Source: an uncultured Gemmatimonadales bacterium (lineage in GTDB: Bacteria; Gemmatimonadota; Gemmatimonadetes; Gemmatimonadales; GWC2-71-9). Taken from it: a DNA stretch of 64,000 bases. The stretch's first letter is position 1; each line of letters starts with the position of its first letter. The DNA lies in assembly GCA_963830455.1 (NCBI GenBank), contig CAWHMT010000004.1:434644-498643 (forward strand), written 5' to 3'. The notes beneath the pieces were generated by a model that worked only from the letters and a program-made list of their open reading frames with translations, searched no databases and was not told the origin of the DNA. Positions 1-64,000 of this stretch are shown here, one piece after another. The translations under genes were made by a program, and so were the position numbers.

Positions 1-436
1 CGGACCGGCCGCGGGGCATGCCCTCCGCCCCCTTGAGTGGCAGCCGGTCCGGGGGCAGGAGCGAGGCGCCCAGGACCTGCGCGCACCGGCGCTCGAGCAC
101 GTCGCCCGTCTGGTCATGCATGTCCTTCGTGATTGCGGCGAGCGTGGCGCCTTCCATCTGCTTCAGCTTGATGGCGAGCAGTTGGAGAAAGTGGCGATAG
201 GAGTAGGTGGCGGCCGTGCCCCGGCCTTCGGGCGGGCTCACCAGCCCCCGGGTGACGTAGAAGCGGATCGTGCGCTCGCTCGGCGCGGCCCGCGCGGCGG
301 CATTGATCGGCGTGACGGCTGAGGCGTCGAGCACAGCTCCTACCACCACCGAGAGGTCCCGCAGGTTCCAGGGCGCGAGGTTGCGATACTCGCGCAACAC
401 ATGCAACGGATCGGTGTGCGCGACGCCGGTCGTCAC
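1..436 (-). CDS. MerR-family HTH regulator (3' end runs off window)
   Basis: My own minus-strand translation; absent from the ORF track because no stop falls in the window. GTG at 436-434, then ...AAPSERTIRFYVTRGLVSPPEGRGTAATYSYRHFLQLLAIKLKQMEGATL..., a MerR-type HTH plus dimerisation-helix pattern. GTGA overlap with the stop of the upstream receiver gene. Confidence 0.6.
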   Translation of the reverse strand, partial: MTTGVAHTDPLHVLREYRNLAPWNLRDLSVVVGAVLDASAVTPINAAARAAPSERTIRFYVTRGLVSPPEGRGTAATYSYRHFLQLLAIKLKQMEGATLAAITKDMHDQTGDVLERRCAQVLGASLLPPDRLPLKGAEGMPRGRS

Positions 437-849
437 GCGTCCATCGCGTCCGACGCGCGGTTGCTCTGCAAGACAAGCGCGACCCAGTCCGCGACCTGCT
501 GCAGGTTGAACGGCTTGCGGAGCACGACGCACCGGTGATGCTCGAGCCAGGTGCGCACTTCTTCGGCTTCGGCGTCGCCAGTCATGATCGCGATCCGTCC
601 ATCCAGCCGCGGCCAGCGATGAATGATCGCCAGATACAGCGCGAGTCCGGACATCGTGGGCAGGTGGATGTCGAGCAGCAGCGCGTCGGCCTCCTCGGAG
701 TTGAGCAGCTCGTAGGCTGTCTCCGCCGTCCCGGCGCTGAGCACCCGGTAGCCGTTGCGCTCGAGGTACCGCTCGAGCACGCGACGCAGGCCCGCTTCAT
801 CATCGACGAGCAGGACCGTCGGCCGGTTGCGCGGAGGCGACGTCATCAC
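433..849 (-). CDS. Single-domain response regulator (CheY-like receiver)
   Basis: TVLLVDDE...ADALLLDIHLPTMSG...LRKPF receiver motifs. ATGA overlap with the upstream AraC-like gene. Confidence 0.9.
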   Translation of the reverse strand: MMTSPPRNRPTVLLVDDEAGLRRVLERYLERNGYRVLSAGTAETAYELLNSEEADALLLDIHLPTMSGLALYLAIIHRWPRLDGRIAIMTGDAEAEEVRTWLEHHRCVVLRKPFNLQQVADWVALVLQSNRASDAMDA

Positions 850-1646
850 GAGGCGGTCGCTGCGTTGGAGCGCGCCGGTGTCAGGAATTTCTGCACGATG
901 CGCGCGGTGGCTTCATCCGCGGTCAACGACAGCCGCATTTCACCCGCCGTAAGACCGAGGTACTTCTTGGCGTGCTGCTGGAGCGTCTTGGCCTGCGCAT
1001 ACCCGAGGCGCTTGGCGACGTCTTCGATGGTGAAGCCGGGATCCCGCAGCAGGCGGTGCGCGTAGAGCACGCGCGCGGCCGCAAGAATCTCCCGCGGGCT
1101 CCGCAGCCCTGCGCGCGCGAACCAGCGCGCGCACGTGCCCCGATCGATGCGCGCCCGGGCGGCGAATTGCTGGATCGTCTGCACTTCCCCGGGTGTGCGG
1201 AGCGCGTCCTTGAGCACCCAGCGGAGCTCGCTGGGGAGCGGCGCCAGGGCCGCGCTGAGCTGGTTGAACAGTTGCTGGGACGCCGCGTGGGTCGCTTCGG
1301 CGGAGAGCAGGTCGCGCAGGTGCTCGGGATGATCTTCGGTTCGACCCAAGACGACCTGCGTGATGCCGCATTTGCCCATCGCGAGCAGGACGGGAGCGAG
1401 CTCGGGGGTGAGCATCGGGGTGTAGAGAATCAGCGGCAGCGATGGGAACAGGACGCGCAAGCGCTCGACTTCCTGTCCCCGCGACCCGCCGAGCATGGGA
1501 TCGACGACGGCAATTTCCACGGGCCGGCCGCGAATCGTTTCGAGCGCAATGTCCCAGGTGGGCGCTCGCGCCAGCACAAAGTCCGGCGCGACGGCGCTGC
1601 GCAGCCGCTGGTACTGGATGTCTGAAACCGCCGCGAGGACCAGCAT
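846..1646 (-). CDS. AraC/XylS-family transcriptional regulator with receiver-like N-terminal domain
   Basis: C-terminal dual HTH (IQQFAARARIDRGTCARWFARAGL...IEDVAKRLGYAQAKTLQQHAKKYLG). N-terminal MLVLAAVSD...IAVVDPML has a flavodoxin/REC-like pattern. Start set at ATG 1646; the ORF track extends to TTG 1769. Confidence 0.8.
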   Translation of the reverse strand: MLVLAAVSDIQYQRLRSAVAPDFVLARAPTWDIALETIRGRPVEIAVVDPMLGGSRGQEVERLRVLFPSLPLILYTPMLTPELAPVLLAMGKCGITQVVLGRTEDHPEHLRDLLSAEATHAASQQLFNQLSAALAPLPSELRWVLKDALRTPGEVQTIQQFAARARIDRGTCARWFARAGLRSPREILAAARVLYAHRLLRDPGFTIEDVAKRLGYAQAKTLQQHAKKYLGLTAGEMRLSLTADEATARIVQKFLTPARSNAATAS

Positions 1647-1678
1647 TTCCCTACACGTCCTCCGGAAGAATCCGTGAG

Positions 1679-1722
1679 TGCCGCAAAATCGCCCTACGAT
1701 GCCGCAAAAACGCCCTAAACGA
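1679..1722. repeat. Tandem direct repeat TGCCGCAAAATCGCCCTACGA / TGCCGCAAAAACGCCCTAAACGA, candidate AraC-type operator
   Basis: Two adjacent 21/23-nt near-identical units in the divergent region between the AraC-like gene (start 1646) and the small ORF at 1788. Confidence 0.55.
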
Positions 1723-1787
1723 ACGCTCTGCCCCCGTTCAAGTTGGAGGTTTAACGAGTCCCCATCCAACTCGACCGTGGAGGTGTC

Positions 1788-1913
1788 ATGGCCCGCCGCA
1801 TCCGCTTCGCTCTGGTGCTGTTCCTCGTTTCCTTTGCTCTGTCCGCGGCCGCGTGTGCCGATGCGTCTGGACCCAGCGAGACCACCTGCGACCAGAACAA
1901 CCCGCTCTGCTAG
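1788..1913 (+). CDS. 41-aa predicted lipoprotein/secreted Cys-rich peptide
   Basis: Not in the ORF track (<60 aa). GGAGG at 1778-1782, 5 nt upstream of the ATG. MARRIRFALVLFLVSFALSAAAC|ADASGPSETTCDQNNPLC has a lipobox-like LSAAAC. Double stop TAGTAG. Confidence 0.5.
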   Translation: MARRIRFALVLFLVSFALSAAACADASGPSETTCDQNNPLC

Positions 1914-1916
1914 TAG

Positions 1917-3200
1917 TCATGTCGCGAGGGCTGCAAGGGAAGCCGAAACTTCCCTGAGCGATTCAGATTGAATAGCGGTATTGAGTGCGGCGCTTCCGGT
2001 ATCTTCGGGAGCGCCGCATGTCCTCAGGCCTCCCAACATCCGCTCGATTCGGAACACCATTTCGTTGAGATCGTGCGTCACGGCGATGTCGTGCGCTTGC
2101 GCCAACTCCGCCTCGGCCCTCCGGAAGTTCTCAAACCGCGCAAAGCCGATTCCGGCCTTCAGGTGATAGTCGGCACGGATGTTGGGGGCGCAGGGATGAT
2201 CATTTGCGAAGATGCGCTCACGCCAGCGCTCAAAACTCACGCGATCGCGTCGGAACGAAGCGCAGTTCATCAGTTCGATCATCGCGTTGGCGACGAGCTC
2301 GGGTGTCGCACGGGAGCGCAGAACATGCTGTAGGGCGTGCTCCGCTGCTTCGACTTCGCCGAGCGACAGCAGCGCCAGCCCAAGGTCACCCATCGCGCGC
2401 GCCTGCGTCGTCTCGTCTTCGTACAACTCATACGAACGCCACAGATGCGGGACTCCCTCATGCGCTTCTCCTCGACGCACCAGGATGTTGCCCAGGCCGT
2501 GCTCGGCTTGCGCCTCGACCGCGCGGAAGCCCGCGGCGATCGCATCGGCGAGTACAGCCCGCCATGCCTCTTCGGCGCCCACCAAGTTGCCCCGGAAATG
2601 GAGGACGTTGCAATGCCCGACCCGACTGAGCAGCACTGACAACGCATCATGGTTTTCCGTGGCGATGCGGCCGGCTTCGGTAAATGCCGCGTCCGCGAGA
2701 TCGAAGTCCGTCTGAAGTCGCCGCACGCGGCCCAACCGCCACCACGCGCTGATTCGATCCGTCGCCGGAAGCCGCTCCTGGCCGATGCGAATCATCGTCT
2801 CCAGGGCGTCACTCGCTTCTTCGAAGTGCGATTCCTGCTCGAGGAATAGCGCGTACGCGAACAACGCCGGAGCGACAAGCGTGATGTCGCCAGCGCCATG
2901 AGCTTCACCGGTGGCTCGGACAATGCCGCTGAGGTGGGATGCCTCGGTGCCTTCGCCGGCCAGCTCGAAGCAATAACGCTCGGTCGCCGCCCACTGATAG
3001 CGAAACACGTCGGGCGTCGGTGGCTCACGATCGGGCGACAAGAGATCCACGAAGCGCAGGGCGAGAAATGCACCCTGACCCAGGCGGACTTCTGGAGAGG
3101 TTGCCGGTTCGCCAGCCACCCGCTGCAGAAACACCGCGTGAGGTAGGCCGGCGGACCGAGTCGGGGTCCTATTGGTCATCAGGCTCCGCAATTGCAGCAC
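1917..3200 (-). CDS. Hypothetical protein, all-helical TPR-like repeats
   Basis: 427-aa ORF with recurring A/L/E-rich helical hairpin pattern (e.g. AEEAWRAVLADAIAAG, EAAEHALQHVL, RRAEAELAQAHDIA). No catalytic motif recognised. Confidence 0.5.
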   Translation of the reverse strand: MLQLRSLMTNRTPTRSAGLPHAVFLQRVAGEPATSPEVRLGQGAFLALRFVDLLSPDREPPTPDVFRYQWAATERYCFELAGEGTEASHLSGIVRATGEAHGAGDITLVAPALFAYALFLEQESHFEEASDALETMIRIGQERLPATDRISAWWRLGRVRRLQTDFDLADAAFTEAGRIATENHDALSVLLSRVGHCNVLHFRGNLVGAEEAWRAVLADAIAAGFRAVEAQAEHGLGNILVRRGEAHEGVPHLWRSYELYEDETTQARAMGDLGLALLSLGEVEAAEHALQHVLRSRATPELVANAMIELMNCASFRRDRVSFERWRERIFANDHPCAPNIRADYHLKAGIGFARFENFRRAEAELAQAHDIAVTHDLNEMVFRIERMLGGLRTCGAPEDTGSAALNTAIQSESLREVSASLAALAT

Positions 3201-3342
3201 CCGTGCCGAGCGGCAAGATCAATTCGAGCACCAACATAGCGCAGCCCGCTGCGGTGCGTTAGACGGCAAATGGCGCGTTTTCGGGCTTTTCACCGTGGTT
3301 TTTCGATGCCGCACCCATGTAGGGAAGCGCCTATAAACGCTC

Positions 3343-3783
3343 ATGCGCAAGGGCTTCGATGTAGGGTTTACCGTACTCGAGCTGATGGTGGTGATCTGCA
3401 TCGCCGGACTGCTCGCGTCCCTCTGGCTGCCTCGTGCTGCCCGCTCGATGGACTGGATCAACACGCAGCGGGCACTTCGCGACATCACGACCGCGCTTGC
3501 GGTTGCGCGTCACGGCGCTGTTCTGCACGGGACGCGGGCTCGCCTGACGATCCGTGCCGACACACTGCGAATCGATCGACTCGAGACAACCGGCTGGCAG
3601 CCGTGGTGGCGCGGGCCAGGACCCGCAAGCCATGGCGTTCTGTTACAAGTCTCGAACCCAATTGTCGTGTTCGGCCCTAACGGGATGGGATGGGGGGCGT
3701 CCAACACGACGGTCATCGTCAGCCGCGGGTCTCAAGCCGAAACGATCACCGTCTCGCGAGTGGGCCGAGTGAAGCTCTGGTAG
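3343..3783 (+). CDS. Type IV pilin-like / GspH-FimT family pseudopilin
   Basis: Prepilin N-terminus MRKGFDVG|FTVLELMVVICIAGLLA (class III signal, conserved Glu at mature position 5). Confidence 0.75.
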   Translation: MRKGFDVGFTVLELMVVICIAGLLASLWLPRAARSMDWINTQRALRDITTALAVARHGAVLHGTRARLTIRADTLRIDRLETTGWQPWWRGPGPASHGVLLQVSNPIVVFGPNGMGWGASNTTVIVSRGSQAETITVSRVGRVKLW

Positions 3784-3894
3784 ATGCAACCGTTCAGCAC
3801 GTTGATGCATCTAATCGTATGAAACTTGGATGCGCTGATGTGCGTAGCAGAAAAGGTCGCGGTCGAAGTGTGACGGCCACTTCGCCCGACCGCC

Positions 3895-3924
3895 AACCCC
3901 GGGGAGCTGTAACGCCCCGGGGTT
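3895..3924. terminator. Bidirectional hairpin terminator between convergent genes
   Basis: AACCCCGGGG-N10-CCCCGGGGTT: perfect 10-bp stem followed by TGGTCTTTT. Confidence 0.6.
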
Positions 3925-3931
3925 TGGTCTT

Positions 3932-5005
3932 TTACCCCGTTGGACCCCCTTCTTCATCGAGGTAGACGAGCGTCTGCCGCCGGCCCACGATACGGACGAG
4001 CGCCTCGTAGACTTGCGTGTCGAGCACCGTGCCGGAAAGGTCCGTCATTCGCTCCACGGCCTGTTCCGGCGTCATCTGTTCCTGATACGGTCGTGACGTT
4101 GTGAGGGCGTCGTAAATTTCGGCCGCCGCGATGATGCGGCCACCGATCGGAATGTCCCCGCCACTCAACCCATCCGGATAGCCGGTGCCGTCGACGCGCT
4201 CGTGATGGCTCCTGACCATCGAAACGACGTCCCCCAAATGCACGAGTGGCGCGAGGATCTGCGCCCCGATGATGACGTGCTGTTTCACGTGCTCGAACTC
4301 TTCAGGGGTGAGCGGCCCTTCCTTACTCACCACGGCGTCACGCGTTCCGATCTTGCCGAGATCGTGCAGCCGTCCCGCCATGCGCACGCGCTCCACGTCC
4401 TCTTCGTTCAGGCCCATCTCGGTCGCCACATTGGCCGACAGATCAGCGACGCGCGCGGAGTGGCCGCGCAGGTAGGGATCCTTGGCCTCGAGCGCGTTGA
4501 CGAGGGCCTCGAGCGTGGCGGTGGAAATCCGCTCCATGCGGTGCTGCTGGCGGTGCAGCTCCGCGGTGCGGGTCGTGACTTCTTCCTTGAGCCATTGATT
4601 CAAATGCCGGCTTTCGAGCTGCATCTCGCGCCGTTTCACGGCCCGTTGCACGGCACGCCCCAAATCGACCAGCTCGATCGGTTTGGTGAGGTAATCCATC
4701 GCGCCGCGCTGCATACAGAGCGCCGCGCTCGTCGCATCGTTGACGGCAGTGAGCATGAGAATCGCGAGGTCGGGTTCGATCTCGAGCGCATGCGGCACGA
4801 GGTCTACGCCGCTCGTGCCGGGCATACGGATGTCCGAGAGCATCAGCGCGATCTTATGGAGCCGCAGCTGTTGCAGTGCTTCATCCGCCGAGCCGGCCGT
4901 GTACACCTCGAACTGCTGTTGCTTGAGAAACTTGCGCAGTGCGTTTCGGATCGGCTCTTCATCGTCGACAACGAGGACCGTCACGACCCCGGTCTGAGCA
5001 GTCAA
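3932..5005 (-). CDS. Response regulator with HD-GYP (c-di-GMP phosphodiesterase) output domain
   Basis: REC (VLVVDDEEPIR...MLSDIRMPGTSG...TKP) plus HD-GYP (GRLHDLGKIG...HHERVDGTGYPDGL). Confidence 0.9.
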   Translation of the reverse strand: MTAQTGVVTVLVVDDEEPIRNALRKFLKQQQFEVYTAGSADEALQQLRLHKIALMLSDIRMPGTSGVDLVPHALEIEPDLAILMLTAVNDATSAALCMQRGAMDYLTKPIELVDLGRAVQRAVKRREMQLESRHLNQWLKEEVTTRTAELHRQQHRMERISTATLEALVNALEAKDPYLRGHSARVADLSANVATEMGLNEEDVERVRMAGRLHDLGKIGTRDAVVSKEGPLTPEEFEHVKQHVIIGAQILAPLVHLGDVVSMVRSHHERVDGTGYPDGLSGGDIPIGGRIIAAAEIYDALTTSRPYQEQMTPEQAVERMTDLSGTVLDTQVYEALVRIVGRRQTLVYLDEEGGPTG

Positions 5006-5035
5006 CCAAGTTCTCCCTGTAAACGCTGGGGCAAA

Positions 5036-5869
5036 CTAGGAATCGGCCGAGACGAACGCCAGGTCCACAGGTGCTGGGATGAGTCCCGCGCGATACGCGC
5101 GCTCCAGCAATTCGCTCACCGCCTGCCTTCCGACAGGTCCGTAATCAACCGTGTAGGTGTTCACGTACATCCCCACGAACCGGTCGGTCCGCTCTGCATC
5201 GAGTCCGCGACTATAGCCTCGCGCATGTCGCAGCGCCTCGGTGCGGTGCGCGAGTCCGTATTCGATGCTCGCCTTGAGATCGCGGGCAATTGCCCCCATC
5301 AACTCGTCGCCGAGATCGCGACGCACCACATTGCCGCCGAGTGGGAGCGGCAGGCTCGTCTCCCGGTGCCACCACTCGCCCATGTCCGCCCACAGCTGCA
5401 GGCCGCGATCGGCATAGGTGAGCTGACCCTCGTGAATCAAGATGCCCGCATCTGCCTTTCCTGCGGCCACGAAATCCTCGATCTGATCGAAGGGGACGAC
5501 CACGTGGCGAGCGTCCGGCTGATACAGCCGCAGCGCGAGGAACGCGGTGGTGAGCTCGCCGGGGACCGCGACCAGCCGGTCCCGGAGCGCGGCGCGCGGA
5601 TTTGGCGGCGCGCTTTCGCGGCTTACGATGCGTGGACCGTAGCGGTCACCGATGCTGGCGCCGTGCGCGAGCAGCGCGTACCGATCCGCGAGGTAGGCGT
5701 AGGCGTGCAGCGACACGGCGGTGACCTCGAGCTCGCCGGCGAGGGCGCGGCGGTTCAGGCTTTCGATGTCGCCCAGTTCGTGGACATAGCGCCGGCCTTC
5801 CGTGTCGATCTTGCCGGCAGCCATCGCCCAGAACATGAACGCATCATCGGCGTCCGGACTGTGCGCCAC
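5036..5869 (-). CDS. MqnA/MqnD/SBP-family protein (futalosine-pathway-like)
   Basis: N-terminal AHSPDADDAFMFWAM..GKID...DIESLN pattern typical of the family. GTG start, so the N-terminus may be slightly mis-set. Confidence 0.6.
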   Translation of the reverse strand: MAHSPDADDAFMFWAMAAGKIDTEGRRYVHELGDIESLNRRALAGELEVTAVSLHAYAYLADRYALLAHGASIGDRYGPRIVSRESAPPNPRAALRDRLVAVPGELTTAFLALRLYQPDARHVVVPFDQIEDFVAAGKADAGILIHEGQLTYADRGLQLWADMGEWWHRETSLPLPLGGNVVRRDLGDELMGAIARDLKASIEYGLAHRTEALRHARGYSRGLDAERTDRFVGMYVNTYTVDYGPVGRQAVSELLERAYRAGLIPAPVDLAFVSADS

Positions 5870-5913
5870 GCGGATGATACCGGGATGCGGAATACGGGAA
5901 ACGGGAGGCGTGG

Positions 5914-6600
5914 TTACGTGCCGGCCCCTCCCCGACCCGTGACCCGCGACGCCTCGGCCCTGAAGCTGGTCAAAGCATCGGCGTGATCGACGTACTCGGG
6001 CCGGTTTTTTGCCTTTTCTGAGGGCTCGGTGCGCAGGAAGTCCGAATACGCCCGGCGCTCCTGCTGCGTATTCCCGCTCTGCTGATACGCGTGCGCGCGC
6101 AGTACGTAGATGAAGAGATGTGTGGGGGTTGAGCGCTGGATCGTATCGGCCTCGGCCAGGGCTGCCTCGACGTCGCCACCCGCAAGCTGGAGCAGGCCGA
6201 TGTGATAGCGCGCATCGGCGTCGAGCGCCGGGAGCTGGCTGTAGGCGCCCAGCGCCATGGGAAGAAAGAAACGCACGCTGTCGGCTTTACCCGCTTCAGC
6301 CAGGATCATGACTTTATTGAACAGGCGATTGGCCCGTTCTGCCGGTGACATTTGCGAGATGTCGGTAACAGGGAGCCGGGAGCCGGGAGCAGTGGGTTCG
6401 GCTCTTGGCTCTCTGCTTCCTGCTCCGCCTCCACGCATCACGACGACGGTAAGCAACGCCCCTAACGCCGCCCCGGCCAACGCCCACGGGAATGCAGCTT
6501 TCCAACCACCCGGCTGCGCGCCGGCCGTCACGGCCGCCCCGCACTTGTGACAGAATTTGGCGGCGGGAGAGAGCTGGGCACCACACGCATGACAGGTCAT
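5914..6600 (-). CDS. Zinc-ribbon membrane protein with C-terminal TPR-like domain
   Basis: MTCHACGAQLSPAAKFCHKCGAAV (C-x2-C...C-x2-C), one TM (WALAGAALGALLTVVVM), then helical repeats. Start moved to ATG 6600; the upstream part of the ORF-track ORF has no features. Confidence 0.6.
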   Translation of the reverse strand: MTCHACGAQLSPAAKFCHKCGAAVTAGAQPGGWKAAFPWALAGAALGALLTVVVMRGGGAGSREPRAEPTAPGSRLPVTDISQMSPAERANRLFNKVMILAEAGKADSVRFFLPMALGAYSQLPALDADARYHIGLLQLAGGDVEAALAEADTIQRSTPTHLFIYVLRAHAYQQSGNTQQERRAYSDFLRTEPSEKAKNRPEYVDHADALTSFRAEASRVTGRGGAGT

Positions 6601-6657
6601 AGGATGGGAATGTAACCCGGGCTGGCGGCGGCCACGAAAGCCGGTAGTGTTTTGCGC

Positions 6658-6909
6658 ATGGCCGGGACCGAGTACGGCAAGCATATGGGGGAGCTCAAGC
6701 GCGGCGAGCAGCGCTGGGATGTGTATTTGGAGGGCCAGCCGGACACGACCCTGGGCGCCGTCCGGGGGCGGATCCACTTCGTGAGCGGGTCCGGGCAGCT
6801 GCATAAGGTGACGGGTTGGATCTTCCTGGAGTGGCAGGAGAAGGACATTCAGGAGCGATTCGGGGAGTTTTCAGCGGTCGAGTTGTTACACTTCGTGGAA
6901 GCATTGTAG
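6658..6909 (+). CDS. Hypothetical small protein (83 aa)
   Basis: Strong GC3 bias in frame. ATG at 6658. Weak hairpin plus T-run at 6959-6980 downstream. Confidence 0.55.
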   Translation: MAGTEYGKHMGELKRGEQRWDVYLEGQPDTTLGAVRGRIHFVSGSGQLHKVTGWIFLEWQEKDIQERFGEFSAVELLHFVEAL

Positions 6910-6981
6910 CGCATTTGCTGCACATTCTGGCCAACAATCTGCACATTTCCACATCACCAATCGGCGAATAGCCGATTTTTC

Positions 6982-6996
6982 GTGCATTTCATGCAC
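6982..6996. promoter_or_regulatory. Palindrome GTGCAT-TTC-ATGCAC, with two CTGCACAT copies at 6918 and 6939; candidate enhancer/activator sites
   Basis: Perfect 6-bp arms. The CTGCACAT copies are 21 nt apart. TGCAC-containing half-sites resemble NtrC-type sites. Confidence 0.35.
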
Positions 6997-7003
6997 GAAT
7001 TCC

Positions 7004-7032
7004 TTGACACCAATCAGGACCACCTCTACCTT
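7004..7032 (+). promoter_or_regulatory. Sigma70-like promoter TTGACA-N17-TACCTT upstream of glnA
   Basis: Exact -35 hexamer, 17-nt spacer, TAnnnT -10. Confidence 0.45.
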
Positions 7033-7036
7033 CATT

Positions 7037-7052
7037 TGGCCCGCCGCTTGCA
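7037..7052 (+). promoter_or_regulatory. Sigma54-like promoter TGGCCC-N5-TTGCA upstream of glnA
   Basis: Matches the TGGCAC-N5-TTGCW consensus at all but one position. Lies 37 nt upstream of the ATG, with GGAAGGAG SD at 7071-7078. Confidence 0.5.
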
Positions 7053-7088
7053 ACAGCACTGCACCGACTCGGGAAGGAGACCCGCTCA

Positions 7089-8564
7089 ATGACAGCTACG
7101 CTGGAACCGACCGCCGCTACCGGGGGGTCCCCCAAAGCGACCACCGGTCCGACGCCGGCGGATGTGATCCGTCGTGCCAAAGAAGCCGGAGTACAGATCG
7201 TGGACGTCAGGTTCACCGACCTGCCTGGCACCTGGCAGCATTTCTCGATCCCGCTGAAGGAGCTCGAGGAAGACACGTTCACCGACGGCCTGGGATTCGA
7301 CGGATCGTCGATCCGTGGATTTCAAGCGATCAACGAGAGCGACATGCTGCTGCTGCCGGATCCGGCGAGCGCGTTCGTCGATCCGTGCCTGTCGGTTCCG
7401 ACGCTGTCGCTCACCTGCGACATCGTCGACCCGATTACACGCGAGTCCTATTCGCGGGACCCGCGCTATGTCGCGCGCAAGGCGGAAGCGTTTCTGAAAA
7501 AGAGCGGCGTCGCCACGACGGCGTATTTCGGGCCCGAGGCGGAGTTCTACATCTTCAACTCCGTGCGCTTCGACCAGAACGCGCATGAGGGCTACTACCA
7601 CATCGATTCGGAAGAGGGCATCTGGAACAGCGGCACGAACGGCACGGCCAACCTCGGCCATCGTCCGCGACATAAAGAGGGATACTTCCCGGTGCCGCCC
7701 ACCGACAAGCTGCAGGATCTCCGCTCGAAGATCGTGCTCGCGATGATCGCGGCGGGTATCGACGTCGAAGTGCACCACCACGAGGTGGGCACGGCGGGGC
7801 AAACCGAGATCGATATGCGGTACAAGACGCTGACGCGCATGGCCGATCAGATCATGATGTACAAGTACATCGTGAAGAACGTCTGCTGCCAGCACGGCTA
7901 CACGGCGACGTTCATGCCGAAGCCGATGTTCGGCGACAACGGCTCGGGCATGCACGTGCACATGAGCCTGTGGAACGCCGACAAGAACCTGTTCTTCGAC
8001 AAGAACGGCTACGCGCTGATCTCCGAGTCGGCGCGCTGGTACATCGGCGGGCTGATCAAGCACGCGCCCGCGCTGCTCGCGTTCGCGGCGCCCACGACCA
8101 ACAGCTACCGCCGTCTGGTCCCGGGTTATGAAGCGCCGATCAACCTGATTTACTCGCAGCGCAACCGGTCGGCGATTTGCCGGATCCCGATGTACTCGAC
8201 GTCGCCGAAGGCGAAGCGCCTCGAGTTCCGGGCGCCCGATCCCTCAGCCAACCCGTACCTCACATTCGCGGCGCTGCTCATGGCCGGGCTCGACGGGATC
8301 AAGAACAAGATCGAGCCACCCAAGCCGATGGATGTCGATCTGTACGAGTTGGAGCCGGCCGAGCGCAAGCACGTGAAGAACACACCGGGCAGCCTGCTCG
8401 AGTCGCTGCAGGCGTTGGAAGCCGATCATGACTTCCTGCTCGAAGGCGGCGTGTTCACCCAGGACCTGCTCGACGTCTGGCTCGCGATGAAGCGGACCAA
8501 GGATGTCGACGCGGTAGCCTTGCGGCCGCATCCGTACGAGTTCGTCCTCTACTACGACGTCTAA
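7089..8564 (+). CDS. glnA: Glutamine synthetase type I (GSI-beta, E. coli-like)
   Basis: 491 aa. DGSSIRGF, GPEAEFY, NGSGMHVHMSLW, NSYRRLVPGYEAP. Conserved Tyr in DLYELEP at the position equivalent to the adenylylation site. Confidence 0.95.
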   Translation: MTATLEPTAATGGSPKATTGPTPADVIRRAKEAGVQIVDVRFTDLPGTWQHFSIPLKELEEDTFTDGLGFDGSSIRGFQAINESDMLLLPDPASAFVDPCLSVPTLSLTCDIVDPITRESYSRDPRYVARKAEAFLKKSGVATTAYFGPEAEFYIFNSVRFDQNAHEGYYHIDSEEGIWNSGTNGTANLGHRPRHKEGYFPVPPTDKLQDLRSKIVLAMIAAGIDVEVHHHEVGTAGQTEIDMRYKTLTRMADQIMMYKYIVKNVCCQHGYTATFMPKPMFGDNGSGMHVHMSLWNADKNLFFDKNGYALISESARWYIGGLIKHAPALLAFAAPTTNSYRRLVPGYEAPINLIYSQRNRSAICRIPMYSTSPKAKRLEFRAPDPSANPYLTFAALLMAGLDGIKNKIEPPKPMDVDLYELEPAERKHVKNTPGSLLESLQALEADHDFLLEGGVFTQDLLDVWLAMKRTKDVDAVALRPHPYEFVLYYDV

Positions 8565-8570
8565 TAAGGC

Positions 8571-8643
8571 AGGCGGTTAGACGGTTAGGCGGTTAGGAGC
8601 GCTCTGCTTCTAGCCGCCTAACCGTCTAGCCGTCTAACCGCCT
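8571..8643. repeat. Long imperfect hairpin built from 8-mer repeats (3x RCGGTTAG facing 4x CTARCCGY)
   Basis: 8571-8600 pairs with 8614-8643 (~28 of 30 positions pair, including G-U wobbles; one mismatch). It begins 7 nt after the glnA double stop and ends 3 nt before the next ATG. Confidence 0.8.
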
Positions 8644-8645
8644 CT

Positions 8646-9971
8646 ATGACAACCAAACGCGAGATTCTCGAGGCAGCCAAAAAGCAAGACGTAACCAGCC
8701 TCAGGTTGCAGTTCACCGATATCCTCGGCGTCAACAAGAACGTCGAGGTACCCGCGAGCCAGTTCGACAAGGCGCTCGAAGGCGACATCATGTTCGACGG
8801 CTCGTCGATCGAAGGGTTCGTGCGGATCGAGGAGTCGGACATGGTGCTCAGGCCCGACCTCGAGACGTTCCGAGTCCTTCCCAACGGCGATGCCGCCGGC
8901 AAGGTCGCGCGCGTGATCTGCGACATTTACAACCCGGACGGCACGTCCTTCGCCGGGTGCACGCGGCAGGCGCTCAAACGCCAAATCGCCAAAGCCAAGG
9001 CGCTCGGCTATGAGATGATGGCCGGGGTCGAGGCCGAGTTTTTCATCTTCCAGCTCGATGCGAGCGGCAATCCGACCACGAAGACCCACGACCGCGGCGG
9101 ATACTTCGATCAGACGCCGGTGGACCGGGCGGAGGAGATTCGCCGGCTCATCGTGCAGGATCTGGTGGCGATGGGGTTCGAGGTCGAAGCGGGGCATCAC
9201 GAAGTCGCGCCGGGGCAGCATGAAATCGATTTTCGCTACGCGGAGGCATTGGAAACCGCCGACAACCTCGCCACCTTCCGATTCATCGTGCGCAACGTCG
9301 CCTACCGCCATGGCTTCCTGGCGACGTTCATGCCCAAGCCGATCTTCGGCCAGAACGGCTCCGGGATGCACACGCATCAATCGTTATTCCGACAAGGGAC
9401 GAACGCCTTCTACGACGCCAAGGCGCAGTGGGAGCTGTCGAACATCGCGCTGGCGTACATTGCGGGACTGCTGACACACGCCCGGGGGTTTTGCGCTGTC
9501 ACGAATCCGCTGGTCAACAGTTACAAACGCCTGGTGCCGGGGTATGAGGCGCCCGTCAACGTCGCTTGGTCGATGCGCAACCGCTCGCCGCTGGTGCGGA
9601 TTCCCGATCGACGCGGGGCGGGGACGCGCTGCGAGCTGCGCATGCCGGATCCGTCCGTCAATCCATATCTGGCGCTGGCGGTCCAGCTCGCGGCGGGGTT
9701 GGACGGGGTCGAGCACAAGCTGACTCCCCCGGACCCGGTGAATAAGAACATCTTCGAGATGAGCTTCCGGGAGCGGCGCAAATACCGCATCGACGAGCTG
9801 CCCCGGGACCTGCACGAGGCCCTCGACCTGCTCGCGAAAGACGACGTGATTAGAGACGCTCTGGGCACGCACATTTACGAGCGCTTTGTGGAGGCGAAAC
9901 GAGAAGAGTGGCAGGAGTACATCGGGAACGTCAGCGAGTGGGAGCTCGAGCGGTACTTGAGTGTCTACTGA
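8646..9971 (+). CDS. glnA: Glutamine synthetase type I (GSI-alpha, Bacillus/archaeal-like, 441 aa)
   Basis: LRLQFTDILGVNKNVEVP, MFDGSSIEGFVRIEESDM, HHEVAPGQHEIDF, NGSGMHTHQSLF, NSYKRLVPGYEAP. Confidence 0.95.
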   Translation: MTTKREILEAAKKQDVTSLRLQFTDILGVNKNVEVPASQFDKALEGDIMFDGSSIEGFVRIEESDMVLRPDLETFRVLPNGDAAGKVARVICDIYNPDGTSFAGCTRQALKRQIAKAKALGYEMMAGVEAEFFIFQLDASGNPTTKTHDRGGYFDQTPVDRAEEIRRLIVQDLVAMGFEVEAGHHEVAPGQHEIDFRYAEALETADNLATFRFIVRNVAYRHGFLATFMPKPIFGQNGSGMHTHQSLFRQGTNAFYDAKAQWELSNIALAYIAGLLTHARGFCAVTNPLVNSYKRLVPGYEAPVNVAWSMRNRSPLVRIPDRRGAGTRCELRMPDPSVNPYLALAVQLAAGLDGVEHKLTPPDPVNKNIFEMSFRERRKYRIDELPRDLHEALDLLAKDDVIRDALGTHIYERFVEAKREEWQEYIGNVSEWELERYLSVY

Positions 9972-10468
9972 TCGTCGCGAGTCTCAGCGCGTGCGAGCTG
10001 CTGCCGCGCCCCGGCGACACGCAGGGCGTCCAGGGGGCCGGCCGCTGGGACCAGCACGGGCGGATCGTCGTGGACACCGACCCGCGGTACACGGTCGTCC
10101 ATCTGCGCGTGGATACCAGCCTGGCGGAGCGCCACGACGTCCTGCTGGCGCGCTACGACTTCGATCCGAGTGACGGCGCGGGCGACGAGTACGCGCTGAC
10201 GATCGCTCTCGATCTCGGCGACGCCCGCACGCTGTCGGCCAACCGCTCGTACACCCTCGGCGACGCGATCCAGGCTCATGCGACCGTGAGCTGTCTCTGC
10301 ACGCCGCTGCGTCCCGATTCCGTGCGCGGGACCTACACGCTGCAGACTCGGGGCGCGCGCCAGATCGCCGGCCGCATCGACGCGACGCTGTACTTCACGG
10401 CGTGGACTGACTCGAGTCACCACGCGACGTATCGACTGCGCCAGCGCCTCCACGGAGTGCGCCCGTAG
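9908..10468 (+). CDS. Hypothetical lipoprotein
   Basis: N-terminal ...LLIVASLSAC lipobox. Overlaps the glnA 3' end by 64 nt, so the start is uncertain. TAGTG overlap with the next gene. Confidence 0.45.
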   Translation: MAGVHRERQRVGARAVLECLLIVASLSACELLPRPGDTQGVQGAGRWDQHGRIVVDTDPRYTVVHLRVDTSLAERHDVLLARYDFDPSDGAGDEYALTIALDLGDARTLSANRSYTLGDAIQAHATVSCLCTPLRPDSVRGTYTLQTRGARQIAGRIDATLYFTAWTDSSHHATYRLRQRLHGVRP

Positions 10469-11970
10469 TGTTGCTGGCCGTCCTGCTGCTGCTGCAAACC
10501 GGCAATCCTTCCAGCCGTCGAATCATCGACACGATCGTTGTCGAGAACCGCAACGTGTTCGACGGGGACGACGCCGCGCCGGAGTGGGTCGCGAGCCTCG
10601 CCAACAGGCTGCACGTCAAAACCCGACACTGGGTGATCCGGCGCCGGCTGCTCCTCACTCGCGGCGACGCGTTCGATCCCGCACGCATAGAGGAGAGCGA
10701 GCGCGGGCTGCGCTCGCTCGGCGTGTTTCGGCAGGTGCGCGTGGACACCATGACCCAACCGGGCGGCCGGCTGGCATTGCGCGCGGTGACGGCGGACGGG
10801 TGGAGCACACAGCCGCAAGCGAGCTTCACGAGCGTGGGTGGCCAGCAGACGTGGAGCGTCGGCATCGTCGAGCGCAACTTCCTCGGCACCGCGACCGAGC
10901 TGGCCCTGATCTATGGGCGTGATCCCGACCGGACGCGCGTCGATTTCGAATTCGTGAACCCGCACTTCTTCGGCCGGCGCACGCTGCTCAACCTGCGCTA
11001 CGCTGATCTCTCGGACGGCCATCGGGGGGCGTGGCGCTTCGGCTTGCCCTTTCACGAGACGTCCGCACCCCACGCGATCGAAACGTATGGCGAGCTCGCG
11101 CGCGAGCGTGTACTGCGGTTTCGCGATGCCGCGCTGCAGGACAGCACACAGCACTACTTGGCACGCGTCGGCCTGATGGGCGGGATCTCGCTGGGGGGCG
11201 GCGCCACGACCACAAGCCGGTACTCGCGCCTGTGGGGCGGGTGGGAGTGGCGCCGCGAGGATTTCACGGCCAGCGATACGGCGCCCGCGCCGTATTCGGT
11301 GTTCACGGCGGTGCGCGCGGGTGCCGAGCTCGGCGTGGTACGCTTCCGGATTCTGGAGCATTTCAATTCGTTCGCGCGTCGCGAAGACGTCGATTTGTCA
11401 TCGGTGCTGCGCGCGGGCATCGTTCTCGAGTCGGGGGTCGGGTATGAGCTCAGAGGCCAGACGTCCGCGGTGTGGGATCGAGGCTTTGCCGTGCTGCGCG
11501 TCGACGCCAACGGGTTGGATACGACGCGCACGCGGGCGCAGGTGACGGTCGTGAGCCAGAACCTGCGCCATCACACGCTGATCGCGCACGCCGAAGGGGG
11601 AATCGTGACGGGGCCCAAGCCCGGAGCGGAGTTCGATCCCTGGGTGGAGCAGCGGGGCCCGCGCCTGTTCGGGCTGCACGCCTTCACGGGCACGCGCATG
11701 ACGTGGTTCGTGTTGGAGGATCGGATGCTGGTCGCGGATGACGTCCTGGGCTTGTTGGCCGTGGGCGCCGCGCCGTTTCTGGAATACGGGGGCGCGTGGT
11801 ACAGCGACCAGCCCCCCCGGCTGGGGGGCGACGCGGGCGTGTCACTGCGGTTCGGGCCCACGCGTTCCGTGCGGGGCGACGCGGCGGAGCTCGCGGTCGG
11901 CTATCGGTTCGGTGAGCTCGTGACGGGCAAGCGCTGGGGCATCACGTTACGCAAAGGCTTTTCCTTCTAG
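10468..11970 (+). CDS. Omp85/BamA-family outer-membrane protein (POTRA plus surface-antigen barrel)
   Basis: POTRA-like N-terminus (IDTIVVENRNVFD...RGLRSLGVFRQVRV), then beta-strand-rich barrel ending ...GITLRKGFSF (C-terminal aromatic residue). Confidence 0.7.
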   Translation: MLLAVLLLLQTGNPSSRRIIDTIVVENRNVFDGDDAAPEWVASLANRLHVKTRHWVIRRRLLLTRGDAFDPARIEESERGLRSLGVFRQVRVDTMTQPGGRLALRAVTADGWSTQPQASFTSVGGQQTWSVGIVERNFLGTATELALIYGRDPDRTRVDFEFVNPHFFGRRTLLNLRYADLSDGHRGAWRFGLPFHETSAPHAIETYGELARERVLRFRDAALQDSTQHYLARVGLMGGISLGGGATTTSRYSRLWGGWEWRREDFTASDTAPAPYSVFTAVRAGAELGVVRFRILEHFNSFARREDVDLSSVLRAGIVLESGVGYELRGQTSAVWDRGFAVLRVDANGLDTTRTRAQVTVVSQNLRHHTLIAHAEGGIVTGPKPGAEFDPWVEQRGPRLFGLHAFTGTRMTWFVLEDRMLVADDVLGLLAVGAAPFLEYGGAWYSDQPPRLGGDAGVSLRFGPTRSVRGDAAELAVGYRFGELVTGKRWGITLRKGFSF

Positions 11971-11978
11971 GGGCGACC

Positions 11979-12209
11979 ATGGCGAGGTTCGATTGGATCG
12001 GCTGGCTCGCGACTGCCGTGTTCCTGGTATCGTACTTTACCAAGCAGCCGACGTCGCTGCGCCGCGTGCAGGGTGTGGCGGCGGTGCTGTGGGCGCTGTA
12101 CGGCGTCATGATTCACTCGACGCCCGTGATCGTGGCCAATATTCTCGTGGCCGCCGCGGCGATCGCGTCGTCGTTCAGGAAGATTTCGCCTTCCGCTTCT
12201 CCTCCATGA
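11979..12209 (+). CDS. Small 3-TM membrane protein, SemiSWEET/PQ-loop-like
   Basis: 76 aa. The pattern LWALYG....TPVIVANILV resembles the SemiSWEET TM2-TM3 signature. Tentative. Confidence 0.35.
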   Translation: MARFDWIGWLATAVFLVSYFTKQPTSLRRVQGVAAVLWALYGVMIHSTPVIVANILVAAAAIASSFRKISPSASPP

Positions 12210-12567
12210 GCGCCATGGGGTTTTTGTCGGGATCGTGAAAGAACGCCATCCATAGATCGTAGTCGGCCGCCTGGTGCACGCGATGCGGCGCGCCCACGAA
12301 TTCAACTCCGCGCTGAACCAGCGTGCGATGCACGCCCTCGATGTCGGCCACCCGGAAATAGAGCACCGAACCGGGATGGTCCTGCTCGGCGTTTTCCGGC
12401 GGCGACAGCATCAGGCGCACGGGGCCCATCTGGAAGAAGGCGAGCGACGGCGGCGCCTGAAACAGCAGGGGCAGACCGAGGACGTCGCGGTGGAATCTGA
12501 CGGCGCGGTCGAGATCGTGCACGACATTCGTGACCTGCGCGAGCTCCGGCGTGGCGGCGGCGAGCAT
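12175..12567 (-). CDS. VOC/glyoxalase-family protein
   Basis: VHDLDRAVRFHRDVLGLPL...FFHDPDKNPMALME, a typical VOC fold signature. Confidence 0.8.
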   Translation of the reverse strand: MLAAATPELAQVTNVVHDLDRAVRFHRDVLGLPLLFQAPPSLAFFQMGPVRLMLSPPENAEQDHPGSVLYFRVADIEGVHRTLVQRGVEFVGAPHRVHQAADYDLWMAFFHDPDKNPMALMEEKRKAKSS

Positions 12568-12581
12568 TGACCCCTCCGGGG

Positions 12582-12607
12582 AATTAGTTAGCTTTAGCTA
12601 AGTAATT
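12582..12607. promoter_or_regulatory. 26-bp near-perfect palindrome AATTAGTTAGCT-TT-AGCTAAGTAATT; probable MarR operator
   Basis: 11/12 arm matches. AT-rich. Ends immediately before the MarR ATG (12608), in the divergent marR/VOC region. Confidence 0.6.
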
Positions 12608-13060
12608 ATGGTTGCCGCCTTCCGTCAAGCCCCATCCGGCAGCGTCCGGACGATCGCCGACCGGCTGCACTCCGCCGCCATTCACGTGCTGCGCCGGCTG
12701 CGCGTCGAAGACAAGGCGATCGGCCTGTCCGGGCCGCGCGCGTCGGCGTTGTCCGTGATCGTGTTCCGGGGTCCGGTGACCATGAGTGCCCTGGCCGAGG
12801 CGGAGCAGGTGCGGCCGCCGACGATGACGCGCCTGGTGGCTGGGCTGGAGCGCCGGGGACTCGTCCGGCGCGTCAGCGATTCACGCGATGGACGGGTGCA
12901 GCTGGTGGAGGCAACCGCGGCAGGCCGGCGCTTGTTGAACAAAGGGCGTGCACGGCGCGTGGCGCGACTCGCCGAGGGCGTCGCGCGGCTATCAAAGGAC
13001 GATCAGGACCTGCTCGCTGGCGCGGCAGAGCTCATGGATCGCCTCGCGGCGATGGGTTGA
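12608..13060 (+). CDS. MarR-family transcriptional regulator
   Basis: Winged-HTH core LSVIVFRGPVTMSALAEAEQVRPPTMTRLVAGLERRGLVRRVSDSRDGR. Confidence 0.9.
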   Translation: MVAAFRQAPSGSVRTIADRLHSAAIHVLRRLRVEDKAIGLSGPRASALSVIVFRGPVTMSALAEAEQVRPPTMTRLVAGLERRGLVRRVSDSRDGRVQLVEATAAGRRLLNKGRARRVARLAEGVARLSKDDQDLLAGAAELMDRLAAMG

Positions 13061-13094
13061 GAAAGTGCTGTGATTTGGCGACTTTTGACGGCCT

Positions 13095-13166
<72 letters not shown>

Positions 13167-13177
13167 CTTCAGCCCGC

Positions 13178-13804
13178 CTAGCCGGCCATCACCGTTATCC
13201 GCTTCCCCTCCGTACCCCCCGCCATGGCGGCGATGGCGCGCGCGATCTTCGCCGCTCCCGCGGCGGACGGCGCAATCTGGACGGCGAAGTCACCTGGGCT
13301 CGTGCAGATCGCGCGTAAATCCAATACATCCACACCCCAGCGGTACGCGGTCCGCAAGATGCGATCGTTGAGCAGGCTCAGCAGCACGCGTGCTCGACTG
13401 GCCGTGTTCTTCCCGATGAGCGGCGGCTCGTAAATCGTACATAACACGACTTTGGGTGCGCGATCGCGCACGGTCTTCACGACGCGATCGTACGCCCCGC
13501 CAAATTCGTCGACCATTCTGATCAGCGCGTCCAGCGTCTCGCCGCTCGACTGCGCGGGTTGCTGCAGGATGTCGACGTGCTCCATGGCATCGTTCCCCCC
13601 GACGCTGAGCACGACGAGATCCGCATCAGCCGGGAGTTGCTGCGCCTGGGCGGGGACCATGGCCATCGCCGCACCCTCGGCGGCGAGCAAGGAGACAGTC
13701 CAGGCCGGCAGCAGCTGTCGAATGGTCGAGGCGGTGTCCGGCTCCCGGTTCGTGTGGGCGCCGTTCGCCAGAATGCCATCGCCGAGCAGCACGAGCTGTG
13801 GCAT
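13178..13804 (-). CDS. SGNH/GDSL-hydrolase-fold protein lacking the catalytic Ser and His
   Basis: Block III GGND is present (LSVGGNDAMEH). Block I reads LLGDGIL (GDS to GDG) and block V reads VQIAPSAAG (DxxHP to VQIAP). Confidence 0.7.
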   Translation of the reverse strand: MPQLVLLGDGILANGAHTNREPDTASTIRQLLPAWTVSLLAAEGAAMAMVPAQAQQLPADADLVVLSVGGNDAMEHVDILQQPAQSSGETLDALIRMVDEFGGAYDRVVKTVRDRAPKVVLCTIYEPPLIGKNTASRARVLLSLLNDRILRTAYRWGVDVLDLRAICTSPGDFAVQIAPSAAGAAKIARAIAAMAGGTEGKRITVMAG

Positions 13805-13806
13805 GG

Positions 13807-16020
13807 TTAGCGCCGCCGCCCGCCGCCGCCACGCCCACCACCACCACGACTCCCGCCGGAGGATCGCGTCGAGCTGCGCTGGCGCGCCTGGTATTCACGA
13901 TTCCCACCCTGCGAACCGTAGCTGCTGCCCCCGCGATCGCGTGACCAGTTGTTGCCCTGGCGGGATTCCCACCCACCACCCGACGTCCGGCGGTGCACAT
14001 TGCCGTTGCGATCGGCGAACACATTGTTGGAGCCGCGAGCGGTCCGCATTTGACTGGACGCTCGCTGCTGAGTCGAGCGGTCGGCGTTGCGAGCGCGGGT
14101 GTCAGGACGATTGTACAGATTCGAGCTGGCAGGCCGCTGCGACGCCGAGGGCCTGCTGGCCGGCCGCTGCCGGGCCCCACCGCCGGCCGTGTTCCCGATG
14201 TTCACGTTCTGGCGGCCGCGGTTCACGTTGCCGCCCCCCCGGTTCACGTTGATCGTGCAATTGAAGCAGCCGCGATAGCCACCGGCCGGGTAATAGCGGT
14301 TGCTGTTGCCGATCGCGATGCCGACGCCAACGGCGAAGAACGCCGTCCCGAACGTGGTGCCCATTCCGTAACCGGTGTACGGGTTGTAGGACGCCGAGAC
14401 GCCGTAGGTCACCGGGTACGGGTAGTAGACCGTGCCAACGTAGGGCGGATACGTATACCCGGTGCCGTACACGGGCACGCCGTAGTACGGATAAGCCCCG
14501 ACGTAGCCAGGCGTGTAGCCGACGTACACGACCTCCGGCGTCGAGCCGTAGACGTGCACAAAGGTCACGGGGTAAACCGGCACGCTAGGCGGAATCTTCG
14601 CGATCTCATCGCGCGGAATGCTGTCCGCCACGATCCACGGCCCCTGCGGGCTCGTCGCCTTGAACCAGACTGCGTTGTCGCACGCGTAGTAGGCACCGCC
14701 CACATGCAGCACCGAGGAGGGTGTGTTCGTGGCGTAGGCGACTAACGTGCCGGGGATCGCCACGAACTTCGGCTCGCCATCGTATTTCGCGGTGAAGGTC
14801 GTTTGGCTGCGCACCACCGCGGTTGTCTGAGGAATCTGCAAATCGAGGACGGCGTCCTGTGCCTCGACCGTCAACGCCACCGAGTTCCGAACTCCACCGA
14901 TCGGCGAGTCCGGCGGAATCTCCTGGAATGACGCGGGCAGCGAATCGGCTCGCGCAAAGCTCCACGGCCCCTGCACCGATTGGCTGCGGAACCAGCGCCC
15001 CGAGATCAGGAGGTAGTTGTCTTTGCCCTCCGTCTCACGGATCCAGGGCGTCTCGGTGTTTTCGACGTACAGCAGCTTGCCGCCTGCCGTCGTCGTCCAT
15101 TTGGGCGGTCCCTGCGTGGCGACCAGCTCGGTCGGCTCCGTGGCCGTCACGATGACCAGCGGCGGCGCGAACAATGTGTCGGTGCGGGCGGGCGCCGCCG
15201 CTGTATCGGGCTTCGTGGCCGCCGTGTCGCTGCTGGGGGCGGGCGCAAACAACGTGTCCACGCGTGCCACCGTGATGGTGTCGCCGGCCAGTTTACGGAT
15301 TGTGTCAGGCGGCGTCCCACCGGCAGTCCATGGCCCCTTCGGATCGGTTGCCGAGTACCAGCTGCCGGGACCCGCGCCCAGCCAGAACGTGCCGGTCACC
15401 GTGTCCTTCACGACGCCAAACGGCGTGTTCACCACCAAGGCGAGCGGTGTGTTCGGGATCGGCTGCAGGTGCGGCTCTCCATCATAGAGCAGCAGGACCG
15501 CGAGCTGCTCGGTGAACACGATCTTCGGCGCGTCGCTCTTCAAGCCGTCGGTGTGGCTCCGCTGCGCATCGGCGGATGCCAGGCTGGCCTGCAGGCGCGC
15601 CAGTGTCATGCGGAAGCCGGACTTGGGGAAGTCCATTTCGACGATTTGCGTGAACCGCCGCTGCTGCTCCTCGGTCGCGTCTGGCCAGCGCACCCGGGTG
15701 ACCTTGACGTCGCTGACCCACACCATCCCGGAGTCCCGGTCGACATCGATCGTCGCCGACATCCACATGGCGCCGAAAATGGGGTCCGCTCTGCCGGCCA
15801 CCTTGAGCGCGATCGCCCCTCGGGCAGTCAGCACATTGCCGGCGAGCTGCTCGGCCTGCGGTTGGTACAGCACGATGGTCCCGGTGGCGCCACCTGAAAC
15901 GGGGATCTCGCGGGGCCAGCTATAGTCCTGCGCCTGCAGTGCAGACGCGCACAAGACGAGCAACGTGAATAGGGGCGTACGCATGGCCGGAAAGTCGCGT
16001 CCGAGCCGGAAAAACGGCAT
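13807..16020 (-). CDS. Large secreted protein with W[YF]-x6-7-GPW repeats, a Tyr/Pro/Gly-rich segment and an Arg/Gly/Ser/Asn-rich tail
   Basis: Signal peptide MRTPLFTLLVLCASALQAQ. Repeats SWYSATDPKGPW, RWFRSQSVQGPW, VWFKATSPQGPW. Then YVGYTPGYVGAYPYYGVPVYGTGYTYPPYVG..., and a tail ...NVNRGGGNVNRGRQNVNIGN...SRGGGGRGGGGRRR. The start is 16020 or ATG 15984. Confidence 0.6.
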   Translation of the reverse strand: MPFFRLGRDFPAMRTPLFTLLVLCASALQAQDYSWPREIPVSGGATGTIVLYQPQAEQLAGNVLTARGAIALKVAGRADPIFGAMWMSATIDVDRDSGMVWVSDVKVTRVRWPDATEEQQRRFTQIVEMDFPKSGFRMTLARLQASLASADAQRSHTDGLKSDAPKIVFTEQLAVLLLYDGEPHLQPIPNTPLALVVNTPFGVVKDTVTGTFWLGAGPGSWYSATDPKGPWTAGGTPPDTIRKLAGDTITVARVDTLFAPAPSSDTAATKPDTAAAPARTDTLFAPPLVIVTATEPTELVATQGPPKWTTTAGGKLLYVENTETPWIRETEGKDNYLLISGRWFRSQSVQGPWSFARADSLPASFQEIPPDSPIGGVRNSVALTVEAQDAVLDLQIPQTTAVVRSQTTFTAKYDGEPKFVAIPGTLVAYATNTPSSVLHVGGAYYACDNAVWFKATSPQGPWIVADSIPRDEIAKIPPSVPVYPVTFVHVYGSTPEVVYVGYTPGYVGAYPYYGVPVYGTGYTYPPYVGTVYYPYPVTYGVSASYNPYTGYGMGTTFGTAFFAVGVGIAIGNSNRYYPAGGYRGCFNCTINVNRGGGNVNRGRQNVNIGNTAGGGARQRPASRPSASQRPASSNLYNRPDTRARNADRSTQQRASSQMRTARGSNNVFADRNGNVHRRTSGGGWESRQGNNWSRDRGGSSYGSQGGNREYQARQRSSTRSSGGSRGGGGRGGGGRRR

Positions 16021-16072
16021 AAGACTAAGGGGTTATTCCGGCCCTGCCTGAGTCCTGCGCATCGTGGAGCCC

Positions 16073-17488
16073 ATGCATACATCTCAACGTATTGCGGGGA
16101 TTCTGGCCGCCCTGGTTATCTCCGCCGTCCCGTTGGCCGCACAACACGGTGGGACGATCGAGCTTGGCGGCTTCGTGCGGTACGGGGATTACGACGACCA
16201 GCTGAACCTGGACGCGGCCGCCGGTTATGGGGGGCGGTTCGGTATCTTCTTCTCCCCGAAGTTTTTCATCGAAGCCGATGGAGCGTTCGTCCCGACGAAG
16301 TCGGGCTCCATCGACGTCGATCACACGCCGATCCACGTGCGCCTGACGGGTAACTTCGGGTTCACGAAGCGACTGGCGCTGCTGCTCGGCGCCGGCTGGG
16401 CGTACAACAAGTTCGGAAACGGCGTGGATGAGCAGGAGAACGGAGCCGGTGGGCTGGCTGGCCTGCGGCTCAGTCTCGGCAAGCGCCTCGCGCTGCGGGG
16501 CGACGTCATAGCGGACTACATGTTCGACCACGCGTCGAGCGTCGCGAATCCAACCGTCCATTACGCCGCGCAGGCGGGCGTGAGCCTCATGATCCGCGGC
16601 GGTCCGGGAGACAAGGACAAGGACGGTGTGATTGATTCGGCCGACCGGTGCGCGAACACTCCAGAGAATTCGCCGGTCGACGTGAACGGTTGCCCGGACG
16701 CGGACCGCGACGGCGTGCCGGACCAAGCGGACCGCTGCGCGCAGAGTCCCACCGGAATCGCCGTCGATGCGATCGGCTGCACGGACGTAGACAGTGACGG
16801 CGTCGTGGACCCGCAGGACCGCTGCACGAATACCCCCACGGGCACGCGCGTCGATGCGACCGGCTGCCCGGTGGACACTGACGGCGATGGCGTGGCCGAT
16901 CCAACCGACCGCTGCCCGGGTACGCCCCCCGGCGCGCGCGTCGATCCGGCGAACGGCTGCCCCACGGACGCGGATAATGATGGCGTCGTGGATAGCCAGG
17001 ACCGGTGCCCCGGCACGATTGGGGGGGTCGTCGTGGGTCCGACGGGGTGCCCGCCGGACGCCGATGGCGATGGCGTGGCGGATGCGCAGGACACATGTCC
17101 CGGCACGGCCGCAGGCGCGACCGTGGACGCCTCGGGCTGTCCCGCGGCCGGACCCGTGGTCCTCGAAGGCGTAGCCTTCCTGACCGGCAGCTCGAAACTG
17201 ACGCTGAACTCGCAGGGCCCACTGGACCGCGTGGTCACGGCGTTGCGGGAACGTCCCCAGCTGCGGGTCGTAATCGAAGGGCACACCGACAATGTCGGGA
17301 ATCGCGACGCCAACCTGCGGCTGTCCAAAGCTCGTGCCGACGCCGTGCGCGCCTACTTCATTGCCAAGGGCATCGCGGCGGACCGTCTGACGGCGGTCGG
17401 GATCGGACCCGATCAACCGGTTGCGCCCAACGATACAGAGGCAGGGCGGGCCAGGAACCGGCGCGTGCAGCTGCGGCAGCAGCCCTAG
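16073..17488 (+). CDS. OmpA-family outer-membrane protein with thrombospondin type-3 Ca-binding repeats
   Basis: Signal peptide and N-terminal beta-barrel, about eight DxDxDGVxDxxDxC repeats, C-terminal OmpA/MotB domain (IEGHTDNVGNRDANLRLSKARADAV...NRRV). Confidence 0.9.
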   Translation: MHTSQRIAGILAALVISAVPLAAQHGGTIELGGFVRYGDYDDQLNLDAAAGYGGRFGIFFSPKFFIEADGAFVPTKSGSIDVDHTPIHVRLTGNFGFTKRLALLLGAGWAYNKFGNGVDEQENGAGGLAGLRLSLGKRLALRGDVIADYMFDHASSVANPTVHYAAQAGVSLMIRGGPGDKDKDGVIDSADRCANTPENSPVDVNGCPDADRDGVPDQADRCAQSPTGIAVDAIGCTDVDSDGVVDPQDRCTNTPTGTRVDATGCPVDTDGDGVADPTDRCPGTPPGARVDPANGCPTDADNDGVVDSQDRCPGTIGGVVVGPTGCPPDADGDGVADAQDTCPGTAAGATVDASGCPAAGPVVLEGVAFLTGSSKLTLNSQGPLDRVVTALRERPQLRVVIEGHTDNVGNRDANLRLSKARADAVRAYFIAKGIAADRLTAVGIGPDQPVAPNDTEAGRARNRRVQLRQQP

Positions 17489-17500
17489 CGTAGACCGGGA

Positions 17501-17534
17501 ACGAGCACGGCGGCGTCTCTCGCGCCGTGCTCGT
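17501..17534. terminator. Hairpin terminator between convergent genes
   Basis: ACGAGCACGGCG-N10-CGCCGTGCTCGT: perfect 12-bp stem. Confidence 0.6.
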
Positions 17535-17550
17535 CTCCCACTCCTTGGCT

Positions 17551-18888
17551 TCAGTTCTCTCGAATCCTGCGCCCGGGGATGTTCTGCCCGTTCTGGTGCA
17601 GCGTCATGCCGTCGCGCGAGAACGTGATCTGCGCGTCGACGACGCGCAGGAAAAACGTCGAGTCGGACTCAGCGAAGATCGGGAAGCGCGGCTGGGCCGT
17701 CGCCTGGACGAACAGCCGCGCGGCTTCCCTCGTCACAACGACATGGAACGCGGGCGCCAGCTCGTACTCGCCGACGTAGCGCATCAGCACCGTCGAATCC
17801 ACGGCCACCTCGATGCGCCGCGTGGGAAGCGGACGCAGCGGGAACGTCTCATCCAGGAGATGAAAACCGATGTCATCGACACTCGCGTCGAAGTTGGACA
17901 GGACCACGACGCCTAACGCCCGCACCGGATCAAAGCCTGTGAATGAGCGGTAGCCGCCCGTCCCGCCGTTGTGCCACACGATGGTGCCGACCGGCCGCGC
18001 CAGAATGTGCCACCCGAGCCCGACCTTCATGCTCGGGTTATTGGTGGCGTGGCGCTCGCCGTGCGTGCGCCTGAGCGTCGGGGACAGCGGCGTCGCGCCG
18101 GAGTCGAGATTCGCCGCAATAAACGTCAGCATGTCGTTCACCGTCGACCGCAGCGCTCCCGCTCCCGCCAGCGTCGGCAGATCCCAGTTGGGCACCACTC
18201 GACCCTCGGCGTCGTGCCCGGGCGCGAGCCGCGCGCGCAGCGCCGGCGTCAGCGTGATCGCCGTTTCGCGCATGCCGAGCGGTGTGAGGATGCGCCCGCG
18301 CAGGAGCTCCTCGTAGCTCGCGCGCCCTTTCAGGGCCAGCGCGTGTCCAAGCAGTCCCATGCCGAGGTTCGAGTACTCGTATTCCGCGCCCACGTCCCGG
18401 GTGAGCTGATAGCCCGACAGAAACGTGTACAGCTGTTGCACGCTGTAGTCGGCATACGGATTCATCGTATCGCGCGGCGTGAGGTTCGAGGGCATGCGCG
18501 GCAGGCCGGAGGACTGGGTGGCCAGATCGAGCAGCGTGATCTCGCGGTCGTTGCGCGACGGCACTTTTACCGATCGTGGCAGGTACTGCGAGACCGCGTC
18601 GCCGAGCCGGACTTCCCCCCGGTCCACCATGTCCTGAAGCAGCGACGTGGTGAACACCTTGGTGATCGAGCCGATCTCGAACACGCCCGCAGAGTCCACT
18701 CCGGCGGCGATGATGCGCCGGGTGCCGGTCGCATCGAGCAAGCCGACGGCGATCCCCGCGCCGTGTTTGCCGGTGTCGGGCAGTGACGCGACGCGGGGCA
18801 GGAGCAACGCACGAACGGTCGAGTCGGCGGGCAGCAATGGCTGTTGCTGCAGCGTGACGGCGAGCGCGAACGCACGGAATAGGATCAT
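17551..18888 (-). CDS. Serine hydrolase, class C beta-lactamase/PBP family
   Basis: SxxK motif in FEIGSITKVFTT. YSN-like YEYSNLG. 445 aa with signal peptide. Confidence 0.85.
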   Translation of the reverse strand: MILFRAFALAVTLQQQPLLPADSTVRALLLPRVASLPDTGKHGAGIAVGLLDATGTRRIIAAGVDSAGVFEIGSITKVFTTSLLQDMVDRGEVRLGDAVSQYLPRSVKVPSRNDREITLLDLATQSSGLPRMPSNLTPRDTMNPYADYSVQQLYTFLSGYQLTRDVGAEYEYSNLGMGLLGHALALKGRASYEELLRGRILTPLGMRETAITLTPALRARLAPGHDAEGRVVPNWDLPTLAGAGALRSTVNDMLTFIAANLDSGATPLSPTLRRTHGERHATNNPSMKVGLGWHILARPVGTIVWHNGGTGGYRSFTGFDPVRALGVVVLSNFDASVDDIGFHLLDETFPLRPLPTRRIEVAVDSTVLMRYVGEYELAPAFHVVVTREAARLFVQATAQPRFPIFAESDSTFFLRVVDAQITFSRDGMTLHQNGQNIPGRRIREN

Positions 18889-18917
18889 CCGCTCGAATTT
18901 AGTATCTTCTCGCCGTC

Positions 18918-20657
18918 GTGCTCGTCCCCAAATTTTTCACCACCATCCAGGATTACAACCGGGAGCAGCTCACCCGGGACGTGATCGCGGGCGTCATCGT
19001 CGGCATCGTGGCGCTGCCGCTCGCCATCGCCTTCGCGATCGCCAGCGGGCTCAGTCCCGAGCGCGGACTCTACACCGCCATCGTCGCCGGCTTTCTCATT
19101 TCGCTGCTCGGCGGTTCACGTGTACAGATCGGCGGCCCGACGGGCGCGTTCGTGGTGATCGTCGCCGGCATCGTACACCAGCACGGGGTGGACGGCCTGC
19201 TCGTCGCGACATTGATGGCGGGCGCGATTCTCGTCGTGTTCGGCCTGGTGCGGCTTGGCGCCGCGATCAAGTTCATCCCGTTCCCGGTGACAATCGGGTT
19301 CACCAGTGGGATCGCGCTCATCATTTTTTCGAGCCAGGTAAAGGATCTGCTGGGCCTCGAGATGGGCCAGGCGCCCGCCGAGTTCCTCGCCAAGTGGGAC
19401 GCCTACGCCCGGGCGTTCGACTCGATGAACCCGTGGGCGTTCGCCGTCGCTGCGCTGGCCTTCACGATCATTCTTGTCTGGCCAAAGATCGAGCGCCGCA
19501 TCCCGGGGCCGTTCGTCGCACTGATCGTCACGACGGTGGTCGTGCAGGTGTTCCACGTGCCCGTCGAGACGATCGGCGCGCGGTTCGGGGTCATCCACGC
19601 GGGTCTGCCGCGGCCGTCGCTGCCGACGTTGACCATGCCGCTCATCACGTCGCTTGCAGGCCCCGCATTCACGATCGCGATGCTGGGGGCGATCGAGTCA
19701 CTGCTCTCGGCGGTCGTGGCCGATGGCATGATCGGCGGGCGGCACCGGTCCAACATGGAGCTGGTGGCGCAGGGCGTGGCGAACCTCGCGTCGCCGCTGT
19801 TCGGCGGCATGCCGGCGACCGGCGCCATCGCGCGCACGGCGACGAACGTGAAGAACGGCGGACGCACACCGGTCGCGGGAATCGTGCACGCCATCACGCT
19901 GCTCCTGATCACGCTGTTTTTCGGCCGCTGGGCGGGTCTCATCCCGCTGGCCACGCTCGCCGCGATCCTCGTCGTCGTGGCGTTCCACATGAGCGAATGG
20001 CGGACGTTCGTGTCGGAATTCCGCGCGCCCAAGAGCGACGTCGCGGTGCTGCTGACGACGTTTCTGCTCACGGTACTCGTGGACCTTACGGTCGCCATCG
20101 AGGTCGGCATGGTGCTCGCCGCCTTCCTCTTTATGCGCCGGATGGCGGAGGTCACGAACATCAAGGTCCTCACGCACGAGTTCGAGGACCCAACGGACGA
20201 CTTCGAGCACGACCCCAACGCCGTGCAACGGCGCGTGGTGCCGGAGGGCGTTCAGGTCTACGAGATCACGGGACCATTCTTCTTCGGCGCCGCCGAGATG
20301 TTCAAGGACCGGGTGACCCGCATTGCAGGCAAACCGAAGGTGCTGATTCTCCGGATGCGGCACGTGCCGGCGATGGATTCGACCGGGCTGCACGCATTGC
20401 GCGATGTCGTACGGCGTAGCCGCAACGAGGGGTCGCTCGTCATCCTGTCGGACGTGCACGCGCAGCCGGTCGTGGCCCTCGAGCGCTCGGGGACATACGA
20501 TGAGCTGGGCGAGGAAAACATCCATGGGAACATCGACGACGCCTTGAACCGCGCTCGGGAGCACCTCGGCCTGCCCCGGATGCCGCGGCCCGGCTTCGCC
20601 ACGCCCACGGTGGCGCGGGAGACGTCCCCCCCGACGGGGACGCCAGCGATGCCATAA
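18918..20657 (+). CDS. SulP-family anion permease with C-terminal STAS domain
   Basis: N-terminal ...DVIAGVIVGIVALPLAIAFAIASG, multiple TMs, STAS (VYEITGPFFFGAAEMF...LILRMRHVPAMDSTGLHAL). Confidence 0.9.
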   Translation: MLVPKFFTTIQDYNREQLTRDVIAGVIVGIVALPLAIAFAIASGLSPERGLYTAIVAGFLISLLGGSRVQIGGPTGAFVVIVAGIVHQHGVDGLLVATLMAGAILVVFGLVRLGAAIKFIPFPVTIGFTSGIALIIFSSQVKDLLGLEMGQAPAEFLAKWDAYARAFDSMNPWAFAVAALAFTIILVWPKIERRIPGPFVALIVTTVVVQVFHVPVETIGARFGVIHAGLPRPSLPTLTMPLITSLAGPAFTIAMLGAIESLLSAVVADGMIGGRHRSNMELVAQGVANLASPLFGGMPATGAIARTATNVKNGGRTPVAGIVHAITLLLITLFFGRWAGLIPLATLAAILVVVAFHMSEWRTFVSEFRAPKSDVAVLLTTFLLTVLVDLTVAIEVGMVLAAFLFMRRMAEVTNIKVLTHEFEDPTDDFEHDPNAVQRRVVPEGVQVYEITGPFFFGAAEMFKDRVTRIAGKPKVLILRMRHVPAMDSTGLHALRDVVRRSRNEGSLVILSDVHAQPVVALERSGTYDELGEENIHGNIDDALNRAREHLGLPRMPRPGFATPTVARETSPPTGTPAMP

Positions 20658-21358
20658 TGCAGCTGACCGTGCGCGAGGCGGCATCGTACCTGCGGGTCGA
20701 CGAGGCCACGGTGCGGCGCTGGATCGCCCGCCGCGCCCTTCCCGTCCATCGTGCCAACGAGCGGCTCTATCTGAACGCGATCGAGCTGTGGGAGTGGGCG
20801 ACAGAGAATGGGATCCCGGTCTCGCGCGCCCTGCTCGAGCAGGCGCAGCGCCGACCGGACCAGGTGCCGCCGCTATCAGCCCTGCTGCTCGTCGGCGGCA
20901 TTCATCATGACGTGGGCGGCAGCGATAAGCCCGGTGTGCTGCGCGAGATCGTTCAGCACCTCCCGCTGCCGGACGATGTCGATCGTGAGTTCCTGGTGAC
21001 GACGCTCGAGGCGCGGGAGGCGATGGGCTCCACGGGCATCGGGGACGGCATCGCCATCCCCCATGTGCGCAACCCTATCCTGCTGCACGTCACCGCTCCT
21101 TTCGTCACGCTGTGCTTGCTGCGGCACCCCGTGGACTTCGGCGCGCTGGATGGGCAGCCCGTCCACGCGTTGTTTACCGTGATCAGCGCCAACGTCCCTG
21201 GCCACCTCCGCATTCTCGGCCAGCTCGGCTTCGCCCTGCACGATGACGAGCTGCGACGCCTGCTGAGTCGCCGAGCGCCCGCGGCCGACATCCTCACGCG
21301 CGTACAAGCGGTCGAGGGGCGCGCCAGCGGCGTGCACCCGTCCCCCGCCGTCGAGTGA
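20657..21358 (+). CDS. Excisionase-type HTH fused to a PTS EIIA type-2 (PtsN-like) domain
   Basis: LTVREAASYLRVDEATVRRWI (HTH_17-like), then an EIIA-2 core with the phospho-His motif GDGIAIPHV. The start shares one nt with the sulP stop (TAATG). Confidence 0.8.
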   Translation: MQLTVREAASYLRVDEATVRRWIARRALPVHRANERLYLNAIELWEWATENGIPVSRALLEQAQRRPDQVPPLSALLLVGGIHHDVGGSDKPGVLREIVQHLPLPDDVDREFLVTTLEAREAMGSTGIGDGIAIPHVRNPILLHVTAPFVTLCLLRHPVDFGALDGQPVHALFTVISANVPGHLRILGQLGFALHDDELRRLLSRRAPAADILTRVQAVEGRASGVHPSPAVE

Positions 21359-21368
21359 GGAGGCGCCC

Positions 21369-23318
21369 GTGACGCTGGTCGCGCTCGGCTTGGCGCTGAT
21401 CGTGCTGGCCGGCTTGACCGCGGCCGTGCTGGCGCGGCGTCCGGCCGTGGGCGAGATGGTGTTCCGCATTCTGTTCGGCGCAGGGTGCACCCTGGGCGCG
21501 CTCCCGGCGCTGGCCGTGCTGGCGGGGAACACGGTGCCTGACGTGGGCCTGGCGTCGGCGACGCCGTTCGGGCCGTGGGTGTTCGGCCTCGACGCGCTCT
21601 CTGCCGTGTTCCTGTTGGCGGTGTTGAGCGTGGGCGCCGCCTGCGCGTTCTACGGATTGGCGTATCTCGCGCACGAGCGGACCCACCGCGCCGTTGGCGT
21701 CGCGCACTTGCTGCTGGCGGTGCTGGTCGCCACTCTCGCCCTCGTCGTGGTCGCGCGCGCCGCGCTGCCCTTCCTCATCGCCTGGGAAGGGATGGCGGTC
21801 GCGGCGTACTTGCTGGTGGTGTTCGAGCACGAGCGCCGCGAGGTGCGCCGCGCCGGCGGGATCTACGTGGTGGCCACGCACGTGGGGACGTTGCTCTTGT
21901 TCGCGCTGTTTGCGATCTGGGCGGGCGGCGGCAGTGATCTCAGCTTTGCGGCGCTGGCGGCGCATCCGCCATTCTCGGCGGGCCGGGGCGCGATGATCCT
22001 GGTCGTGGCGCTGATCGCGTTCGGGCTCAAAGCAGGCGCCGTCCCTTTCCACTTCTGGTTGCCCGAGGCCCATGCCGCGGCGCCGGCGCACGTTTCGGCC
22101 CTGATGTCAGGAGTCGTCATCAAGATGGGGATCTATGGGCTGCTGCGCACGATCGTCCTCTTCGGGACGCCGCCGCCCTGGTGGGGTTGGGTGCTGCTTG
22201 CGCTCGGAGCGGTCTCCGGGATCCTGGGGGTCGTGTGGGCCCTCGCGCAGCATGATGTCAAGCGGCTGCTCGCGTTCCACAGCGTGGAGAACATCGGGAT
22301 CATCCTGCTCGGCGTCGGGGCTGGCGCTCTGGGTGTCACGTACGGGCACCCGCTGATCGCCGTACTCGGCTTCGCCGGTGCCGCATTGCACACACTCAAT
22401 CACGCGCTCTTCAAGAGCCTCCTCTTTCTCGGCGCGGGGTCCGTGATCCACGCGACCGGCACCAGGGAGATTGACCGTCTCGGCGGGCTCGCGCCACGCA
22501 TGCCTTGGACCGCGGCCACATTCCTCGTCGGCTCGGCGGCCATCGTCGGGCTCCCCCCGCTCAACGGGTTCGTCAGTGAATGGGTGGTTTTCCAGGCCCT
22601 GCTCCGCGGGGCAAGCGCAGGGGGCGCGGTGCAGTTGGCGGGGCTGGCGGCCGTGGTCCTGGCGTTCATCGGGGCGCTGGCGCTTGCCTGTTTCGCAAAA
22701 GTGGTAGGAGTCTTGTATTTGGGGACGCCGCGACACGCCCTGGCGACGGAGCCGCGGGAGGCGACGCCGGCGATGATCCGGCCGCTCGTCGGCCTGGCCG
22801 CCGGGTGCGTCGTGATCGGGCTCCTCCCGATCGCGGTCGTGCCAGCGGCGCTCCGGGTCGGGTCGCTCGTCGCGGGCATGTCTCTCCAGGCGGATGTCGC
22901 CGCTGGCCCCGCGACCGCTTTTACTGTCGGGCTCGCGCTGAGTCTGCTGGTGGCATGGGGGCTATACGTCGGGCTCGGTCACCGGCGTCAACGGCTCGAG
23001 GCAGCGACCTGGGGCTGCGGGTATCCGGCGCCGACGCCTCGCATGGCGTACACAGCGAGCTCATTCGCGGCCCCACTACTTGACGTCTTTCGGTCGTTCT
23101 CGGGCGTCCATACACGCCGCACGGCCGACGCATTTTCCACCCACGCGATCGACCCCGTCCTGGACAGCGTCCTGCTTCCCGCCTGGCGCGGCGCCCGCGG
23201 GGCGGCGGCGTGGGTGCGCCGAGTGCAGCGCGGCGGGTTGTCGCGCTACCTGCTGCTCATTGGCGCCGCCGTCGTCGCGTCGCTGCTCTACCTCCTCGTG
23301 GCTGGGCGGAATCCGTGA
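21369..23318 (+). CDS. NuoL/HyfB/MnhA-like proton-conducting antiporter subunit
   Basis: 649-aa polytopic protein with WLPEAHAAAPAHVSALMSGVVIKMG and FHSVENIGIILLG motifs of the Proton_antipo_M family. Confidence 0.85.
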   Translation: MTLVALGLALIVLAGLTAAVLARRPAVGEMVFRILFGAGCTLGALPALAVLAGNTVPDVGLASATPFGPWVFGLDALSAVFLLAVLSVGAACAFYGLAYLAHERTHRAVGVAHLLLAVLVATLALVVVARAALPFLIAWEGMAVAAYLLVVFEHERREVRRAGGIYVVATHVGTLLLFALFAIWAGGGSDLSFAALAAHPPFSAGRGAMILVVALIAFGLKAGAVPFHFWLPEAHAAAPAHVSALMSGVVIKMGIYGLLRTIVLFGTPPPWWGWVLLALGAVSGILGVVWALAQHDVKRLLAFHSVENIGIILLGVGAGALGVTYGHPLIAVLGFAGAALHTLNHALFKSLLFLGAGSVIHATGTREIDRLGGLAPRMPWTAATFLVGSAAIVGLPPLNGFVSEWVVFQALLRGASAGGAVQLAGLAAVVLAFIGALALACFAKVVGVLYLGTPRHALATEPREATPAMIRPLVGLAAGCVVIGLLPIAVVPAALRVGSLVAGMSLQADVAAGPATAFTVGLALSLLVAWGLYVGLGHRRQRLEAATWGCGYPAPTPRMAYTASSFAAPLLDVFRSFSGVHTRRTADAFSTHAIDPVLDSVLLPAWRGARGAAAWVRRVQRGGLSRYLLLIGAAVVASLLYLLVAGRNP

Positions 23319-24226
23319 GCGGGGCAGGACTGATTGGCGTGGGCATCTTGGGGGCTGTTGCCCCGGCGATGCCGGGAATCGCCGCGAAGACCAAGTCGCT
23401 GCTGACGGGGCGGCGCGGCCCGCCCGTGCTCCAGCTCTACGCCGATCTCGGAAAGCTGCTGCGCAAAGGCAGCGTCTACAGTCGCACGACGACGTGGGTG
23501 TTCCGCGCTGGCCCGGTCGTCGTGCTGGTCACGCTCGCCGTGGCGGTGCTGCTCCTCCCGCTCGACGGGCGCGAGGCACCCGCTCGCTTCACCGGCGATC
23601 TGGTGGCGTTCGCCGGGTTACTGGCGCTCGGGCGATTCGCGCTGGTGCTGGCGGGGCTGGATACGGGGTCGAGCTTCGAGGGGCTCGGGGCGAGTCGCGA
23701 GGTCACGATCGCGAGCTTCGCCGAGCCCACGCTGTTCCTCTGCTTCATCGCGCTGGTGCTCGCGACGGGGGATCTCTCGCTCAGTGGGATGCTGGGGACA
23801 CCGCTGGCCGCAGCGTGGCCTCGCGCGGGTGCATCGCTGAGTCTGGTGGGCATCAGTCTCTTCGTTCTGCTGTTGGCCGAGAACTCGCGCGTGCCGGTCG
23901 ATGATCCCGCGACGCACCTCGAATTGACCATGATCCACGAGGTGATCGTGCTCGACCACGGCGGACCGGACCTCGCCCTGATCCTCTATAGTAGCGCGCT
24001 GAAGCTTGCGCTGTTCGGGGTGTTGGTGGTGGCGGTCTTTGTGCCTCGTGCGGGGTTCGGGGGGCCGGCGGCGCTGGCCTTGCTGTTCGCGGGGCTCGGC
24101 GTCGTGGCCGTGGCGGTCGGAGTGGTGGAGTCGATCATGGCGCGGCTCCGGTTGGCCCGCGTGCCACAGCTGCTGGTTGGGGCGGGGACCCTGGCGCTGT
24201 TTGCCACGATCCTGCAGCTCGGATGA
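23315..24226 (+). CDS. NuoH/HyfC/HycD-like membrane subunit
   Basis: GTG start in a GTGA overlap. PGIAAKTKSLLTGRRGPPVLQLYADLGKLLRKG... and AENSRVPVDDPATHLELTMIHE are typical HycD/NuoH motifs. Confidence 0.8.
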   Translation: MSGAGLIGVGILGAVAPAMPGIAAKTKSLLTGRRGPPVLQLYADLGKLLRKGSVYSRTTTWVFRAGPVVVLVTLAVAVLLLPLDGREAPARFTGDLVAFAGLLALGRFALVLAGLDTGSSFEGLGASREVTIASFAEPTLFLCFIALVLATGDLSLSGMLGTPLAAAWPRAGASLSLVGISLFVLLLAENSRVPVDDPATHLELTMIHEVIVLDHGGPDLALILYSSALKLALFGVLVVAVFVPRAGFGGPAALALLFAGLGVVAVAVGVVESIMARLRLARVPQLLVGAGTLALFATILQLG

Positions 24227-24864
24227 CCATGCGCGACGCCGCTCCGATCGTCCTGCTGCTGGTGGTGCTCTCGGATCTCGCGATCCTTGGCACGTCGCGG
24301 CTCAGCAGCTGTATTCGCGGGCTGGCGGCGCAGGGCTTCCTGCTTGGCTTGCTGCCGGTACTGATCGCGCCGCAGCTCTCGGTCCACGCCGTGAGTCTCG
24401 CGGTGGGCACGGTGATCGTGAAAGGCGTGGCGCTGCCGTGGTTCCTCTCGTGGGCGATTCGTGAGGCCGCGGTGCGCCGCGAGATCGAGCCGATCGTCGG
24501 GTTCATCGCGTCCCAACTCCTCGGGGTGCTCGCGGTCGCGCTCGCGTTCGCAATCGCCACCCGCCTTCCCTTGCACACCGTCCAACCGCTGCTGGTGCCA
24601 GTCTCGCTCGCAACGCTGATGATCGGATTCATCGTGCTGACCACCAGACGCAAAGCGCTGGTGCAGGTGGTAGGCTATGTCATCCTCGAGAACGGCGTCT
24701 ATCTCTTCGGCCTGACGCAGACCGAGAGTGTGCCGTTTCTCATCGAGCTGGGAGTGCTACTGGACGTCTTCGTCGGTGTGTTCATCATGGGTATCGTCGT
24801 GTTCCACATCAATCGCGAATTCGATTCGCTCGATGCGACGCGCCTGACGGAGCTGACGGACTGA
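24223..24864 (+). CDS. HyfE-like (NuoK-related) membrane subunit
   Basis: ATGA overlap. ...TTRRKALVQVVGYVILENGVYLFGL... is the HyfE signature. Confidence 0.7.
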   Translation: MTMRDAAPIVLLLVVLSDLAILGTSRLSSCIRGLAAQGFLLGLLPVLIAPQLSVHAVSLAVGTVIVKGVALPWFLSWAIREAAVRREIEPIVGFIASQLLGVLAVALAFAIATRLPLHTVQPLLVPVSLATLMIGFIVLTTRRKALVQVVGYVILENGVYLFGLTQTESVPFLIELGVLLDVFVGVFIMGIVVFHINREFDSLDATRLTELTD

Positions 24865-26318
24865 TGCGCTTGCTCGCGCTGTGCGCGATCCCTCTGGTCA
24901 CGGCGCTGGTGGTGTTGGGCGTGCCGGTCTTCCGGGGACGGCGGGTACCCGTGGCGCTGCTCCTCGTTGTCGCGGCTGCGCACCTGGCACTGGTCATCTC
25001 CCTGTGGATCACGCCCGCGCTTCCCGCGCTCGGCGGGTGGCTGGCCGCCGATCCGCTCGGGCTTGCCGTCCTGACGCTGACCAGTGTGCTGTTCCTGGTC
25101 ACGGCGATCTACATCGTCGGGTACCTGCGGCACGAGGCGCCGCGCAGCGGCCGTGTGTTCGCGGGCGGCCTGCTCGCGTTCCTGGCGGCGGCGTCCGTCG
25201 TAGCACTGTCCCACCACCTGGCGATGCTCTGGGTCGGCATGGAGGCAACGACGCTGTCGGTCGCGCCGCTCGTGTTCCTGCACCGCGACCGCCGCTCGCT
25301 CGAGGCGACGTGGAAGTACCTCGTCGTCTCGTCGGTCGGAATCGCGCTCGCGTTGCTGGGCACCTTCTTCCTTGCGAGCGCGCAGGGCGAGATCGGTCGC
25401 CCGTTACTGCTCCCCGACCTCATCGCGCATGCCCGCGAGCTGCATCCGGCATGGTTGCGCGCCGCCTTCCTGTTTCTCCTGGTCGGCTTCGGCACCAAGA
25501 TGGGCCTCGCTCCGATGCATACGTGGAAGCCCGACACGTACGGAGAAGCACCGAGTCTTGTCAGCGGTCTCATGGCGGGCTCGCTGACGAGCTGCGCGTT
25601 CCTCGGAGTCGCGCGTATCACCGAGGTCCTGGCCGCCGCCGGGCTGGTGTCGTTCGTGCAGCCGGTGCTCATCGCGTTCGGCCTGCTCTCGCTGGTCGTC
25701 GCGGCGACGTTCATCATCGGTCAGCGTGACGTGAAGCGGCTGCTCGCGTACTCGAGCGTGGAGCACATGGGCCTGCTTGTGCTCGGACTGGGGCTGGGCG
25801 GCGTCGGGGCGTACGGCACCATGCTCCACCTCGTCAACAACGGTCTGGCGAAGGGGTGGATGTTTCTGGTCACGGGCAACATTGTGCTCGCCACCGGGAG
25901 CGCGACGGCGGCCGCAAACCGGGGACTGGCCCGCACGCTCCCCGCGTCGGCGACGCTACTTGTGCTGGGCCTGTTCGCCGTCACCGGCTCGCCCCCGTTC
26001 GGGCTCTTCCTCAGCGAATTCACGATTCTGCGGGCGGCCATTGACGGCGGGCACGCGTGGATCGCCGTGATCATCCTCGTGACGCTGGCGGTCATCTTCG
26101 TCGGCATGGCGGCGTTGGTGCTCGGGATCGTACTCGGCACACCTCCCGCTCCCGCCGGCACAGCACGCCGCATCGCTCCGGCGCGAGAGAGCCCGTGGCT
26201 GATCGCGGGGCCCATCGCCTTGGCTGTCATCGTGCTGATGCTTGGCGTCTACCTCCCCGGCCCGCTGCAGGACGTTCTGACGCGTGCGGCACTAGCCCTC
26301 GGCGGACGAGGACCATGA
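24864..26318 (+). CDS. NuoM/N / HyfF-like antiporter subunit
   Basis: 484-aa polytopic protein. GFGTKMGLAPMHTWKPDTYGEAPSLVSGLMAG and AYSSVEHMGLLVLGLG motifs. Confidence 0.85.
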   Translation: MRLLALCAIPLVTALVVLGVPVFRGRRVPVALLLVVAAAHLALVISLWITPALPALGGWLAADPLGLAVLTLTSVLFLVTAIYIVGYLRHEAPRSGRVFAGGLLAFLAAASVVALSHHLAMLWVGMEATTLSVAPLVFLHRDRRSLEATWKYLVVSSVGIALALLGTFFLASAQGEIGRPLLLPDLIAHARELHPAWLRAAFLFLLVGFGTKMGLAPMHTWKPDTYGEAPSLVSGLMAGSLTSCAFLGVARITEVLAAAGLVSFVQPVLIAFGLLSLVVAATFIIGQRDVKRLLAYSSVEHMGLLVLGLGLGGVGAYGTMLHLVNNGLAKGWMFLVTGNIVLATGSATAAANRGLARTLPASATLLVLGLFAVTGSPPFGLFLSEFTILRAAIDGGHAWIAVIILVTLAVIFVGMAALVLGIVLGTPPAPAGTARRIAPARESPWLIAGPIALAVIVLMLGVYLPGPLQDVLTRAALALGGRGP

Positions 26319-27832
26319 ACTCGCTGCGCAAGCCGGGTCTTCGTAACCGACGCGCCATCCCGTGGGGAACGGTTTCCGTAGAGCCGATGGAGCGCTTCCG
26401 GGAATCTGTGGCGGAGGCTGTGGCCGGCGGATGGCGGGTGGCGTCGCTTTTCGGCATGCCGGAAGAGCACGACCAGACGCGCCTCGTCGCGATCCTAGCG
26501 GACGACGCCGAGGGGCAGCTCGGTGTGACGAGCGCAGTCGCTGGGGATCGCTTTCCGTCGCTCGCGATGGCGGTTCCCCAGGTCCACGGGTTCGAGCGCG
26601 AAATCGCCGAGCAATGCGGCGTGGTTCCCGAGGGTCATCCCTGGCTCAAGCCCCTGCGCCGGCATCCACCCGACCACCTTTCGCCCGGCCGGCGCGTTGC
26701 GCTGCCGGACCGCGAGGCGTACCCCTTCTTTCAGATCGCGGGAGAGGAAGTGCACGAGGTCGCCGTCGGGCCCGTGCACGCGGGCATCATCGAGCCCGGC
26801 CATTTCCGGTTTCAGGCACACGGCGAGCAGGTGTTGTTCCTCGAGATCATGCTCGGCTATCAGCACCGCGGCGTGGAGCCGCTGCTCGAGCGCCTGGGGG
26901 GGGACCGCGAGCGGGGCGTTCTCGTGGCCGAGTCGATCGCGGGCGATACGGTCATCGGCCACGCCGGCGCCTATTGCGGTGCGATCGAAGCGATCGCCCG
27001 GAGCCGGAAGACCCCGCGCGGGCAAACCGTACGCGGGATCGCGCTCGAGCTGGAGCGGTTGGCGAATCACATCGGCGATCTTGGCGCGATTGCCGCGGAC
27101 GTCGCCTTCCAGCCGGCGGCGGCTTACCTGGGTCGCATGCGCGGCGATTGTCTCAATCTGCTGATGACGCTTTCCGGCAGCCGCTACGGGAGAGGTCTGG
27201 TACGGCCGGGGGGCGCGGCGTTCGACCTCACCCCGGCTATGGCCGGCGAGATGCGCGATCGGCTGCAGCGCCTCGGCGAGGAGCTCGATCCGGTCCTCGC
27301 CCTGTTGTTCGAGACGGCGTCGGTCCAGGCCAGGCTCGAGGGCGTCGGCGTGGTGTCCCGGCAGGCGTGTGTCGAGTACGGCTTCGTCGGCCCAGTCGCG
27401 CGGGCGTGCGAGCTGCCGCGCGACGTGCGGCACGATCACCCCTGGGGAATCTTCCGGTTCGCCCACATCCCGGTGGCCACGGCGTGGGCCGGAGACGTGC
27501 TTGCGCGTGCGCTGGTCCGCCGCGTGGAGATCCAGCGGTCGCTCGAGTTCATCGTCGAGCAGCTCGGTGCGCTGCCCAAGGGCCCAGCGCGTGTGGAGTG
27601 CGGACCCCTGCGACCGAACGAGATGGCGGTGGCGATGGTCGAGGGCTGGCGGGGCGAGATCGTACATGTCGTGATAACCGACGGCGCCGGCCGCGTCCGC
27701 CGGCACAAGGTGACCGATCCCTCCTTCCACAACTGGACTGCCCTCACGCTGGCGATGCCCGGGAACGAGATCTCCGATTTCCCGCTCTGCAACAAGAGCT
27801 TCAACCTGTCGTACGCGGGGCACGACCTGTGA
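26315..27832 (+). CDS. Fused NuoC-NuoD / HycE-HyfG-like 'large subunit' lacking all four NiFe-ligand cysteines (Ehr-type)
   Basis: ATGA overlap. VGPVHAGIIEPGHFRF...GYQHRGVE core. Where hydrogenases carry R-x-C-G-x-C-x3-H it reads ESIAGDTVIGH, and where they carry D-P-C-x2-C-x2-R it reads DFPLCNKSFNLSYAGHDL. Confidence 0.85.
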   Translation: MNSLRKPGLRNRRAIPWGTVSVEPMERFRESVAEAVAGGWRVASLFGMPEEHDQTRLVAILADDAEGQLGVTSAVAGDRFPSLAMAVPQVHGFEREIAEQCGVVPEGHPWLKPLRRHPPDHLSPGRRVALPDREAYPFFQIAGEEVHEVAVGPVHAGIIEPGHFRFQAHGEQVLFLEIMLGYQHRGVEPLLERLGGDRERGVLVAESIAGDTVIGHAGAYCGAIEAIARSRKTPRGQTVRGIALELERLANHIGDLGAIAADVAFQPAAAYLGRMRGDCLNLLMTLSGSRYGRGLVRPGGAAFDLTPAMAGEMRDRLQRLGEELDPVLALLFETASVQARLEGVGVVSRQACVEYGFVGPVARACELPRDVRHDHPWGIFRFAHIPVATAWAGDVLARALVRRVEIQRSLEFIVEQLGALPKGPARVECGPLRPNEMAVAMVEGWRGEIVHVVITDGAGRVRRHKVTDPSFHNWTALTLAMPGNEISDFPLCNKSFNLSYAGHDL

Positions 27833-27848
27833 GGCGAGGCGGCGTGCC

Positions 27849-28511
27849 GTGTTGACCTGGCTCAGAACGAGACTCCGGGAGGGAATCCGGACGATTCGCT
27901 TCCCCGGAAATGGCGCGGATTTCCCGGAGCGGTTCCGAGGCCGGCCCCGAGGGTCCTCGGATCTCGGCACGTGTCTCTTCAGCCCGGAGGAGGTCGAATA
28001 CAGCCGCGATTATCGCATGGCCACATCCACACGGGAGGCGTTGGTCAGCCCCACCGGCGAGGTCAAGCTCGCCCGCGCCCTGGACGAGCGCGCGCGGAAG
28101 TTGTTCCGGCGCTCGCTGCGGCTCCGCTCGGTTGTCGCGGGGAGCTGCAACGGGTGCGAAGCCGAGCTCGTCGCGCTCGGAAACGTGGTGTTCGACTTAG
28201 CGCGATTCGGCGTCCAGTTCGTCGCCTCGCCGCGGCACGCCGACGGTATCGTCGTCACTGGCGCGGTGAACCGGAACATGCGGCGCGCGCTGGAGCTGAC
28301 GTATGAAGCAGTCCCACCGCCGAAGATCGTGATCGCGGTCGGGGCCTGCGCTATCAGCGGGGGCCCGTTTGTGGGCAGTCCCGAGGTCGGCACAGGCGTC
28401 GGCGAGATCCTCCCGGTAGACCTGTGGGTGCCGGGGTGCCCACCGCACCCGCTCACGACGCTCGACGGTCTGCTCCGCTTGCTGGGGGCGATCGACGGCG
28501 AGGAATCTTAG
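27849..28511 (+). CDS. NuoB/HycG-HyfI-like small subunit (one 4Fe-4S site) with a vestigial HycF/NuoI-like N-terminus
   Basis: GSCNGCE, VGACAISGG and VPGCPPHP provide the four Cys. The N-terminal ~90 aa start TIRFPGNGADFPERFRGRP (HycF/NuoI-like) but contain no CxxCxxCxxxCP motif. Confidence 0.8.
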   Translation: MLTWLRTRLREGIRTIRFPGNGADFPERFRGRPRGSSDLGTCLFSPEEVEYSRDYRMATSTREALVSPTGEVKLARALDERARKLFRRSLRLRSVVAGSCNGCEAELVALGNVVFDLARFGVQFVASPRHADGIVVTGAVNRNMRRALELTYEAVPPPKIVIAVGACAISGGPFVGSPEVGTGVGEILPVDLWVPGCPPHPLTTLDGLLRLLGAIDGEES

Positions 28512-29494
28512 CGCGCCTCGAACATTCCCACCGCGCCCTTCGTGGCGTCCGCAAACGCGTGACTGACGAAGGGGTACGTGCCCGGCTCCACAAGACGCGT
28601 CTCGAAGATCGCGCCCCCTCCGACAGGGACTGTGACCGTCTGCACTCCCTCGAGGGGATGCGTGAGCGAACCGTCGAGGTACACTCTGTCAAAGATGGCC
28701 CCGACTACGTGGAACGCTGAGAAGCGATTGGGGCCCGCGTTCACGACATACATGCGCAGTTTTTCGCCGACGCCGACGCGAATGGGGTGATGCGCGTACT
28801 CCGCCTCGCGGCCGTTGAACACGACGTAGTCCGGCGCCAGTCCCAACAGCTTCTCCCAATCGATGATGCGGCTCGAGTCGGCGAGCGTTTTCGTGTAGAA
28901 CTCGCTTTGGACAAACACAAACTCCTTCGCTGGGGCGCGCCCTTCGCGTGGATCGACGATGATGGCGCCGTACATCCCGTTCGCGATGTGCAGCGCGACC
29001 GGTGCGGTGCCGCAGTGATACATGAACGCTCCCGGCACGTGCGGCACAAACCGATAGTGCAGCGAGTCGTGGGGCATCAGGTTCACGTAGGCGCGGCTCG
29101 GCGCGATCTCGGCCGCGTGGAAATCCAGGCTGTGCGGCATGGGGGCCTCGTTCACGAGCGTGAAGTCCACTGTGTCCCCGACGGTGACGCGCAGGACGGG
29201 TCCCGGCACCCGGCCGTCGAACGTCCAGGCGTCGTACGTCACGCCTTGTGCGATCGTGATTTTCATATGGCGAATGGCAACGCGGAGGCGATGCAAGCGT
29301 CCCGTTGCGCGGGCGGGCGCGACGGGATCGATGGGGGCGGGCAGCTCACCTGAACCGACCGGCGCCTCGCCGTGCGATACATCTGCCGGAGCCGTCGCGG
29401 GTGGGGTCTCGGCGTGCTGTGTCGGTCGAGACTCCGGCTCACGGCAGGCGCACAATGCAACAGCTGTAAGAAGGGATAATCCGTGACGGCGCAT
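28508..29494 (-). CDS. nirK: Copper-containing nitrite reductase (NirK-type two-domain cupredoxin), lipoprotein form
   Basis: MPHSLDFHAAE (T1 His, catalytic Asp, T2 His), MYHCGTAPVALHIANGMYG (T2 His, T1 Cys/His/Met), FHVVGAIFD, PFVSHAF. Signal peptide with LCAC, then a Pro/Ala-rich linker. Confidence 0.8.
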   Translation of the reverse strand: MRRHGLSLLTAVALCACREPESRPTQHAETPPATAPADVSHGEAPVGSGELPAPIDPVAPARATGRLHRLRVAIRHMKITIAQGVTYDAWTFDGRVPGPVLRVTVGDTVDFTLVNEAPMPHSLDFHAAEIAPSRAYVNLMPHDSLHYRFVPHVPGAFMYHCGTAPVALHIANGMYGAIIVDPREGRAPAKEFVFVQSEFYTKTLADSSRIIDWEKLLGLAPDYVVFNGREAEYAHHPIRVGVGEKLRMYVVNAGPNRFSAFHVVGAIFDRVYLDGSLTHPLEGVQTVTVPVGGGAIFETRLVEPGTYPFVSHAFADATKGAVGMFEAR

Positions 29495-29504
29495 CTAATC
29501 GCTC

Positions 29505-29531
29505 CTTCCTGATGGCTTCAGGGGCTCTTCA
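29505..29531. promoter_or_regulatory. Three phased CTTC[CA] repeats (CTTCC-N6-CTTCA-N6-CTTCA) in the nirK / CBS divergent region
   Basis: Units start at 29505, 29516 and 29527 (11-bp spacing). The 16-mer CTTCCTGAnnnCTTCA recurs at 54201. Confidence 0.45.
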
Positions 29532-29574
29532 TCTGAAAAGGGCGTACGTGTCTTTGTACCCTCGAGGAGGACCC

Positions 29575-29976
29575 ATGAAGGTCGCCGAGCTGATGCAGAC
29601 GAGTCTCAAGACGATCAGCAGCGAAGCCACCATCGCCGACGCCGTCGTCGTCTTCGCCGAGGCGCAAGTTTCGGCCGTGCCGGTTATCGATCGTCTGGGA
29701 CGCGCGGTCGGCGTGGTGTCGACGCGCGAGATCCTCAAGGCCGAAAGCGCGTGCGATTCGCCGCTTGCCCGCGATCGGTTGTTCGAGCGCACGCGCGTGC
29801 TCGAGATCATGACGCCCTGGCCGGTGACCATCGGTCCTGATCTCGACGTCCGGCTGGCCGCGCAGGAGATGCTCTATCTCAACGTGCAGCGACTGTTCGT
29901 CGAGTTTGACGGCGCGCTCGTGGGCGTCATCTCCCAGACGGATATCGTGGGGGCGGTGGCGACTGCCAAAGTCTAG
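29575..29976 (+). CDS. CBS-domain pair protein
   Basis: Two CBS motifs (VSAVPVIDRLGRAVGVVSTREI; VQRLFVEFDGALVGVISQTDI). GGAGG 5 nt upstream of the ATG. Confidence 0.85.
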   Translation: MKVAELMQTSLKTISSEATIADAVVVFAEAQVSAVPVIDRLGRAVGVVSTREILKAESACDSPLARDRLFERTRVLEIMTPWPVTIGPDLDVRLAAQEMLYLNVQRLFVEFDGALVGVISQTDIVGAVATAKV

Positions 29977-30473
29977 GTCCGGCGCAGCACCGACCAGCGG
30001 CCCGTCTGAGTGATCCCGGACTGCAACCGCGTCGTGTAGGTACCCTCGATCGCATTGCCTTTGAGTTCCCCGGCGAACGTCGTCGACAGACGCTCACCGG
30101 TTTGGGGATCGGCATAGGCATCCAACGTGCCGCTGACCCGCCCTTGCTCCACGCGCACGAATCGAATCGTGAGGACGGTGGTCGCCGCCGACGCGGTCGG
30201 ACTGGCGATCTGCCCCTCCGTGTACGGCGTCACGGGGCGGCCCAACCCCTTGGGAATCATGACCACGTCGCCGAACGCGGAGTCGCCGGTCGCGCGCAGC
30301 GTAAAGCTGATGCTGCCGCTGCGGCCCGACTCCCCGCTGCTGTACTCGCCGGCCCATTCGCCGGTCAGAGCGGCGACGTCCGTGGCTGCGCCGACGAGTG
30401 GAACGGGTGGGCGTGAAGCGCCACACGCGCTGAGCATGAAGGCCAGAAGCGGGAGTGTTGGAAGACGAGCCAT
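29973..30473 (-). CDS. Hypothetical lipoprotein
   Basis: MARLPTLPLLAFMLSAC lipobox. Start set at the internal ATG 30473. Confidence 0.6.
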   Translation of the reverse strand: MARLPTLPLLAFMLSACGASRPPVPLVGAATDVAALTGEWAGEYSSGESGRSGSISFTLRATGDSAFGDVVMIPKGLGRPVTPYTEGQIASPTASAATTVLTIRFVRVEQGRVSGTLDAYADPQTGERLSTTFAGELKGNAIEGTYTTRLQSGITQTGRWSVLRRT

Positions 30474-30551
30474 GATCGCCTCGCGGTCGTGGGTGTGCGT
30501 GTAACGCGCGACGGCGGGCGCGCTGCCCGTCCTTAAGATGAAGCCTGATGC

Positions 30552-31814
30552 ATGAATTGTCACTGTGGCCGGCATGAAGCATTATCTCGTGTGCCCTCGG
30601 CAGGCGAAGCGACCCGAGTTCGGGAGCGGTTCGAACGGCTACTCGCGGCCGGCGTGGCGATCTTCTCGCGACACGAGCTCGCGCACGTGCTGCAGGAGGT
30701 CGTAGACGCCGCTCGTGACGTTGTCGGCGCTCGCTACGCCGCGCTCGGCGTCCTTGGACCGGACGGAACGAGCTTCGTGCAGTTTGTAACGTCGGGCATG
30801 GAGGAAGCCGCGCGGCAGCGGATCGGCGATCCTCCGCGCGGACGCGGTCTGCTGGGTCTGGTGATCCGCGAAGGCAAGCCCATCCGCAGCGCCGACATCA
30901 ATCGCCACCCGCAGCGCTACGGATATCCGCCGCACCATCCGCCGATGACGTCGTTTCTGGGCGTGCCGGTGAAAGGGCGTGGCGGCGCCTTCGGCAATCT
31001 GTATCTCACCGAGAAGATCGATGCGTCTGAGTTCAGCGACGAAGATGAAGCGATCGCCGTGCTGCTCGCCGCGCAAGCGGCGGTCGCCGTCGAGAATGCG
31101 CGCCTGCTGACTGAGAGCGAGCAGCTCGTGGGCCAGATTCGCGCGATGCAACGCCAACGCGACTTGTTTTTCGCGATGATGAACCACGAGCTGCGCAACG
31201 CGCTCACCGGCGTGTACGGCTGGGCGGAGCGGCTGGTGCGCCGGAAAACGCCCGACGTCTCCGACCGAGCTGCGCGTGAGGTGTACGAAGCGGCCGACCG
31301 CACGATCGTGCTCATGAACAACTTCCTCGATCTCATGCGGCTCGATGCGGGGAAGATCCGGCCAGTCATCCGGGAAGTGGACACCCAGGCCGTGGTGCAG
31401 CGGGCCATTACGACCAGCGAGCCGGCCGCGGCGGCGAAACAGCAAAGTCTACGGGTCGTTTTGGACGGCGCCCCCGCTACTCTGCACACCGACTCCGTGC
31501 GACTCGAGCAGATCCTCGTGAATCTCTTGTCCAATGCCATCCGGCACAGTCCGGGACTAGCGTCTGTCTCTGTGAAGGTCGAGGCGGCGCCGAACGGCGT
31601 GACGTTTTTCGTCATCGATCATGGGCCCGGTGTGCCGCTCGAGCTGCGCGAGCGGATCTTCGAGCCGTTCGAGCGCTTCGATCCCCACTCGGGGCATGGG
31701 ACCGGGCTTGGCCTCCCCGTATCGCGGGGGCTGGCAGAGGCACTGGGGGGCAGCCTGACGGTGGAAGAGACAGCTGGCGGTGGCGCGACTTTCATCCTTA
31801 AGATTCCTTCATGA
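30552..31814 (+). CDS. Soluble GAF-domain sensor histidine kinase
   Basis: GAF (GLLGLVIREGKPIR...FLGVPVKGRGGAFGNLYLTEK), HisKA (MNHELRNALTGV), HATPase (IDHGPGVP...GTGLGL). No TM segment. The start may be GTG 30591. Confidence 0.85.
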   Translation: MNCHCGRHEALSRVPSAGEATRVRERFERLLAAGVAIFSRHELAHVLQEVVDAARDVVGARYAALGVLGPDGTSFVQFVTSGMEEAARQRIGDPPRGRGLLGLVIREGKPIRSADINRHPQRYGYPPHHPPMTSFLGVPVKGRGGAFGNLYLTEKIDASEFSDEDEAIAVLLAAQAAVAVENARLLTESEQLVGQIRAMQRQRDLFFAMMNHELRNALTGVYGWAERLVRRKTPDVSDRAAREVYEAADRTIVLMNNFLDLMRLDAGKIRPVIREVDTQAVVQRAITTSEPAAAAKQQSLRVVLDGAPATLHTDSVRLEQILVNLLSNAIRHSPGLASVSVKVEAAPNGVTFFVIDHGPGVPLELRERIFEPFERFDPHSGHGTGLGLPVSRGLAEALGGSLTVEETAGGGATFILKIPS

Positions 31815-31817
31815 ATC
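31795..31817. promoter_or_regulatory. AT-rich motif cluster TCCTTAAGATTCCTTCATGAATC upstream of the response-regulator gene
   Basis: Contains TCCTTAAGAT (also at 30530), AAGATTCCTTCA (also at 35890), the palindrome TTCATGAA and GATTC-N6-GAATC. CCTT[ACT] units at 31796, 31806 and 31817. Confidence 0.5.
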
Positions 31818-31857
31818 CTTTAGAAATGGTTCAACGCTCCGCTGCTAGCGTGCCTGC

Positions 31858-32544
31858 ATGAAGATTCTCGTGGTGGAGGACGACCGAAAGGTCGCGGGAT
31901 TCATCGAGCAGGGTCTGCGCGAGGAAGGCTACGTTGTCGACGTCGCTCCCGATGGGGACCAGGGTACGATGCTGGCGCACGTCTACGACTATGACCTCCT
32001 GGTGCTGGACGTCATGCTCCCCAAGAAGACGGGGCTACAGCTGGCTGCGGAGATACGGCGTGAAGGGCGCGCGACTCCCATCCTCATGTTGACCGCCCGC
32101 GACACGACCGAAGACGTGGTGCGGGGGCTCGACGCCGGCGCCGACGACTATCTCACGAAGCCGTTCAAGTTCGACGAGCTGCTTGCCCGCGTGCGCGCGT
32201 TGGTGCGCCGCGGCGGCTCCGGCCGCACCGAGCTGCTGCGCTACGGGCCGGTGGAGCTGGACCGCTTGAAGCACAAGGCACGCGTGGAGGGCAAGATGCT
32301 CGATCTCACGCCGAAGGAATTCCACCTGCTGCAACACTTTCTCTTGCATCCCGAGGAAGTCGTGCGCCGCACGGAGCTCCTGGAAAAAGTGTGGGACATG
32401 CACTTCGACCCCGAGAGCAACGTGGTGGACGTGCACGTCGGGAATCTACGCCGCAAGCTGAAACAGGCGGTCGGCTTCGAATTGATCGAAACCGTTCGCG
32501 GGGTGGGGTTCCGGCTGCAGACGCCCGACCGAGCGGAGGTGTGA
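31858..32544 (+). CDS. OmpR/PhoB-family response regulator (CusR/CopR-like)
   Basis: MKILVVEDD...LLVLDVMLPKKTG...LTKPF, plus a winged helix (LTPKEFHLLQHFL...VRGVGFRL). Confidence 0.9.
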   Translation: MKILVVEDDRKVAGFIEQGLREEGYVVDVAPDGDQGTMLAHVYDYDLLVLDVMLPKKTGLQLAAEIRREGRATPILMLTARDTTEDVVRGLDAGADDYLTKPFKFDELLARVRALVRRGGSGRTELLRYGPVELDRLKHKARVEGKMLDLTPKEFHLLQHFLLHPEEVVRRTELLEKVWDMHFDPESNVVDVHVGNLRRKLKQAVGFELIETVRGVGFRLQTPDRAEV

Positions 32545-33611
32545 GAGGGTCGCTGCGCCGCACGCTGGCTCTGCGGTTTGCGGCGACGATGGCGGCCGGG
32601 TTGCTCCTCGCGACCGGGGCCTTTTACTGGGCCGCGTCGCGCGAACTGCAGCAATCGGTCCCTGCCGCCGAGCTCCGCGGTGACCTGCTGCTGGTGCTCG
32701 CGTCGATCGTCGTGGCGGGAAGCGCCGCGACCCTCATGGGCGCGTGGCATTTCACGTCGTCCGCCGTTGGTCCAGTCGCCGAAATCACTGCGCAGGCCAC
32801 GCGTATCGAAGCCGGCACGCTGGACCAGCGCATTCTCGCGCATGCTGATACCGAAGAATACGAAGGACTCGTCGCCGTCCTGAACCGCATGTTGGAGCGG
32901 CTGGAGCGGGGGTTCGCCGCGCAACGCCGTCTGACAGCGGACGTCAGTCATGAGCTACGAACGCCGCTCACCGCGCTCCGCGGAGAGATGGAAGTGGCGC
33001 TGCGGTCGCCGCGCTCGCAGCGCGAGTACGAGCAGGTCCTGCGCAGCGGTCTCGAGGAGATCGATCGCCTCACCGAGATGAGCGAGGATCTGCTGCTCGT
33101 GACCCGCGCTGAGGCAAGCGTGATCAGCGCCAAGCGTGTCGCCACCGATCTGGCCCGACTCGTGGACGACAAGCTGGATCGGCTGCACCGGAAGTTCGAA
33201 GAGCGCGATCTCACCGTGGATCGCGTGTTGTGCTGCGACCATCCGAGCGTGTTGGTCGATCCCGAGCTCATCACACGGCTGGTCGATCATCTGCTCGACA
33301 ATGCGTTGCAGTTTACGCCGCTGGGCGGCCGCATCACCGTGCAGGTGCACCCCATCCCCGGGGGAGGGGGTCTCCGCCTGGCGGTCGAGAACACCGGGCC
33401 CGGCATTGCTGCCGCGGACCTGCCTCACCTCTTCGAGCCGTTCTATCGCTCCGACCCGGCGCGCACGCGCACCGACACCAGCGGAACGGGTCTTGGCCTC
33501 GCCCTCGTAGCCTCGATCGCCCATCTGCACGGTGGGGTTGCCCGGGCGTCGAGCGTGCCCGACCAGAGCACCCGGTTCGAAGTCGATCTCCCCGCGCCCC
33601 CGGCCAATTGA
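32541..33611 (+). CDS. Membrane histidine kinase (CusS-family architecture with only a ~16-aa extracytoplasmic loop)
   Basis: GTGA overlap with the RR gene. Two TMs separated by SRELQQSVPAAELRGD. HAMP, HisKA (SHELRTPLTAL), HATPase (NTGPGI...GTGLGLAL). Confidence 0.85.
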   Translation: MRGSLRRTLALRFAATMAAGLLLATGAFYWAASRELQQSVPAAELRGDLLLVLASIVVAGSAATLMGAWHFTSSAVGPVAEITAQATRIEAGTLDQRILAHADTEEYEGLVAVLNRMLERLERGFAAQRRLTADVSHELRTPLTALRGEMEVALRSPRSQREYEQVLRSGLEEIDRLTEMSEDLLLVTRAEASVISAKRVATDLARLVDDKLDRLHRKFEERDLTVDRVLCCDHPSVLVDPELITRLVDHLLDNALQFTPLGGRITVQVHPIPGGGGLRLAVENTGPGIAAADLPHLFEPFYRSDPARTRTDTSGTGLGLALVASIAHLHGGVARASSVPDQSTRFEVDLPAPPAN

Positions 33612-33621
33612 GGAGGGTTTG

Positions 33622-33765
33622 ATGCCCGTCACGGCTCCAAAGCAGGAGACCGAGCACCCCCGTGGCACACTGTTCCTGATCGGCTTGTATGGCGTGGTGT
33701 TCGCCGCCGCATGGTTCGCCGTCTACTTCCTCGTGTATCTCCACCGTGGCGGGGTGACGCCATGA
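33622..33765 (+). CDS. cbaD: ba3-type cytochrome oxidase subunit IIa-like single-TM peptide (47 aa)
   Basis: GGAGGG SD. HPRGTLFLIGLYGVVFAAAWFAVYFLVYLHRGG resembles Thermus subunit IIa. ATGA overlap with the subunit II gene. Confidence 0.55.
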   Translation: MPVTAPKQETEHPRGTLFLIGLYGVVFAAAWFAVYFLVYLHRGGVTP

Positions 33766-34235
33766 ACGTTCCGCTCTACGAAAAGATCTGGATGTGGGCG
33801 TCCGGCTTTTTGATCGTGGCGTTCGTCACGACCATCGCGGTTGGCGTCGCGGGCAGCGCACTGCAACCACCCAGCCACGTGGAAACGATCGATCCCACAA
33901 AAGTCTGGAACGACCCACGCTTCGCGAAGCGCGGCGTCACCGTCGACGAGCACGGCGCCACAGTGGTGCTGATCGCCATGATGTTCGCGTTTCAGCCTGC
34001 CGAGGTGCACGTACCGGCGAATCGGCCGGTGACGTTCCGCGTGACGAGCGCCGATGTGACGCACGGGTTCCAGATCGTCGGCACCAACGGCAACACGATG
34101 GTCGTACCGGGCTACGTCAGCCAATTCACGACGACGTTCCGCACGCCGGGTGAGTACCTGATCGTCTGCAACGAGTATTGCGGCCTCTCACACCACCTGA
34201 TGTCCGCGAAACTCATCGTGGAGGCCCAGCCATGA
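33762..34235 (+). CDS. cbaB: Cytochrome c oxidase subunit II, ba3 (B-family) type, CuA site
   Basis: One TM plus cupredoxin domain. HGFQI...CNEYCGLSHHLM (H, C-x3-C-x3-H-x2-M CuA ligands). Confidence 0.85.
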   Translation: MNVPLYEKIWMWASGFLIVAFVTTIAVGVAGSALQPPSHVETIDPTKVWNDPRFAKRGVTVDEHGATVVLIAMMFAFQPAEVHVPANRPVTFRVTSADVTHGFQIVGTNGNTMVVPGYVSQFTTTFRTPGEYLIVCNEYCGLSHHLMSAKLIVEAQP

Positions 34236-35854
34236 CGCGCAGCGATCGGCTGTCGCTTGCGCACGTCTGGGTAGCGATTCTGGCGTTCGGCACTGCCTCG
34301 GCGATGGCATTGATGCAGGCGCTGTCGCGGGCGAGCCTCGATCTGCCGTGGCGCTCCGCGAGGATGTACTACCTCTCCGTAACCGCGCACGGCGTGCTGA
34401 TGGCGCTCGTGTTCACGACGTTCTTCATCATGGCGTTCGGCTACGTGGTCGTCAGTCGCGCGCTCGAGCAGGAGCCGACCGGCTTGAAGCTCGCCTGGGC
34501 GGGCTTTTGGATCGCACTGGCTGGCACGGTCATGGCAGCGCTTGCCGTGCTGACCGGCCGTGCGACGGTACTGTACACCTTCTATCCGCCGCTCCAGGCG
34601 CATCCGGCGTTTTACATCGGGCTCACGCTCGTCATCGTCGGCTCGTGGTGCTGGGGCACGGTCATGCTGCTGTCCTACCGCACGTGGCGCGCGAGCCGTG
34701 GGGATCGCCCGGCGCCGCTGGCGATGCACGGCATGATCGCGACGGTCATCGTCTGGTTCATCGCGACGATCGGTGTTGCCGCCGAGGTGCTGTTGCAGTT
34801 GATCCCGTGGTCGCTCGGGTGGACGACCACCGTGGATCCGGTGCTGGCGCGGATGCTGTTCTGGTATTTCGGACATCCGCTCGTGTACTTCTGGCTGCTG
34901 CCGGCCTACGTCATCTGGTACACGGTGCTGCCGAAGGTGGCGGGCGGGAAGCTGTTCAGCGATCCGCTGGGGCGTCTGGTCTTCGTCTTATTCATCATCT
35001 TCTCGACGCCGGTCGGCTTCCATCACCAGTTCATGGATCCGGGTGTGTCGGCCGGCTGGAAGTTGCTGCACACGTTCCTGACGTTCGCAATTCTGTTCCC
35101 GAGCTTCATCACGGCGTTTACCATCACCGCCTCGATGGAAGTCGGAGGCCGGATGCAAGGGGCGACCGGTCTGCTCAACTGGATTGGCAAGCTGCCGTGG
35201 CGCGACCCGCTGTTCTCGAGCGTGGCGCTCTCGATGATCCTCTTTGCAGTCGGCGGGATCGGCGGGGCCATCAACGCGTCGTTTGGGATGAACGCGGTCG
35301 TTCACAATACGGCGTTCATTCAGGGCCACTTCCATCTGACGGTCGGCAGTGCCGTCGCGCTGACGTTCATGGGCGCCGCCTACTGGCTGGTGCCGCGGCT
35401 ATCGGGGCGAGAGCTGGAGCTGTCCTTGCTCGCGCGGGTGCAGCCGTACCTCTGGTTCATCGGGATGATGCTGTTCTCGTTCTCGAATCACATCACTGGG
35501 CTGATGGGCATGCCGCGGCGGATCTACGACGCAAGCTACGGCGGCAGTGCGGCGGCCGAGGCGTGGCGCGGGTTGACGGGCGTATCGGCGGTGGGCGGGG
35601 TGTTCCTGTTCGCGAGCGCCGCGTTCTTCATGCTCGTGATGATCGGCACGGGGCTCGCGGGCAAACGGGTCGGCGCACAGCGCATCGAATGGGCCGAGCC
35701 GCTCCACCCGATCAGCGCAGAGCGCACATGGCTCGATCGCTATTGGGTTTGGACGGCAGTGGCCATCGGCCTGGTGCTGATCGCGTACGCCTATCCGCTC
35801 TGGGTCCACCTGCAGATGCCGCGGTTCGGCTCGCCAGGGTTCAAGCCGTTCTGA
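34232..35854 (+). CDS. cbaA: Cytochrome c oxidase subunit I, ba3 (B-family) type
   Basis: GHPLVYFWLLPAY (His-Tyr cross-link motif of B-type oxidases), FHHQF, HNTAFIQGHFHLTV. Confidence 0.9.
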   Translation: MTRSDRLSLAHVWVAILAFGTASAMALMQALSRASLDLPWRSARMYYLSVTAHGVLMALVFTTFFIMAFGYVVVSRALEQEPTGLKLAWAGFWIALAGTVMAALAVLTGRATVLYTFYPPLQAHPAFYIGLTLVIVGSWCWGTVMLLSYRTWRASRGDRPAPLAMHGMIATVIVWFIATIGVAAEVLLQLIPWSLGWTTTVDPVLARMLFWYFGHPLVYFWLLPAYVIWYTVLPKVAGGKLFSDPLGRLVFVLFIIFSTPVGFHHQFMDPGVSAGWKLLHTFLTFAILFPSFITAFTITASMEVGGRMQGATGLLNWIGKLPWRDPLFSSVALSMILFAVGGIGGAINASFGMNAVVHNTAFIQGHFHLTVGSAVALTFMGAAYWLVPRLSGRELELSLLARVQPYLWFIGMMLFSFSNHITGLMGMPRRIYDASYGGSAAAEAWRGLTGVSAVGGVFLFASAAFFMLVMIGTGLAGKRVGAQRIEWAEPLHPISAERTWLDRYWVWTAVAIGLVLIAYAYPLWVHLQMPRFGSPGFKPF

Positions 35855-35860
35855 GCCTGC

Positions 35861-35901
35861 TTCATGAAGGCTTCTTTCGCCCGACCCTCAAGATTCCTTC
35901 A
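35861..35901. promoter_or_regulatory. Motif cluster TTCATGAAGG...CCCTCAAGATTCCTTCA upstream of the USP gene
   Basis: TTCATGAA palindrome at 35861-35868. Exact 12-mer AAGATTCCTTCA at 35890-35901, shared with 31800-31811. CC[CT]TCA units 11 bp apart. Confidence 0.5.
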
Positions 35902-35954
35902 CGGGCGCTCGACGACTTTGAGGACGTACCCCGTCGCCCACTGAGGGAGGACCG

Positions 35955-36845
35955 ATGAAAACGCAACCGATCGTCGCGGGCGTGGACGGTTCGCTCGAGA
36001 GCGTCGCGGCGGCCCACGTCGCTTGGACGCTGGCCGAGGCGTCAGCGGTATCGTGTCAGCTGGTGCATGCGGCCAACGATGTCAACGCCGCCCTCGCGTT
36101 CGCCGGTACCGGTGTGGTGACGGAAACACTCCAGCTGGCGGAGCTCAGTCGCGCGCGCGCCGAGGTGGCCGCCTCACTGCGGGACCGCGTGCCGGCAGCC
36201 GCCATTCATGGGATGGTCGTGAGCACCGGCGGCACAGCGGACGTTCTCGAGGCGGTCGTCCGGGAAACCGACGCCGCGTTGCTCGTGCTCGGAGGGAAGC
36301 ATCATTCCAAACTCGGCCGCTGGCTCGGTGGCAGCACCGTGCAGCACGTGGTGCGTCGGCTGACCGTCCCGCTCCTCGTCACGGCTGGCGAGATACGCCC
36401 CCATCCCCGGGTGATGGTCGCGGTCGATCCTTCGTATGCCGCTCTCCCGACGGCTCGCGTAGCGGTCGCCTTCGCGCGGCTGCTGGGGAGCCCCTTGCGT
36501 GCCTTGCATGTGATCAATCCGGCGCCGGCCGTCGCGGAGCTGCCGCGGGACTGGTCGCGCGAGATCATCGAGCGCGATGTCTGGCCGGCCATTCCGCTCG
36601 TCGAGCAGAGCAAGGTCATGCGCGAAGGCGATCCGCTCGCGACGATCGTGACGGAGGCGGCGGCGTGGCGCGCCGATATCATCGTCGTCGGCTCGCACGG
36701 TAAGGGCTGGGTCGATCGGTTGCTCATCGGCAGCGTGACCGAGAATCTGCTGAACAACTTGCCGTGTGCCGTCCTCGTGGTGCCCGTGCCTGCGCCGCAC
36801 CGGGAGGAAACGGTGCCGGCTCGCGCGCTGGCCACGGGGGGCTAG
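35955..36845 (+). CDS. Universal stress protein, tandem USP domains
   Basis: Two UspA-like halves (IVAGVDGS...LLVLGGKHHSKLGRWLGGSTVQHVVRRLTVPLLV; VMVAVDPS...IIVVGSHGKGWVDRLLIGSVTENLLNNLPCAVLVVP). Confidence 0.9.
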   Translation: MKTQPIVAGVDGSLESVAAAHVAWTLAEASAVSCQLVHAANDVNAALAFAGTGVVTETLQLAELSRARAEVAASLRDRVPAAAIHGMVVSTGGTADVLEAVVRETDAALLVLGGKHHSKLGRWLGGSTVQHVVRRLTVPLLVTAGEIRPHPRVMVAVDPSYAALPTARVAVAFARLLGSPLRALHVINPAPAVAELPRDWSREIIERDVWPAIPLVEQSKVMREGDPLATIVTEAAAWRADIIVVGSHGKGWVDRLLIGSVTENLLNNLPCAVLVVPVPAPHREETVPARALATGG

Positions 36846-36882
36846 TCGCCCGGCCCGTCGCCGCTTTGCCGTGCGCTCCGTG

Positions 36883-38676
36883 ATGCGGCCACCCGCACAA
36901 ACCGCTCGCCGCGCGGTGCGTGCGCTCATGCGCCGGCCCGTCGTCATCATTGCGGCTGTCGGTCTCACGTTCGGGCTGCTCTTGCGCTCGGATGCCATCT
37001 TTCTCGCCGCACTCCTCCTCGGCGGTATTCCGCTCGTATTTCAGACGATGCGTGGCATGCTCCGCGGGCAGTTCGCGGCCGACGTCGTCGCCAGCCTGGC
37101 CATCGTCACGGCGTTGATCCTGGGTCAGTACTTCGCGGGCGTCGTCATCGTCCTGATGCAGTCGGGCGGGGAAGCCTTGGAAGCGTATGCGATGCAGCGG
37201 GCGTCGAGCTCGCTCGAGAGCCTGATGGCGCGGGCGCCAAAAGTGGCGCATCGGCTGCGGGGCACTGACATCGACGACGTGCCGGTCGACCGCGTGGCCG
37301 TCGGCGACGATCTCGTCGTGCGGCCGGGCGATCTCGTGCCGGTCGATTGCGAGGTGACCGACGGCACCTCGACCGTCGATCAATCCGCCCTCACCGGGGA
37401 GCCGCTGCCGCTGCGCGCCGTGGCGGGAACGCATCTCTTGAGCGGTAGCGTGAATCTGGACGGCGCGCTGCGTGTGCGGGCGCTGCGGCCGAGCGCGCAG
37501 AGCCAATACCAGCAGATCGTGCTGCTCGTGGAGCGGGCCCGCCAGGATAAGCCGCCGATCCAACGCCTCGCGGATCGCTTCGCCGTGTGGTTCACCCCTG
37601 TCACGCTGCTGATGTGCGGGGTGGCCTATCTCGTGACGGGCAGCCCTACCAGTGTGCTCGCCGTGCTGGTGGTCGCCACTCCCTGTCCGCTGATTCTGGC
37701 GACGCCGGTGGCCGTGATCGCCGGCATCAGCCGCGCCGCGGACCTCGGCGTCATCGTGAAGCATGGCCGCGCGATCGAGCAGCTCGGCCGCGCGCAGGCG
37801 GTGGTGTTCGACAAAACGGGGACGTTGACGCTGGGACAGCCGAGTGTGTCGCACGTTGAGGGCGATGTATTGCGTTTCGCCGCCGCGGTGGAGCAGTTCT
37901 CGTCGCACCACCTGGCTCACGCGGTCGTGGACGCCGGTCGTGAACGGTACGGAGCGCTGCCCGCCGTCACAGAGTTTCAAGAAAGTCCCGGGCGCGGTGT
38001 CTCGGGATGCGTGGACGGGCATTCGGTGCATGTCGGCTCGATTCGGTATTTGCGCGACTCCGGAATTGCGATTGACGATGCGGTGGGGGACGGCACGACG
38101 GCGCACGTGGCACTGGACGGCCGCGTCACGGGCCGGATCGAATTCGCAGATCGGCTGCGTCATCAGGTCCCTTCGTTGATGCAGCGGCTGGCCGTGCTCG
38201 GCGTGAGCGACACCGTGATGCTGACCGGCGACCGCGAGGGGGCTGCAGAGGCCATCGCGGCGCAGGCGGGGATCCGCACGGTGCGGGCGAACCTGCTGCC
38301 GGCGGACAAGGTGGCTGCCGTGCGGGATCTCGCGACGCGTTACGACAACGTGGTCATGGTGGGTGACGGCATCAACGACGCGCCGGCGCTCGCTGCCGCG
38401 ACGGTCGGGGTGGCGATGGGCGCCCACGGAACCGCGATTTCCGCCGAGGCCGCGGACGTCGTGTTGCTCGTGGACGATATCGCCCGCCTGGGCGACGCGA
38501 TGGTGATCAGCCGCCGCATGCGCCGGATCGCGCTGCAGAGCATCGGCGTCGGCCTCGGGGTGAGCTTCGTGTTGATGGTGATTGCCAGCTTCGGCCAGAT
38601 CACGCCGGCGGCCGGTGCCGTGATGCAGGAAGCGCTGGATGCGGCGGTCATTCTTAACGCTCTGAGGGTTCGATGA
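36883..38676 (+). CDS. P1B-type heavy-metal ATPase without an N-terminal metal-binding domain; TM motif TPCP
   Basis: TGEPLP, ATPCPLILATP, DKTGTLT, GDGINDAPAL. C-terminal TM contains QEALD. The start is ATG 36883, or GTG 36871/36880. Confidence 0.85.
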   Translation: MRPPAQTARRAVRALMRRPVVIIAAVGLTFGLLLRSDAIFLAALLLGGIPLVFQTMRGMLRGQFAADVVASLAIVTALILGQYFAGVVIVLMQSGGEALEAYAMQRASSSLESLMARAPKVAHRLRGTDIDDVPVDRVAVGDDLVVRPGDLVPVDCEVTDGTSTVDQSALTGEPLPLRAVAGTHLLSGSVNLDGALRVRALRPSAQSQYQQIVLLVERARQDKPPIQRLADRFAVWFTPVTLLMCGVAYLVTGSPTSVLAVLVVATPCPLILATPVAVIAGISRAADLGVIVKHGRAIEQLGRAQAVVFDKTGTLTLGQPSVSHVEGDVLRFAAAVEQFSSHHLAHAVVDAGRERYGALPAVTEFQESPGRGVSGCVDGHSVHVGSIRYLRDSGIAIDDAVGDGTTAHVALDGRVTGRIEFADRLRHQVPSLMQRLAVLGVSDTVMLTGDREGAAEAIAAQAGIRTVRANLLPADKVAAVRDLATRYDNVVMVGDGINDAPALAAATVGVAMGAHGTAISAEAADVVLLVDDIARLGDAMVISRRMRRIALQSIGVGLGVSFVLMVIASFGQITPAAGAVMQEALDAAVILNALRVR

Positions 38677-40785
38677 CGACCGGACTCGACGCGATTCTCA
38701 AACCCCGCTCGATCGCGGTCATCGGCGCGTCCCGCATGTCCAACACGATCGGGCATCAAATCTTCGGGAACCTGCTGCGCTACGGGTTCACGGGCGCAGT
38801 CTATCCCGTCAATCCGAATGCCCGCTCGATCCAGTCGGTGCGGGCGTATCCCAGCGTCGGCGCGCTGCCGGAGCCGATCGATCTCGCGGTCATTGTCGTC
38901 CCGAAGGAGCGTGTGCTCGACGTCGCGCGGACCTGCGGGCAAGCCGGCGTGCGCGGGCTCGTCGTCATCTCGGCGGGCTTCCGAGAGATCGGTGGCGTGG
39001 GAATCGACCGCGAGCGCCAGCTGATGGACATCGTGCGCCAATACGACATGCGCATGGTGGGGCCGAACTGCATGGGCGTGCTGAATACCGACCCTAGCGT
39101 CGCCATGAACGCCACCTTCGCGCCCGCGATGCCGCCGACGGGGCGCGCGGCGTTCGTGTCACAGTCGGGCGCGCTCGGCGTGAGTGTCCTCGACCACGCC
39201 GCGGAGTACGGGATCGGCATCTCACAATTCGTCTCGGTCGGCAACAAGCCCGACGTGAGCGGCAACGATCTGCTCGAGCAGTGGGAGCACGACCCGACGG
39301 TCGGCGTGATCCTCATGTACGTCGAGAGCTTCGGCAATCCGCGTCGCTTCCTCGAGCTGGCCTCGCGCATCACGCGGACCAAACCGATCATCGCGGTGAA
39401 GTCGGGTCGCTCGAAGGTCGGCGCGCGCGCCGCGTCGTCGCACACGGGCGCGCTGGCCGCGAGCGACGTTGCGGTCGACGCGCTGCTGACCCAGGCCGGA
39501 GTGCTGCGTGCCGAGTCGATCGAAGAGCTGTTCGATATGGCGATGGCGTTCACCGGACGGCCGCTGCCGCGCTCGCGGCGCACGGCCATCGTGACGAACT
39601 CGGGGGGACCCGGCATTCTCGCGGCCGACGCGATGGAAACGCGCGGGCTCGAGGTGGTGGAACTGGCGTCCGCCACCATCGCGCAGCTCAAGCCGCTGTT
39701 TCCCGAGGAAGCATCCATCCGGAACCCCTTGGACATGATCGCATCGGCGACGCCGGCGCATTACCGCAGCGCGCTGGACGCGGTGTTGAGCGATCCCAAC
39801 GTCGATTCCGCACTCGCCGTCTTCCTGCCCCTCCTGAGCGTTCGGCAACAGGACATCGCCGAGTCGATCGTCGCGGTCGCTGCCAAACATGACGAGAAGC
39901 CGGTGCTTGCGGTCCTCATGGGGTCCGCAGGCCTGCCGCAGGGCCGCGCGGAGCTGCACAAGGCAGGTATTCCGGCCTACGTGTTCCCCGAGTCGGCGGC
40001 GCGAGGCCTGGCGGCGTTGCGCCGGCAGCGCGAGTGGACCGCGCGGCCGGTGGGCTCGCCCCCCGTCATTCAAGTGGACCGCGCACGCGCGGCGCGCGCA
40101 TTGGCCGGATCGTGCGCGAACGGCAAGCGCAAGCTCGGCGAGCTCGAGGCACTCGAGCTGCTCGCCGCCTACGGGATTCCCGTCGCCGAAAGCCGCTTGG
40201 CGGTGAGTCCCGAGGAGGCGGCTCGTATCGCCGCAGAGCTGGGATTCCCCGTCGTCCTCAAGGCTGTTTCACCCGAGCTGGTGCACAAGACCGATGTGGG
40301 CGGCGTGCGCGTCGGACTGACGACTCCCGTGGAGGTCGCGACCGCGGCGGCCGAGATGACTCGACGCGGTCACGCGCGCACTACCGCACGCGCATCTCAC
40401 CGGGCTGCTGGTGCAGCGCATGGTTACCGGTGGGCGGGAGACGATCGTCGGCATGAGCCGCGACCCGGCGTTCGGTCCGCTGCTGATGTTTGGCCTGGGC
40501 GGCATTTACGTCGAAGCGCTGAAGGACGTGGTGTTCCGGCTGGCGCCGATCCTGCCACTCGATGCGCACGACATGGTGCGGTCGATTCGCGGTGTCGCAC
40601 TGCTCGATGGCATTCGAGGCGCAGCGCCGGTTGATTTCGCCGCGCTCACCGATGTGTTGCTGCGCGTCTCACAACTCGCGATCGATCATCCAGAGATCGT
40701 GGAGCTGGACGTGAATCCTCTGCTCGCGTTCCCGAAGGGCGTGAAGGCGGTGGACGCTCGCGTGCTCGTCGCCGTCACCGACTGA
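38673..40785 (+). pseudogene. ADP-forming acyl/acetyl-CoA synthetase (fused alpha-beta, NDP-forming), interrupted by a +1 frameshift near 40360-40370
   Basis: CoA-binding/ligase region (SIAVIGAS...VYPVNP...MVGPNCMG) and the start of the ATP-grasp are in the frame of 38673. The canonical continuation (GLLVQRMVTGGRETIVGMSRDPAFGPLLMFGLGGIYVE...ELDVNPLLA) is in the +1 frame, open from 40360 to 40785. Confidence 0.8.
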
Positions 40786-40795
40786 CGCCGGCCTC

Positions 40796-41200
40796 CTAGC
40801 GGCGGCGCAGGGTGACGGTGTTGGCGGGCGGTCGTTCGATCTCCGTCAGCACGATCTGATCGCCATTGCTGGTGATCGTCCAATCACCGCTCCCCGTTCC
40901 GATGATCAGCTGCACCGTGTTGCCGTTCTGGAGATACGTACCCGCCATATCGAGCGAATCAGTCGGCTCACCGGGAAATGTGACCGTGCCGTCGACGGTG
41001 ACCGAGCTGTCGATCGCGAAGGTCCACGTGCCGGTCGTCAGCGCCGCCACACCGCCATCGGTGAATCCGATGAAGTCCCATACGCCGACCAGCGAGACGC
41101 TGGGGGCAGTCCCATCGTTGTTGCAGGCGGCGAGCGCCAGCGCCAGGGCCCAAGTGAGGGCGATGCGCGAGCGCACGCGGCGCCCAAGCCGGACACTCAT
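40796..41200 (-). CDS. Hypothetical lipoprotein (134 aa)
   Basis: MSVRLGRRVRSRIALTWALALALAAC lipobox. ATGA overlap with the upstream gene. Confidence 0.6.
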   Translation of the reverse strand: MSVRLGRRVRSRIALTWALALALAACNNDGTAPSVSLVGVWDFIGFTDGGVAALTTGTWTFAIDSSVTVDGTVTFPGEPTDSLDMAGTYLQNGNTVQLIIGTGSGDWTITSNGDQIVLTEIERPPANTVTLRRR

Positions 41201-41469
41201 TGTGTCATGCTCGCCGCCGTGGGGGGAGGGACAGCGCGCGCGCGCCGCTCGCTCCGGGTACCCACGCGTAGCCCCACGATCGCCGTAACAGTGATCGCGA
41301 GATACATGAAGAAGCCGTAGACGCACGCCGGATATCCCAGGATGGTGCCCGGTGCCCCCGGGGACGGGCACTTGGCCGCCGAGGCAAACACCTCCCGATA
41401 GGTCAGGGTGCCGGAAAACGCCAGACCGGCCAGGGCAAGCACCAGGATCAGTTGCAGGGCTCGTTTCAT
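41197..41469 (-). CDS. Small 2-TM membrane protein with a loop Cys pair
   Basis: MKRALQLILVLALAGLAFSG...KCPSPGAPGTILGYPACVYGFFMYLAITVTAIVG. ATGA overlaps on both sides. Confidence 0.55.
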   Translation of the reverse strand: MKRALQLILVLALAGLAFSGTLTYREVFASAAKCPSPGAPGTILGYPACVYGFFMYLAITVTAIVGLRVGTRSERRARAVPPPTAASMTQ

Positions 41470-42956
41470 CGCACCGGTTCTCCTTTCATCGTGACGCGTT
41501 GCATGCCGCGAGCTGCCAGCGCGCGTGCCAGTTCGTCGTCCCATCCATAGGGATCGTGCGCGAAGGCGACGAGGCCATCGTCCGTCGCCCATGCCGTCCA
41601 GTAGACGAGGTGAACGGGAATCAGCTCAGGGAGTCGCACCCAGCGTTGCGAGCCGCTCGTCATGGCGGCGCGGATCGAATCATCGGGCCAGACCGCCAGC
41701 AGCCGTGCGGCCAACGCGGCCGCCCCCTCGATGCGGACACAGCCGTGGCTGAATGTGCGCCAGCGTTCGCTGAACAGCGGGCGCGCCGGCGTGTCGTGGA
41801 TGAACACGCTGAACGGCGTCCAGAACACGAGCTTCACGCCACCGAGTGGGTTCTCCGGTCCCGGCTCTTGGGCCAGCCGATAGGCGAACGTGCTTTCCGT
41901 AACCGCGGCCCAGTGGACAGCTCTCGGATCCAATTCGCCGCCGCTCGTGGAGGAATCGCCAAAGACGCGAAATCCTGCGCGCGTGAGATAGCCGGGATCG
42001 CGCTGGATGATGGGCAGCAGCTCCTGCACCGCGATCACTCGGGGCACTTTCCAGGCGGGACGGAACACGAGATCCGTCACCGTCGAGCTCACGATGGGAG
42101 TCGGCCAGTCGGGGCGACCAACGATCGCACGCGTGGTCAGGGTGATGGTGTCGCGCTCCACGAGCTGCAGTGAGAAGGCGGCACTGTTGACGAGGATGTA
42201 GCGCTCGCCGAGGGAGCGCGGCAGCCAGCGCCACCGCTCGAGGTTCAAGGCGATCTGCTGAGCGCGTTGCGCCGGGGAGATGTCCAGCTGCTTACGCGTT
42301 TCCGGGCCCACAATGCCGTCGGACGGGAGTCCATGCAGGGTCTGGAATCGTGCGACCGCCGCGGCGAGTCCTGCCGAGGTGTCATAGCCCTCGCTGGCCA
42401 GCCGGCGTGCCAGGGGCGTGGGCCACTTGCCTTGCTGCGCGAGCTCGCGGTAGCGCCGCAGGGACAGTTGCAGCGCGCGATACTCGGCTTGTGGTGGCGC
42501 GAGCTGTTCGAGCGCGGGACCCACGCGTTTCGCGTCGAGCGCCCGGTCCAGTAGCGCCGCGACATCCTGCTGGCGAGGCGCGCTGGTCCACTGCGAATTC
42601 ACCATCGAGGGCTCGACGCGGCCGAGCGACACGTCGCGCGCATACGAGAAAAAGGTCTGCGTCAGTAGCGTGTCGAGCTGCCACGCCTCCTCGGGCAACA
42701 GGTCCCGGTGCAACAGGGAGTCGATCTCCGGCGTGACGTAGTCTGCAGGGTCCAACCCCTGGGCGTCCGCCCGCGCCACGACGTCGAGCAACGCGGTCGC
42801 CTGCGGATCGAGACTGCCGGCGCGGATCCAGACCGGCTGCCACCAGCGCGCCTGGTAAAACCTTGCCAGGGTCGAGTCGAGCGGCTGCTGCGCCGCCGAG
42901 GCTCGAACCGCGCCCAGGATGCAGCAAGACGCGACGAAATACCTGGCGATCCTCAT
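41466..42956 (-). CDS. L,D-transpeptidase (YcbB/LdtD-like, PG-binding plus YkuD domains)
   Basis: PG-binding (VARFQTLHGLPSDGIVGPETRKQL). Catalytic IHDTPARPLFSERWRTFSHGCVRIEG. Start set at ATG 42956 (signal peptide MRIARYFVASCCILGAVRASAAQ). Confidence 0.85.
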   Translation of the reverse strand: MRIARYFVASCCILGAVRASAAQQPLDSTLARFYQARWWQPVWIRAGSLDPQATALLDVVARADAQGLDPADYVTPEIDSLLHRDLLPEEAWQLDTLLTQTFFSYARDVSLGRVEPSMVNSQWTSAPRQQDVAALLDRALDAKRVGPALEQLAPPQAEYRALQLSLRRYRELAQQGKWPTPLARRLASEGYDTSAGLAAAVARFQTLHGLPSDGIVGPETRKQLDISPAQRAQQIALNLERWRWLPRSLGERYILVNSAAFSLQLVERDTITLTTRAIVGRPDWPTPIVSSTVTDLVFRPAWKVPRVIAVQELLPIIQRDPGYLTRAGFRVFGDSSTSGGELDPRAVHWAAVTESTFAYRLAQEPGPENPLGGVKLVFWTPFSVFIHDTPARPLFSERWRTFSHGCVRIEGAAALAARLLAVWPDDSIRAAMTSGSQRWVRLPELIPVHLVYWTAWATDDGLVAFAHDPYGWDDELARALAARGMQRVTMKGEPVR

Positions 42957-42959
42957 AGC

Positions 42960-43047
42960 GTCATCCTGCATCTGCCGCGATGAAGGCATTGTGAGGAGTG
43001 ATTCACCATCGCTTCACGGCGCGTCCATCAGTTTTTGGGCGAGGTGG
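42960..43047. repeat. Copy 1 of an ~88-nt duplicated intergenic element (43-nt exact core 42979-43021)
   Basis: ~90% identical to 44372-44460. Contains ATGAAGGCATTGTGA, GTGATTCAC, TTCAC-N6-TTCAC and a terminal SD-like GAGGTGG. Confidence 0.9.
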
Positions 43048-43268
43048 GCGTCGTGATGTTCGTGCCTCACCCAAAAGCACTACTTCGCGAGCATGATTTC
43101 CCCTCACGGTCTCTTCTGTGGTTTTTCATCCAGGCTTAATCGCCCTCGGGTTTTTTTCATGAAGCACAAAACGTCGGCGCTACGGGAGATACGGAGATGC
43201 ACGCCCTTCGCGTCCGGCCGGCTCATGAAGTGGGTCATTGGACCATGAAGTCACAACGGAGGTGTGCT

Positions 43269-43943
43269 GTGAAACAGACATACTGGATGAACATGGCCAC
43301 GGTGCTGAGCATCGCGGTCCTCGCTGCCTGCCGGGGGGACTCCGGGCAGGCGGCTGAAGCAGGGAAGCTCACGCAGACCCCGGCGGCCCCAGCGGCGCCA
43401 GCGGCGCCAGCGAGCTGGACGCTCGACGTGGGGCGGCAAATCACCGCGGCGACGAGGGACACCATCAGCTCGCGCACCGCGAAGGTGGGCGATGGGTTCA
43501 CCGCTACGGTGGTGAGCGATGTGCAGGACGCCCGCGGCCGCGTGGCCATTCCGGCGGGAGCGGTGGTGTACGGGACAGTCACAGCCGTCAAGCATGCGAC
43601 GAGCCCGAGCAACGCCGGCACGTTGACCCTCGCCGTATCGGGCGTGACCGTGGGCGGCAAGAGCTATCCGATCGATGCGAGCATCGATGCCATCGCGACT
43701 GAGCGTCAGGGGCAGGGCGTGACCGGCGGCGACGTCGCCAAGGTGGGCGTCGGCGCGGCCGCAGGCGCGATCGTCGGTCAGATCATCGACAAGAACACCA
43801 AGGGAACCGTCATCGGCGCCGTCGTGGGCGCGGCGGCCGGCGCGGGATACGCCGCGGCGACCAAAGACGCCGACGTCCGCATTCCCGAAGGCACGCACAT
43901 CGTCATCACACTTCAACAGCGCCTTACCATCACCGGGAGTTGA
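43269..43943 (+). CDS. Lipoprotein with C-terminal glycine-zipper segment
   Basis: GGAGG 6 nt upstream of GTG 43269. ...VLSIAVLAAC lipobox. VGVGAAAGAIVGQII...VIGAVVGAAAGAGYAA glycine zipper. Alternative starts at 43245 and 43287. Confidence 0.65.
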   Translation: MKQTYWMNMATVLSIAVLAACRGDSGQAAEAGKLTQTPAAPAAPAAPASWTLDVGRQITAATRDTISSRTAKVGDGFTATVVSDVQDARGRVAIPAGAVVYGTVTAVKHATSPSNAGTLTLAVSGVTVGGKSYPIDASIDAIATERQGQGVTGGDVAKVGVGAAAGAIVGQIIDKNTKGTVIGAVVGAAAGAGYAAATKDADVRIPEGTHIVITLQQRLTITGS

Positions 43944-43955
43944 TTATGCGAGGGA

Positions 43956-43993
43956 AACAAAGAGGGCGGACCGTTGAGTCCGCCCTCTTTGTT
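43956..43993. terminator. Bidirectional terminator hairpin
   Basis: AACAAAGAGGGCGGAC-CGTTGA-GTCCGCCCTCTTTGTT: perfect 16-bp stem between convergent genes. Confidence 0.75.
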
Positions 43994-44005
43994 CTCCAAT
44001 GTGCG

Positions 44006-44125
44006 CTAGCTCTTCATGATCCTCTTGCCTGCTTTACGTTTCTTGATGCGGCCGCGTCCCCCAGCCGCCTTCCCGGCGCGCCGTTTGGCGGCGGTCATTC
44101 TCCCGCCTCTGCTCTTCTTGGCCAT
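44006..44125 (-). CDS. 39-aa highly basic small protein
   Basis: Not in the ORF track. AAGGAGG at 44133-44139, 7 nt upstream of the ATG. MAKKSRGGRMTAAKRRAGKAAGGRGRIKKRKAGKRIMKS (17 of 39 residues are K/R, no acidic residues). Terminator immediately downstream. Confidence 0.6.
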   Translation of the reverse strand: MAKKSRGGRMTAAKRRAGKAAGGRGRIKKRKAGKRIMKS

Positions 44126-44371
44126 GTGGAGACCTCCTTCTAGTACGCCGCTCCGCTGATCGGTGGGCGTGCCCATAGAGCGGTCAACAGGGGTGCGTCG
44201 CGCCCGTGAATATCCCGGCGGAACTGGATGGTACCGTCCCTATCCGAAGCAGTCCAGTAGCAAGTGGATTCGGCATCGGTTCCGGCAGCGGCACGGTGCG
44301 GTCCGCCGCGCTGGTCACGCAGGTTGTCGCTGCGCACCGCCGGGCCCACGCGATTCGCGTCCTTGAATGGA

Positions 44372-44460
44372 GTCATCCTGCATGTGCCGGGATGAAGGCA
44401 TTGTGAGGAGTGATTCACCATCGCTTCACGGCGTGTGCGTCAGTTTTGTGGGCAAGGAGG
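44372..44460. repeat. Copy 2 of the ~88-nt duplicated intergenic element (exact core 44391-44433)
   Basis: See copy 1. It ends in AAGGAGG, 7 nt upstream of the DLH ATG at 44468. Confidence 0.9.
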
Positions 44461-44467
44461 ACATCCC

Positions 44468-45172
44468 ATGAACGACGCCGCGCTTCCTGAGGTCTTTCAC
44501 AACCACCTGCCGGAACCCGTAATCATTCCTGCCGCCGGTATCCTGCTGCGCGGGACTCTCACGATGCCGCCTTATCCCGTGGGCATCGTGATGTTTGCGC
44601 ATGGTAGCGGCAGCTCGCGGCTCAGTTCTCGCAACCAGTTCGTCGCGAACGCGCTGGTGTCCGCGAACCTTGGCACTCTCCTTTTCGACCTCCTGAGCGA
44701 ACGGGAGGAGTCGGAGCGCGCCAACGTGTTCGACGTGGAGCTACTCGCGGGACGTCTACGGCAAGCCACCGACTGGATTGCCGCCCGGCCGGCGACGGCC
44801 GATTTGCCGATCGGCTACTTCGGTGCGAGCACGGGTGCGGCGGCGGCACTGGTTGCGGCAGCTGAGGACCGACGCGTGCGCGCCATCGTGAGCCGCGGTG
44901 GCCGCCCGGATCTGGCCGGTGACTTTCTGCCCGACGTCAGCGCCGCAACGCTGCTCATCGTCGGCGGGGCGGATCAGACCGTACTGGCATTGAACCGCGC
45001 GGCCTACGAGCGACTTGGCGGCCTCAAGCGGTTGGAGGTCGTACCGGGCGCGACCCATCTCTTCGAGGAGCCGGGCGCGCTGGACGCTGTCGCCGCTCTG
45101 GCCCGGCTGTGGTTCCTGGACCACCTCGGCCGGACGACGGTGGTCGGCAGTCGCGTGGAGGCGGTGCGATGA
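44468..45172 (+). CDS. Dienelactone-hydrolase-family alpha/beta hydrolase
   Basis: VMFAHGSGSSRLSSRNQ..., nucleophile elbow GASTGA, C-terminal GATHLFEEPG. Confidence 0.8.
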   Translation: MNDAALPEVFHNHLPEPVIIPAAGILLRGTLTMPPYPVGIVMFAHGSGSSRLSSRNQFVANALVSANLGTLLFDLLSEREESERANVFDVELLAGRLRQATDWIAARPATADLPIGYFGASTGAAAALVAAAEDRRVRAIVSRGGRPDLAGDFLPDVSAATLLIVGGADQTVLALNRAAYERLGGLKRLEVVPGATHLFEEPGALDAVAALARLWFLDHLGRTTVVGSRVEAVR

Positions 45173-45582
45173 GAATTCTCCTCCTCCTCGCCGTGGTCAT
45201 GGCGACACGGACTCTCGCCGCACAGACGGACACAGTGGCGCCGAATCCGCGCGCGCGCCTGTTCGTGGCCCGCGGCTGTGCGGATTGCCATGCGATCGCG
45301 CACCTCAAGGTAAAGGCGAAGGCCGACGTCGGACCGGATCTGTCCTCGGCGTATGCGGACGTACCGTTCCGGTACGGAGTGACGCTGGAGCGATTCTTTG
45401 TCGAGCCGGTGGGCCTCATGCGGATGGTTCTGGGCGTGCACATCCAGCTTCCCCGAACCGAGAGCGATTCGCTGGTGCGGTTGTTCCGCGATTTGTACAC
45501 CGAGCATCTGGCGCGTCAGGATAGCCTGACTCGCCGAGCGGGAGCGGTCAGTGGCAGTCCACAGCCAGAACCGCATCGCTGA
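45169..45582 (+). CDS. Secreted monohaem c-type cytochrome
   Basis: ATGA overlap. Signal peptide MRILLLLAVVMATRTLAAQ. Haem motif CADCH. Confidence 0.7.
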   Translation: MRILLLLAVVMATRTLAAQTDTVAPNPRARLFVARGCADCHAIAHLKVKAKADVGPDLSSAYADVPFRYGVTLERFFVEPVGLMRMVLGVHIQLPRTESDSLVRLFRDLYTEHLARQDSLTRRAGAVSGSPQPEPHR

Positions 45583-45607
45583 GGGACGCATCACTGGAGG
45601 AGGACGT

Positions 45608-46285
45608 ATGAACATCCAAACGCAACAACAACGATTCGCGAATCGCGCGGCTGCCGGCGAGGCACTGGCCGACGCGCTGGCGTACTACCGCGGCGCGGAC
45701 GTGCTGGTGCTCGGCTTGCCGCGCGGCGGCGTCGTCGTGGCGGGGCGCGTCGCCGAGGAGCTCAATGCCGAGCTGGACGTGATCGTGGCGCGCAAGCTTC
45801 CGTCTCCGATCTCAACTGAGCTGGCGATCGGCGCGGTCACGGCGGATGGCGAGCGCTATCTGAACGAAGGGTTGATCAGTGAGCTGGCTGTCTCGGACAT
45901 GTTTCTCGCTGCCGTGACTGGCGTGCAGCGGGCCGAGGCCAGGCAGCGCGAGCAGCAGCTCCGGGGGAATCGGCCTCCGCCGCGCCTCACCGGCCGCATC
46001 GTGATGCTCGTGGATGACGGGTTGGCGACCGGCGCAACGATGCACGCAGCCGTGCGATCGGTGCGCAAGCAGCATCCCGCCCACTTGATCGTGGCGGTGC
46101 CCGTCGGATCGCACGAGGCGTGTGAAGCGCTGGCCCACGAAGCCGATGAGCTGGTGTGTCCGTGGCGGCCGGAGCCGTTCGGGGCTGTCGGTCTGTATTA
46201 CGAGAACTTCGTTCAGACGAGCGATGCCGAGGTGCAGCAGATACTCGAGCAATCCGCCGCCATGCGGTCGGTCGAGCCATGGTGA
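45608..46285 (+). CDS. Phosphoribosyltransferase-family protein
   Basis: GGAGGAGG SD. LVLGLPRGGVVVA... and the PRPP loop IVMLVDDGLATGATM. Confidence 0.85.
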   Translation: MNIQTQQQRFANRAAAGEALADALAYYRGADVLVLGLPRGGVVVAGRVAEELNAELDVIVARKLPSPISTELAIGAVTADGERYLNEGLISELAVSDMFLAAVTGVQRAEARQREQQLRGNRPPPRLTGRIVMLVDDGLATGATMHAAVRSVRKQHPAHLIVAVPVGSHEACEALAHEADELVCPWRPEPFGAVGLYYENFVQTSDAEVQQILEQSAAMRSVEPW

Positions 46286-47610
46286 TGACGACCGCCGCAC
46301 CCGGCTATGTGCTGACGGGCTCGCCCGCCGACTTCGACCCGGTCCTCCGCCTGATCGGCGATGCGCAGTTCGCGTTGATCGGCGAGGCGTCGCACGGCAC
46401 GCACGAGTTCTATCGTATCCGCGCGGAGATCACCAAGCGGTTGATCCGCGAGCAGGGCTTCACGTCGGTCGCCGTCGAGGCCGACTGGCCTGATGCCTAC
46501 CGGGTGAACCGGTACGTGCAGGGCCGCAGCGTCGATGACGATGCCGAGGCGGCGTTGTCGGGATTCCGCCGCTTCCCCCAGTGGATGTGGCGCAACGCGG
46601 ACGTGCTCGATTTCGTCGGCTGGCTCAGGGCGCACAATGACGCATCGCGGCCCGAGCACCGGGTTGGATTCTACGGTCTCGATCTCTACGCGCTGCATTC
46701 GTCGATCGAAGCGGTGCTCGCCTATCTCCGCATCGTGGACCCTGACGCCGCGCGGCGTGCCCAGGCGCGCTACAGCTGTTTCGATCACTTCGGCACCGAC
46801 CCGCAGGCGTACGGCTACGCCACGAGCCTCGGCCTCGGCCCCTCGTGCGAGGCGGCGGTCGTCGCCGAGCTGACCGATTTGCGCCGCGCCGGCGCGGAGT
46901 ATGCTCGTCGTGACGGCCGGATCGAGCCGGATGATTTCTTCTACGCGGAGCAGAATGCCAGGCTGGTGCGCAATGCCGAGCGCTACTATCGCGCGATGTT
47001 TGGAGACCACGCGCAGTCGTGGAACCTCCGCGATCGACACATGGCGGAGACGCTCGAGGCGCTCGTGGCGTTCCACGCGACCAGCCGGCGACGCCCGGAG
47101 AAGGTCGTTGTGTGGGCGCACAACTCGCATCTCGGCGATGCTCGTGCGACGGAGATGACCATGCGGGGCGAGCTGAATCTCGGTCAGCTCGTCCGCACCC
47201 GTCACGGTCTCGATGCCGCACTCATCGGATTCCTGACTTACGGCGGTACGGTGACGGCGGCCTCCGATTGGGACGAGCCCGCAGAGCGCAAGCGCGTGCG
47301 GCCGGCGTTGCCGGGCAGCTACGAAGAGATCTTCCGCGAGTGGGGCCAGGGGGAACACGAGAACCGGTTTGTGAATCTGACCGAGTCCGATCCTCTCATT
47401 CGCCGCCTCGCCGAGCCCTATCTCGAGCGGGCGATCGGCGTGATCTACAGACCCGAGACGGAACGGCAGAGCCACTACTTCCACGCCCGGCTCACTCAGC
47501 AATTTGACGGCGTTCTGTACTATGACACGACGCGTGCCGTCGAGCCGCTGGAGCGGTCCGGACTGTGGGAGCGCGGCGAAGTGCCGGAGACCTTCCCGTC
47601 GGCGCTGTAG
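46279..47610 (+). CDS. Erythromycin-esterase-family protein
   Basis: FALIGEASHGTHEFY...VAVEADWPDAYRVNRYV...VVWAHNSHLGDAR family motifs. Confidence 0.8.
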   Translation: MVMTTAAPGYVLTGSPADFDPVLRLIGDAQFALIGEASHGTHEFYRIRAEITKRLIREQGFTSVAVEADWPDAYRVNRYVQGRSVDDDAEAALSGFRRFPQWMWRNADVLDFVGWLRAHNDASRPEHRVGFYGLDLYALHSSIEAVLAYLRIVDPDAARRAQARYSCFDHFGTDPQAYGYATSLGLGPSCEAAVVAELTDLRRAGAEYARRDGRIEPDDFFYAEQNARLVRNAERYYRAMFGDHAQSWNLRDRHMAETLEALVAFHATSRRRPEKVVVWAHNSHLGDARATEMTMRGELNLGQLVRTRHGLDAALIGFLTYGGTVTAASDWDEPAERKRVRPALPGSYEEIFREWGQGEHENRFVNLTESDPLIRRLAEPYLERAIGVIYRPETERQSHYFHARLTQQFDGVLYYDTTRAVEPLERSGLWERGEVPETFPSAL

Positions 47611-50180
47611 CTTCGTCCTGGCACACGCTAAGCGTACCCGAGGCGCTCCGGCGCGCACGTAGCGCCTCGGAGGGCCTCAGTGCCGCCGAGGCGCGCGCCC
47701 GGCTCGCGCGCGACGGGCCCAACGAGCTTCCCGCCCCGAAGCGGACATCTTTTTGGCGCATCCTGCTACATCAAATCTCCAGCGTCATCACGCTGCTACT
47801 GCTCGCAGCGGCAGCGGTGGCGCTCGTCCTGGGCGACGGGCTCGACGCCGCGGCGATCGTGGCCGTGTTGGTGATCAACGTGACGTTGGGGCTCGTCACG
47901 GAGCTGCCGGCGCGGCGTGCCATGCATGCCTTGCTGTCCCTCGAGGTGCCCCACGCGACCGTACTGCGCGACGGCCGGCCGGAGCACATCGACGCTCGGG
48001 ACCTCGTGCAAGGAGATGTGATCGTTCTCGAGGCCGGCCAAGCGGTCCCCGCCGACGCGCGGCTGGTCGAGGCTGTCGAGGCGCGTACCGTGGAAGCCAC
48101 GCTGACCGGGGAAGCGGCGCCGGTCTCGAAAGACGCCGCGCTCACCCTGCCCGGCGAGACGGCCCTCGCCGACCGGCGCAACATGCTGTATCGCGGCACG
48201 ACGGTGGTGGACGGAGCGGCGCGGGCGCTCGTTGTGGAAACGGGTCTTCACACGGAAGTCGGCCGGATCGGCACGCTCATCGGCACGCTGCCCGATGAAG
48301 CGACTCCACTCGAGCGCCGGCTCGCGGTATTGGGACGCCGGCTGGCGGTCGTCGCGCTGTCCGTCGCCGCGCTCGTAGCCGCGCTGGGGCTCCTCCAGGG
48401 GCGCGGCTGGAGCGACGTGCTCCAGCTCGGCCTGGCGCTCGGCATCGCCGCGGTCCCGGAGGGCCTGCCTGTGGTGGCGACGGTTGCGCTCGCCATCGGG
48501 ATGCGCCGCATGGCCCGGCGGCGCGCGCTCGTGCGGCGGCTCGCCATCGTCGAGACGCTCGGCTCCACGACGGTCGTGTGCACGGATAAGACCGGCACGC
48601 TCACCACGGGAGAGATGACCGCGACGACGTTCATTGCCGACGGCCGGGAGATCGCCGTGACCGGCGCCGGATACGCGCCGCACGGGGTGTTCCATGAGCT
48701 CGGCGCACCCGTCGATCCGCGGGAGCGGCCGCTGCTCAATCTCGCGCTGCGCATCGGCGTGCTCGCGAGCCGACCCGAAATCGCGCTGCCCGCGAGCGGA
48801 GGCGTGCCCCCCGGTGATCCCACCGAGATCGCGTTGGTGGTCGCCGCGGCGAAAGGCGGGGTGGATGCGCGGCGCGCGCGCGCGGAGGCCGGCACCCTGG
48901 TCGCGCAGATTCCGTTCTCGAGCGCCCGGCGCTACATGGCCGTCCACTATCGCAGTCCCGAGGGAATCCTGACCGCCTATATGAAGGGCGCCCCCGGTCG
49001 GGTGCTGGAGCGCTGCGCCTTGACCGACGACGAGCGCCGCCGGTTGGAGGGGATGAACCACTCCTTCGCGGCGCGTGGGCTCCGTTTGCTGGGGCTGGCG
49101 TGCGGTCCGGTGCGCGGCACCGACGAGGCGACGCTTCGTGAATTGACCTTCGCCGGGTTCGTGGGGCTCGCCGATCCACCGGCCCCGGGAGTCGAGGATG
49201 CGCTGCTGGCATTACACGATGCCGGCATTCACACGGTCATGCTGACGGGCGACCAGCGCTGGACGGCCGAGGCCATCGCGCGGCGTCTCGGTCTCTCCGA
49301 AGTGTTCAGCAGGGTCACCCCTGAGGAGAAGCTGCGCATCGTGGCCGACTTCCAGCGCCGGGGTGAGATCGTGGCCATGCTCGGGGACGGCGTGAATGAC
49401 GCCCCCGCGCTGAAGAAAGCGGACATCGGTGTCGCGATGGGACGCGGGGCGGATGTCGCCAAGGCCACGGCCGGACTGGTTCTGCAAGACGACCGGTTCG
49501 GGACGATCACCGCGGCGGTTGAGGAAGGCCGCGTGATCTTCGACAATCTGCGCAAGTTTGTCTTCTATCTGTTCAGCTGCAATCTGGGCGAGATCTGCGT
49601 CTTTCTGGGCGCCGGATTGGCGGGCTGGCCCGCGCCGCTCTTGCCGCTGCAGATCCTCTGGCTCAACATCGTGACCGACACCTTTCCGGCTCTCGCGCTG
49701 GCGTTCGAGCCGGCGGAGCCGGACCTGATGCGTCGTCCCCCGCGCTCCCCGCGCGCCGCGATTCTCTCGGCCGGGATGGTCCGGCTGACGGCCGGCTACG
49801 CGATACTCATCGCGGTGTGCACCCTGGCCGCGGCGTGGTGGGGGATGCACGCAGCCCCGGCATCGCCCGCCTACGCGACGACGCTGGCGTTCACGACGTT
49901 GGCCGTCGCACAGGTCTTTCACCTCGGGAATGCCCGCAGCCAGGGACCGGTCGTGCGGCCGGCGCGGATCGTCGCGAATGTTTATGCGCTCGGCGCCGTC
50001 GCGCTGGTGCTCTTGCTCCAGGTGTGCGCGACGCAGTGGTCGCCGCTCGCCGGGCTGCTCGGCACGGTGCCGCTAGGATGGCGGGAGTTTCTGATTGTCG
50101 GAGGCTTGGGTCTGATTCCGGGCGTGGTCGGTCAGGTCGTCAATGTGTTCCGCGGCTGGCGGGTGCATGTCGCGGGCTAG
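47565..50180 (+). CDS. P2-type cation-transporting P-type ATPase (Ca/Mg-type, CtpF-like)
   Basis: GLSAAEARARLARDGPNEL, TGEAAPV, CTDKTGTLT, MLTGD, GDGVNDAPALKKADIGVAMG, 10-TM layout. GTG start overlaps the upstream gene by 46 nt. Confidence 0.9.
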   Translation: MGARRSAGDLPVGAVASSWHTLSVPEALRRARSASEGLSAAEARARLARDGPNELPAPKRTSFWRILLHQISSVITLLLLAAAAVALVLGDGLDAAAIVAVLVINVTLGLVTELPARRAMHALLSLEVPHATVLRDGRPEHIDARDLVQGDVIVLEAGQAVPADARLVEAVEARTVEATLTGEAAPVSKDAALTLPGETALADRRNMLYRGTTVVDGAARALVVETGLHTEVGRIGTLIGTLPDEATPLERRLAVLGRRLAVVALSVAALVAALGLLQGRGWSDVLQLGLALGIAAVPEGLPVVATVALAIGMRRMARRRALVRRLAIVETLGSTTVVCTDKTGTLTTGEMTATTFIADGREIAVTGAGYAPHGVFHELGAPVDPRERPLLNLALRIGVLASRPEIALPASGGVPPGDPTEIALVVAAAKGGVDARRARAEAGTLVAQIPFSSARRYMAVHYRSPEGILTAYMKGAPGRVLERCALTDDERRRLEGMNHSFAARGLRLLGLACGPVRGTDEATLRELTFAGFVGLADPPAPGVEDALLALHDAGIHTVMLTGDQRWTAEAIARRLGLSEVFSRVTPEEKLRIVADFQRRGEIVAMLGDGVNDAPALKKADIGVAMGRGADVAKATAGLVLQDDRFGTITAAVEEGRVIFDNLRKFVFYLFSCNLGEICVFLGAGLAGWPAPLLPLQILWLNIVTDTFPALALAFEPAEPDLMRRPPRSPRAAILSAGMVRLTAGYAILIAVCTLAAAWWGMHAAPASPAYATTLAFTTLAVAQVFHLGNARSQGPVVRPARIVANVYALGAVALVLLLQVCATQWSPLAGLLGTVPLGWREFLIVGGLGLIPGVVGQVVNVFRGWRVHVAG

Positions 50181-50976
50181 CGGTCTGCTGGTACTTGCAT
50201 GCGCCGTGCTGATGGCTGAACCGGGCGGGGCGCAGGAAGTCAAGCGACTCTTTGCCCCGCTGATCGCCGATCCCAAGCAACCCCATTTTTTCGCGACCTG
50301 GCTTTGGACCAAGTCTCCGAGTGTTACCGGATCGGTGTCGAGCATCGGGCTCGGCGAGGATATCGTGTTCGCGACCGGCCGGAATCACCGCTGGGAGATC
50401 GGTGTCGCGGCCGGCGTGTTCTCCCAGTTCAACATGGGCACAGCCTCGATTGACCTGATCAACACGGACTTCACGATCGGGTTTCCGCTCGGCTACCGCA
50501 CCGGGGCGGTCTCGTGGCACCTCCAGCTATACCATCAAAGCTCGCACCTCGGCGACGAATTCATTCTCAACACCAATCCCACGCGAGTGAACCTCTCATT
50601 CGAGGCGGTCGAGTTGCTTGCGTCGCGCGAGTTCGGCGACGTGCGCGCCTACGGGGGCGGCGAGTACCTCGTGCGGCATGAACCGGCGGACTTGAAGCCG
50701 GGGCTCCTCCATGCCGGCGTCGAGTTTCGGCCATCGTCACCGGGGGTTGGAAAGGGCCGGCTGATCGCGGCGATCGATGCCAAGTCGTCGCAGGAACGCG
50801 AATGGCGTGTCGGCTGGAGCGGTCGGGTGGGAATCGAGTTTCGCGTCCCGATGCACGGAACGGCAGTGCGGCGTTTCAGCGTCCAACTGCAGGGCTACAC
50901 CGGACCCGCCCCATACGGCCAGTTCTATCAGGAAAACGTGCGGTCACTGGGAGTGGGCATCCACCTGGCGCTGTGA
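50167..50976 (+). CDS. Putative outer-membrane beta-barrel protein (DUF1207-like)
   Basis: Signal peptide. LFAPLIADPKQPHF motif. Alternating beta-strand pattern. C-terminal ...GVGIHLAL. Confidence 0.5.
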   Translation: MSRASGLLVLACAVLMAEPGGAQEVKRLFAPLIADPKQPHFFATWLWTKSPSVTGSVSSIGLGEDIVFATGRNHRWEIGVAAGVFSQFNMGTASIDLINTDFTIGFPLGYRTGAVSWHLQLYHQSSHLGDEFILNTNPTRVNLSFEAVELLASREFGDVRAYGGGEYLVRHEPADLKPGLLHAGVEFRPSSPGVGKGRLIAAIDAKSSQEREWRVGWSGRVGIEFRVPMHGTAVRRFSVQLQGYTGPAPYGQFYQENVRSLGVGIHLAL

Positions 50977-51106
50977 GCGAGGGGGATTCGTCCCTCCTTC
51001 CGGTCGTCGCGCGACGCGATGAGGCGTTGGTGAAGAAGACTTGCCGGAAAGAACACGACAGCTTCAGCCCGCGGCGACGATGTTGGTGGAGGTCAAGGAG
51101 AGCAAC

Positions 51107-51652
51107 ATGCAAACGCCGCCCCAGATCTCCGTGCGAAACGTGGAGGACAGCGACGCGGCACGAGCGCTCGTCCAGAAGTGCGTCGAGAAGCTCGAGGTGT
51201 TCTACTCGCGCATCATCAGCTGCCGCGTGGTGGTGGACGCACCGCAACGCTTTCCAGCCGGCACGCCCGTCGGCTATAACGTTCATGTGGACATCCGCGT
51301 CCCGGGCGAAGAGATCGTAGTCAGGCGCCAGGCGCATCCGGAGCTGCACACCGCCATTCAGGAGGCATTCGACGCCGCAGGGCGGCGGCTCCAGGACTAC
51401 GCCCGGCGCATCCGAGGTGATATCAAGCAGTCCGCCACGATGAGCCGCGGCACCGTCACGCAGCTATTCCCATTCGAGGGGTACGGCTTTCTCAGCACCG
51501 ACGACGGCCGCGAGATCTACTTCCATCGGCACAGCGTACTCGATGCGGCGTTCGAGCGGCTCGAGGTGGGAAGCGTCGTGCGCTTTGTCGAAGAAGTCGG
51601 GGTGAAGGGGCCACAGGCAAGTACCGTCACACTCGCAGGGGCCAGTCGCTAA
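51107..51652 (+). CDS. HPF/RaiA-like ribosome-associated domain fused to a cold-shock (CSD/OB) domain
   Basis: AAGGAG SD. The N-terminal ~105 aa follow the S30AE/HPF pattern (...HTAIQEAFDAAGRRLQDYARRIRG). The C-terminus has GTVTQLFPFEGYGFLSTDDGREIYFHRHSV. Confidence 0.7.
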   Translation: MQTPPQISVRNVEDSDAARALVQKCVEKLEVFYSRIISCRVVVDAPQRFPAGTPVGYNVHVDIRVPGEEIVVRRQAHPELHTAIQEAFDAAGRRLQDYARRIRGDIKQSATMSRGTVTQLFPFEGYGFLSTDDGREIYFHRHSVLDAAFERLEVGSVVRFVEEVGVKGPQASTVTLAGASR

Positions 51653-51658
51653 GCGACG

Positions 51659-52597
51659 TCAGCAGTGGACGAGCAGATCCGCGAGCGATCTATCCTCGTG
51701 CAGGCGACGAATGGCCTCCGCCATGAGCGGCGCTATCGTGACGACGCGGACGGGCAGCGCAGCGGTTGCGGACGGCGGTGCGACGCTGTCGGTGACGATC
51801 AGCTGTCGCACTCCGCTTTGCGCAAGTCGCGCCAGGGCATCTCCCACCAGCAGGCCATGCGTTGCCACGACGGTGAACTCCGGACGGCATCCGGCATTGC
51901 GCAGGGCAGCGATCGCGGCGGCGACCGTCGCGCCGGTGCTGATCATGTCGTCCACGATGATCGGTGCGTAGCCGGCGACTTGCCCGGTGATGCCGCGCAC
52001 CTCGACCTGCTCGCCCGTGATGCGCGTTTTGTGGATGAGCGCCACCGGGAGCTCGAGCGCGCGACCGTAGCGGTCGGCGAGGCGCGCCGCGCCGAGATCG
52101 GGCGCGACGACGACACGGGAGTCGGCGCCGTCCTCCACGGCACGGGCGAGAGCCGGAACGGCGGTCAAGTGCTCCAGCGGGACGGAAAAGAATCCTTCGA
52201 GCGTGGGCGAATGCAGGTCCAGCGCCACGATCCGCTCGATCCCCGCCGCCACGAGGATGTCGGCGATGAGGCGGGCGCCCACCGGCTCCCGCCCGCCGGC
52301 GCGCCGATCCTGCCGCGCGTAGCCGAAGTACGAGATGACGGCCGTTAGCCGCCTGGCGCCGGCGCGGCGACAGGCATCCGCGAGCAGCAACAGCTCGAGC
52401 AGGTGGCGCTCGAAGGGCGGCGCCGTCGGCTGCACTACATAGACATCCTCACCCCGCAGGCTATCGCGGACGGCGACGTGCAGCTCGCCATCGGGAAATC
52501 GATGTAAGCTGGTGACGCCGAGCCGAGTTCCGAAGTGTAGCGCGACCGCTTCCGCGAGCTGCGGGTTTGCGGAGCCCGTCAACAGCGTCAGGTTCAC
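51659..52597 (-). CDS. prs: Ribose-phosphate pyrophosphokinase (PRPP synthetase)
   Basis: LLTGSANPQLAEAVA, FPDGE, YFGYARQDRR, VAPDLGAARLA, IIVDDMISTGATV. GTG start. Confidence 0.9.
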   Translation of the reverse strand: MNLTLLTGSANPQLAEAVALHFGTRLGVTSLHRFPDGELHVAVRDSLRGEDVYVVQPTAPPFERHLLELLLLADACRRAGARRLTAVISYFGYARQDRRAGGREPVGARLIADILVAAGIERIVALDLHSPTLEGFFSVPLEHLTAVPALARAVEDGADSRVVVAPDLGAARLADRYGRALELPVALIHKTRITGEQVEVRGITGQVAGYAPIIVDDMISTGATVAAAIAALRNAGCRPEFTVVATHGLLVGDALARLAQSGVRQLIVTDSVAPPSATAALPVRVVTIAPLMAEAIRRLHEDRSLADLLVHC

Positions 52598-52725
52598 TCT
52601 TCCCTCATCTGCTCCAACTCGTACTTCAGGTCGCCGACGATCTTGCGGAGCTCTTCCATCGATTTCTCGAGGGCGATGAGCCGCTCTTCGAGCTTGCGGT
52701 TCGCCGGCTGGGACTTCGGAGCCAT
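52594..52725 (-). CDS. 43-aa coiled-coil small protein translationally coupled to prs
   Basis: Not in the ORF track. AGGAGG 4 nt upstream of the ATG. MAPKSQPANRKLEERLIALEKSMEELRKIVGDLKYELEQMREE. Its stop overlaps the prs GTG (GTGA). Confidence 0.55.
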   Translation of the reverse strand: MAPKSQPANRKLEERLIALEKSMEELRKIVGDLKYELEQMREE

Positions 52726-52850
52726 GGCGCCTCCTGAGCGAATCGTGACCATACCACCCGGTCCCTAAGGACCCCGTGAAGTTGTCTTCAGTGGATCTTC
52801 AGGTACCGGGCTCACAGACTGCGCTACGTTGGTCGCGAGGGGGCGAACGA

Positions 52851-54197
52851 ATGCAGAACCCGGAGCTACAGTTTCTCGGCGCCGCGGGTACCGTGACGGG
52901 AGCGATGTACCTCGTCCGGACGTCCGCCGCTGAGGTCCTGCTCGACTGCGGGCTGTTTCAGGGTCTGAAGGCACTGCGCTTACGGAACTGGGGCCAACGC
53001 GTCGCGAACCCCCGGGGCATCGGCGCGGTGCTGCTCAGTCACGCGCACATCGACCACACTGGCTACCTCCCGTTGCTCGTCGGCCAGGGGTTCCGCGGCC
53101 CGGTGTACTGCACGCCGGCAACCGCCGACCTCGCACGCGTGCTGCTGCCGGACTCGGCGCATTTGCAGGAAGAAGAAGCGGAGCGCGCGAATCGCCGCGG
53201 ATACTCGAAGCACCACCCGGCCTTGCCGCTGTACACGATGGCGGACGCCGCCGCAGCGCTGGAGCTGCTGCAAGCGCGCCCCTTCGACCAACCGTTTCCC
53301 GTCTCGCGCGGCATCACAGCACTGTTCCGCACGGCGGGCCACATTCTTGGTGCGGCAACGATCCAGCTCGAACTCGACGGCATCCGCCTGGTTTACTCGG
53401 GTGACCTCGGACGTTGGAACCAACCGCTCCTGCCATCTCCCGAACTTGTTCCGGCCGCGGATGTCCTGCTGCTCGAATCCACGTACGGCGAGCGGACGCA
53501 CCCGACCGGGGCAGCCGAGCAGCTTGCTCGGATCGTGACGGATACCGCCCGGCGCGGCGGGGTTCTGCTCATTCCCGCCTTCGCCGTCGATCGCACCCAG
53601 GAAGTCGTATTGCTCCTGGAACAGCTCGAGCGGCAAGGCCGGATTCCGGCGCTGCCCGTCTACCTCGATAGTCCGCTGGCCATCGAAGCGACCGAGATCT
53701 ATGCCCGGCACGGCGCCTACCGTATGCCGGCGCGCTATCGCTTCGCGCGGACGCCGGCGGAGTCGAAAGCGCTGAACGATCTCACCGGCCCCCTCATCAT
53801 CATTTCCGCGAGCGGCATGGCGACCGGTGGACGGATTCTGCATCACCTCACGCAGCGGCTGCCCGACGAGCGGACGACGGTCCTCCTGGTGGGGTTCCAG
53901 GGCGCGGGGACGCGGGGGCGGCTACTGGAAGAGGGCGCGCGCGAAGTGAAAATGCTCGGCCGGATGATCCCGGTGCGCGCGCGCATCGAGAAGATCGATG
54001 CACTGTCAGCCCACGCGGACCGTGACGAAATCATGCGGTGGCTCGATGGTTTCGAGCAGCCGCCGCGCGTGACGTATCTCGTGCACGGGGAACCATCGGC
54101 GGCGAGCGCACTGCGCGACGCGATTCGACAGCGCTTCGGCTGGAATGTGCAGGTCGCGGGCGACGGAGTGAGCGTGAGCCTGAACAAACCTGCATAG
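52851..54197 (+). CDS. MBL-fold beta-CASP hydrolase (RNA-metabolising, CPSF/RNase J-like)
   Basis: LLSHAHIDHTGYLP (HxHxDH), ...FRTAGHILGAA..., LLESTYG, ...SAHADRDEI...VHGE. Confidence 0.85.
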   Translation: MQNPELQFLGAAGTVTGAMYLVRTSAAEVLLDCGLFQGLKALRLRNWGQRVANPRGIGAVLLSHAHIDHTGYLPLLVGQGFRGPVYCTPATADLARVLLPDSAHLQEEEAERANRRGYSKHHPALPLYTMADAAAALELLQARPFDQPFPVSRGITALFRTAGHILGAATIQLELDGIRLVYSGDLGRWNQPLLPSPELVPAADVLLLESTYGERTHPTGAAEQLARIVTDTARRGGVLLIPAFAVDRTQEVVLLLEQLERQGRIPALPVYLDSPLAIEATEIYARHGAYRMPARYRFARTPAESKALNDLTGPLIIISASGMATGGRILHHLTQRLPDERTTVLLVGFQGAGTRGRLLEEGAREVKMLGRMIPVRARIEKIDALSAHADRDEIMRWLDGFEQPPRVTYLVHGEPSAASALRDAIRQRFGWNVQVAGDGVSVSLNKPA

Positions 54198-54200
54198 CAT

Positions 54201-54216
54201 CTTCCTGAGCACTTCA
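54201..54216. promoter_or_regulatory. CTTCCTGAGCACTTCA, second copy of the CTTCCTGAnnnCTTCA 16-mer
   Basis: 13/16 identical to 29505-29520. Lies at the start of a 413-nt non-coding gap. Confidence 0.4.
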
Positions 54217-54241
54217 CATCGGATGTGTAGCTTGCAACGAA

Positions 54242-54325
54242 GTTCCTCAGACGAGACGGGGAGATTCCAGGACCGGCAACGGAAGCGGAATCGGCGATCC
54301 GAATGATCATCTCGTCTGGGGGAGC
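54242..54325 (+). ncRNA. ffs: Candidate small SRP (4.5S, ffs-like) RNA hairpin
   Basis: Hand fold. A ~14-bp basal helix pairs 54243-54256 with 54310-54323. The apical part is GAUUCC-[AGGA]-CCG-GCAA-CGG-[AAGC]-GGAAUC. This parallels E. coli 4.5S domain IV: GGUC-[AGGU]-CC-GGAA-GG-[AAGC]-AGCC. The total length is short for an SRP RNA. Confidence 0.45.
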
Positions 54326-54544
54326 GGTGAGGCCGATCGCGCGCCTTACCCACGCCGGAAATGGCGCTCCGGCGTGCCGTGCAAGAGGTCCATCCGCGAT
54401 TCGACCGACTTGCAGCGCTCGTACCGGCGAACCATGAGGCTGGTCAAGCTTCGTGGGAATGGAAGCCGGAGCTCCCAAGGCCACAAGCGGCCGCGGGAAG
54501 AGGAACGGTAAAAGTCAATTTTCCGACTCCGGGTAACCGGTACG

Positions 54545-54579
54545 TAGAGCGGCCCGCCATCAAACAGCGGGCCGCTCTA
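54545..54579 (+). terminator. Intrinsic-terminator-like hairpin (13-bp stem, then GTTTTC)
   Basis: TAGAGCGGCCCGC-N9-GCGGGCCGCTCTA followed by a T-run on the + strand only. Confidence 0.55.
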
Positions 54580-54610
54580 GTTTTCGTGACGAACTCAGGC
54601 TGCAAGAAAC

Positions 54611-55048
54611 TCAGGCTGGTACCTGCGGCTGTTGTTGCTGGAGCAGCTTGCCGATCGCCGTATTCTCGCGGACGATATCCTCGAGGACATCATCGAGGGT
54701 CAGGATACCCGCGACGCGATCGCCCTCGGCCGTCACGACCAGCCGGCGGGTGCCCACCGACGCCATCTTGGACACCGCCTCCTCGATCGGCGTCTCGTCG
54801 CGCACGAAGTACACCGGCTTGCTCATGATGTCCGATACGCTCGCCTCCTCGGGATCGAGCCGCTCCACGACACAGCGCAGCACGATGTCACGGTCCGTAA
54901 TCATGCCGACCGCCTTCGCACCGCGATTCTCAACGAGGACCACGAGGGCGCCCACGTCGTAGTCCGCCATCCGCTTGGCGGCCTTCCAGACGCTCTCGTC
55001 CGGCGAGGCCGTCGCCAAAATCCGGCTGCAGAGCCGTCCCGCTGTCAT
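54611..55048 (-). CDS. CBS-domain pair protein
   Basis: GGAGG 5 nt upstream of ATG 55048. VGALVVLVENRGAKAVGMITDRDI and TRRLVVTAEGDRVAGILTLDDV. Confidence 0.85.
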   Translation of the reverse strand: MTAGRLCSRILATASPDESVWKAAKRMADYDVGALVVLVENRGAKAVGMITDRDIVLRCVVERLDPEEASVSDIMSKPVYFVRDETPIEEAVSKMASVGTRRLVVTAEGDRVAGILTLDDVLEDIVRENTAIGKLLQQQQPQVPA

Positions 55049-55172
55049 AACCGCCTCCATGGAAGGGCGTGACCACAATCTCGTGATCGCGTCATGAGGG
55101 GAGCTTGAGAAAGGAAGGAAGCTTCAGCATCCCTTCAGAGTCGGTCCATCGCCCCACGACTACGCTCCGCTC

Positions 55173-55928
55173 ATGAGCACAGCGGCCCCCGCGGTCCCGG
55201 CCTCGGTCCCCCTCCTGTCTCATTCCGAGGCGGTCTTCGTGGCGCGCGGCCTGAGCAAGGTATACCGCCTGGGTGACGTGGACGTGCACGCGCTGCGGGG
55301 TGTGGACTTGGAGCTCTACCGCGGCGAGCTGGTCGTCATTCTCGGTCCCTCGGGCAGCGGTAAGTCCACCCTGCTGAACATCCTCGGAGGGCTCGACGCC
55401 CCGACGAGCGGGCAGGTACGCTTCCTGGACCACGAGCTGACGGGCGCGTCGGACCGGGAGTTGACCCGCTTTCGCCGCGAGCACGTGGGGTTCGTCTTCC
55501 AGTTCTACAACCTCATCCCCAGCCTCACCGCGCGCGAAAACGTGGCGCTCGTCACCGAGATCGCCGCGCGGCCGATGGACCCCGCCGCGGCGCTCGGACT
55601 CGTGGGGCTGAGTGAGCGCCTGGACCACTTCCCCTCGCAGCTCTCCGGAGGAGAACAGCAGCGGGTGGCCATCGCGCGCGCGATCGCGAAGCAACCCGAT
55701 GCGCTGCTGTGCGATGAGCCGACGGGCGCGCTCGACTACGAGACGGGCAAGCTCGTGCTCGACGTGCTGGAGCGGGTGAACAAACAGCTCGGTACGACGA
55801 CCGCCGTGATCACGCACAACGCCGCGATCGCCGCGATGGCCGACCGCGTGATCCGCCTGCGCAGCGGGCAGATCAGCGACATCACCCGCAATCTGCGCCG
55901 CGCACGACCCGACGAGCTGTCATGGTAG
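55173..55928 (+). CDS. ABC transporter ATP-binding protein (MacB/LolD-type)
   Basis: Walker [11 protein letters not shown]-loop, signature [14 protein letters not shown], Walker [12 protein letters not shown]. Confidence 0.9.
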
Positions 55929-58300
55929 CCCGGCTGCGACCGCTCGACCGCAAGCTCGTGCGCGACATCTGGCACATGCGCGCGCAGATGGCGGCGATCG
56001 CCGTGGTGGTGGCGTGCGGCGTCGCGACCGTGGTGACGACGCGCACCTCCTATACGTCACTGCTCACGTCGCGCGCCGCGTACTACGAGAATTACCGCTT
56101 CGCCGACGTCTTCGCGCACTTGCAGCGTGCACCCGAATTCCAGGCCGCGAGACTCGCCGCCATTGGCGGCGTCGCGGCGGTCGAGACTCGCATCGTCAGC
56201 ACGGTGACCCTCGACGTGCCCGGGCTCGCGGAACCGGCCACCGGCCGGCTCGTGTCGATACCCGCGCGCGGCCGGCCGGCGCTCAACGATCTGCACCTGC
56301 GCCGCGGGCGCTGGCTCGAACCGGAGCGACGCGGCGAAGTGATCGCGAGCGAGGCGTTCGCTGCGGCAAACGGCCTCGAGGTCGGCGATTCCCTGGGCGC
56401 CGTGCTGAACGGCCGCTGGGAGCGGCTGCGGATTGTGGGGATCGCGATATCACCGGAGTACGTCTACGAAATCGGCGAGAGCGGCCTCTTTCCCGACAAC
56501 CGGCGCTTCGGCGTGCTGTGGATGAGCCGGGACGCCATGGAAGCGGCGTTCGACATGACGGGCGCGTTCAATGACGTGTCGCTGCGTCTCGAGCGGGGCG
56601 CGTCCACGGCCGACGTCCTCGATCGCGTGGATCGCGCGTTGGAGCGCTACGGCGGCGTGGGGGCGTACGATCGCACCGACCAGGTGTCGGCGCGATTCCT
56701 CAACGACGAGATCGCGCAGAACCGGGTATCCGGCACGGCTGTGCCGGCGATCTTTCTCGGGATTGCCGCCTTTTTGCTGAACGTCGTGCTCGGGCGGCTC
56801 GTAAGCACCGAGCGGGAGCAGATCGCCGTCCTCAAGGCGTTCGGGTACAGCAGCTGGGCGGTGGGATGGCATTACCTGAAGTTCGCGTTCGTCGCGCTTG
56901 CGGTCGGAGTCGCCGCGGGTGTCGGGATCGGCCTCCGATTCGCGGCACTCACGAACGCGCGGTACGCCGAGTTCTACCGCTTTCCGGAATTCGTCTTCCG
57001 GCTCGATTGGACCGCGATCGCCCTGGCCGTGCTCGTCACGGTTGTGGCCGCGCTGCTCGGCGCCGCCGCCGCCGTGCGGCGTGTCGTGATGCTGGCTCCC
57101 GCGGCCGCAATGCAACCGGAGCCGCCGGCGCGGTTCGAGGGCAGAGGGCTCTTCGAGCGGATCGGGCTCGACCGGCTGCTCGGGCTGCCCGGCCGCATGA
57201 TCGCGCGCAGCCTGGAGCGCCGGCCGATGAGAGCGATTCTCTCCGGCCTTGGTATCGCATTCGCCGTCGCCATCCTGCTCGTGGGGCGGTTCTTTGTGGA
57301 CGCCATCCTGCGGATCGCCGACGTGCAGTTCCGGCACGTGCAGCGCGAGAATCTCACGGTCGTCTTCAATACACCCCGTCCATCGGCCGTGCGCTATGAG
57401 CTGGCGCATCTGCCGGGCGTGCTGGGGCTGGAGACTTTCCGGAGCGTTCCCGCCCGCCTGCGCGCCGGCTACCGCAGTCGCCGCGCCGTGATCCTGGGGC
57501 TCGAGAGGGAGGGTGAGCTGCGGCGGCTGGTCGGCGCGGACTATCGCGTCACGCCGATCCCGGCGGACGGTGTCGTGCTGACGGCCAAGTTGGCCGAGAT
57601 TCTGCGGATCGGGCCGGGCGATACGCTCACGGTGGAAGTGCTCGAGGGAAGCCGCCCGGTTCGGCGCGTACCGGTCGCCGGCGTCGTCGCTGAGCTGTTG
57701 GGCCTGTCGGCATACATGGACGTCGGCGCGCTCAATCGACTGATGATGGAAGGCAACACCCTGTCCGGTGCGTTCCTCCGGGTCGATCCACGCGCGGCCG
57801 ATTCGCTGTATGGACGCCTGAAGCGGCTGCCCGCCGTCGCCGGAGTTTCGAGTCGGGACGCCGCACTCACGAGCTTCGAGGCGACCCTGGCGCGCAGTAT
57901 CGGTGTAATGACGGCGATTCTGGTCGGCTTCGCGGGCGCGCTCGCCGTGGCGATGGTGTACAACGCGGCGCGCATCGCCTTGTCCGAGCGCGGTCGCGAG
58001 CTCGCGAGCCTGCGCGTGCTCGGCTTCACCCGGGGGGAGATCACCGTGATGCTGCTTGGGGAGCAGGCTCTGCTTGCCCTCGCCGGTATCGCGCTCGGCC
58101 TCGGCATCGGCTATGCGCTGTGCGCCGTGCTGGCCGGCCTCTATCAGTGGGAGGTCTTTCGGATTCCGCTTGTGCTCACCGGCCGGACGTACGTCTTCGC
58201 CGTTGGGGTAATCATCGCGGCGGCGGCGGGATCAGGACTGCTCGTGCGGCGCCGGCTCAACCGGCTCGATCTCGTCGCCGTGCTCAAGACACGCGAATGA
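55922..58300 (+). CDS. ABC transporter permease with two FtsX-like modules
   Basis: 792 aa. Two copies of the 4-TM FtsX pattern (...[13 protein letters not shown]...; ...[13 protein letters not shown]...). Confidence 0.8.
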
Positions 58301-58307
58301 GGACAAC

Positions 58308-59459
58308 GTGAGGATCACCGCAAAGCACGTGGGACTGGCCGTGGGTACGGCAATCGTCGCATACGGCGGCTTCGCGTTGGTGCGGTCCGGTCCGGTGCCG
58401 GTCGAATCGGCCCGCGCCACGCAACGTCCCCTCCAAGTGACGGTGGACGAGGAAGGGGAAACGCGTGTGCGGGACCGCTACGTCGTCGCGGCACCGGTGG
58501 CGGGGCGCGTGGCGCGGATTACGCTACGGGAGGGGGACTCGGTGCGGGCCGGCTCCGTGCTCGCGCGCATGTCCCCCACGCCGCTCGATCCGCGGTCGCG
58601 AAATGAAGCGGCGGCGCGGCTCGATGCCGCTGAGGATGCGCAGCGCGCGGCGAGCGTGGCGGTGGCACAGGCCCGGGTGGCGCACGAGCAGGCGCATCGC
58701 GCCTGGGCGCGCGCGCAGCAGCTCGCGGCCGACAACTCGATTTCGCCCGCGGATCGCGAGCAGGCGGAGCTCGAAGAGGCACTGCGGGCGCGCGAGCTCG
58801 AGTCGGCCGACTTTCGCGCGCAGGCGGCAGCGCACGACACGGAGGTCGCGCGCGCGGCGCTCGCCGGCGGACAGGAGCTGGTGATCCGCGCGCCCGTCGC
58901 GGCCCGCGTGCTCCGTGTCCGCGAGCCCAGTGAGCGCGTGGTGACGGCCGGGACTCCCCTCCTCGAACTCGGAGATCCGACCCGCCTGGAAATCGTCGCA
59001 GACTTCCTCTCCACCGATGCCGTGAACGTGGCTCGCGGCGCGCCGCTGCTCGTCGAAGGCTGGGGCGGCAAGACACTGCGCGGCCGCGTGCGGCTCGTCG
59101 AGCCCTCGGCGTTCACGAAAGTCTCGGCGCTCGGTGTCGAGGAGCAGCGGGTGAACGTCATCGGCGACTTTGTCGATCCGCCAGGGACGCTGGGCGACCG
59201 CTATCGCCTGGAGATCCGCATCATCCTCTGGCAGGGTGACAGTGTCCTGACCGTTCCAGCCAGCGCCCTGTTCCGCCACGGAGAGGGTTGGCGCCTATTC
59301 GTGGTTGAGCGCGGTCGAGCGCGGCAGCGGGATGTCATCGTCGGACACCGCACGTCCTTCGACGCGGAGATCGTGCGCGGCCTCGCCGCGGGCGAGATCG
59401 TCATTCGTCATCCCAGCGATCGCATAGCCGACGGAGTGCGCGTTGCCGAACATCCTTGA
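58308..59459 (+). CDS. HlyD/MacA-type periplasmic adaptor (membrane-fusion) protein
   Basis: N-terminal TM. Lipoyl/barrel segments flank a long Ala/Arg/Glu coiled-coil hairpin (AAARLDAAEDAQRAASVAVAQARVAHEQAHRAWARAQQL...). Confidence 0.8.
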   Translation: MRITAKHVGLAVGTAIVAYGGFALVRSGPVPVESARATQRPLQVTVDEEGETRVRDRYVVAAPVAGRVARITLREGDSVRAGSVLARMSPTPLDPRSRNEAAARLDAAEDAQRAASVAVAQARVAHEQAHRAWARAQQLAADNSISPADREQAELEEALRARELESADFRAQAAAHDTEVARAALAGGQELVIRAPVAARVLRVREPSERVVTAGTPLLELGDPTRLEIVADFLSTDAVNVARGAPLLVEGWGGKTLRGRVRLVEPSAFTKVSALGVEEQRVNVIGDFVDPPGTLGDRYRLEIRIILWQGDSVLTVPASALFRHGEGWRLFVVERGRARQRDVIVGHRTSFDAEIVRGLAAGEIVIRHPSDRIADGVRVAEHP

Positions 59460-59472
59460 GGTCGAAGGCCGG

Positions 59473-60153
59473 TCATGGACTCTGCGCACTCACGTGCGTC
59501 GGAACCTTTCGGACGAGTCGACCGCGCAGCCGGTACGCTGCCCATACTGTGACGAGGGCCAGCAGGGTGACTCCGGTGAGGAGGGGGACCAGGCGGCGCT
59601 CGAGGAAGCCCTGTCCCAGGTAGATCGTCACCAGACCGTATGCGAACTCGACGATCCCGAGCGCGGCCAGATACCGGACAAACGAGTAGCGCACCACGCC
59701 GAGGAGATATCCGGGGATCTCGGACGGGAGAGACAGCTGGACGAGCAACACGACATGAAAGGGCATGTGCCGGGCGAACTGATCCTCGTAGCGAGCCACG
59801 AGATCGGCCGGTAAGAGCCAGCGGACCGCCGGTCGGCCCAAAGAACGGCCGATCGCGTAGGAAGCGGCCCCGCCGAGCAGCCAACCGGTCCAGAGCAGCG
59901 CCAGCGCGACGATAGGACCCCAGGTGAAAACCGCGAATGGGACGAGCACCCAACTCGACACGAAGGCGAGCATCGCGGCGAGGGCCGAAAAGACCACGAT
60001 GAGCGCCATGGCGATGACCGGCTGGACGGCCGCGACCTGCTCGGCCTGGTGAAGTCCGGCCAATACGGCGTGATGAGCGCTCTCGGAAAACAGGATCAAT
60101 CCGACGAGCACCACCAGCAACGAGGCAGCAGCGATCCCGCGCGAGGGCTTCAC
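59473..60153 (-). CDS. DedA/VTT (TVP38/TMEM64)-family membrane protein
   Basis: Polytopic. ...LLVQLSLPSEIPGYLLGVVRYSFVRYLAA... VTT-domain pattern. GTG start. Confidence 0.7.
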   Translation of the reverse strand: MKPSRGIAAASLLVVLVGLILFSESAHHAVLAGLHQAEQVAAVQPVIAMALIVVFSALAAMLAFVSSWVLVPFAVFTWGPIVALALLWTGWLLGGAASYAIGRSLGRPAVRWLLPADLVARYEDQFARHMPFHVVLLVQLSLPSEIPGYLLGVVRYSFVRYLAALGIVEFAYGLVTIYLGQGFLERRLVPLLTGVTLLALVTVWAAYRLRGRLVRKVPTHVSAQSP

Positions 60154-60165
60154 GCTCTAGAGTTC

Positions 60166-60201
60166 CCGGGGACGTCCCCGGCCGCCCGCTTGGCGGGCGG
60201 C
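60166..60201. repeat. Two abutting GC-rich perfect palindromes (CCGGGGACGTCCCCGG; GCCGCCCGC-TTG-GCGGGCGGC)
   Basis: Read directly. Located in the divergent DedA / LOG promoter region. Confidence 0.8.
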
Positions 60202-60364
60202 AGCAGTGTCACAGACCCCGTGCGCATAGCTGGTGAAGCCTAGTCAGGGATGGCAGAGGATCGGATGAGGATGGCAATAAGGATTCGTTACGCCACGTTC
60301 ATCCATCGACTTCTTGCAACAGATCTCAGGACATCTTTACCCGGGCGCGCGGACCTTCCTATTC

Positions 60365-61321
60365 ATGAGACCGCGCGCCCACACCCGTCGCGACCCGCTA
60401 CCAACTCTGCGCCCCAAGGCCGCCGAGGACAATCACTCGGCTCCGGACCGCGTTCGGGCCATCCTAAAGAGTCCGAGCTATCTCGAGGCGGACCAGGATG
60501 TGGAGTTCCTCGATCGCTCCGAGGTGCGTGGCCTGCGGCTGCAGCTCGACTACGCGAAGGCGGAGCTACTGCTCGAGGAGCACGACATCCGCTCCACGAT
60601 TGTGGTGTTAGGCAGCACGCGGATCCTGGAGCCGGCCGCGGCGCGCCGCCGCGTCGAAGCGCTGCGTGCCGCATTGACGGATGACCCCGCCAACCCCGAG
60701 CTCGTCCGGCGGCTCGCGGTGGCGGAGCGGATCCTGGCGAAGAGTCACTATTACGACATGGCGCGGGAATTCGCGCGCCTGGTGAGTGCAGGATCGCCGG
60801 AACTGCCGGAATATCGCCCCGCCATTGTCACGGGCGGCGGTCCCGGGATCATGGAGGCAGCGAACCGCGGCGCGGACGATGTGCACGCCAAGTCCATCGG
60901 GCTCAACATCACGTTGCCGCACGAGCAGTACCCGAACCCGTACATCACCGCTGACCTGTGCTTCCGCTTCCACTATTTCGCGGTGCGCAAGATGCATCTG
61001 CTGCTCAGGGCGACGGCCCTGGTCGCGTTCCCGGGCGGATATGGCACACTGGACGAGCTGTTCGAAACGCTCGACCTGGTGCAGTCAGGGAAGCTCGCGC
61101 CGCTGCCGCTCGTGCTCGTGGGAGAGGGCTATTGGCGCAAGGTGCTGGATATGCAGTTCCTGCTCGACGAAGGCGTGATCGAGCGGGAGGATCTTGAGTC
61201 GTTCTGGTTCGCCGAGACCGCGCAGGAAATCTGGGACGGGATCGTGCACTGGCATGCTCTCCACTCCAGCCTTCGAGCCGATCTCAGCATTGCTTCACCA
61301 GCGGGACGTCAGTCTGTATAG
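60365..61321 (+). CDS. LOG-family (TIGR00730/PpnN-like) nucleotide 5'-monophosphate nucleosidase
   Basis: TGGGPGIMEAANRGA and FPGGYGTLDELFE (PGGxGTxxE) motifs. Long N-terminal extension. Confidence 0.8.
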   Translation: MRPRAHTRRDPLPTLRPKAAEDNHSAPDRVRAILKSPSYLEADQDVEFLDRSEVRGLRLQLDYAKAELLLEEHDIRSTIVVLGSTRILEPAAARRRVEALRAALTDDPANPELVRRLAVAERILAKSHYYDMAREFARLVSAGSPELPEYRPAIVTGGGPGIMEAANRGADDVHAKSIGLNITLPHEQYPNPYITADLCFRFHYFAVRKMHLLLRATALVAFPGGYGTLDELFETLDLVQSGKLAPLPLVLVGEGYWRKVLDMQFLLDEGVIEREDLESFWFAETAQEIWDGIVHWHALHSSLRADLSIASPAGRQSV

Positions 61322-61338
61322 AGAAAGGGCGGGACACC

Positions 61339-61887
61339 ATGGTAACGGTACGCGACCTGATGAGCAGCGACCTCGTCACCGTCAGCCCGGAGCTCACGCT
61401 CCGTGACGCCATCGAGCTCCTGACCGCGCGCCACATCGGCGGCGCGCCCGTGGTGGCGGGCAGCCGTCTCCTGGGCGTATTCGCGGCGAGCGACGCGCTC
61501 GCCTTCGAGGCGGTTACGCCGGGCGTGCCGATGGAGCGGCCTGAGCAGCTCGAGTCGGAGCTGGAGATTCCCACCGAGTGGGAAGTGGAGGGAAGCGAGC
61601 CGCCGGCGGCGTTCTTCACGGACATGTGGATTGATACCGGGGAAGACGTTGCGGAGCGCTTTCAACATTCGCGTCCGGAGTGGGACGCGCTGCAGGAACA
61701 CACGGTCGCGGAGGTCATGACACCCTCCGTTTATGCAGTGTCGCCAGAAACCGAACTCGCCGACGCGGCGCGGCGTATGGTCGGCCTCAAGATTCACCGC
61801 GTGCTGGTGCTGGAGGCCGGTAAGCTGGCGGGTATTCTCACGACAACCGATATCGTGCGCGCGGTCGCGGAACGACGCGTGACGTAG
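61339..61887 (+). CDS. CBS-domain pair protein with a ~60-aa acidic insert between the CBS motifs
   Basis: IGGAPVVAGSRLLGVFAASD ... insert PEQLESELEIPTEWEVEGSEPP... ... IHRVLVLEAGKLAGILTTTDI. Confidence 0.8.
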   Translation: MVTVRDLMSSDLVTVSPELTLRDAIELLTARHIGGAPVVAGSRLLGVFAASDALAFEAVTPGVPMERPEQLESELEIPTEWEVEGSEPPAAFFTDMWIDTGEDVAERFQHSRPEWDALQEHTVAEVMTPSVYAVSPETELADAARRMVGLKIHRVLVLEAGKLAGILTTTDIVRAVAERRVT

Positions 61888-61891
61888 CGCC

Positions 61892-63814
61892 ATGAACCAG
61901 CGGGAGCAGGCACCAGGGCCACGCGGGCCACGGCCGCAGCGGTTGCGACTGACAGTGATCTGGGTGCTCGCCCTGGCCACCGCGATAATGCTCTTCGGCT
62001 CCATTCGGGGGCGGGAGCGTCGCACCGAGATCACCTATTCGGACCTGATCCACGAGCTCGAGCGTGGCAACATCGCGACGGTCGAGATCAGCACCGAGGC
62101 GCGCCGAGTGGCCGGCGAATTCCGCACCAGCGTTCGCATCGCCGGGCATGACATGCTGAAGTTCCAGGCCAATCTCCCGTTCGACGATCCCGCGCCTCTG
62201 GTCGCCCGCCTCGAGGACAGTGGCGTTCCGATTCGCGCCGCCAAGACTGGTCCCTCCTGGCTCAACATCCTGCTGGGCATCCTGCCGTGGCTCGTGCTGG
62301 GTGGGTTCTGGTTCTTTCTTTCGCGCTCGGTGCGGCTGGGCGGCCAGCGGGCGATGGCGTTCGGTCAGATGGGCGGGCGGCGGCTGACCAGCGAGCAACC
62401 CAAGGTCACGTTCGCCGACGTGGCCGGGGCGGACGAAGCCAAAGCGGAGCTGCAGGAGGTGATCGATTTCCTGAAAGACCCCGCCAAGTTCCGCCAGGTG
62501 GGTGGCCGGATGCCCAAGGGCGTGCTGATCGTGGGGCCTCCGGGAACGGGCAAGACGCTGTTGGCGCGAGCGGTCGCGGGAGAGGCCGGCGTCGCCTTCT
62601 TCTCGATATCGGGATCGGACTTCGTGGAGCTGTTCGTCGGCGTCGGCGCCTCCCGGGTGCGCAGTCTGTTCGAGCAAGGAAAAGCAAACGCGCCCTGTAT
62701 CATTTTCATTGATGAGCTGGACGCCGTGGGGCGGCAGCGGGGCGTGAGCCTTGGCGGCGTGCACGAGGAGCGCGAGCAGACGCTCAACCAGCTGCTCGTC
62801 GAGCTGGACGGCTTCCAGCCGACGGAGGGGATCATCGTGCTGTCTGCGACGAACCGGCCCGATGTGCTCGATCCCGCCCTGCTGCGGCCGGGACGATTCG
62901 ACCGCCACATCATCGTGGAGCTCCCGGATATCCGGGCGCGCGAGCAGATCCTCGGCGTGCATGTGCGCAAGATCACGCTCGCCGAGGACGTCGATTTGGC
63001 GGCGATCGCGCGCGGTACACCGGGCCTCTCGGGGGCCGATCTCGCGAATCTCGTCAACGAAGCCGCGTTGTTCGCGGCGCGGCGCAACAAAGCCAGCGCA
63101 GACCGGCGCGATTTCGAAGACGCCAAAGACAAAGTGATGCTCGGTATGGAGCGGCGTAGTCTCGTGGTGTCGCCCGAAGACCGGCGGCTGGCGGCCTACC
63201 ACGAGGCGGGACACGCGCTCGTCAACCTCCTGATTCCGGGCCTCGACCCGGTGCAGAAGGTGACGATCGTGCCCCGCGGCCGAGCGCTTGGGATCACCTT
63301 CGCCCTTCCCGAAGAGGATCGCCGCAGCCACACGAAAGACTACATCCTGGGGCGGCTCGCGGTCGCCTATGGCGGGCGCGCGGCGGAGGAGCTGGTGTTC
63401 GGCGCCGAGTCGATCACCACGGGGGCGGCGAGCGACTTGCAGCAGGCCACCGAGCTCGCCCGGCGCATGGTCACGGAATTCGGGATGAGCGACGTCGTCG
63501 GTCCGATCACGGTGAACGAGCATCCCGAGCTGGCGCTGTTGGGCCGCGAGGTGGTGCAACGCCATGAGGTCTCACAGCACACCGCAGAGCTGGTGGATCG
63601 CGAAGTGCGCCGCATCGTGCGTGAAGCGTACGCCCGGGCCAGCGATGTGGTGCGGACACACCGGGCCACGTTGGACGCGCTCGCGAGCGCGCTCTTGGAG
63701 CGCGAGACGCTCGAGCGTGCGGAGATCGAGGCTATCGTCGCCGCAGAGCCAGGAGGGGCGTCGACGACATCACACATTCACGAGGTTCTACACTCAGGCA
63801 GGAGCACGACATGA
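61892..63814 (+). CDS. ftsH: ATP-dependent zinc metalloprotease FtsH
   Basis: Two N-terminal TMs. AAA+ Walker A GPPGTGKT, Walker [19 protein letters not shown] zinc motif. Confidence 0.95.
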
Positions 63815-64000
63815 CGACGAAACAGAAGCTCGCGGCAGCGACGAAGCAGGCGAAACAGCGGCTGATCGAGGCGGCAGATGCCGCGCTCGTCGCGCAGGGC
63901 AAAGCGGCGCGGGCCCGGCAGCGCAAACGCGCCCGGAAGACGGCATTCAAGGCCGTGGCAAAGACGCTGGCGTTTGCGGGAGCGGCGACTGCGGCCGTGA
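63811..64000 (+). CDS. Hypothetical Lys/Ala-rich protein (5' part only, runs off window)
   Basis: ATGA overlap with the ftsH stop. [49 protein letters not shown]... Confidence 0.4.
   Translation, partial: MTTKQKLAAATKQAKQRLIEAADAALVAQGKAARARQRKRARKTAFKAVAKTLAFAGAATAAV

Follow-up and report, generated by a model that had tools for sequence, protein, structure and literature searches.

The locus described here raises the question of why a short intergenic segment is present twice, in almost identical form, and what this segment does. The window, that is, the whole stretch of 64,000 nucleotides that was analysed, comes from the genome of an uncultured Gemmatimonadales bacterium (3.47 Mb in 8 contigs, 66% GC, 100% complete). 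Positions 42955-43035 and 44367-44447 of the window form a gapless alignment with 91% identity and, with one 1-nt indel, the likeness of the two copies extends to about 43047 and 44460; the core of each copy is an exactly identical 43-mer (42979-43021 and 44391-44433), with no match in any of the 100 shuffled controls. The duplicated element of about 88 nt, with approximately 90% identity and an exact 43-nt core, that was reported in the preliminary description of this DNA is real, with the qualification that the repeated unit is longer than 88 nt, reaching about 125 nt in the sister genome (G011), where it includes relics of both flanking start codons. A search of the complete genome, which the same description had proposed for the 43-mer, found only two copies of the element, both at this locus, so that a dispersed repeat of the REP/MITE type is excluded; nothing convincing was found in the genome among near-copies of the 20-mer GATTCACCATCGCTTCACGG, and related genomes carry 0 to 3 copies of the element each. 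Judging from the sequence comparisons, the best reading of each copy is a complete, dyad-symmetric two-way promoter in which two tandem pairs of pentamers, inverted relative to each other, take the place of the -35 regions. We assign a probability of roughly 0.72 to the interpretation that these are regulator-dependent bidirectional promoters, fired by an OmpR-type response regulator, within a dormancy-like stress regulon.

Both copies are located between a minus-strand gene and a plus-strand gene, in agreement with the preliminary description. Copy 1 is adjacent, on its minus side, to ldt (41466-42956, minus strand), the predicted target of its minus-side promoter, which encodes an L,D-transpeptidase with the Pfam domains Scaffold, PG_binding_1 and YkuD. 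On the plus side, remnants of the ribosome-binding site and the start codon of DLH and a leader of ~200 nt (together 43040-43268, plus strand) precede a glycine-zipper lipoprotein gene (43269-43943, plus strand; identified with Pfam), the presumed target in this direction. Copy 2 is flanked on the minus side by a leader of ~240 nt (44126-44368, minus strand) and a gene with a strong SD for a very basic protein of 39 amino acids (44006-44125, minus strand), again the presumed target, and on the plus side by the gene for a DLH-like alpha/beta hydrolase (44468-45172, plus strand). The latter is the first gene of an operon (44468-50976, plus strand) that, according to Pfam, also encodes a CxxCH protein, a phosphoribosyltransferase (PRTase), an erythromycin-esterase family protein, a P-type cation ATPase and a DUF1207 protein. 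Between the convergent lipoprotein and basic-protein genes, hairpin alignments revealed a perfect hairpin (43956-43993), probably a bidirectional terminator. The 39-aa protein contains 17 Lys/Arg and no acidic residues, and its gene is 100% conserved at the nucleotide level in G011. The leader of this gene contains a frame-breaking indel relative to G011 and is not coding; a minus-strand ORF in this region (44140-44373) was rejected as a gene on account of the frame-breaking indel and the lack of a Pfam match. The 27-codon ORF behind copy 1 (43056-43139) to which attention had been drawn initially is not conserved either, with 4-nt and 1-nt indels relative to G011 inside the ORF, and is not a gene.

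The predicted operator of copy 1 (42981-43016) consists of TGAAG (42981-42985), TGAGG (42992-42996), ATTCA (43001-43005) and CTTCA (43012-43016), and that of copy 2 (44393-44428) consists of the same pentamers at 44393-44397, 44404-44408, 44413-44417 and 44424-44428. Each arm is a tandem repeat with a period of 11 bp, and the arms are in inverted orientation, separated by N4. Twelve nucleotides beyond the outer pentamers are -10-like hexamers, namely, CAGGAT on the minus side (minus strand; 42963-42968 in copy 1 and 44375-44380 in copy 2) and CAGTTT on the plus side (plus strand; 43029-43034 and 44441-44446, respectively). This layout, hexamer-N12-TGAAG-N6-TGAGG-N4-ATTCA-N6-CTTCA-N12-hexamer, is found without gaps upstream of all 9 DLH orthologues in the genus (9 genes in 8 of the 41 genomes) and also in the ldt promoter of another genome (G019). 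Across 12 related intergenic regions, the four pentamers and two -10-like hexamers occupy fixed positions, with column identities, calculated from 7 independent diverged sequences without indels, of 0.93 for the pentamers, 0.74 for the hexamers and 0.65 for the spacers. The N12 distance from the pentamers to the hexamer is invariant, and the minus-side hexamer, CAGGAT in the window genome, varies among the relatives (CAGAAT, GAGATT, AAATTT, CAGTAT) within the positionally conserved pattern nAnnnT; on the plus side, the pattern is CTTCA-N12-nAnnTT.

On the minus side, the configuration CTTCA-N12-hexamer-N6-ATG is retained in 8 related sequences; in the window genome, the ldt start codon (ATG, 42956-42954) lies 6 nt beyond the -10-like hexamer. 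In high-GC bacteria, TANNNT starting about 12 nt before the start codon is a mark of leaderless genes (PMC3160421), and the hexamer-N6-ATG geometry therefore implies that the ldt mRNA is probably leaderless. On the plus side of copy 2, CAGTTT, a weak -10 element, is followed by about 21 nt that include the SD AAGGAGG (44454-44460) and then by the DLH start codon. A scan with the sigma-70 consensus found no promoter within 42800-44600, and the pentamers were rejected as -35 hexamers, given that the spacers to the -10 element would be 10 or 21 nt. All four directions in the window genome retain N12 and the hexamer, and each faces a gene. In G019, where ldt is gone and a relic MRIAR* ORF adjoins the lone copy of the element, the minus-side spacers of this copy contain 1-nt insertions; this decay of the geometry at a side without a gene supports the function of the sides with exact spacing. 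The plus direction of copy 1 may be weak or vestigial considering the distance of ~235 nt to the lipoprotein start codon and the presence of a weak terminator-like hairpin in the long leader.

A broader regulon surfaced only after the motif was reduced to TGAAG-N4-CTTCA-N6-CTTCA for the genome scan. With up to 2 mismatches, there were 19 matches compared to 2 for the reversed control; with up to 3 mismatches, the number rose to 46, of which 28 are on contig C4, clustered around the window (C4:464-570 kb). A strict scan, which required [NTTCA-N6-NTTCA]-N12-[nAnnnT], yielded 28 sites genome-wide, 12 of these in a stretch of ~120 kb that accounts for 3.5% of the genome. The strict sites in this stretch precede the genes for the regulator discussed below (leaderless), USP, ldt, the lipoprotein, the basic protein, DLH, an ABC transporter (leaderless), a CBS protein, GroEL and Hsp20. 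The motif is present at about a dozen predicted promoters of a stress island of ~100 kb. Looser matches were detected near genes for an S30AE-CSD hibernation factor, PRPP synthetase, a beta-CASP RNase and hydrogenase, as well as near a gene cluster read as V-type ATPase by ORF order alone.

The candidate pentamer-binding protein is an OmpR/PhoB-family response regulator (31858-32544, plus strand; Pfam Response_reg and Trans_reg_C) whose nearest solved structures are PrrA, DrrD, MtrA, BasR and PhoP. The promoter of its gene (31798-31857, plus strand) has the form TTAAG-N4-CTTCA-N6-CTTTA-N6-GTTCA-N12-TAGCGT-N6-ATG, and the motif TGAAG-N4-CTTCA-N6-CTTTA-N6-GTTCA, with up to 3 mismatches, is present at this position in 74 of the 79 Gemmatimonadales species, followed by N12, TAnnnT and 6-7 nt to the ATG, with TAnnnT found at all 35 loci that have the modal spacing. 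The original proposal of a conserved bidirectional promoter/operator fits this conservation at the regulator promoter, along with the fixed, gapless geometry in the 12 regions and the recurrence of the motif at promoters of the island. Exact matches to the motif were found in 15 of the 111 sampled genomes of the phylum, all 15 of which encode an orthologue of the regulator (at least 71% identity), with 0 for the control. All motif-bearing genomes belong to the family of the window genome, within which the split is 15 of 43 versus 0 of 7; by our own arithmetic, the link between the motif and the regulator has a p-value of about 1e-7 when phylogeny is ignored and about 0.07 within the family, so that the co-occurrence, being confounded by phylogeny, is supportive but not decisive.

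The upstream neighbor of the regulator gene encodes a soluble kinase with GAF, HisKA and HATPase domains (30552-31814, plus strand; Pfam). At the sequence level, its GAF domain closely resembles the haem GAF-A domains of DosT and DevS, with an identity of about 55% and the HHPPM stretch kept; the PDB matches are 2vzw (DosT, E=2e-43) and 2w3d (E=1e-35). In the segment 30552-35854, the regulator gene is located between the gene for this soluble DosT-like kinase and that for a membrane HAMP kinase, and genes for haem-copper oxidase subunits II and I follow; the input of two sensors may converge on a single regulator, with a terminal oxidase expressed alongside it.

The mechanism that we infer for the element, including the transcription starts, the binding protein, the signal and activation rather than repression, is as follows. 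The phosphorylated OmpR-type regulator would bind the two tandem pentamer pairs as head-to-tail dimers, with ATTCA-N6-CTTCA serving the plus direction and the complement of TGAAG-N6-TGAGG serving the minus direction. In each direction, the two pentamers would flank the expected -35 position, where no -35 hexamer is recognisable, and the bound regulator would recruit RNA polymerase to the two -10 hexamers, each located 12 nt outward of the pentamers. Copy 1 is predicted to fire a leaderless ldt mRNA leftward and the lipoprotein mRNA rightward, and copy 2, the mRNA for the 39-aa basic protein leftward and that of the DLH-PRTase-esterase-ATPase operon rightward. The signal (low O2, NO or CO) presumably would come from the adjacent DosT/DevS-like haem-GAF kinase, and the element would thereby be a single node within a stress regulon of the dormancy-like kind.

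Boxes of the OmpR/PhoB family are known to be built from tandem repeat units of 11 nt, and the unit of the Streptomyces PHO box, GTTCACC, is a conserved core of 7 nt (PMC4415409). The sequence features expected of such a box are found at the element, with at least two direct repeat units at an 11-bp period in both copies (ATTCA-N6-CTTCA and its mirror image) and a location in the -35 region. Like the PHO boxes bound by PhoB/PhoP (CTGTCAT in E. coli, GTTCACC in Streptomyces coelicolor), the element consists of 11-nt direct repeats in which a short conserved core adjoins bases of lower conservation, and its core, (A/C)TTCAC, resembles the Streptomyces unit. Furthermore, PHO boxes and the sites of PmrA/BasR, PrrA and MtrA similarly replace the -35 element at a fixed distance from the -10 element, and systems of the PHO-box type share with the one described here a winged-helix response regulator and a regulator gene that is, or here would be, autoregulated. 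Unlike in PHO boxes, two tandem pairs are fused head to head (N4) and would serve two divergent promoters, one of them probably leaderless; the predicted targets are stress and dormancy genes, and the partner kinase contains a putative haem GAF domain. Compact divergent promoters that share a site for a class II activator also have an intergenic region of ~110 nt with a central array and two outward -10 elements, but differ from the element, which shows exact two-fold symmetry, contains four half-sites, is probably leaderless on one side and SD-led on the other, and is duplicated as a whole unit.

The kinase sensor, about 55% identical to the DosT haem GAF-A domain, links the system to DosS/DosT-DosR (DevSR) of mycobacteria and to OsdR of Streptomyces (PMC5069765, PMC3390679). 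As in the DosRST regulon, the genes involved include USP, CBS, Hsp20, the S30AE hibernation factor, PRTase and esterase/hydrolase domains, a P-type ATPase and hydrogenase. On the mycobacterial side, the genes for this comparison are Rv0571c, Rv2030c and ctpF. In contrast to DosR, the regulator is of the OmpR type, with a Trans_reg_C domain, rather than of the NarL/LuxR type, the kinase contains HisKA rather than HisKA_3, and the operator consists of phased pentamers rather than of the 20-bp palindrome. Because both the regulator family and the operator differ, the system is an analogue, not a member, of DosRST.

An alternative in which the array is the site of a repressor, or of a regulator other than the adjacent OmpR-type protein, that blocks two divergent constitutive promoters until stress relieves the block appears unlikely, even if the symmetry of the element gives it some substance. 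Dyad symmetry of this kind is typical of dimeric or tetrameric repressors, and the array, with its inverted inner pair TGAGG-N4-ATTCA, spans both -35 regions. Repressors could act just as well from a site between -25 and -60, and the inner pair with its N4 spacer could suit a different dimeric palindrome-binding protein. However, there are no -35-like hexamers that constitutive promoters could use, and the promoters of the regulator, USP and Hsp20 genes contain tandem direct pentamers with an 11-bp period upstream of the -10 element, which is an activator geometry for winged-helix regulators (PMC4415409). Moreover, the motif is best conserved at the gene of the regulator itself. The core of a CRP/FNR site has the spacing TGA-N6-TCA (TGTGA-N6-TCACA, TTGAT-N4-ATCAA); a site of this type was considered and rejected given that the inner pair of the element corresponds to TGA-N8-TCA and is flanked by phased pentamers.

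The origin of the two copies can be traced through the gene orders in the relatives. In G017, G009, G033 and G001, ldt and DLH are direct divergent neighbors around a single element, whereas in the window genome (G000) and in G011, copy 1 separates ldt from the lipoprotein gene and copy 2 separates the basic-protein gene from DLH. The reconstructed ancestral order is ldt and DLH diverging from one element, with the segment containing the lipoprotein and basic-protein genes now located between two intergenic units of ~125 nt; the second copy, by this reconstruction, arose with the insertion of the two genes into the original intergenic region. In G011, AAGGAGG...ATGAGCGACGCCGCGCT, with the first 17 nt of DLH, is still present at the end of copy 1, and the left edge of copy 2 reads ATGAAGGACGC, compared to ATGAGGATCGC of ldt. 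In the window genome, these relics have decayed to GAGGTGG...GTGATG on the DLH side and to ATT in place of the ldt start codon, which is ATG in G011; this relic start codon is 6 nt beyond the minus-side hexamer of copy 2. Of the SD-like boxes that had been noted in both copies, the one in copy 2 indeed serves DLH, whereas that in copy 1 is what decay has left of the ribosome-binding site of DLH. The DLH, CxxCH protein and PRTase genes are syntenic in most relatives. The lipoprotein family is represented in all 41 genomes of the genus, with a near-identical (99%) copy only in G011 and the other matches at 44-65%, and the glycine-zipper lipoprotein of the window appears to be a lineage-specific paralogue. 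No donor locus of the insert was identified: the lipoprotein paralogues elsewhere are 57-65% identical, and the basic protein has no paralogue elsewhere in the genome. In G011 (locus L020, 6864-9082, minus strand of the locus, G011:C1), genes for an ice-binding-like protein (PF11999) and an OmpA-family beta-barrel protein are located between copy 1 and the lipoprotein gene, so that the plus side of copy 1 heads a three-gene envelope operon.

From 43242 to about 44440, the window genome and G011 are 97-100% identical, save for an indel-rich stretch at about 43900-43960, compared to 78-92% in the flanks. Within this tract of ~1.2 kb are the lipoprotein gene and the terminator, the basic-protein gene with its leader, and copy 2 as far as its left and core parts; the right end of the tract coincides with the end of the exact 43-mer, inside copy 2, and its left end is where G011 has an extra 2.26 kb. 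The pattern of identity marks this block as a recent recombination tract between lineages. Since the copies of the first element in both genomes keep the shared lineage marker CGTCC after the core, full homogenisation of copies 1 and 2 by gene conversion is not seen. The attribution of the identity of the copies to selection or gene conversion in the preliminary description is half right: selection explains the pentamers (0.93 versus 0.65 for the spacers). The identity of the spacers, which vary freely in other species, seems better explained by a young duplication and the recent recombination tract than by selection.

These findings are relevant also for the quite improbable alternative that the identity of the copies is a mere trace of recent duplication and recombination, with one or both directions of copy 1, or the minus side of copy 2, being relics. 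The decaying relics of the ldt and DLH start codons inside the repeat, the mutated pentamer ATTCT in copy 1 of G011, the broken minus-side spacing in G019 where ldt is gone, and the 97-100% identical tract that, amid flanks of ~88% identity, ends inside copy 2 are all compatible with such decay. Nevertheless, the exact geometry persists in all four directions of the window genome, each of them facing a gene, and the pentamers are conserved far beyond the lineage in which the duplication is found; besides, this alternative concerns the origin of the repeat and does not contradict the promoter function. The duplication itself is ordinary genome evolution. In G019 (locus L022, G019:C111, 52938-56845 in the numbering of the contig), a second DLH paralogue has its own diverged copy of the element, the diverged copy at ldt keeps only the pentamers and hexamers, and a CBS gene 11.5 kb away has a third site; the genus has seen repeated copying of the promoter unit.

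A structured RNA leader, an attenuator with a small ORF and a mobile repeat of the REP/MITE type are all highly improbable as readings of the element. It does contain the mini-ORF ATG AAG GCA TTG TGA, short palindromes and an end that resembles an SD, but in G017, G009, G283 and G033 there is no start codon for the mini-ORF, whose ATG and TGA belong to two of the conserved pentamers, and terminal inverted repeats and target duplications are absent. The original description is accurate as to the mini-ORF, the palindrome GTGA-T-TCAC, TTCAC-N6-TTCAC and the SD-like boxes, but neither the mini-ORF nor the palindrome is conserved in the relatives, and the extended palindrome AGTGA-T-TCACC, which resembles a Streptomyces BldD box, was dismissed as such on the same grounds. 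The suggested 5'-leader cassette found no support either: at a permissive threshold, there was no Rfam match on the element, with chance matches on the terminator hairpin only, single-sequence folding of both strands of both copies gave z-scores of -0.3 to -1.5, that is, no fold signal, and the minus side lies wholly upstream of a start codon that is probably leaderless. Conservation instead tracks the DNA dyad symmetry.

Returning to the bidirectional promoters, a tentative and more far-reaching possibility is that they belong to a DosRST-like program of dormancy under hypoxia or NO, in which a DosT-type kinase signals to an OmpR-type regulator and the pentamer promoters are portable cassettes that recruit genes. 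If so, the near-invariant 36-bp operator would provide the patch of homology by which genes enter the regulon through recombination and pass between species, the recruited genes being those for the lipoprotein and the 39-aa basic protein and, in G011, also the ice-binding-like and OmpA-like proteins, and transcription in both directions would be triggered simultaneously by a single pair of regulator dimers arranged head to head. The duplication exemplifies a route of entry into such a regulon, in which copies of the entire intergenic promoter unit come to flank an inserted segment. The element offers a clean promoter/operator definition in a phylum whose promoters and regulons are almost entirely unmapped, and in our searches of the literature neither this regulon nor this motif was found described for Gemmatimonadota. 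The element further suggests how an abundant, scarcely cultured group of soil bacteria may respond to low oxygen or NO by going into a resting state, with a sensor borrowed from the mycobacterial type and an output regulator from a different family.

Several additional sites of the island merit mention. A perfect TGAAG-N4-CTTCA-N6-CTTCA at 52777-52801, readable on both strands, lies between a unit on the minus strand that consists of a 52-aa ORF and the PRPP synthetase gene and the beta-CASP RNase gene on the plus strand, and would be a second bidirectional site of the regulon. The ABC transporter ATPase gene is preceded by CTTCA-N6-GTCCA-N12-TACGCT-N6-ATG (55113-55175), a leaderless arrangement, and the CBS-domain gene by TCTCA-N6-CTTCA-N12-CAGTCT (61282-61341). 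About 71 kb beyond the end of the window, at C4:569370-569600, TTCAC-N6-TTCAC-N6-TTCAC is found upstream of the Hsp20 gene, and the same stretch contains, immediately past a Spy/CpxP-like gene, the separate site ATTCA-N6-CTTCA-N12-TAGGTT. No ORF is obvious downstream of the latter site, which might be the promoter of a small RNA or of a gene for a small protein.
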